Both the position numbers and the translations under genes were made by a program. The notes beneath the pieces are model-generated. The model searched no databases, was not told the origin of the DNA, and saw nothing but the letters and a program-made list of their open reading frames with translations. DNA of 62,571 nt, filler included, from Squatina squatina (lineage: Eukaryota): NCBI GenBank assembly GCA_031763465.1. It is 3 parts of 3 records of this genome, joined end to end, with 100 filler letters (N's around TTAATTAATTAA, not from the genome) between each part and the next. Parts side by side here need not be neighbours in the genome. Positions count along the whole stretch, not along the records: positions 1 to 21,719 come from JARFOE010000013.1; 2 more parts are not named here. The stretch is one strand, 5' to 3'. Positions 1 to 62,571 of the stretch are shown in pieces; the stretch's first letter is position 1; the number at the start of each line of letters is the position of its first letter.

Positions 1-3000
1 GTAGTCATACTGTGGATAGAGCACTGCATTGCAACAAAGAACACATACTGAGACATAGACCTAGAGTTTCATTACTGGAACGGCTACTTTTTAAAATTGG
101 GGATATGAGTCTAGTTTTCCTGGCATTAGAAAGGTTCCATTCTAAATGTAAAAGTTCCCAGGTGGTTTAAAATGTGGATTTGCACTAGGCTGCAGTTATG
201 CTACAGCCAGTGTGAAGCTCAGGCTGCATGAGGCTACCAGCTAGAAGAGGTCTTACACCTCTCGACTTCATTTGGTAGGTCAGACTGCAGACCATATGAA
301 GTGTACATTTGAACCATTTACTGGGACAATTTGTAAGAATGTCGTTCAACTGCATACTTTTAGTCCTATTTTCCAAGTACTCAGCTATGGCAAGGTACCT
401 GCCCTGCCAACCGTGGCCTCCCAACCCACCCACCTGTCCATTTGGGTGGCCACTGACTGAACTCAAGAATACTGGACACTTTGCGTATGGATGGCTGCGG
501 GGGACTGTGGATCACGTCGGGTCCTGCCAAGCCACTGCCCTCCTGTTGACTCTGTTGTCTCAATTTTAGTTATTTAGTAATAGTGGGAAATGCAATGAAA
601 AAGCCTGATGCTTACAATAAATGGGAGTCAATTTCAGCAATGACGTGCAAATATTTGAATCTATGGTGGTAATTTCTGTTATTTGAACCAAGAGTTACAT
701 TTAGGTTATTGCTGGGAACACAAATATCTTTGCACCATACAGTACCATTTATAGTCAAAATGGTGGTGCTAACAACAGGGCAAACAATGTCAGACTAACA
801 TGGTCTGGATAAGTGACCTGTATAAAGTTGTGCAGTGCGACATTGGAGCGGTGTTCTGTCTTCATGCTAATCATTAAAGCTCTGGATTTACAGTTGTCCA
901 TTTTCTTCCAGCCATTAATTTTTATGTGCTTCTCTCTCTTGAATTACAAACACAGGCTGGTGTATTATGACAGCAATCTCTCAGCTTTTCATTGTTCAGT
1001 CATATAAATGGAATGCAGACATTAGTTGCTGCCCCTAAGGTGTCTTAAAGCCCTACTTAAGAATATCTAATATTCTGTTTGCTAATCCATTGGTTCGAAA
1101 TAAAATTTAAGATAATTTATATTCTGATCTCTTGGGGAATTAAACTGTTAAGCTGATCAGCAGTATTNNNNNNNNNNNNNNNNNNNNNNNNNNNNNNNNN
1201 NNNNNNNNNNNNNNNNNNNNNNNNNNNNNNNNNNNNNNNNNNNNNNNNNNNNNNNNNNNNNNNNNNNAGGTGCAGGCCCAACACTGACATGTGGGTCCGC
1301 CATTGACTTAGGGTGACCTGTGCAGCCCCACGCCATAGGGCGGAAGGAGAATTGGCAGTGGCAACGTCCATTGTGACCAAAAATGATGGATGCAAAATCG
1401 GAGAGCGATTTATACACAGATGTGACTTATGACTCGGGATGCAATGATCAAGTATAAAAGGAATTATCAGCAGTTAAAAACAGCCCTGCTGTCTAGTATA
1501 TGCGGTGTTTGTTGGAAGACAGGTTTTCTAGGACCTTTTCCATCCATCCAAAGCCCAGAAAGGCTGAAGTGATGAGTGTTTGGCATCTAAAAAAAAATAT
1601 TTAAAATATTCCTTCGCACTGGTGCAGAACCTTTGAAAATCAGGCCCATTGTAGCTGATGACATGCCAGGAAAGCAGTCACATTTCATCTGTGTCTTGAA
1701 AAATTTGTCTCATCGCAGTGAAATGCCCAACTTTTGATTAGCCCAGTCCCAGCTGGATTCCATTAATTTTCTAATCACTGTTCCAAAGCACAGATGATGT
1801 ATCATGGCTGGCATTCACAGCAGAAACATGAAAGCACTGACTGCGACCTTTGACATTTTAATGAGTCATCCAGACCTCTTTGTAATACCAGCATGCTACA
1901 ACTTGAAGGGGAGTAGAACAATGCTACTGTTAACTTGTTACACTGAAACAGCCCGTATATACTGCGTCACACATGATCCTGGAGGGGCTTTAAGAGCAGA
2001 TCCAATAGGATTTCACCGAGCAAATATTAATCCTTAAACGATATAAACCTCTTATTTAGAAGACCAATATTATCAATCTTATTGGAAGTTTTGCAGCAAG
2101 AGTTCAGAAGCCGCAGATTTTTCCCCTGAAAGTAATGAAACAGGTTGAATTGAGTCTGTGATACTACTTGGGGTCTGTGAGAGGAATGGGCCCGATAGGC
2201 AAATGACTTTCTCTCAGTCCATGCTTTCTTATGCTCTTATCACACAACAATAACCACAAAAGCTTGTGTTTTTAAGGCATCTCAATGTGGAGAAAAATCC
2301 CAAAGCGCTTCAGCGGGTGTAATTAAAAAAAAGATGCAGTTCCACTGAAAAATGTTGAAAGCAAAAATAGACCAGTGAAAAAGCAACAAGGGTAATAAAT
2401 GATGGGTAAAATAGAAAAAAACAGAAGAGCGAAAGAGCTAAGTGAGAAATGAAGGATATCGAAAACAAATCTGTGAAATAGGTGGAAAGTAAGATAGCAA
2501 GCACAATGAATAAACCAACTATTAGAAATAAACAGCATGTGGAAAATAGAGCGTGGAGTTTGAATGAGTTTGTAGCTGCCTCCATAGACCATTAACACAA
2601 CCACGCACCCAAAGTACAAATCCCACTGTGTATTATGCTGGTGCGCAACTAATGGAAAACAAACTGCACATCCAAATGACTAAAACAGCAGCTTACTGAA
2701 GGTAATTGCATGGAGTAAACTAAAGTAAAATACCCTTTTTAATTGAAGTAGTTACTCACTGGTCCAGTCAAAAACAATCAGTAAGAATACTTAAAGTGTT
2801 CATGTAAAGACCGCTATATAACAATCACAATTGTTGTGTCCTCCTTTTGGCATAGGGATGTTTAATAATAGTTAAATTAAGATGGTAGAAATAGTTTCTG
2901 TAGTTTCAATTCTTCGAGCAACAATACTTAACCATCANNNNNNNNNNNNNNNNNNNNNNNNNNNNNNNNNNNNNNNNNNNNNNNNNNNNNNNNNNNNNNN

Positions 3001-6000
3001 NNNNNNNNNNNNNNNNNNNNNNNNNNNNNNNNNNNNNCAAGCCTGGATTAGCATTCATGGAGCAGGTCTCTTATGTGCAGCAATGATTAATGCATTGCCA
3101 ATACTCAGGTGTTGTGCCTGCCACAGTCTGTGACTGAAGGCTCGTGTGGCTAGTAACATTAAATATGTTTAAGGGATGCTCTTTCTCTTCATAGCAATGG
3201 AAGCCCAGGGCTCTGTTAAGGTTTCTCAGAAGCATGCATTGCTGTAGTGAAATGAAACTGCCTTTCAGAACATTATTAAACCATATCCTTTATAGTTTCT
3301 CCTGGGTGCAGTGAAAAAAAATCAGCAGCAAATGAAATTGCAAATATTGAACCTCATCATTGATTAGGAGAAAATAAATCTAATCTCCTTGAAATGATGT
3401 ATTATTAAAAACAAGACCATAATGCATAAAATAATTTCAAGTAATATATTGCTGTGAATAAATTAATTGGGTAATAAAGGCAAATTTCTCATTCGAAGAA
3501 ATTAATTTTAAAGCCTTAATCTGGAAAGATTTTTGCTTATCGTTAAGAACCACTCTTGAACAGTGTATTCAACATAATGGAACCCTTCAGTATTTCTGGC
3601 AGACATTTCTGACAGTTACAAGTGAAAATGTGCTTATATTGGTAACAAAATCACAAATACAAAAAGCAAGGAAGAAAAATCAAATTCACAAGATTTTGTT
3701 GAATTCTGCATCACTGATACTGCTAAACAATTCAGCAGGATTGATCAAATATGATTTACCTTTATCACCAAAGAGATTTCACCAATGACAATTCCGTATC
3801 AGTCTGCTGTTTTTCTTTATCTTTCTGTTTTCAAATTCATTCTTAGCATTATTCCTNNNNNNNNNNNNNNNNNNNNNNNNNNNNNNNNNNNNNNNNNNNN
3901 NNNNNNNNNNNNNNNNNNNNNNNNNNNNNNNNNNNNNNNNNNNNNNNNNNNNNNNNCCTTTTCCTTTCTTGTTCCAGTAGTGGTATACTAAGCATCAGAA
4001 TATCAATCTATAGAATTAATTCCAAAGCTATGACGAGGATATTAGTTAATTAGAATGCTTGGTTTATGGTCCTTTTGTTTCATATTGAGATTAATAGATT
4101 GCTCTGATTACAATGCAGTTTTATCTCTTGGCAGTTACTGATGTTCTTGCTGAATGCAATGACTTGCCACCTTACTTTCCATTCTGGTCATATGTATGTG
4201 GCTGATGAAACAGAATTTGCTTGTGAGGAGCATTTTAGTAAACACTAATTCTGCTCTCCATCACGGATAGAGAAATTAAAGGCACTAAAGAGCCAGGAAT
4301 ACTTATTCTTAGAATGTTTTGCTGCTTGGAAAAAATATATATGCCGATTCCTAGGCAATGTGGTAACAGTGACGGTTTGCTGCTGAAGCTGCCAGGCATT
4401 CCTTAGATAAATGATCTTGTTATTTATTTATTGATTTAATATCCAAAACTGCCAAGTTTTGTCATGTGCTTGATATGGCAATGTGCCATTTAGCATCCCA
4501 ATGTGACTGGAAATAAAGCTCTCAGAAGTGCAGCCTTTTTAATTAAGCCACTCTGAATTGAAATTGCATTTCTGATTCTATGCACAAGTCTCTAAAACCT
4601 TGGCCTCCAAACACAAATATGTTCTCTGAATAAAAGCTCCATCAAGTAGTTTCAATGCCTTTCAGTAGCTGACACAAATCACACACTTGAGGAATATGTT
4701 TTGGGAAGCAGCACAGATTGAACCACTGATTGAATCACTTGCCCTGCCTGCTGTGGTTTCTGTGGATTAAGCCCCAGGTTTGCTGACTGCACTTCGGAGC
4801 TCAGAAAGTGTGCTCACTCTGCAATCCTATCATGTTGTCCTGTGACTGCTGCTGAGAAAATATTTAACCAGACTATTATTGGTCAAATCTAACATTTTTA
4901 ATAAATTTATATATTTTTTGTAAGTGCACTTTTTAAATATTGGTTCAATTGTAAATGTGCTTACTTGTTTTTTGTAGGAATGTACAATATTCAATACAAT
5001 ATAATATTACCATAGGTGTATATATTACTACGTTATTGTACAATTCGAGATTAGTGTGTTTTGTTGGCAATGGCCTGGGCCTAACGAGGAGAGGATGAAA
5101 GTGTGCACAAAGGATGCCCCACCTTACTTAAGGATGCTGCTATATTCAGTGCTGCCCCTTCAAATTGACCAAGCCATGCACTAAATTCCTGAAATTCTGA
5201 GATTCTGCAGCAGGAGTGAAGTCTCACAATTTCAGGTCTTAAGAATAAACTGCCAAATTGTCCAATGTTATCCCGTAGGTTTATTTTGCAACATTCTTCA
5301 TCCATCGGTTGCTGCTGCTGGAGTTCTTGCAAATCTAATTTCTCTTTCGATATAACATCTCAGACAATCCAAGACAGGTTTATTCAGCTGGCATTCATTG
5401 CTGAAAACATCCAAAAGTCTCCTGGCGATCCCAATATTTTGGGTGTGTCCAGATGGTGTTTTCATGAGAATAAGCTCAGGAAGCGAGCATCAGTGAAGAA
5501 ACCTTTAAACACAACAGGGACTGAACTACACAGAATTATCCTTCAGCCAGGCTTTGCTCTTTGTACAGTTTAATCAGGAATCCTGCATTAACATCACACA
5601 ATTTGTACAATCCTGCAAAATTTGCACAGTCCATTCAACAAATCAGTAACTATCAAATANNNNNNNNNNNNNNNNNNNNNNNNNNNNNNNNNNNNNNNNN
5701 NNNNNNNNNNNNNNNNNNNNNNNNNNNNNNNNNNNNNNNNNNNNNNNNNNNNNNNNNNNATTTCGTCCTCTCACCCAAATTTCTCCTGTCACAGCCTCTA
5801 ACGGACCAATGCTTAATTTTGCTACACTTTTTTTTATGTACTTGTAGAAGCTCTAACAATCTGTTTTCATATTTATTGCTAGTTTACACACTATTCTATT
5901 TTGTCCCTTTTTATAAATTTTTCGTCATCCTTTGCTGGTTTCTAAAACTCTCCCAATCCTCAGGCTTACTACTGTTCTTCACAACATTATAAGCCTCTTT

Positions 6001-6660
6001 TAAACTAATACTATCCTTAACTTCTTCACTTAGCCACGGATGGATCACTTTTCCCGTGGAGTTTTTATTTCTCAATAGATTTGAAGCTGGCTAACCATTC
6101 TACTTCAGAAATGCCATTGAAGGATGCACATAATCGATGTGAGAAGTGTAATTCTTCTTCTAACTTCTTTGGTAACATTGTGTTGAATGTTGCGACCAAG
6201 TTACACAAACTAAATGATGCACTTACCGATGTATTTGCTCACTTAGAAGAAAAACAGCTGACAGAGTCTGATGGACACGCATTGCTTTTGTCTTGGGCTT
6301 GTTGATTCTTATTTAAGCTTAGTGGGTTCTTTTGATGAGGCTTTTTAACATGCTATTAATTTTCAGCAAAAACAACCATATCAGAGTAACACAAAAGTTC
6401 TGTTGACGCAATTTGCAGCTAGTGACCTTCTGTTGTTGGGCTTATAATTCTGTCCGTAGCGACATTGAAATATTTTGGGGGCCATAAGGCATTCTAGATT
6501 AAATCGGACTTAAAATCCGAGAGGCAGTTGGCTTTTAATGTGAATACAGCTAATGGTGTCAATATGCAACAGCGTAAGAAAAAAAAACATGAGCACAACT
6601 AAATGTTCTCAACTCAGCAAGGTTACAATCACATTTTGAGTCCTGTTTACTGTAATTCAG

Positions 6661-6806
6661 TTTTCTTTAGGTCTATCCTTGGTATACCTTCCCTGATGAT
6701 TCTTCTAGTCCCAGACATTGCACTCCCTTGTAAGAACAGAAACTTAAATATGACAGAAGTATTGAATGATTTCCAGTACGTCATATTTCAAGACTTGCAA
6801 AACTTG
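6661..6806 (+). CDS. IL7: Interleukin-7 exon 2 (signal peptide and start of helix A)
   Basis: cag|TT TTC TTT AGG ... AAC TTG|gtaagg; 146 nt, phase 1 to 0. Encodes (V)FFRSILGIPSLMILLVPDIALPCKNRNLNMTEVLNDFQYVIFQDLQNL, which parallels mammalian IL7 exon 2 (V)[23 protein letters not shown]...SIDQLL. It is tail-to-tail with ZC2HC1A, as in tetrapods. Confidence 0.85.
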
Positions 6807-7602
6807 GTAAGGAACAAAGAAATTATATGAATTTAGTTGGTTAAAAATGTTGAAAGTATTTGAACATTATGCACTGAATACCTGTTTTTCCTTTTAGTTA
6901 GCACTTTTGGATTCCAACAGTTATAATAACAGTTGCAGCAAACCACAGAAGTCAAAATCTTCTCTTTGCATTGATGGGAAGGTAAGCTGATTTCAAGTCC
7001 TGTTNNNNNNNNNNNNNNNNNNNNNNNNNNNNNNNNNNNNNNNNNNNNNNNNNNNNNNNNNNNNNNNNNNNNNNNNNNNNNNNNNNNNNNNNNNNNNNNN
7101 NNNNTCACCAGACACAAAAAAGAAAATGCTGAATTTTGCTTTTAACTGGCTACTAGAGGAATTTTCTCTATATTACACGCAGTGGACACTCATTCACTAA
7201 TGCTTTGCCTCTCCCATCTTATAAATAACATTCATGATGAAGGCACCAGTCTGATTCTCTGCAATTTGCAATTTTAGTGCATTGCAGTCAACTGAAAAAA
7301 AATCTAAGAACTCCGCTATAATGCGATTGCCATTTTCAAACAATCAATACAGAAATGAAGGGATTTGTAGCAAAATTAATGTTCCTTGCTATTTCACGTT
7401 TGCTATATTGCACAACATAAAATTCCAAGATTACTTAAAATGGTAATTTTTCTTTACAAGATGCATTGAGTCTTGTGTGTAAATTTTCATACAACAGCTG
7501 CTTAAACCTGCTAACTTAGTATTGAGCAGTGTAATGCTTATGTATGATGAGCTTTGAAAATTTTATTAACATATTTTGCTTGGAAATATTTATATTGCAT
7601 GA

Positions 7603-7792
7603 TCAAAGGGTCACCCTTCTCACTCCACATTCACAACAGAACTTTGCGCACTCCACAGGATACTTGGTTCCACATTCATGACAAAATCTCGGTAGTTGTT
7701 GACCAGCTGAACTTCTAGCATTGCCTTTCATGATCCCATCATTGAAACTCAGGGAATGATCCCTGATGTCTAAACCAGATTTCATACTGTTC
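7603..7792 (-). CDS. ZC2HC1A: Zinc finger C2HC domain-containing protein 1A, last coding exon
   Basis: tttccag| acceptor; ends [30 protein letters not shown], matching the ZC2HC1A C-terminus ([30 protein letters not shown]). Confidence 0.95.
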
Positions 7793-9306
7793 CTGGAAAA
7801 GAAAAGTACAATTTATTTTAATGAAATGCAGGATTTCAAGCTTCAGCAAATAGCAATGCTTCAAGAATAGCTCAGAACAGCCAACATTAACTTTAATATA
7901 TTTTCAAAGAATCTGAGGCAAGGTTACATCCTTAACCATTCACAATCCCCATAGGTAAAACTGCATTCCAATATCATGCACTGTTAATGGTAATACTTAG
8001 TTCCTCAGTGCCTTCAGCAGTATTCCTTTCTGTTTATAGCACAACTAACACCATACCTTTTTCTGCCCACACTGAATTTAAAATGCACTGTAATGGCTGT
8101 AAATCAACTTTTTCCATAGAAACTTGGAAAGTGTGCCTTCCCTTATACATTTTTTCAAATCTGAGGTGCAAGTTTCAAAACAGATTCATGCCATTTCTTG
8201 AATTGTTATAGAAACATAGAAAATAGGTGCAGAAGTAGGCCATTCGGCCCTTCGAGCCTGCACCGCCGTTCAATATGATCATGGCNNNNNNNNNNNNNNN
8301 NNNNNNNNNNNNNNNNNNNNNNNNNNNNNNNNNNNNNNNNNNNNNNNNNNNNNNNNNNNNNNNNNNNNNNNNNNNNNNNNNNNNNACGTCCTCACAGGCA
8401 TCCCCCATCACTCCTGTCCTCACCACGCACCATTGGCTTCCTGTGCCCCAGTGAATTGATTCAAGATTCTTATTTGCACCTTCAAATTGCGGCAGAAACT
8501 CATTCTTCCAAGACTGACTTACTTCTTGCTTCCTTCTCCCGCTGCACCACTGGTGGCATCCCTTCAGCCACATTACCCGTTATCTAGAACTCCCTTCCTC
8601 AGTACCTCGGCCTTGCCACCTCCCATCCTGCTTTCAAAAGCCTCCTTAATATCCTCCTCATTAAACGTGTTTTTGTGTCCTCCCCATCCTCTATCCCTTC
8701 GACCCCAACATCCAGTCATTATCTGCTACTCTGTAAAGCGTTGACAACTTGTCACGTAGTGAGTACTATAGAAATGTAAGTTAACTTAAAATTAGTGTAT
8801 TTGTAAGGAAAATCACCGTTAAAAAAGCTGGTTACAGCGTGAATTTCATAAGACCTAATAGACAATTTAGGATATGGTTCCTCCAGCATTAAATCTGCTA
8901 TTTTGGTAAATACAGATTTTAACAAGAACATATGGAATTAATAAGTGTCTCAGTCCAAACAGTGTAATTTTCACACTTTTCAAATGTTTTACAGGTATTG
9001 AACACTACCACAGTCATTTAAATGGTGGAATAAAAGCAAAATATTGCATATGCCGGAAATCTGAAATGGACAGAAAATACTGGAAACAGTCAGCAGCGCA
9101 GGCAGCACCTGTAGAGCGAAAAACATTTTTTAAAAAGTGCCAACATTCTACTATTGGATTTACCCACTTATTGAAATTAGAACAGGCAACAATATGCTAG
9201 AACTGCTGACCAAATAATAAGATTGTGGATTTTTTGAAACTTTAATATAAATTATGAAGTCTTCTTCAAACTAAAGAAGCGAAAATTCTACTTGTCTATG
9301 CCATAC

Positions 9307-9445
9307 CTGGATCATATAAAGGTGGAGGTGGTGGTGGGGGGGTCCCCCCTTCCTTCACTGTTGAAATCTTTTTGGCCGCTCTGATGGTAGCAATAAAATT
9401 TTCATGTTTTCTTCTCCAGTTTGAGGGTTTTTTGGGAGGTTCAAG
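9307..9445 (-). CDS. ZC2HC1A: ZC2HC1A internal exon
   Basis: tttag|...CCAG|gtatgg; 139 nt. Encodes LEPPKKPSNWRRKHENFIATIRAAKKISTVKEGGTPPPPPPPLYDP, matching ZC2HC1A PEPPKKPSNWRRKHEEFIATIRAAK...PPPPPPSYDP. Absent from the supplied ORF track. Confidence 0.95.
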
Positions 9446-9600
9446 CTAAAGATCATCAAATTGAAATAGCACAGTAAGTAATTTATTATATGTGTCANNN
9501 NNNNNNNNNNNNNNNNNNNNNNNNNNNNNNNNNNNNNNNNNNNNNNNNNNNNNNNNNNNNNNNNNNNNNNNNNNNNNNNNNNNNNNNNNNNNNNNNNTTT

Positions 9601-9771
9601 AACTTTGGTGATAATCTAAAATGGGCGACATCGGATCAGCCACCCATAATACATCTCTCCTGATTTTCATTTCTATTGACTTCAGTATAAATGAAAATTG
9701 GGGGAGATGTATAACTGGTGGCTGATCCAATATTGCCTATTGTACACTATCCTCCCAGCCAACATTACCCC
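9601..9771. mobile_element. Palindromic MITE
   Basis: ggatcagccacc..atacatctc..attttcattt pairs with aaatgaaaatt..gagatgtat..ggtggctgatcc; the element ends in attacccc. Confidence 0.7.
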
Positions 9772-11086
9772 CACTGACTAATCCTGATCCTGTGAATTGA
9801 AAGACTTATAAAAAATATTTTCCATGTTCTCGGGATCACAATTACATAAGGATTGTTTTTAATTGTTTCAAACAAAAGATGAACATTTCAAAATATGAAA
9901 TGACACTAAAAAGACATACAAAAGTGAGCAGGATATCTGGTATTCAACTTGCTCAAAATTGAACAGAGCAATAATACTGACACATTTTACACATTACATG
10001 AGAGAAATCGTAAAAATGCAAGGTTCATTGTTGATAAACAATGCACTTCAAGACATTTTGAGACTTCAACTGGTTCTCAACTAATCTAGGAGTGCATAAT
10101 TCTTGCAAATTGTATCCTTTCATTCATCACCTCTTAACCAATAAGCATGTATTAAGAAAGGTCCAGTATGAAGCTTCCTCCCAATAGTTTAACAATGGTT
10201 ATTTAGATAATAGTGCAAAGCTTTATTTATTCCACAGATATTAGCATATCTGACTACTGGATTTTGAAAATGATCAACAATTAGAAATGTTATAAGAACA
10301 ATTAATACTGTGCATCATACCGATACATTTCACAATAAAACTGGCAGTGCAAGATTAACTGACACACTTAAATTTGAAAACAGTAAATGTGGTTAATCTT
10401 TACCAATACTTTAGTAAAATTATATTTCAGAATCTTGAATGGTTGACTGATAGAAAAGAAATACACAAAATGTATCAAAGGTTATAAAGCTCTAAAAGTA
10501 CATAATGTTTGCTTAGATCATGGAAAAAGGTCATTATTATTTAAGTCTGGAACAGTGATGTACGTTTTCATGGTAAGTTTGTTGGAAAAGCAACATATTT
10601 ACTTCATCCTTCACTGACTACTAATTCAGTGAAAAGCTCACAATTTTGCAGCAAGATTATGAATAGAAATAATAAGGAATTTAGTTAAAATATACAAGCT
10701 TTCAACATATTACAGGTAAAAATTAATCTTTTTTGAGAAAGCTAGAATTTAATTGAAAATCTGATTATCTACTCTTTAAAAATGTAGTTTACGATAAACA
10801 GGTGATTTTAATGACTGATTTTTTTGTAGTGAGCAGAATGAGGGAGGGCTGAGAAAGTTTGTACTGAGGAAAATAAATGTTGGAATTCAGTAATTTTAAA
10901 TGCTCCAGTCTTTTCCCCAGTCTTTGTATGTCTATTTAAGGATTAGAATATAAAGTATTGCAACATCCACCTTTGCAATTAATTTGAGTTGGAAATTCCA
11001 GGCATGGGCTTATTAATAATTGCAGATAATTTCAACAATCTTTTTACCAATGCACCTAAATCCTTTGCCCATGCTGTATCATGTAC

Positions 11087-11167
11087 ACTAAGGAAGGAAA
11101 ATAAATATTGGAATTATAAACTAATATAGAAAATTAATAATTCCAATATTTATTTTCCTTCCTTAGT
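11087..11167. repeat. Perfect 31-bp inverted repeat with a 19-nt loop
   Basis: actaaggaaggaaaataaatattggaattat (11087-11117) is the exact reverse complement of 11137-11167. Confidence 0.95.
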
Positions 11168-11639
11168 CAGATCACTTTGCTCTTGCTCACATTGAATTTA
11201 ATTTGCCATTACTCAACCCAACATCCTAATTTAACTGGATCTCTCTCCCCCGATCAGCCTGCTCTTGATTATTGACAACTTCCCTCCTTCTCACCTCAGG
11301 AAATGCTGACAGTTTTACCTCTAGCTATCTATCCCCTTTTCCAAATGATTGCTATCCAGCATGCCTCAGTACTGACCCATGGGTCACTAGAGTAGTTACT
11401 TCACATCACTGCGACACAGCTCTATGTGTAACGCCCTCAGTCTCCTTTGATGTCGGCAGTTGTCAAACCATTTCAATAACTGCCCACAAGAGTTGCCAAC
11501 CCTCCAGGATAGCCTTGGCATTTCCAGGAATTAACAATTAATTTCCAGGACACTGCTGTGAGCAAACTTGGGAGAAAATCTTTGAGGTATTCAAACAAAT
11601 TGAGTTTTTTTTCAAATTTTCTTTGAACAACAACAATAA

Positions 11640-11876
11640 CAAGTTACTGTTGCACTGCAGCAACTTGCCAAGGCTTCTTCAGCAGCACCTCCCAAACCCA
11701 CGACCTCTACCATCTAGAAATACAAGGGCAGCAGACGCATGGGAACAGCACCACCTCCAAGTTTTCCTCCATGTCACACACCATCCTGACTTGGAAATAT
11801 ATCGCCGTTCCTTCGTCGTCACTGGGTCAAAATCCTGGAACTCCCTCCCTAACAGCACTGTGGGAGTTCCTTCACC
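11640..11876 (+). mobile_element. LINE 3' fragment (common shark family)
   Basis: cttcagcagcacctcccaaaccc...aaatcctggaactccctccctaacagcactgtggg. Related pieces occur at 21515-21719 (-) and 33018-33110 (+). Confidence 0.7.
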
Positions 11877-13049
11877 NNNNNNNNNNNNNNNNNNNNNNNN
11901 NNNNNNNNNNNNNNNNNNNNNNNNNNNNNNNNNNNNNNNNNNNNNNNNNNNNNNNNNNNNNNNNNNNNNNNNNNNNAATGTTTCAGATTACAAGATGATC
12001 ATTTTTAATATTTGAACCATCATGGACAATGGTCAGTTCTTTCAATACAACTTCCTTCTTTCCACAAACTCTGGTGCCGATAAAGAATGAATATTTTACA
12101 GATTAATAAAGTAAACATTTATACTTGAGTTGAACCGGGTTATCTGCATCTCTGGAAATGCTGAGCTTTTAATTGTGACAGCTACACTGAATCCAAATTA
12201 TAAATATGGTAAACTACAGGGATGAGTGTGCCTAGAGGCTGACTCTTCATGAAACTCAATGCAAATGCTTGGTGAATTTCATATTTCAGTAATCCAATGA
12301 AAATTCTTTACAACACCAACTATTTTAAAGCAAATCTTTACAAACAGCTACTGCAAGCACCTAGCAGGTCAGTTATATTACAAAGGTTCTATCTTTTCAA
12401 CTATATTTGACCAAAGACACTCTCTAGTTGACACGCGTTCAAGTAAACAATGTTGAGTGCACACAGGCATCAGTGATGCACTGTCTCTGGTCACTTCCAA
12501 AAATCAAATGAAAACCATTTCAGGATTCCTAACTATAGGGCTTTGGTCAGGGCACCTATTGTCCTCTATGGATCACTGAATCTTTTTCAAAAATGTGATA
12601 GGATCCTCTGTCTTGGATATTGACACACTGTAAAGACTGACAACTAGAGCAGATACTTGATCTGTTCTATCATCCTCCTAAAGCTAATCGTGGATGTAAC
12701 TGACCCATATATCACATTTTCTTTAATTGTTCAGTTCAACAACTCTTCAACCATTGAGAAAGAGGAAGGTAGAGTTCATTTTGTGTGTTGTAATATATTC
12801 AGTCCACAAAAGTCCATTTGCTGAGTGCCAATCTTCTAAGATACTCATTTTCCAATTTCTTAACTTTCCTCTGTGTACAATCTCTGATGACTTTAGGAAA
12901 CAAAAGANNNNNNNNNNNNNNNNNNNNNNNNNNNNNNNNNNNNNNNNNNNNNNNNNNNNNNNNNNNNNNNNNNNNNNNNNNNNNNNNNNNNNNNNNNNNN
13001 NNNNNNNCAATTATGCCGCCAGCTCGCAAGGCTCAATCATTCAATTTAT

Positions 13050-13470
13050 ATTTTTAGGCCTGTTCTCTGACTCGATCTTATTGAAACATATAAGATTCTT
13101 GGGGGGCTTGACAGAGTAAATGCTGAGAGGATGTTTCCGCTCATGGGAGAGTCTAGGACCAGAGGGCATAATCTCCGAATAAGGGGGCACCCATTGAAGA
13201 CTGAGATGAGGAAGAATCTCTTCTCTCAGAGGATTGTGAGTCTTTGAAATTCCTTGCCACAGACAGCCGTGGAGGGTGAGTCTTTGAGTATATATAAGGC
13301 TGAGATAGATAGATTTTTAATCAGTAAGGGAATCAAGNNNNNNNNNNGAAAGGGCAGGAAAGTGGACTTGAGGAATGTTGGATCAGCCATGATCTTATTG
13401 AATCGTGGAGCAGTCTCGAGGGGCCAAGTGGCCTACTCCTGTTCCTATTTTTTTTGGTTTTATGGTCTTA
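13050..13470 (+). mobile_element. CR1 LINE 3' end
   Basis: Degraded RT C-terminus (gatcttattgaaacatataagattct...aggggcata..aataagggg) plus the tail ggcctactcctgttcctattt. Confidence 0.85.
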
Positions 13471-16400
13471 GGTTGCAAGCCTTTTGTGGGGTGAGGAAGA
13501 CCTCCTGCCCCACAAAAATTAGTGCCCCATGTCTTTTGGAAGCATTTTTGGAGCGGCCTTTAAAAGCACACTTCGTCCAATGTTTCCTGAAAACTGCAAT
13601 GTGGTCATAACTGGCATTGGTGCCAGATTTAAATATTTTATTAAGGTGCTCGCTCGTTTCATCCAGCTACCTTGGCTACCCTTTCAAGGCACACTTAAAG
13701 TCGAGTCGGACAGGCCTTGGGTGGCCAGTGCATGGTAGTTTTTAAAAAAAAGAGATTTTCATCTCCCTATCGCCCTATTTTTCAGTTTAAATCGGGCAAT
13801 AGACAAAAAAAATCACCGCCTTGGTGTCCCGGTGTTGTGACATCGACTCACTATCTGATTCACGTGTGAAGGTGCAGTCATTACAGACTTTCTCATTTAC
13901 TTGTAGTCTCGATCATCCCTGGCAAGGAGCCCAGTTGTACGGTCCAGTAATAGGTCCACTTTTAAATGAGCCTCTGTAATCGATGTCCATGAATAGAATT
14001 AATGTGTTTATATATGGGCTCTAGATGGGTTTTAGACTGATCCTTATCAACATATTTGACTTAATGATCAGAATGAATTTGAAATTTATATTAGGATACA
14101 TAGTGATAATTTCCATTTTGGGTTTTTTCTTTTAAGACTCGTTCAAAAATCATGGTATTTATTTTGTTGTAATTTCAAAAAACACTGGAGCATTACACCA
14201 CAACAAACAGGTGGTGAATAAACAGTTATGCATATCCACATGCTTAATAATGCTCCCGAGAGTGGGCAGTCTAGACAAACATATCTCCAGCCTTCAAATA
14301 AGAAACGCAGCTACATGTCCATTAAAAAAGGCATATAGTCCAGTCTTTGGTACCTGCAATGACCTATAAAAGACTGACAACTATTTGACATTACTATGAC
14401 ATCTATATCAAAATCAAACCAATGAGCTAACAATGCACAAACTTAAAATTAATTAGCAAATGAAACCCTAGCAACTATGCATAAGTCCCCTTTTCTTTCT
14501 GTGTAGTGATTATCCAGTTAGAGGTTTTATTATTAATATTTAGAACATATATAATGGATGGAAACATTTTTGATGGTCAGTTTCAGTGGGATTATACTGA
14601 ATGGAACTTTAAATATGTAGTAAAAAGCAGAATGTGGGTAGTGCAGCTTCTCAATAAACTCTAATGAATTGTCTGGCAGGTTCATACTGCAAGAGATTTG
14701 TACTCAGCCACAATACAAACTTGATCAATGCAGTTCTCAAATATACATGTTGAGAAAAAAATGTAGGACACTGTTGCACCACCTCCATTATCACACACAG
14801 TACTCCTTATACACTAATGTAGTAAAATGTTTTGAAAGACATTTCAATCATAGTAACAATACCCTTTTGTCCTATTCTTAGCATTGGGATATCAGGATGA
14901 CTAAATCTACAATAGATGTAAATGCATGTTTTCAATGCATAATACTGGCATTTCCCAAATGATGTTCAATTTTCCCCCTTTATTCCCTGTCTATTTCAGC
15001 TCAACAGTTAAAGTGTCAGTTTTTTGTAAGCTACAGCTTTATTACAAGAGGCACTATCTCTCTCAAATGTAGTTTTGTATTCCCACTCCCTGTAATTTCT
15101 TTTCCCTTTTCTTCTCCTGCTTGGATATGGTTATATGGGTGCCAACAACCTCCAGCACCTCACTCAGGTTCCATTTTCATGTGTGAGCTCAGACACCGAA
15201 GGCAGGAATTTCCTGCATTTTGGCACAGGCTTTCTGGCAGTAATGCATTGGACAGGGATAAAAATCAATGGAATGAAAATTGGGTGGCTTCTATAATGGG
15301 CAGGCAGATTATTGCCCAGGCAGTGAAGACAAATAATCTATGCCAATGCTTTTACACAGATGATGATTAGAATGTGGAATTATTTGCCACAAACTCTTGA
15401 AGCCAAATCCATAATTACTTTTAAAAGGAAATTAGATTATTGTTTGAAAAACAGGAATATTGATGAGAAAGGGGTAAGGGGAATGGGTAGGAGAGTAAGG
15501 TTAGATGAGGCATCTTATGTGGAGAAAAACACACCAGCAAAATAGACGGTTTCTGTGCTGTTCTACAAATACATTCAATTCTACAAATACATTCAAGTTA
15601 TGGCCAAGCGATTCGTCTGTACAAATTTGAGGCAAATTACAAGATTTTTTTTTTCAGTGAGACAAGTTATTCACATATCATGGAAAAATCTGCTGTAATA
15701 CATTCATGATTACAGTAGAACCTTCATCATCCATGCCTCAATTATCTATCTTCCTAATAATCCGCCAAAGTTTTCACAGGATAAAGTCTTGTGTGAGAAG
15801 TTAAAACTACATCATTTTCTTTTATTATTTGTATTGTAATAATCATTTCTGCATCAAATTGTAAAACAAAATTTGGGATTCTTGATTACCCACCTGTTTT
15901 CATGATCTGCCAGGGACCCTCAAGTGGGTCCACTCTAAAGCATTTAATATGAAACCACTGAATTGCTACATCAGTGGTTTGCTAATGTTGCATAGGGAAT
16001 CTCTGCAAATACTGACTCACTCCCAGGGACTTCAAAAAAGCATTTTGCATTAGTGAACATAAAAATGTGCTGAGTTTATCAAACATTGGGATCCCTCCCC
16101 CAGAGGGTTAGGAAACTCCAGTTTGAAACCTATAATCGATATGGTGTTAAAAGAACTTTGCATTCTATTTAATTCTGAATGAAGTGTCACTTTTATCTTT
16201 CCAAGAAAATAAACAGCAAGTTAATAGAAAATGTTGGACAATCAGATTAAATGATGAAGTGTTTGAAGGACAGGGATTCAATGTCCTTGTCTCCTGCAAT
16301 GAATGCTTCCATCAGTCAGGAACAAGCTAAGCTCCTGACAGCTTTCACAGGTAGTTCCTGGAGTGACTCCTGGCAATCATGAACCTCTGCTCCAAATCAC

Positions 16401-16589
16401 TGCTGGAAATGTCACATTATAAGTTTTATTAGCAATGTTCAGTAGAACAACTTTATCATGCATCACTACATGTGCCATAGTGATGNNNNNNNNNNNNNNN
16501 NNNNNNNNNNNNNNNNNNNNNNNNNNNNNNNNNNNNNNNNNNNNNNNNNNNNNNNNNNNNNNNNNNNNNNNNNNNNNNNNNNNNNGAAA

Positions 16590-17585
16590 GCAGATTTGTG
16601 CTCCATGGAAAACAGATTGCTGGTCTGCTGTGAGACCCTGAAAGTGTGTCACAGTAGTTCCACGATGGCAGCAGTCTGAGTTGCATGAGAGAAGTCTAAT
16701 GAAAGAAATCTGAGCTTCCACTGCAGCACTCAGACTTGTGCTGCAATAGAAGCTGAGACATCGCCATTCAGACCCAGCATCATCTTGGGCCCACAAGTGC
16801 TCTAATGCAGTTGCCCATCATGTCCATCCTGGGAATCATCAGCTCCAGGCTCTGCGCAAAGCCCTGTCCAAGGTTGGAGCCGCACTTCTCCATCCTCCTT
16901 GACAGTGGCAACAGGCTCTTTAGCAGGCCTGCCAATGTGCCAAGCATTTCTGTGTGCACGCCCATTATCCTGTTTTTGAAGTCCTCATCTGAGTCCTCTG
17001 CAACAGAACTCGTGTGTGACTTCACCCTCCAGGGAGCTGGCACCTGCGTTACCCTTTGCCCCTGCCTTGGCTGCAGGCCACTCGTGCCCGGTGATTCATT
17101 ACATGCAGATCCCAACTCTATCCTGCCCTCTAAAGTACGCGCAGTGTCATTTTCTGAGCTGGTGCCTGTGAGTGCCAGATTGAGTGATGGTGTCTCTCCT
17201 TCTCCATCACTCTCCTCCTCTTGTGCTTCCTGAACAGGCTGGGCTGGTTTAGAGTTCTTGGCTATCTCAAAGGAGAAAGGCACAAGGTAGGGTTGTGATG
17301 AGGGGAGCGGGAGAAAGCAAGAAGTGCATGCTTACGTTATTAGCAGCTTCTAAGTGAAAAGAGATTGTAGAATGCAGGGGAAGTGGGATGTCAGAAGGAG
17401 GATTAGGTATGAGCATACTGTCATCATCAATGCTTTCAGCCTCACTGATCACCAGAGGCTCAGTGATATCCAGCACTGTCTCCTCCAACAGGGCCATGTC
17501 CTGCAGCTGTGCCTGTATCCCTGTCTGTTAGCTGCTGCTAGCGCCGGTTATGTACCACCTTGACCTGCACGAGAAAGGGAAGTGT
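16590..17585 (-). mobile_element. Harbinger (PIF) element remnant, Myb/SANT-partner ORF downstream exons
   Basis: gtgcag|GTC AAG GTG GTA CAT AAC CGG CGC gives KVVHNRR...LEETVLDI, followed by an acidic low-complexity exon. Stops and frameshifts are present. Confidence 0.6.
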
Positions 17586-17895
17586 NNNNNNNNNNNNNNN
17601 NNNNNNNNNNNNNNNNNNNNNNNNNNNNNNNNNNNNNNNNNNNNNNNNNNNNNNNNNNNNNNNNNNNNNNNNNNNNNNNNNNNNNTATTGGTCCAGAAAG
17701 CCATCCCGTATACAATCTCGGAATTCCTCCTCCACAGTGTTGTTACTAACTTGGTTCATGCACTCTAGATGTTCTGGGGATATGATGTGTGCTATTTCTT
17801 TCTTTAACCACATATAAACATATATATTTCTAACATTTCTTTCTTGATTACAAATGTTGTGAAATAAATAGCAACTCTGACAAATTGCCTTTCAG

Positions 17896-18086
17896 ATTCC
17901 AGGATTCTGCGAGTTTGGATATAATGCACAATTCACTGAAGTTAACCCTGTGATCTGCAGAGTGTTGGTTGGTTACAAGTCTGTGTATCGTATCTGCTTT
18001 GGAATGGGCACTTTCTTTCTGCTGTTAGCTCTGCTTATGATCAATGTGAGAAATAGCAAGGATCCCAGGGCCCTAGTACATAATGG
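17896..18086 (+). CDS. SERINC: Serine incorporator (SERINC1/3-like) internal exon
   Basis: ttcag|ATT...AAT GG|gtaag; 191 nt. Encodes [63 protein letters not shown], carrying the SERINC motifs IPGFCE, GYKxVYR and SKDPRAxxHNG. Confidence 0.95.
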
Positions 18087-18661
18087 GTAAGTTTTTTGTA
18101 AATTGTTTTTGAAAGAAATTCTGTGGCATAAACAAGTTTATAATCACTGCATTCATCTTAAAAAATATATATACTTTTAATGATAAGGACCAAGTTTAAA
18201 AAATCATGCTCTTGACAGAGACCCTTGCCTGCTTGTGGCACATACTGGAAATTGCAATTCTCGATCTGAGCTCATGGATGACGAGGCTCTATTCCAGGAG
18301 TGGGAATTGGTTTTTTAAAAAAGAAATCAGCCTATACTGCATTTTAATTAAGCTAGCTTTCTTCAAGACAATATGATGTATATCAGACTTTAAAACATTT
18401 GTATTTTAAAACTGTTTTTTTCATTCTTTACTCTTATGGATACCAAACAACTCTTAATATTAAAAAGCAAATTAATTTTGTATAAAATTAAAATATGTAT
18501 AAATTGTCTTTAAAGTAACACAATGGTTTCTTTGATTTTATTTAGAATGAAATGAAATTATAAAACATAGATAAAATCTTTCAGGCTGCATAAGAAGGAA
18601 TACAGTAGATACTATAGAGAAATTTAAGACTTACGGTGCCATTAACATTCTCTTTTCAAAG

Positions 18662-18741
18662 CTTCTGGTTATTCAAGTTTGGAGCACTTGTAGCAATAAT
18701 GGTCGGTGTATTTTATATCCCCGAAGGACACTTCAGCCGAG
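18662..18741 (+). CDS. SERINC: SERINC1/3-like next exon
   Basis: caaag|C TTC TGG...CGA G|gtaagt; phase 2 start is compatible with the preceding exon. Encodes (G)FWLFKFGALVAIMVGVFYIPEGHFSR. Confidence 0.93.
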
Positions 18742-20265
18742 GTAAGTGAGAAATTGGCAGCGTTGCCCACTTTAAGTGGACTTAAAAGGACNNNNNNNNN
18801 NTTTTAAACACCTTTACATTCATTATTTGAAATCAAAGCATGCTGCTAGAACTAATGTTACAATGTGCCAATAACTCTCTGTCGGAACGTTACAAATCAA
18901 TAAGTAACTTACAATATAGGTTATGATTGCACTTCTAAGAAATATTTATGTTTCGCAAAGGTGACATCATAATGGAAAACAGACCGTACTTTGACAAAAG
19001 CATTTTGTAATGACATCAAATCAAATAATGTTTAATATTTGTACTTAATTTTTATCATTTTAATTACTTATATGTGGCAGAAATAGAAAATATGATTCAG
19101 AGCTATGCTACTCAATTTATAATCATTTAATTTGTCATCCTAACTCACAATTTTGTATTTGGCCAACCCAATCATGGGATAGAAATTGCATCCCACAGCT
19201 CCTCAGTATGTATTGTTTATTAACTTACAGGCTTTCAATTTGCCAGAAAGCCATATGTAACAACCATACTATAAAATTTAAAAAACAGCTTATTGATAAA
19301 CATCTATTCCCCACAATTGCTCATGGGTTTTGCTGATCTTCAGCCGTACTTCCAGTAGGAGACCGACAGAATCCCCAGGAAAATGGCAGAGTCCTGGTCT
19401 CTGCTTATTCCAGGAGTTTGCCAGTTGCCTTTTAAAGGGCAAAGCCTCCATCTATCTCTTACAAATGACAGTCAGTGGCTGGAGTCAGGGCAGGGATTTC
19501 TTACCCTTGGAGTTCTTGTTCCTTAGGTTGGACGGGGCCCAAGCATATCAGTGGAGTTCGGTACACTGAGTGTGATGTTGTGTATTGGTTTCCACAAGTG
19601 TGGAAGTGGGGCCCCACCAATGAGATATAGGCAACTGGCCTGGACCTCCAAAGATGAGACTTAAAAAAAAATCTCTTACAGATTAGTGCCCTTGCTCAGG
19701 ATGCTGAGGGAACCATGGCTGGGTCGGGGAGCTGGGCAACCCCCAAGATGGGCAGGCACTGGAGTTACCTTTCTTGGGAAGGTGGATGCTAGAATTGTGC
19801 CAGAAGTGGTGCCTGTGACATGTATTCCTTTGAAATAAAATGCCCTCACGCTGACTGTTGGGATTGCAAACTGAGGAATCTCAGGGCCCTAGTATAGAAG
19901 TCCAGTACCAGTACATCAGAACATTAGAATTCTGAAAATCTGCAAGGGTGATAAATTCTGGTGTGAGTACTGAGTGCACCACGTGGGATCTCTTCTCATC
20001 CTGCTGAAGTTTGTGGGATCAAGGATTAGTCCCATTATACATGCCAGTAGCAGGCACCTGTGTAAAATGGCTGAATCTAGAATGCCCTCATTTGTAAATT
20101 GCCNNNNNNNNNNNNNNNNNNNNNNNNNNNNNNNNNNNNNNNNNNNNNNNNNNNNNNNNNNNNNNNNNNNNNNNNNNNNNNNNNNNNNNNNNNNNNNNNN
20201 NNNCATATTCTAGAAGGTTTAAGGTAGTTGATGGTAGCTTTCTTGCATTCCATATACAGTCATAG

Positions 20266-20413
20266 TCCTGATTTTAAAAGTGTATCAAGCAGTTGGATTG
20301 CGGTATGGATGAAGATTGCCTCCAGCTGGGTCTGCAGTTCCCTTTACATCTGGACACTTTTGGCTCCTCTGGTTCTTTCCAAGCAAGATGATTTTGAAGA
20401 ACACACAAACTAA
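20266..20413 (+). CDS. SERINC: SERINC1/3-like last coding exon
   Basis: catag|T CCT GAT (an in-frame alternative acceptor gives a start at 20260). Encodes PDFKSVSSSWIAVWMKIASSWVCSSLYIWTLLAPLVLSKQDDFEEHTN*, the SERINC C-terminal WxAVWxKIxSSW...LYxWTLxAP motif. Confidence 0.93.
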
Positions 20414-21719
20414 GAATGAAGTGAAGTGGGAGATAACAGCATGGGAAAGGAGTTTATTTTCTCACCCCTGAGATACTTCCTGAACCATATCTTCATAACT
20501 AACAATTTTACACTAATCTAAATGAAATGTGCATTTTCAATCTGTTATTAATTGTTGTGGCCAAAGAATTTGTGTCAGTTGTTAACGGAAAATAATTGCA
20601 GGAACTAATAATTTAACCATGGGTAACCAGCTGGTTGGACAGCTGACAAACCATGTGATCCTCAATTGTGAGGACTAAACATTCAGTCATTTGTGAGATA
20701 GCAATATACCAGCATTGGCATATACAGTTGGAAAGATCATTCTAAGAGAATACAAAAAATTATAAACCAAGCACAGAAATTGTGAAAACGATTAATAGAT
20801 TGATAATCGTACTTAGTCATTATGGCCATTACTCGTTCTGAGGTTCTTATTACCAACCCTAGCTTTGCTCAGGTCTGTAATAATCCCTTCAGGGTCTGTA
20901 ATAACCATAATCCCTCCTGAAATGATGATGTTATCCAATATAGAATGCAATAAAATATAAAGATGATTATTACTCATTCCAATGCTCTTAGATCATTGAA
21001 TAGCAATATTATTATAGCTTGCTCATTATTCCATGTCATTATCATAAAGATACTTGAATTTAACTATAAGTATTGTTGAACAAAAAATCAATAAAGTCTG
21101 TTAATAATGACCTATAAATTCAAAGTTGACAGATGCAATTGTGAGTTTCAACACTGGTACATGTATTGTTAATCGCCATAATCAGAATATATTTCTAACT
21201 TCTACCTTGAGTAGGATCAGCGGTGAAAGTCCAAATTAGGAATGCTTGTGATTTTTGTGTATAATGTTGTCCAGCTCTCAGTATATCCACGGAAGTATAT
21301 CGTAGCAAGAACATTATAAGCATTATTTACTAAACCCTGTTGCTTATTGTATGTTCTAGGAAAGTAGAACATTGGAGTTGATATTGTTGCAACTGCATTG
21401 GAATGTCGAGTAGCAAACTGCAGAGCTTACATAGCAAAAGATTCTCTTACAGCACAACATAGAGAGCAGGTGCGCAATAACTTATCTGCCAATAGTGCTT
21501 TTCATTTATAATTGATTCTCAGGATGTGGGTGTCACTGGCAGGGGCAGTATTTATTGTTCATCCCTAGTCGTCCTGAGAAGATGATGGGCTTTCTTCTTG
21601 AATTGTTTTGACCCAGCAACAATTAAGGAACGGTGACATATGTCCAAGTCAGCATGGTGTGTGACTTGGAGGGGAATTTGGAGGTGTTGGTGTTCCTATG
21701 CACCTGCTACCCTTGTCAT

Positions 21720-21819
21720 NNNNNNNNNNNNNNNNNNNNNNNNNNNNNNNNNNNNNNNNNNNNTTAATTAATTAANNNNNNNNNNNNNNNNNNNNNNNNN
21801 NNNNNNNNNNNNNNNNNNN
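21720..21819. other. Artificial scaffold linker
   Basis: 44 N + TTAATTAATTAA (stops in all six frames) + 44 N. Confidence 0.95.
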
Positions 21820-22405
21820 TGCTTGCCAGCACAAATGCCTTGGATGACAGCAATTCAGTGCAAAACTTGAAGAAAATTGGAAGCTCTCTAGAAAATGTGG
21901 ACATAGAAGTGATGTCGTCAACAAAATTGACCATAAGTCATTTTCAATATTAGAAAAAGTTTTACAATATTTGGCACACCTCTGCTGAAATTCAACTGCC
22001 CATTCTAAATAACGTATCTTAGTTCAGGTTTTCTTCAAATATAGCACAATTTATCTATACTCAATCAATACAGGCAAAAAATAACTGTCCCTGCTTGGTT
22101 TCAGCATCATTGGTCAAACTTCAGTTTTAAGTGTATATTTTACTGTCCAATCAAAGGGAAGTGAAGTAGATTCTGCAAGTCTGATGCTTCACAGATCAGA
22201 CACATCCTTTGGAAGGGACTGCGCCAGTCATTTTTCAAAGAAAAAAAAATAGCAACCTGTCTTTAATAAAAAATAACTGGAACTACAATCTTAGAATCAT
22301 TTCTATTCAAATAACTTGATTGTTAGAGACATTTACTTTCTAAATGTGGGCAAGGTTACTAGTGAAACTCTTGCCTTCCCACATTTCCATTGAACAGGAC
22401 AGTAC

Positions 22406-22535
22406 CTTGAAACATGCGAAAATGCATCCACCAAAACTGGAGCAAAGTCCTTGGTAAATTCAGGTCCCTTTTTCTTACTGTTCTGGATCACATCATTGGC
22501 CAGATAAAGGAAGGTCAGTTTTCTGCTTGGTTTAG
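22406..22535 (-). CDS. RPRD1A: Regulation of nuclear pre-mRNA domain protein 1A, CID-domain exon
   Basis: cacag|CT AAA...TCA AG|gtactg; 130 nt. Encodes AKPSRKLTFLYLANDVIQNSKKKGPEFTKDFAPVLVDAFSHVS. TKDFAPV favours RPRD1A over RPRD1B (TREFESV). Confidence 0.88.
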
Positions 22536-22785
22536 CTGTGAACAAAAAGTGGAGAAAGAAAAGTTAGGCGTTCTAATGCTATTTTATGGCTTATACTGCT
22601 GAATGTCTTTATTTTCTGGTGAGAAGCTATAATGAATAAACACACAATACGCAAAACAAAGAAATGAACAAAGTGTGCCAGCAGTNNNNNNNNNNNNNNN
22701 NNNNNNNNNNNNNNNNNNNNNNNNNNNNNNNNNNNNNNNNNNNNNNNNNNNNNNNNNNNNNNNNNNNNNNNNNNNNNNNNNNNNN

Positions 22786-22922
22786 CAGTCAATTTTCCGG
22801 TCTCACTCGCTGGAAACCGGGACATTTGAGCAATTTGAAGGTAAGTGTCGGGACACCGGGACATTTAATTTAAAAAAAAAACCTGAACTGTCCTGGCAAA
22901 AGCAGGATGCCTGGTCACCCTA
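22786..22922. mobile_element. hAT (Blackjack-like) MITE end
   Basis: Repeated cgggaca motifs and the terminus tggtcacccta (TIR TAGGGTGACCA). Confidence 0.65.
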
Positions 22923-24599
22923 CGCCTAAAGCTGCAAAGGCAAATGGCAGTCAGTCCCAGAATCAATCAGGCCTGCATCTACATGTGTGTTTCTGGCCCT
23001 GTTCTTAATACCGAGGCCCTGCCCTCTTTTTAAGTACCTGGGTGTCTGAAGCTATCTCATTGGTTAGTGGGCAGCAAGTCAGCCCTCCTGACATTAACCA
23101 AAGTCTCTTTTTTTTTCCTCCCCCACCCCACTTCTCCACAGGGACTGGTAACAAATCTTACTTTGGCTTCAAAGATCCTGACTGACTGGACCATCTATTC
23201 ACTAAACATTGATGAAGCTGTGAAAAGTGGCTACTTAAATAAACTCCAGAAACTTGAGAGGCTCACTGCTCCAGCCGAGGTTAATGTGCCGGCCTTTTAT
23301 TTAGGTGCCTTTATGATTCCAAGTGGAATTCCCGACCTGCCTCAAGATACATACCTTAAATTTCCTGGATGGTCCAAGGTAGGTACAAGATTTGAATTAA
23401 ATCTCAGTAAAAGCAGGGAGCATGGCGTCAGCTTTATTCAGTAATGAACTAAAACAGGGAAGAGTCTGTAATATAATCATGCGTTACAACATTTGTCCCA
23501 TCAGTTCATCGATCCAGTTATCGTCAGTCACTAACTTAACTGCATTGCCTTCAGCATCTTGCACTGTTGTTTAATACCCAGGCAATACAAAAATCAAAAT
23601 TCTCAAGACTTTGCCCATGAAAATTAATCAGCCATCATATGACTGCAGTATTTTTGTTGGATTTTGTACCCTTATCGAATCGAAAATTCTTCTTTTGGTG
23701 AGAAATTGGCAGACATCATTCTCCATTAGATTGTGGAAAAGATCTGCCTGCTTTCTAAGTAGAATGTGGAATTGCCTATCTCCTNNNNNNNNNNNNNNNN
23801 NNNNNNNNNNNNNNNNNNNNNNNNNNNNNNNNNNNNNNNNNNNNNNNNNNNNNNNNNNNNNNNNNNNNNNNNNNNNNNNNNNNNGTGGCGCCGTTTTTTT
23901 TTTCTGTTCAGCTGTCTATTAACTGTTCCCGATGATATGCCAATGCTATTTTTTCTGGTTTTACGTACTTAACACACTCCTTCTCTCCCTTCTTTTGGAG
24001 AGTCCCCTACACAGTCTTAGCAACGATTACGTGTGGTCGACCAAGTCTCCCCAGTCCATGAACCGAGGCCTGTACAGCTCCCAAATCTGTGATCCCACTT
24101 CTGACAGCACTTTAAGATTTGGAGCACAGACCACACACAGATTACACAAAATGAACATAGATCCACCCCAGAGGTTGAGCTTGACCAAAGTGTTAGGCTA
24201 AAGCTAGCACGTATCCACCCCGGGGAAGCCCTCCCCACAGCTGCCTGTTTCTCTCTCTCGATTGCCCGTTTATATACCTTATGGTGGATACCTTACGTCA
24301 AACATTTTTTATCCATTCAATTTTCTAGTTTCAAGGGAGCAGGTAGCTACGAGCTCTTGTCCTACCTTATCTTTATCTGAATGTCTTGCTGCCATTTCAA
24401 GAGACAGCTTGTTTACTGAACAAATTGTCGGCATAGCGATACAGTGACAGTTTTTGTGTCCTGACCTCACAACTCAGCTCTCTGTACAACTCTTTTCCTG
24501 TCATGACTGGAATCCTTCTGTTTTTCAGCTTAGGAAAACTGTTGAGCTAGGGAACCCGTAACAAACTATTATTTCTTCCAATCCACTATTTCTTAAAAA

Positions 24600-24940
24600 C
24601 CCCTTTAAATTTGTACCATTTTTTAATTCTCCTCTCCTCATTCTTCCAAATGCATCACTTCACATTTCTCTACATTATATTTCATCTGCCCTGTGTCTGC
24701 CAATGTCACCAGTCTGTCTATGTCCTCCTGAGTCTGCTACTATCCTCTGCACTGTCTACAACATTTCTGAATTTTGTGTCATCTGCAAACTTTGAAATTA
24801 TGCCCCCTATACCCAAGTCCAGATCATTAATGTATATGAAAAAGAGCAGTAGTGTTAATACTGACACTTGGGGGACTCCCTGTATATGTCTCTCCAGCCT
24901 GAAAAATAACTGTTCACCACTACTGTCTGCTTTCTGTTTC
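24600..24940 (-). mobile_element. CR1 LINE RT fragment
   Basis: Minus strand reads YINDLDLG...ISKFADDTK (plus strand tttgtgtcatctgcaaactttga). Confidence 0.85.
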
Positions 24941-26009
24941 TTAGACTCTATCAGAAAAGGCTGGAGTGGTAATCCTCTCTATGCCTAGCAGTACAAGAAG
25001 GCTCGTTAACCCTAAGGCTTTGTATCCCAATGCCTAAGATTGAGTTCAGTTCATAATGAGGTGCAGAACTGCCTGTGGTAGCTGCCTTTTATGGTGGGCG
25101 CAAATAAGGAGTGTTGGGNNNNNNNNNNNNNNNNNNNNNNNNNNNNNNNNNNNNNNNNNNNNNNNNNNNNNNNNNNNNNNNNNNNNNNNNNNNNNNNNNN
25201 NNNNNNNNNNNNNNNNNNGATCAAACTTTAGCTGTGCAAGAATAATGGATAGCCCCATTCGACGACCACTCACAACCTGCATTAATTTCAACTGTACTAA
25301 CAAACTTGATCCAACTGTCTTTTACCAGAAAACTCCCAAGAGGATATATCCCCATGCTGAGAAGTTCCAGCAGGAAATTTCAAGGCACACTTTGAAAAAT
25401 TCCTGGACTTAAATCTTGATGTCTGAAAGTTAAAGCGGGTGGAATAAATATCTACTCACCAGCTGTAAATGATGTACCTCGCAAGTAGGTTAAGGATCAA
25501 AACCAACATAAAGGATAAAGGTTGTGACTCTGCTGAGTAATAGGTAGTGGGGCTGTGCCAAAGCAATCAGATATTCAGATACCATCTTTGTTTGTTTTCC
25601 AGCCTAATTTTACACAGCGAGGTACTGCCAGCTGTCAGATATAAGCCGCCATATTCCCTTTCTCATGACACACCAGATACAATAGATTTGTCTCGAAAGT
25701 ATTTCAGACTAACATACACTTCCCATTGTACGTAGCCTACCTAGATTTCTCTTCATCAGTTAATGCATGTCCTGCTTTGCGAGGGGGAGAGATAGATAGA
25801 GAGNNNNNNNNNNNNNNNNNNNNNNNNNNNNNNNNNNNNNNNNNNNNNNNNNNNNNNNNNNNNNNNNNNNNNNNNNNNNNNNNNNNNNNNNNNNNNNNNN
25901 NNNGAGAAATGTTGGATCAGCCATGATCCAATTGAATGGCGGAGCGGGCTCGACGGGCCAAATGGCCTACTCCTGCTCCTGCTTCTTATGGTCTTATGGT
26001 TTTATGAAT

Positions 26010-26255
26010 CATTTGTGAAGGCACCAACCACTTCGAGCTTCTCTGGAGGGAATACATGGAGGCCAAGCACAGGCAATGGAAGGAGCGCGCGGGAATCCAA
26101 GCCTCCCAACCACTCGCCCCATCAAATACCACCTGCCGCACCTGTGGTAGAGTTTGCGGATCCCGTATAGAACTATTTAATCACCTCAGAACCCACAACT
26201 CTAGAGTGGAAACAAGTCATCCTCGACCTCGAGGGACTGCCTAAGAAGAAGAAGG
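26010..26255 (+). mobile_element. RTE/BovB-like LINE 3' end
   Basis: C-terminal CRTCGRVCGSRIELFNHLRTH (C2H2) followed by gtcatcctcgac..gagggactgcct and an (aag)n tail. Confidence 0.7.
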
Positions 26256-27149
26256 CATTCCCACTCATCTTCAGCTCACCAACATTATTGACCACACTTT
26301 CGTGCATTTGCACACAAGCACTCCAAACTTAACTTGGACCTCTTTGTATTTTCCATGGTCCCACCTAATTCTGTACTCTTTCCAACCACAACTGTGAGCA
26401 CCTCCAAATATGGCAGCCTTTCCGAGAGATGATACAACTCTGTGTAGGGCTTTGCGTAAGTGAAGTCTTACCCACTAACTGAAATGGCGTGTTGTTCAAT
26501 AGCATCCTGTCGAGCAGATCACTCTTGCTGTTTGGCTTAACTTGGTGCTACACTACCTCCACCTCCTGCTGCTATCACCACTAATTTGTAAAAAAGGTAG
26601 AAGGGGAGACCAAGCATGCAGGTTTAATCAATTCCCTATGTGGATGATGGCCTTAATCATAATATGAAAATAACAGTGGAACAGAGTGGTTTCTACTGTA
26701 GCAGCAGTTCAACGAGATGTAATTAAATATGTAATACCACTGGTCTTGACCTCTCTCTATTCAACCTGCTGCATCAAGCAGAGATTTCATTGCTACATCT
26801 AGCATGGTAAAGAGACCTGTCAAAGGAGGATATTTTGTCAGTGATCTTTAGTGCTCCACATTGCCTGCATGAATAAACTCATCCACGGTGGTGGATGTTT
26901 AAATGTCACGAGGATGGAAAGAAGGCAGTTCGAATATTGCGGGTAAATCACTTTATTTATACAATGTGTGTGGTGAACAATGTGATGGAATATATATTCT
27001 TGATATGAAGCGTTACTTTGATATTTCAAGTATTGAATTGGTTCCATTTACATGAGATGGCAAGCAAGCCAGAAATGAATTCTCATTCAGCAGCTGAAGA
27101 AAAGGTCACCCGGTCTTGTATCCTATTTTCGTTCTGGAGACTGTCATCC

Positions 27150-27297
27150 ATAACCATGGCAACTTGCGTCCAATAACTGCTGCCGAATCTTCTGCAGCAT
27201 CAGTACCACAAGCAGAGCATCCAACACACATTAAGAATCAACTGCTCCGAAGCTGGCTCTCAGCCTCCCATAGCAGCCAGCTTGTCACCATGGTAAC
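27150..27297. promoter_or_regulatory. Pair of RFX X-box motifs
   Basis: GTCACCATGGTAAC (27284-27297) is a full match to GTNRCC-N2-RGYAAC; ATAACCATGGCAAC (27150-27163) has one mismatch. Confidence 0.45.
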
Positions 27298-30200
27298 TAT
27301 TGTGCTTGCTCATTGAACTACTTATTACGACAAATTAAAGGCACACCAACACAACTCTAAACGAAGGCCCCTGGAATTAAATGCTGCTAAAAGTTACACC
27401 ACTAAAATTACATGTGACAAGTAGATGGCAAGTACGCATTAGCTACAAACACAGGTGTTGCTAATAAAGTTATATTGAAAATAAGTAACGCTTAACTTTC
27501 TTCACAAAATCTCTCCCCTACACATACACAAACACACACTTCATAGCTGTGGACACTGTAGCCTGGATTTTTCATGTGGGTGTGATTCCTACGAGAGATG
27601 TGGACTTAAACATATCGCCGGCACCATCTGGATTGCTTAGATTTCAGTGTTTGAGGTTTCTGGTTGCAGGGGGCTGTCTGTTCTGGTTTGTTCAGGATTG
27701 GTAACTAACCACAAAGAGGCATCACACAGGACTTCACTGATTAGGAACTACTTTTCTGCAGATTTGTGCCCATTAATAGTGGCAGGGCCAGGAGGCGAAG
27801 AAATTATGTTACTGGATGTGCTAGGATAACATCTTATGCATGCCCTGCGGCCGACCCTCTCTGATGTGGCAGAAAGGAGGCAAGGCCAGGCTGCCCATGC
27901 AAAAAAAGAGGTAAGTGNNNNNNNNNNNNNNNNNNNNNNNNNNNNNNNNNNNNNNNNNNNNNNNNNNNNNNNNNNNNNNNNNNNNNNNNNNNNNNNNNNN
28001 NNNNNNNNNNNNNNNNNAGGTGCTATATAAATGCAAATCTTTCTCTTTTCTTTTTGACGAGAAGGAAAAAATTACCCCAAGGCTTTTACATGCTGGGACA
28101 TATTTAATGTAAAGTTGTGCTGCCCTGTCCTTTTGATTATTCCCATCTACCAAAGCACTTCTGTCATTTGGTCCGTGCTACAGTAGCTTGTTCATTAAAG
28201 CAGATGCTGGGAGCCTCTCCAACGTTTCTTTCCTTAGAAGTTATATGACAGCCAATAGCGCTGGATGCAATCTGTTTCATCTTAGCTCAGATGAATATTT
28301 GGACGGCTGGATGAGATGTCAGCTCAGGATAGTAATTGCCTGTGTGAAATCAATCCAATTAGCCATGTAAAGCAGTTGAACCTTGTGCTTGTCATTCTTT
28401 CGAGGTGCCACAGAAAGGCCACTTGGATACGGAACAAATGGTGGTCAGATTGCCAACTGGTGCCTGGTTGAGTGGTGATGAAGAGAGCCAGCAAATGCTT
28501 AATAAAAATAAGTGTTACTTCTGCTTGGAGATTGCTCCAGCTAAGTGTGACTGTTAGTAATTATAGAGTGTAGTGGAGCCACACTCGCCTGTTGTATCAC
28601 TACTTTTTTTTAATCAAGAACCAGGTGCTTGGAATGTACTGTCCTACATGCAGATGGACCTGTTAAAAGAGACTGTAACCAGGGATCGAAATATCTTTGC
28701 TCACAACCATTCCCAGGAACAGTTGTTCTGATAGTTATTATGTCAGGATTGTTGGAGGCATCAACAGCAGCTGCAGGCGACGCACATGACATGAAGCTCG
28801 TAAATGTGTGCAATGCAATGTAAATTAATGATCCATTATGCATAAGGAACAGACACATTTCCTCGCATGGTATTTGAAACCAGGTCCTAGATCAGAGAAG
28901 CAAAGGTTTGCAGTGTGGAGGTCAAAATGGTGGCAGTTACTATCTGCTTTCTTCAGAGATCAACCAATACCAAAGAAGATGGAGTAGAAATCATTGACTG
29001 GATTTGCCAGCGAGGATTAAGCACTCATACCCCAGTTTTGAAAAACCAAGCATCATACCATTGAAAGTCATATTGAAGCCTGTTGTACAGATTAACTGAT
29101 AGTTATTCCTATGAACAACTGCAGTCAAGTATTATTCATCTTCAAGACACCACGCACAAAATAAATGACAGAACAGAAATTTGAAAATATTCTCCTGAAA
29201 GCAAGCAAGAGAAAAAACTTGGTGATTAAAAAGTGACTTATTAAATAACAATACAGAAAGCAAGACCACCCAAAGGACATTTACCAAATCAAACACAATT
29301 CTTAGCAGAATTTGCCTGCAAGCCACAAAGAGATTTGGGCAACAGGAGTATTCACGGGTGTTGGTCAACATTTACAAACAAATAGACGGGTCTTACATTG
29401 ATATTACTGACAAGATTATAAGCTATTTGAAAGCCAAACAACTGCAACCAATAAAATAAAAAAAAGAATCTGATGNNNNNNNNNNNNNNNNNNNNNNNNN
29501 NNNNNNNNNNNNNNNNNNNNNNNNNNNNNNNNNNNNNNNNNNNNNNNNNNNNNNNNNNNNNNNNNNNNNNNNNNNTTTAACTGCATCAGGTTTTGCTAGC
29601 TGTTGGATAAAAAAAAAAGTCTGACAAAGCAATTCCTCAATTATATGCCTCCCCTTTAAATGCATTGCTTAGTACTCAGAAATGACAAACACACCATTAA
29701 TTTAAGTTTGATGTTATACATGCGCTTGATAACATTCCTGGGAGATGGCATGAATCAGTGGTAAAGACATAAAATGCTGAAGGAAAATCATTTATTGCAG
29801 CAGTTCAGAAAGCACCATTTGCATGAAAAGTGAGGAATATAAAATGGTCTGTGTCAAGGGGCTTTAAATGGTCGATGCTAGCTTTATATCTTCACATTTA
29901 CCTCCCATATAATCAAATGGTGGCCTTCAGGACATAACATCTTAAGTTCCTTGCTTAAATAACATTGAATATTTTTTCTTGCTGATTCACAGCAACCCAA
30001 TTGGTAAAATGAGCCGACTGATGGCAAAATTTGAGATTAGGTTAAATAACGGGTTCACGGTTTAGACAGTAATGGTCCAAAATACCATAATTATATACAA
30101 GTTCTTGATCGGAAATCTTTCTCTGGAAGCTATGGGAGTGGGGAGAGGCTGAAGTTGGTAAAGGATCAATTAATATGATTTTTCACATAAAAAAACAACC

Positions 30201-31506
30201 TAAGAAATATACCTAGAACNNNNNNNNNNNNNNNNNNNNNNNNNNNNNNNNNNNNNNNNNNNNNNNNNNNNNNNNNNNNNNNNNNNNNNNNNNNNNNNNN
30301 NNNNNNNNNNNNNNNNNNNGCAAGGTAAACACTGCGCCACCGATCTCCACCCTCTCCCCCAGACGAATTTAGTCTTGTTACTGTTGCGGCCATTTTCAGC
30401 AGCCGTGAACTCCAGTTGCCAGTGACACGGCCAACTTTTTGTGGTGAACACAAGTTTCTCGGCCAGTGCGTTTCTTGTTGTTTTGGAAAAATCTACCAGG
30501 AACCATATTCATTTGTTTGGGAGATTGTTCCTTCCGAGTAAATATGTTTTTCAATGAAATATGCCTTGGAGTGTTTGTGGAATGGAATGTGTGACAGGCT
30601 TCATTCTTTTCACATTACATTTATGCCAAAATGATTAGAATCCAATGTCGTTGTTCTCAGCGTGCAGGAATACACATTTGTTATACTGGAGATAAGCTGG
30701 CAGCAGTGTGTAGCGTATGATGTGGAATTATGATTACAACACTTCCTGGAAAATATACTTAATTAAGGTGTCACATTAGCAAGAGGGATCCCTTCAATTC
30801 GGATGATATTCAGTGATAGAGGTACAGACCTCCCTTGCAATACTTGGAGAATGAACTTCAACAGGTGGCTGGCATTTTTCTTTTTTCATAGCCAGATCTA
30901 AGAGACTGTAAAGCAGTGGGCAAACCATTGGGAGATATTAACCTACAGGTACAGAGTCAGTTTTTGATATAGTGGCCTGGAAATTTGGTGGTCCCGCGCC
31001 TATTTTTCGTGTGCTGAACTGCGGACTAAGCTTCCAATATGAGGGACAGGAAGCATGCACCCATTATGGGCCGGGAGTCTGCTGTCCGTCACATTGGTAA
31101 CGGCAAAAAGATAGGCATCGAGAAACACGTGTTAGACCCCTTGCAAGTCCCATTCCAATGTTATTGTTGCAATATGAGCATTGAGGCAATGTTACAGACT
31201 CTTTACCTAATCTTTCACCAGGAGCCACCATTCCAAGGCGAACGTAAAAAAAATGGGAAATATGAGTTTATAGGAGATGGTTACTTAGGAAAAGGTCATC
31301 AAGTTTAATTAAGAAGATATTGTATGATGGCCTAGAAATTCAAGCTGGGGACTAGCTGAAGTGTTCTTGCAGAGAGACGGCAGAGGCTCGACGGGCCGAA
31401 AGGCTTNNNNNNNNNNNNNNNNNNNNNNNNNNNNNNNNNNNNNNNNNNNNNNNNNNNNNNNNNNNNNNNNNNNNNNNNNNNNNNNNNNNNNNNNNNNNNN
31501 NNNNNN

Positions 31507-31685
31507 CACCCCTCCATTTCCTTAAAAGCTCGCTAGATTTCTAACTTTTTCCAGTTCCGACGAAGGGTCATCGACCTGAAACGTTAACTCTGTTTCTCTC
31601 TCCACAGATGCTGCCTGACCTAACCGGCTGAGCGTTTCCCAGCATTTTCTGTTTCTATTTCAGATTCCAGCATTTTGCTGTTGTA
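31507..31685 (+). mobile_element. Penelope-related or SINE 3' element
   Basis: gaagggtcatcgacctgaaacgttaactctgtttctctctccacagatgctgcctgacc. Related copies at 36585-36815, 9030-9125 (-) and 58565-58660. Confidence 0.65.
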
Positions 31686-34600
31686 TTAGTGTTATAGTGT
31701 GGGCTGTGTTTGTGTAGTTTGAACAAAGGGAAGTTGAATAACGTTCAAAAATAATTAAAAAGGAAACAAAAATTCAGCATCCTAAGGTTTTCCCAGTCCA
31801 AAAATTAGACAGTCTCGCACAGAGCAATAATCCTATTTTGGAGGAGAAAAATGAGCCAGAGTTTTTAGCTTCTACTGGCTGTTTTGTGCTTTCCTGGGAT
31901 TATTTAAAGGGCGCTGTTTTCATCGGCCCTGATTCTAATAATGACAATGTCGCCGGGCCCCCGATCGGCATCTTTAAACAGACCCTGGCCGCTTGGGGTG
32001 GGGTTCCAGTTCAAAAGAGTGGGTTAACATTGGGAAACAGTGGGAAGGGGGTCAGAGGGGGTAAGACGCTGCCCTTATTTTAACTGCCCCAACACCCCCA
32101 CCGGCCCGGTTTGTACCAGGTGGGGGAGCGAGAGTTAAAAATGGGCCCAGTTTGCATGAAAACATTGATGCATCATGTCAATTGTAGCTAAATTTCACGG
32201 TGAAGAAAAAGCCTCTTTAGGTCTACAAGAAAAGGATAGCTTGTCAACCGCTGCCCCTTTAAGCAAGCATTATTTCCGCAGAATAATGTGAGCTGCCATT
32301 ATCTAGCCCATAATATGCATGCAAAGCATGTTGACACGCTCAGTCTAAAACTAATTAATCCAGTGCAACGGTAGTAATAGGATTTTGTGTGGATTGTAGA
32401 AGTACAGAATCAGGCTTCACAATTTTTTCAAGTACTTAAGACTTATTCAAATCATGCAGCTTTTTTGTAATTGACCCCTTACAGCTCTGAATCTTATCAA
32501 GCCCTCGCAGTCCAAGGGACGAGGACAGAAAGAATCAAGTGATAATGAGCAATAAGGTACACGGTACTGCTGAAAATGTGCGCTGAGATTGTCTTGTGCA
32601 CAAGGTCAAAACTAATAATCAAACGTTTTATTGCGATCATATAACATTTCAGCACATTTGCCACTGGGCTATTAAAACGAATTTATGGTTTGATATGTTG
32701 CGATATTGAGTCCAAAAATTTACACCTCTTCCGCCAAGTGTATTTCAGCTCGGCAAGCGTGAAATTTCTAACTAATGAAGTTTTACTAGTGATGAATGAG
32801 CAGAAATAGGTGAGGGACACAATGCATATTCAGGCGACACAATGCATATTCAGGGTAAAGTGCCTAGTCTGAGCTAATCCTGCCATTATTCAACAAGGCA
32901 GATCTCCCTTTTCATTANNNNNNNNNNNNNNNNNNNNNNNNNNNNNNNNNNNNNNNNNNNNNNNNNNNNNNNNNNNNNNNNNNNNNNNNNNNNNNNNNNN
33001 NNNNNNNNNNNNNNNNNCGGTTCAAGAAGGCGGCTCATCACCACCTTCTCAAGGGCAACTAGGGATGGGCAATAAATGCTGGCCTTGTCAGTGACGCCCA
33101 CATCCCAGGAACAAATACATTTAAAAAAAAATGTAGAATCATGCAGCAAGTAGAGGTTCATGAAATAGAAACAAATTAATTCTACAATTCATTTTTTCTA
33201 CCAGTGTGCATTTAATCTCCGACTCCTATGAAGAAATAGAACGAGAACGCAATTTGTTCCCGCCTCCGCTCTCCTTTTCTACATTCACAGCCTATAAAGA
33301 ACGTTAATATTTAATAAATGTTACAGCGTCTTCTGAAGCAGAAGCGAACGAGAGCAGAATGTAATATCCTTAGTTTTATTGCTAGAGTAGGTTTATTTAA
33401 GTTATAATGAACTCAGTAATGTCTTTTTGTCGATTTAGCATGACAGGGCTAATAAACAGATGCAATAATGAAGTGCTAAATTTTGCAATAATGGCCATAA
33501 GTCAAGGTCAATATGTAAGAAATTAAGATAGCTTCCAGCAGCAGTGTTCAACTCTAAATCTAATTTTTGTTCTATGAATAAAATCATTTGAGAGGAAATG
33601 AGTCTTTGGTAAGTATCACAGCTTTTTCAAGTAAATCAAACACTGTTAATGACCTTCACAATAGTCCTCGCTGATGACACCATTGCTGTCTGCTGCCAGT
33701 TGTGTTCTTGGACGCAAGTTGGAAATTTGCACTGAAATGGTCAGAAATGTCATCGGAATTGCTTGAGTGGGTTTGCTTGTACAGATTTGGAACAAAGGCA
33801 TGAGTGAGTCGCTAAACTTCACCTGAGCAGAAACCCACATGCTGCCAGCAGTATAACTGCGTGCTGCCAGGTAGCTCTGCTCCAAAGTAGCTGCCATTGT
33901 TAAATTAGCACCTGCGGTAAAAGTTGCCTGTTAATGTTTGTTTGAAACCCAGATTCAGACCCGAGTTAAAATTACAGTCGGATCTCCATGATGTCATTGG
34001 GCCGTGACATGCATATGTAAAGAAGGACTCTCTTGACTCCTTGTGCATGACCTCGCTGCCTGATCTAGAGAGCAGGTTAAAATGCTAAACGTTGCAATCA
34101 TGGCAGCTTTCAGACAAGTAAGAGCCAGGGCGATTTCAACTGCCCACCCTCCAGGTTTCCGCTGAGCGAGTAGAATTAAACTCTCCCCCAATGTGAACTG
34201 GCTATTTCCACAAACATTTGCACATCCATTTGTGTCCAGTATAAAAATTCTGTTGCTTTCAGTGCCAAAAGAAAAATTAAGATTATCCAATAATTAAAAT
34301 AGCATAACAAAGTGAGAATTTAGTACTGAGCAAATTCAAATGATCAGATAATTGGAATGAAATGGCCTTCTGTAGCTAAATATCCACATATGCATCAAAA
34401 CGTGGTGTAGGTAAAAAGGAACATGCCTTTACCCTACATTACAAGGTTTGTGACTCCGGGAATTACAGACACATATGCACAATGTCAGATTAACTGTAAC
34501 CACCTTTATTTGTTTAACTCACGTCAGATCTTGCACGCATTCAATGATTCTAATCAATATAACGTTCACAGTGTAAATATCCCCAGGCTCAAGTGCTGGT

Positions 34601-35999
34601 CAGGCGTACCTTGCCCTGGGTGCCTCACTCGGTGACCAAACTGAGGACTCGTTCGTGACTGCAGCAGTAATGTTATGCCCTTTTNNNNNNNNNNNNNNNN
34701 NNNNNNNNNNNNNNNNNNNNNNNNNNNNNNNNNNNNNNNNNNNNNNNNNNNNNNNNNNNNNNNNNNNNNNNNNNNNNNNNNNNNCAGAAATTCGAATAGC
34801 CATAGTATATTATCATTCAGCTTTTTAAGATTACCATGAGTGTAGAATTTATGCATTAACAGCTCAGCCATGTTGTCAATTCCAATCCAGCGAATAACGC
34901 ACTGTTCAAAATATAATCCACCATTTAAAGAATTACAGGGGCTAAATTACTGCAACTAATTCACTCGCGACATCTATGATATATGATGGTATAACAATGC
35001 AGAAAGGAAGTTGAGAGTTCTAAAAAGACTATTGGAAAAAAATGACCAAAGAGTTAAGGACCACGGAGGAGGGATAATCGCACAAGCAAGTGGTTGTAGA
35101 AATGCCGCTGAATAATTGTGAAGGGATTAAAGTATTAATTCAATGAGGCTGGAGCTATTCACAATGTTCATGGCACTAATGATAAATGATAATTAACACA
35201 CAGACTGAGCGTGAAGAGGTTTTGATGCGTTTGCACATTAAATTCAGCTCTGTTGGTTTGCTGAAGTGCTTTAACATTGAAAAATTCATGATGTTAAATG
35301 GCCCCTAAGATAGGTTTCAATAGAAATAAATAAGAAACACCGTGCTGTTTCCAAATCCAGTGCTAATATACTAAATTGATTGTGAGGGAAATAGTTCAAG
35401 AAGGGATTTTTCACTAGGTTTACTTACAAAAATAGACATCAAATATAGTATTGCCATTAGCATTCTTTCCAGCAGAGAGCTAGGTATAAAAAATATCTGT
35501 TTATAAGCATCTACTTAATAGGAGTTGTGACATCATACAGTTTGGCAAATGTGTTTATCGTACCGATAAGCAAAGGAGGGCTCATCACATTAGCATTAGC
35601 AGTCATGTCTGGCTCTACAAACATCTCACTTTGGCGTTAATCAGGAGAGCAGGTCTCCAAGCAGTTCATTCATAGCAATCAAAAGCTTGCTATCTGATAG
35701 CCAATCCTCTCGCCCTAGCCTTCAAATTCCCAACCCTTTATGACCTCTTAATGACAGGCATGCCTGGTGATCTAGTGAGCTCTACTTATCATCTTGAACA
35801 CTGGACCAGTCAAGGAGATAAGGTGCAAGGTGCCCCCAAGAGTTGTATCTGGACTTGGTACAGCTTAAGAGGTGATCTAAAGGCATTGATTGCAAGATAC
35901 AAGGGGCATCTGCTCTAAACGTTGATTTACATCAGTATCATTGGCTCCCAGTGGGTACCAACTTTAGCGTAGACCCAGTCCTAGAGATCCATACATTCC

Positions 36000-36484
36000 A
36001 GATCTTAACCACTTGCTGTGTAAAAAAGTATTCTCTTATGTCGCCTTTGGTTCTTTTGCCAATCACTTTTTAAATTTGTGTCCTCTGGTTCTTCTGCCAA
36101 TGGGAATAGTTTCTCTCTATCTACCCTGTCCAGATCCCTTATGATTTTGAACACCTCTATCAAATCTCCACTCAATCTTCTCTGCTCCAAGGAGAACAAC
36201 CAGCTTCTCCAGTCTATCAGCGTAACTGAAGTCCCTCATCCCTGGAATCATTCTCAGAAATCTTTTCTGCATCCTCTCTAAGGCCTTCACGTCATTCCTA
36301 AAGTGTGGTGCTCAGAATTGGACAGTAGTCCAGCTGGGGCCAAACCAGTGTTTTAAACAGACTCACATTAATTTCCACACTTTTGTACTCTATACCTCTA
36401 TTTATGAAGCCCAGAATCCCATAAGCCTTGTTAACTGCTTTCTCAACCTGCCCTGCCCCCTTCAACAATTTATGCACACATACC
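36000..36484 (-). mobile_element. CR1 LINE fragment
   Basis: FSLEQRRLSGDLIEVFKII, typical of the CR1 ORF2 C-terminus. Confidence 0.85.
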
Positions 36485-37350
36485 NNNNNNNNNNNNNNNN
36501 NNNNNNNNNNNNNNNNNNNNNNNNNNNNNNNNNNNNNNNNNNNNNNNNNNNNNNNNNNNNNNNNNNNNNNNNNNNNNNNNNNNNTCTCTTAATGTCCCTT
36601 AATCTCTTCTGCCTCCCACCCTATCACAGACCTTCCCTTTTGTTCTTTCCTCCCCCTCCCCGCTTTCCCTGCCCCAGCACTTGCTTAAAAACCTGCTGCA
36701 TTTCTAACTTTTTTCCAGTTCTGATGAAGGGTCATTGACCTGAAACGTTAACTCTGTTTCTCTCCCCACAGATGCTACCTGACCTGCTGAGCATTTCCAG
36801 CATTTTCTTTTTTTTAAATTTCAGATGCTGGGAGGATATTTCCCCTGGCTGGGGAGTCTAGAACCAGGGGTCACAGTCTCAGAATAAAAGGTCGGACATT
36901 TTGGGAACATTGTTGGAAATGGGCATCTGTTGGTCGTAAGAAGAGATGACTGAGATGGGAGGGTGGGAACACCCGGTCCCACCTCATTTCCATGGTAACA
37001 CTGGACATGCATCTGTTGCAGGCACCGACACAGTCCTGCTACTTTTGGAAGTGTTCCAACTCCTTGGACATCATCAAGGAGGCAAAGCGACAGTCCTCTC
37101 TGTATCACTGGGGGAAATGAGTGCTCCCCAAGCATCACGATCACAAATATCAGGGTCTAGGTCATTTATACATCTTCATTAAGACAATGTCCTATTAATA
37201 TTCATACCCACCCTAACAGTTTAGATTGAATTAATCTGCAAAGAGAGAATACATCAACATGTGCGAATCACTGACCCTAAACATTAGCTCCACCAATGAA
37301 GCATTGAACTACTGTGGCAGAAAACTGAAATGGTTGAAACAAAACCTTAC

Positions 37351-37614
37351 CAACTTCAGACATTTCGGGGACAGAAGCAGAGTACGGTCCTTCCAAAAAA
37401 GCTGGCGCATTATCGTTTATATCCTGCACCTTGATGATAAACTCGGACTCAGGTTCAAGGGGCTTGTTGGTTTTTCTGTCCAATGCTTGAGCGTGAAGAA
37501 TGTAATGTATCCTCTGCTCGCGATCCAAACTTTTTGTTGCATGAATGTCTCCTGTACTGTCGTCAATAACAAATATAGAACCAGCTCCTTCCCCTGAAAG
37601 GATGTACTTGACCG
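37351..37614 (-). CDS. CDH18: Cadherin-18 EC1 exon (5' end lost in gap)
   Basis: [88 protein letters not shown]|gtaagg; contains the type II cadherin LDRE and DINDN motifs. Confidence 0.93.
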
Positions 37615-37714
37615 NNNNNNNNNNNNNNNNNNNNNNNNNNNNNNNNNNNNNNNNNNNNNNNNNNNNNNNNNNNNNNNNNNNNNNNNNNNNNNNNNNNNNN
37701 NNNNNNNNNNNNNN

Positions 37715-37950
37715 TCCCCATAGTCCTGCAACAATTTCCTTTTCGGGTGTTTATCTAATTCCCTTTTGAAAGCTACTGTTGAATCTGCTTCCACCACCCT
37801 TTCAGGCAGCGCATTCCAGATCACAACAACTCGCTGCATAAAAAATGTTCTTCTCATCTCAACCTCAGGTTCTTTGGCCAATTATCTTAAATCAGTGTCC
37901 TCTAGTTACCAACACTCCTGACAGTGGAAACAGTTCCTCCTTTTTTAGTC
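37715..37950 (-). mobile_element. CR1 LINE 3' fragment in a CDH18 intron
   Basis: RRTFFMQRVVVIWNALPERVVEADSTVAFKRELDK. Confidence 0.85.
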
Positions 37951-38191
37951 TATCAAAATAACTTCAAATGTCACACAAACTGGCATGTNNNNNNNNNNCT
38001 TGTGCAGTGTTTGGTCTTTTGCTTATGGAGAGAGGTAAGAAAAGGAATGTGGGATGGGTGCTCTCCCCATCGGGACAACCTGAGGATTTATTAACTGTAT
38101 TTGAATTCTCACTAAGATATGATTCCAAAGAAAATTAATTTGGAAAACAATTGTTTTCACAATGTGATATTATAAGAGCTGACTCCTTTAC

Positions 38192-38413
38192 CTTGCCCAC
38201 GTACTGAGCTTCTGGTCCGATGTGTTCTTCTAAAACAAAGAATTGATTCCAGACCCAACCACGCTTGGGACGATGATGTACTTGCTTTTCCCCCTCTAAG
38301 TGCTTGCTTTGGTTTCTTGACACCTTAATCGAGTTCTGGAGAGATGTTGCGAAACAGTCAATACCAAGGCAGAGCAGCACAGGGCACAAGGAAAGAGTGG
38401 ACGGAATTTTCAT
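38192..38413 (-). CDS. CDH18: Cadherin-18 first coding exon (signal, prodomain, start of EC1)
   Basis: [17 protein letters not shown]...[47 protein letters not shown]|gtaaag, closely matching the CDH18 N-terminus. The exon's acceptor (tcaatag|) puts its 5' end at 38662, giving about 250 nt of 5'UTR. Confidence 0.95.
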
Positions 38414-40740
38414 GGTGAGACCAAGTCTATTTTGATCGAAATTCCCTTGTTGCTTTCAGTTGTTTTCCTAAGTGCAGCTCTGGCGCCCGATAAATCCAAT
38501 ATCAGAAGGCAACCTGAGGAGATCTGAATACTTCCATGGTTTGACCACCCACTGGGGAAATGTCAGCATTTATTCACATCATGGGGAATTAAATATCCAT
38601 TAACCAGGATGTTGGTGTTCTGTAGACCTGATCAAATCTTCCTGTGACTTAACATGTTGCACCTATTGAGAAGAAAAGGAGAAATAATATTTAATCATCA
38701 TAATCAGAAAAGAAAATTCCTTTTGTTGACTCAATCACCTGAGGCATTTGAAACGCAACCAACCATTTACTATTACTTGACACCCAAGAACAGATTGTAA
38801 GATTCTGTCCTGAAGCACAATAGCTAGAAACATCAATAAGAACCAGGTTCGAGCAAGTGCAGTGAAACGCAAGTTGAGTAAAGAGAACACCAGCCATGTT
38901 TTGGATGTTTGTTTTCATTTTTAATCCATTAAGGTGTCAGTACTGAGGTTTAGTAAGAGCATTCCAGAATGTTCACTTTAGACTGTTAAGGCACGAGTTA
39001 TTCTCAATGGGGGCAAAATTCCCCTGGAGCGCCCACCTTTTATGTCCACCTGAGAGGTTCTTAAGGGATTGGACAGGCTAGATTCGGGAAGAATGTTCCC
39101 GATGTTGGGGAAGTCCAGAACCAGGGGTCACAGNNNNNNNNNNNNNNNNNNNNNNNNNNNNNNNNNNNNNNNNNNNNNNNNNNNNNNNNNNNNNNNNNNN
39201 NNNNNNNNNNNNNNNNNNNNNNNNNNNNNNNNNTTAGGAGGCAGTGGGGAGAAATTACATCAATCTGAAGAAATGCAAAGATAAATGAGTTTATAAAGCA
39301 GAGGAGAGGAATGGTGAACTGAGTCATAATTGAGCAGCAGCAGACAAATTTTGTGTGTGGGCGATTTACTTGAACTGCAATTGAGAGCTAAGGTACAGGG
39401 CAAATGGCGAGTGAATTGTTTCCATGAGTTACTGTTACCAAGACAGAAACTGCTCCTCGCAAAAGCTTTTACAAATACACATCTGAAATATGACTTGATC
39501 TTCAATAAATAGAACATCAGGGACTTTAAACATTAGGCTGTGGACGAAAGATTAGAAAACATGGCAATGAAGGAGCTAATTTATCAAATTTACGTTCTGT
39601 TTGATTATGAAGATTAAAGTAAGCTCCTTTGTAAAATTTACACCATCCTTTAATCAATTTTGGCAGACATATTACCTTAGATCAACATGCATCGTTTGCA
39701 TATTTTATCATTGCTTATTACTCTAACATGCGTTCCTAGTCTTGCAGATTCATNNNNNNNNNNNNNNNNNNNNNNNNNNNNNNNNNNNNNNNNNNNNNNN
39801 NNNNNNNNNNNNNNNNNNNNNNNNNNNNNNNNNNNNNNNNNNNNNNNNNNNNNTGCCACTACTAAGACTGTGCATGGATTTAAGTCTGATTTTCAGTGCA
39901 CTGACCAATGTTAAAGCAAAGGCTGGCTCTCTTGTGACTTAAAAGCACAGATAAATCTATACATTGAAATTACGCCCTGCCTAATATTAACTTGATCCAT
40001 TCCAAACAGTTGCCTCAATTGCAGTTCCGAACATACCGGCAACATGTTACCGCCATGCTTACCCCAGGCCATAGAAAGTGAGCTGCACCATTACCACTGA
40101 GCTGTGAGCCAATGGGTTGGTGATAGCATTGCTGCCTTGCATATTATCCCTCCCAATATTTGTTCATTTTAGACATCAACGTAATCTTGCAGGGCAACAA
40201 CTTCAAATAAAATATGAAATGGATGCGAAAACTAAGTAAGAAGGAGAAAATATATTTAAAATGTTCGCGTAGCCCACTAAAACTCAAATCGCAAATGGTT
40301 AACTTACGGTTTCTTTCCTGTCCCAGATTCTAAGTTCTTGGCACATTTATTTGCCCATGTTACCTAAAGTGAAGACTTTCTGCACAACATTTTGTGGATT
40401 TTGCTTTTCTATTTAAAAGCCTTATTTAGATTCACTCTTTTTGCTTTATTTTAGTGGAAACTGTCTCCTCATACAGCTTGTGATGCCTCCATTTGAAGTG
40501 GAAATGTTTGCCGTCACTACACCAGGGGAAAATCACACTTGAATGCCTGATCATCCAACTATCGAATTAATATTTAAAACACACAGCGGTCCTAGTATAA
40601 TCATAATGCAAGCAATCAATTCTAAAAAGTCATCCAATAGCTAGTCTTGACATCACACTTCAAGACTGTCGTTTTCTCCTTCATAAATAAATGACAATAA
40701 AATGTTATATGGCTGCAATTCAGAATGGCATCAGTCTTAC

Positions 40741-40945
40741 CTTGTCTGATTTTCCCCTAACATTTAACAAAGTACTCAGGCTTTTCACTTCACCAGCGTC
40801 TGCGCTGATCCTAGTCCTCTGAGAGGTATGCGACTGTGTGATTTCAAATTTCTAATCTCAGATGAACAGTTCCTGCACATCTAAAGAGCTCCCTCTCTGA
40901 TTGGCTCAGGCTGTGACTCCCTTCCTTTTCATCTCCCTCATACTT

Positions 40946-40977
<32 letters not shown>

Positions 40978-41000
40978 CCTTTCTTTTCTTCTCAAGTACT
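40741..41000 (-). promoter_or_regulatory. CDH18: Candidate non-coding 5' exon and promoter of CDH18
   Basis: Strong donor AAG|gtaagac at 40741/40740 on the minus strand, upstream of the first coding exon; a CCAAT box (plus-strand attgg at about 40900) and a (GA)n tract at about 40943-40978. The 5' end is not defined. Confidence 0.5.

Positions 41001-62571: not shown

Follow-up and report, generated by a model that had tools for sequence, protein, structure and literature searches.

An intact SERINC1/2/3-class gene in Squatina squatina, likely the fourth 2R copy at the human-8q21 segment and a predicted ten-helix phospholipid flipper

The analysed window is a stretch of 62,571 nucleotides joined from three parts of the Squatina squatina genome, the first of which (G000:C13:6534073–6555791) consists of 0.3–3 kb contigs with 100-N gaps between them. 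The features below lie in this first part; X1 denotes a sequencing run of a related shark species, by guess of RNA.

6661–6806, plus strand: IL7-like exon (signal-peptide-like stretch), AG/GT ends, named by resemblance
7603–7792, minus strand: ZC2HC1A-like last coding exon (C-terminal cysteine motif), weak double-zinc-ribbon match (E 0.31)
9307–9445, minus strand: ZC2HC1A-like internal exon, named by resemblance and its place in the gene order, no library match
9882–10691 and 11977–12907, minus strand (putative): two non-coding blocks, both bridged by one 2403-nt X1 contig
17896–18086, plus strand: SERINC exon (first extracellular loop and TM2), AG/GT ends, 191 nt, phase 0 to 2
18662–18741, plus strand: SERINC exon (TM3), AG/GT ends, 80 nt, phase 2 to 1
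18742–20259, plus strand: interval in which the absent middle exons must fall (777 nt together), assembly gaps at 18792–18801 and 20104–20203
20260–20413, plus strand: last coding SERINC exon (TM10 and C-terminal tail), AG acceptor, stop TAA at 20411–20413
20414–21605, plus strand: 3' untranslated region, AATAAA at 20949 and 21090, X1 contigs at 20256–21061 and 21033–21605

The three placed SERINC exons contain no internal stops and match the Pfam Serinc profile with E-values of 1.5e-14, 4.3e-4 and 3e-13 (in order), which assigns the gene to the SERINC family (PF03348). The first (90–95 % identity to six elasmobranch proteins) corresponds to about residues 67–130 and the second to about residues 131–157 of the catshark orthologue P0001, while the C-terminal tail is 5 residues longer than in SERINC1–3. 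Residues ~158–416 (catshark numbering) are absent from the C13 scaffold, and a search of the assembly for the first two SERINC exons (residues 1–66) found neither. Two of the missing middle exons are present, intact and stop-free, on the unplaced contigs C531995 and C807632, bringing the exons in the assembly to five (three placed, two unplaced). One X1 contig of 1993 nt spans all three placed exons and separates the second from the last by 777 letters; these 259 codons equal the missing portion of the catshark orthologue. The earlier note had described an intact-looking SERINC with three exons: the absence of stops stands, and the exons have AG/GT ends and Pfam matches, but the gene is partial here and just the first two placed exons are adjacent. 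The loop and acidic-tail peptides named there are both present in the exons. The SERINC is a real, intact gene of the SERINC1/2/3 class.

The minus-strand exons at 9307–9445 and 7603–7792 are taken here to be ZC2HC1A, and the piece at 6661–6806 is presumably IL7; profile searches for IL7 and ZC2HC1A gave no match to the exons of the stretch. No X1 sequence covered these exons, a blank to which no weight is given. Of the previously proposed common block with ZC2HC1A and IL7, the exon-like pieces on the same scaffold remain, with names given by resemblance and position. The proposed orientation was borne out, SERINC (plus) being transcribed away from the ZC2HC1A-like exons (minus). PKIA exons had been reported as absent from the window, which held; no PKI coding exon was detected in 200 kb of C13 (40 % N) either, nor in the examined parts of C13, C162 and C73 (40–68 % N). 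The two non-coding blocks (9882–12907) are inferred to represent the PKIA 3' untranslated region, since they sit at the expected place, are bridged by one X1 contig and have a minus-strand ATTAAA just beyond their end (9863–9858). The new SERINC is quite probably arranged head-to-head with PKIA. As to the suggestion that PKIA lies between ZC2HC1A and SERINC, little-skate gene identifiers put pkia beside zc2hc1a, but in the present assembly the adjacency is an inferred one. Two unplaced PKI exons, L054 (C474302) and L056 (C351424), could not be assigned to a gene; L054 shares 67 % identity over 36 residues with the PKI on C4, which may point to a second gene of PKIB type and conceivably to a fourth ohnologue among the PKIs, and L056 carries RRDA where the other two PKI exons have the RRNA pseudosubstrate.

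A profile search of the same genome yielded 25 Serinc matches among 33 candidates. Four genomic copies of an exon homologous to 17896–18086 exist, namely on C4 (SERINC1-type), C162 (SERINC3-type), C234 (most divergent, which we take to be SERINC5-type) and C13, and SERINC2-type exons are located on C73 (one) and on unplaced contigs. Two divergent Serinc exons on unplaced contigs, L029 (C38198) and L030 (C732676), are presumably SERINC4. Searching with the exon protein gave 27 matches among 92 candidates; the best six are elasmobranch proteins termed "serine incorporator 1-like" (90–95 % identity), followed by Callorhinchus (71 %) and then by SERINC3 and others (at most 63 %). Cluster look-ups revealed orthologues in at least 22 cartilaginous-fish species (at least 12 sharks, at least 9 batoids and Callorhinchus), full-length in many of them, and the named members of the lineage are all chondrichthyan among the matches listed. 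SERINC1, 2 and 3 occur alongside the new gene in 5 of the 21 aligned species that have it, the other species being sampled in part. Together with the four loci of the homologous exon, this shows that neither SERINC1 nor SERINC3 has its sole orthologue in this gene, an outcome that the earlier note had named as fatal to its reading, and that separate SERINC1, 2 and 3 exist.

The proposed retention in sharks and loss in mammals holds but is too narrow: the gene also occurs in rays and a chimaera, and is missing from the chicken and three teleost gene lists checked as well as from the human one. Any claim of loss in bony vertebrates is bounded by the homologue search, which covered the best 120 of 1447 matches. 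Two high-scoring Acipenser proteins (P0028, P0033) proved to be internally repeated models resembling SERINC3 and SERINC1 rather than the new lineage. Identity between shark and ray is 87 % for the new SERINC versus 94, 82 and 81 % for SERINC1, 2 and 3, respectively, indicating that it is constrained. Among gnathostome paralogues it is closest to SERINC3 (57 %, catshark), followed by SERINC1 (56 %) and SERINC2 (51 %).

Phylogenetic trees were calculated from 83 rows (quick) and subsequently 36 rows (careful), picked from ~490 proteins with omission of SERINC4/5, isoforms and most teleosts; a gar protein carrying the name SERC1 grouped with SERINC3 and was given a new label. In the 36-row tree the new chondrichthyan sequences form a clade of their own (95/96*), as does SERINC3 of sharks and bony vertebrates (96/95*), and the former is sister to all gnathostome SERINC3 (89/88), with cyclostomes branching next. 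The earlier note had called for a phylogeny with SERINC1–5; the trees with SERINC1–3 gave the new gene a separate position. Its stem branch is long (0.7). Alternative placements were rejected marginally by AU tests, the p-values being uncorrected and five of six falling between 0.02 and 0.05: nested with chondrichthyan SERINC3 (p = 0.040), grouped with SERINC1 (p = 0.047), grouped with SERINC2 (p = 0.0085) or originating before the vertebrate copies (p = 0.029). With invertebrate outgroups (no named amphioxus or tunicate row), SERINC2 is basal, the AU test for a SERINC1+2 clade gives p = 0.035, and the symmetric ((1,2),(3,new)) shape is absent; without them, the SERINC1+2 clade was recovered in the 83-row tree at 93 SH-aLRT. 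Tree and AU tests, with their marginal p-values, date the duplication to the interval from the divergence of the invertebrates to that of sharks and bony fishes. Because the AU tests are marginal and uncorrected, the tree alone is no proof of a 2R origin.

Comparison of 392 further proteins yielded 24 that scored best against the new lineage; 21 are at least 90 % identical to chondrichthyan rows, and three are fragments at 45–55 % identity (P0339, P0401, P0435). These three, partial and long-branched, join the new lineage at 100/99* outside the chondrichthyan clade (36-row tree), and grouping P0401 with Callorhinchus gave an AU p-value of 0.023. Without the three fragments the sister grouping with SERINC3 has 88/84 and is otherwise unchanged. 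They share 8 of 20 (P0339), 3 of 17 (P0401) and 6 of 19 (P0435) derived states with the lineage and retain 7, 8 and 6 ancestral states, respectively. The nearest cluster of P0339 is labelled "commonest Chordata" (Atlas). Judged from these sequences, the fragments may be non-chondrichthyan orthologues.

Along C13, a stathmin exon (minus, 6.496 Mb) is followed by the ZC2HC1A-like exons (minus), SERINC (plus), a PEX2-like gene (Pex2-family match in a single 350-residue frame, plus, 6.659 Mb) and, further on, NKAIN (8.6 Mb). We take this order to be that of human 8q21 reversed, with SERINC in the PEX2–PKIA interval. Four NKAIN loci are placed (C13, C4, C162, C203); C4 harbours FABP, PKI and SERINC1, the latter two head-to-head, and on C162 SERINC3 and stathmin are ~95 kb apart. 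Separately, the open frame that encloses an NKAIN match at C162:4738547–4738747 (G000) runs to 2573 residues and is thereby longer than is usual for an exon of NKAIN.

Linkage from the stretch alone is weak evidence, since it is composed of short contigs joined by 100-N gaps, and the gap-ridden C13 scaffold may be reference-guided. SERINC has been analysed within the chicken 2/3/20/23 paralogon, published as fourfold (PMC2865548); in Table S2 of that study, SERINC is empty in the chicken-2/human-8 columns for 7 of 7 bony vertebrate species, and NKAIN3 and STMN2 occupy the chicken-2 column in chicken. Synteny of IL7 and ZC2HC1A is stated from sharks to humans (PMC6936713). Gene identifiers of the little skate run hey1, stmn2, zc2hc1a, pkia and LOC116972014, with zfhx4 four identifiers on (PMC9605692, supplement 2; assembly scaffolded on thorny skate). 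By its position after pkia, LOC116972014 is a mere candidate for the new SERINC; its log2 fold change in motor neurons of the skate fin is 6.9, which at a p-value of 0.008 (0.14 after adjustment) is not significant. No result refuted linkage to the ZC2HC1A/PKIA region, and the skate gene order and the empty slot in Table S2 echo it. The new SERINC thus sits, with the caveat of scaffold quality, on the fourth paralogous segment (chicken 2/human 8q), and this synteny carries more weight for its origin than the tree.

Taken together, the separate clade, the co-occurrence with SERINC1–3, the empty paralogon slot and the skate order support the fourth-ohnologue reading advanced in the earlier note: a 2R origin of the new SERINC is very probable, as a likely sister ohnologue of SERINC3 judged from the sequence comparisons. 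SERINC1, 2 and 3 have been grouped as ohnologues before (PMC8316019). The gene resembles other retained ohnologues in being a fourth 2R paralogon copy with fast early evolution that is missing in model species. Retention of an ohnologue by cartilaginous fishes, with loss from most bony vertebrates, is a known pattern. A duplicate of SERINC3 that arose in the cartilaginous-fish stem, was relocated and, evolving fast, was pulled out of the SERINC3 clade appears improbable. It would agree with SERINC3 being the best paralogue by identity (57 % versus 56 and 51 %), with the long stem, with the named members all being chondrichthyan among the matches listed, and with the marginal AU rejection (p 0.040); however, such a copy would have had to land in the sole empty paralogon slot, beside the PKIA position, and the three divergent fragments group with the lineage outside the chondrichthyan clade (P0401 with Callorhinchus, p 0.023).

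Still less probable is an old segmental or single-gene duplicate from the gnathostome or vertebrate stem that owes nothing to whole-genome doubling. Against it stand the copies of NKAIN, stathmin and PKI found alongside the SERINC loci and the published fourfold paralogon that the region forms (PMC2865548); in its favour, the rooted tree lacks the symmetric 2R shape and a paper cited in PMC10085909 reads these paralogons as segmental duplications. That the gene is a decaying or mis-scaffolded remnant, or plain SERINC1, 2 or 3 of Squatina squatina, as five exons (three placed, two unplaced) and a gappy scaffold might suggest, is largely refuted: the exons are stop-free, an X1 contig from a relative joins the three placed ones, many species have full-length orthologues, and the other paralogues have exons of their own. 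The overall reading, held with high confidence, is accordingly that of an intact SERINC1/2/3-class gene, likely the fourth 2R copy (human 8q21), encoding a predicted ten-helix phospholipid flipper.

Modelled with AlphaFold, the catshark orthologue P0001 (pTM 0.75) matches human SERINC3 7RU6 with a TM score of 0.92 by target (rmsd 2.3, Foldseek E 1.9e-20), and human SERINC3 and fly TMS1d are the sole structure matches at E < 0.001. The model displays ten helices in two bundles with a long cross helix (153–195). Since SERINC1–3 were part of the underlying alignment, the fold similarity is partly built in; the new protein is predicted to be a ten-helix membrane protein of SERINC fold. With SERINC3 it shares the Pfam Serinc family, the boundaries of homologous exons, the predicted fold and a stathmin on the scaffold; with SERINC1 and 2 it shares the class but neither clade nor locus.

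Of 206 conserved columns (at least 90 % conserved in SERINC1–3 and cyclostomes), 36 are changed in the new lineage, versus 1 of 168 in SERINC1, 11 of 188 in SERINC2 and 5 of 182 in SERINC3, for which the backgrounds include the new lineage. A divergent first loop had been highlighted for this gene; the peptide is there, but more of the divergence is found in conserved motifs of the core. Compared with SERINC3, Ala-His in the long cross helix is replaced by Gly-Asn, a one-residue deletion and a new Cys precede TM7, five cysteines are new, intracellular loop 4 is rewritten, the N-terminus is different and the acidic tail is longer. In the fly protein, W140, K143, F177 and Q181 are described as pocket and cleft residues (bioRxiv 2021.01.08.425964). 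All 21 rows of the new SERINC preserve the pocket residues W and K as well as the F plug; the Q181 position is Glu in 13 of 21 rows (sharks, chimaera), and batoids retain Gln. Yeast Ice2p also has Glu at the cleft position (bioRxiv 2021.01.08.425964).

The new protein would flip phospholipids between leaflets without ATP. Such lipid flipping appears probable by analogy, since human SERINC2, 3 and 5 flip lipids in proteoliposomes independently of ATP (PMC10359404). Substitutions in the long cross helix and the loops may alter specificity or trafficking, a possibility somewhat short of an even chance; early change followed by constraint suggests such a shift in specificity or location. Antiretroviral activity, considered from the paralogues, is rather doubtful: human SERINC2 flips lipids in liposomes without restricting HIV-1 (PMC10359404), so that membership in the SERINC family does not predict restriction. 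Antiviral activity differs between SERINC paralogues and species (PMC8316019), coelacanth SERINC2 restricting and human SERINC2 not (PMC8316019 and preprint). SERINC1 is myristoylated in a cell-free assay (PMC3817238); the N-terminus of the new SERINC differs from that of SERINC1, and one might guess that this modification has been lost.

The new SERINC is genuine and adds a member to a known family, for which five mammalian members are described (PMC10085909). No description of a fourth SERINC1/2/3-class gene was found among the full-text matches listed ("serinc6" gave 0 matches), and a prior mention is possible. The elephant-shark supplement contains no SERINC entry (PMC3964593), and the four Serinc rows in the supplement of a second skate paper do not identify the new gene (PMC10115646). 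Its orthologues are already in databases under the automatic name "serine incorporator 1-like". Surprise is therefore moderate, the gene being auto-annotated and shark retention of a fourth ohnologue familiar; it occupies the only vacant slot of a fourfold paralogon already published and makes the SERINC1/2/3 quartet complete. The antiviral differences among SERINC paralogues lack an understood cause, and fish orthologues are informative in this respect, as is coelacanth SERINC2 (PMC8316019). Naturally occurring and conserved, yet altered at otherwise near-invariant positions, the new SERINC represents a ready reagent for structure–function tests.

A bolder and, on balance, unlikely reading is that of a sixth, pan-gnathostome SERINC, which would have acquired a new function early, come under strong constraint in cartilaginous fishes and persisted as the divergent bony-vertebrate copies P0339, P0401 and P0435. 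Remodelling of the cleft, the cross helix and a trafficking loop, which belongs to that reading, is equally speculative. If true, it would overturn the count of "five SERINCs in tetrapods", and lipid flipping and antiviral activity could be separated with a naturally occurring variant.

Two further observations lie elsewhere in the window. In its third part, exon-like frames on the minus strand at 55507–55962 and 59063–59467 resemble an MCM helicase subunit, presumably MCM3, in its C-terminal part. The segment 16783–17527 (minus strand) contains open frames of 183 and 86 residues with no Pfam match and is GC-richer than its flanks; several short X1 contigs match it, and it is likely a repeat element.
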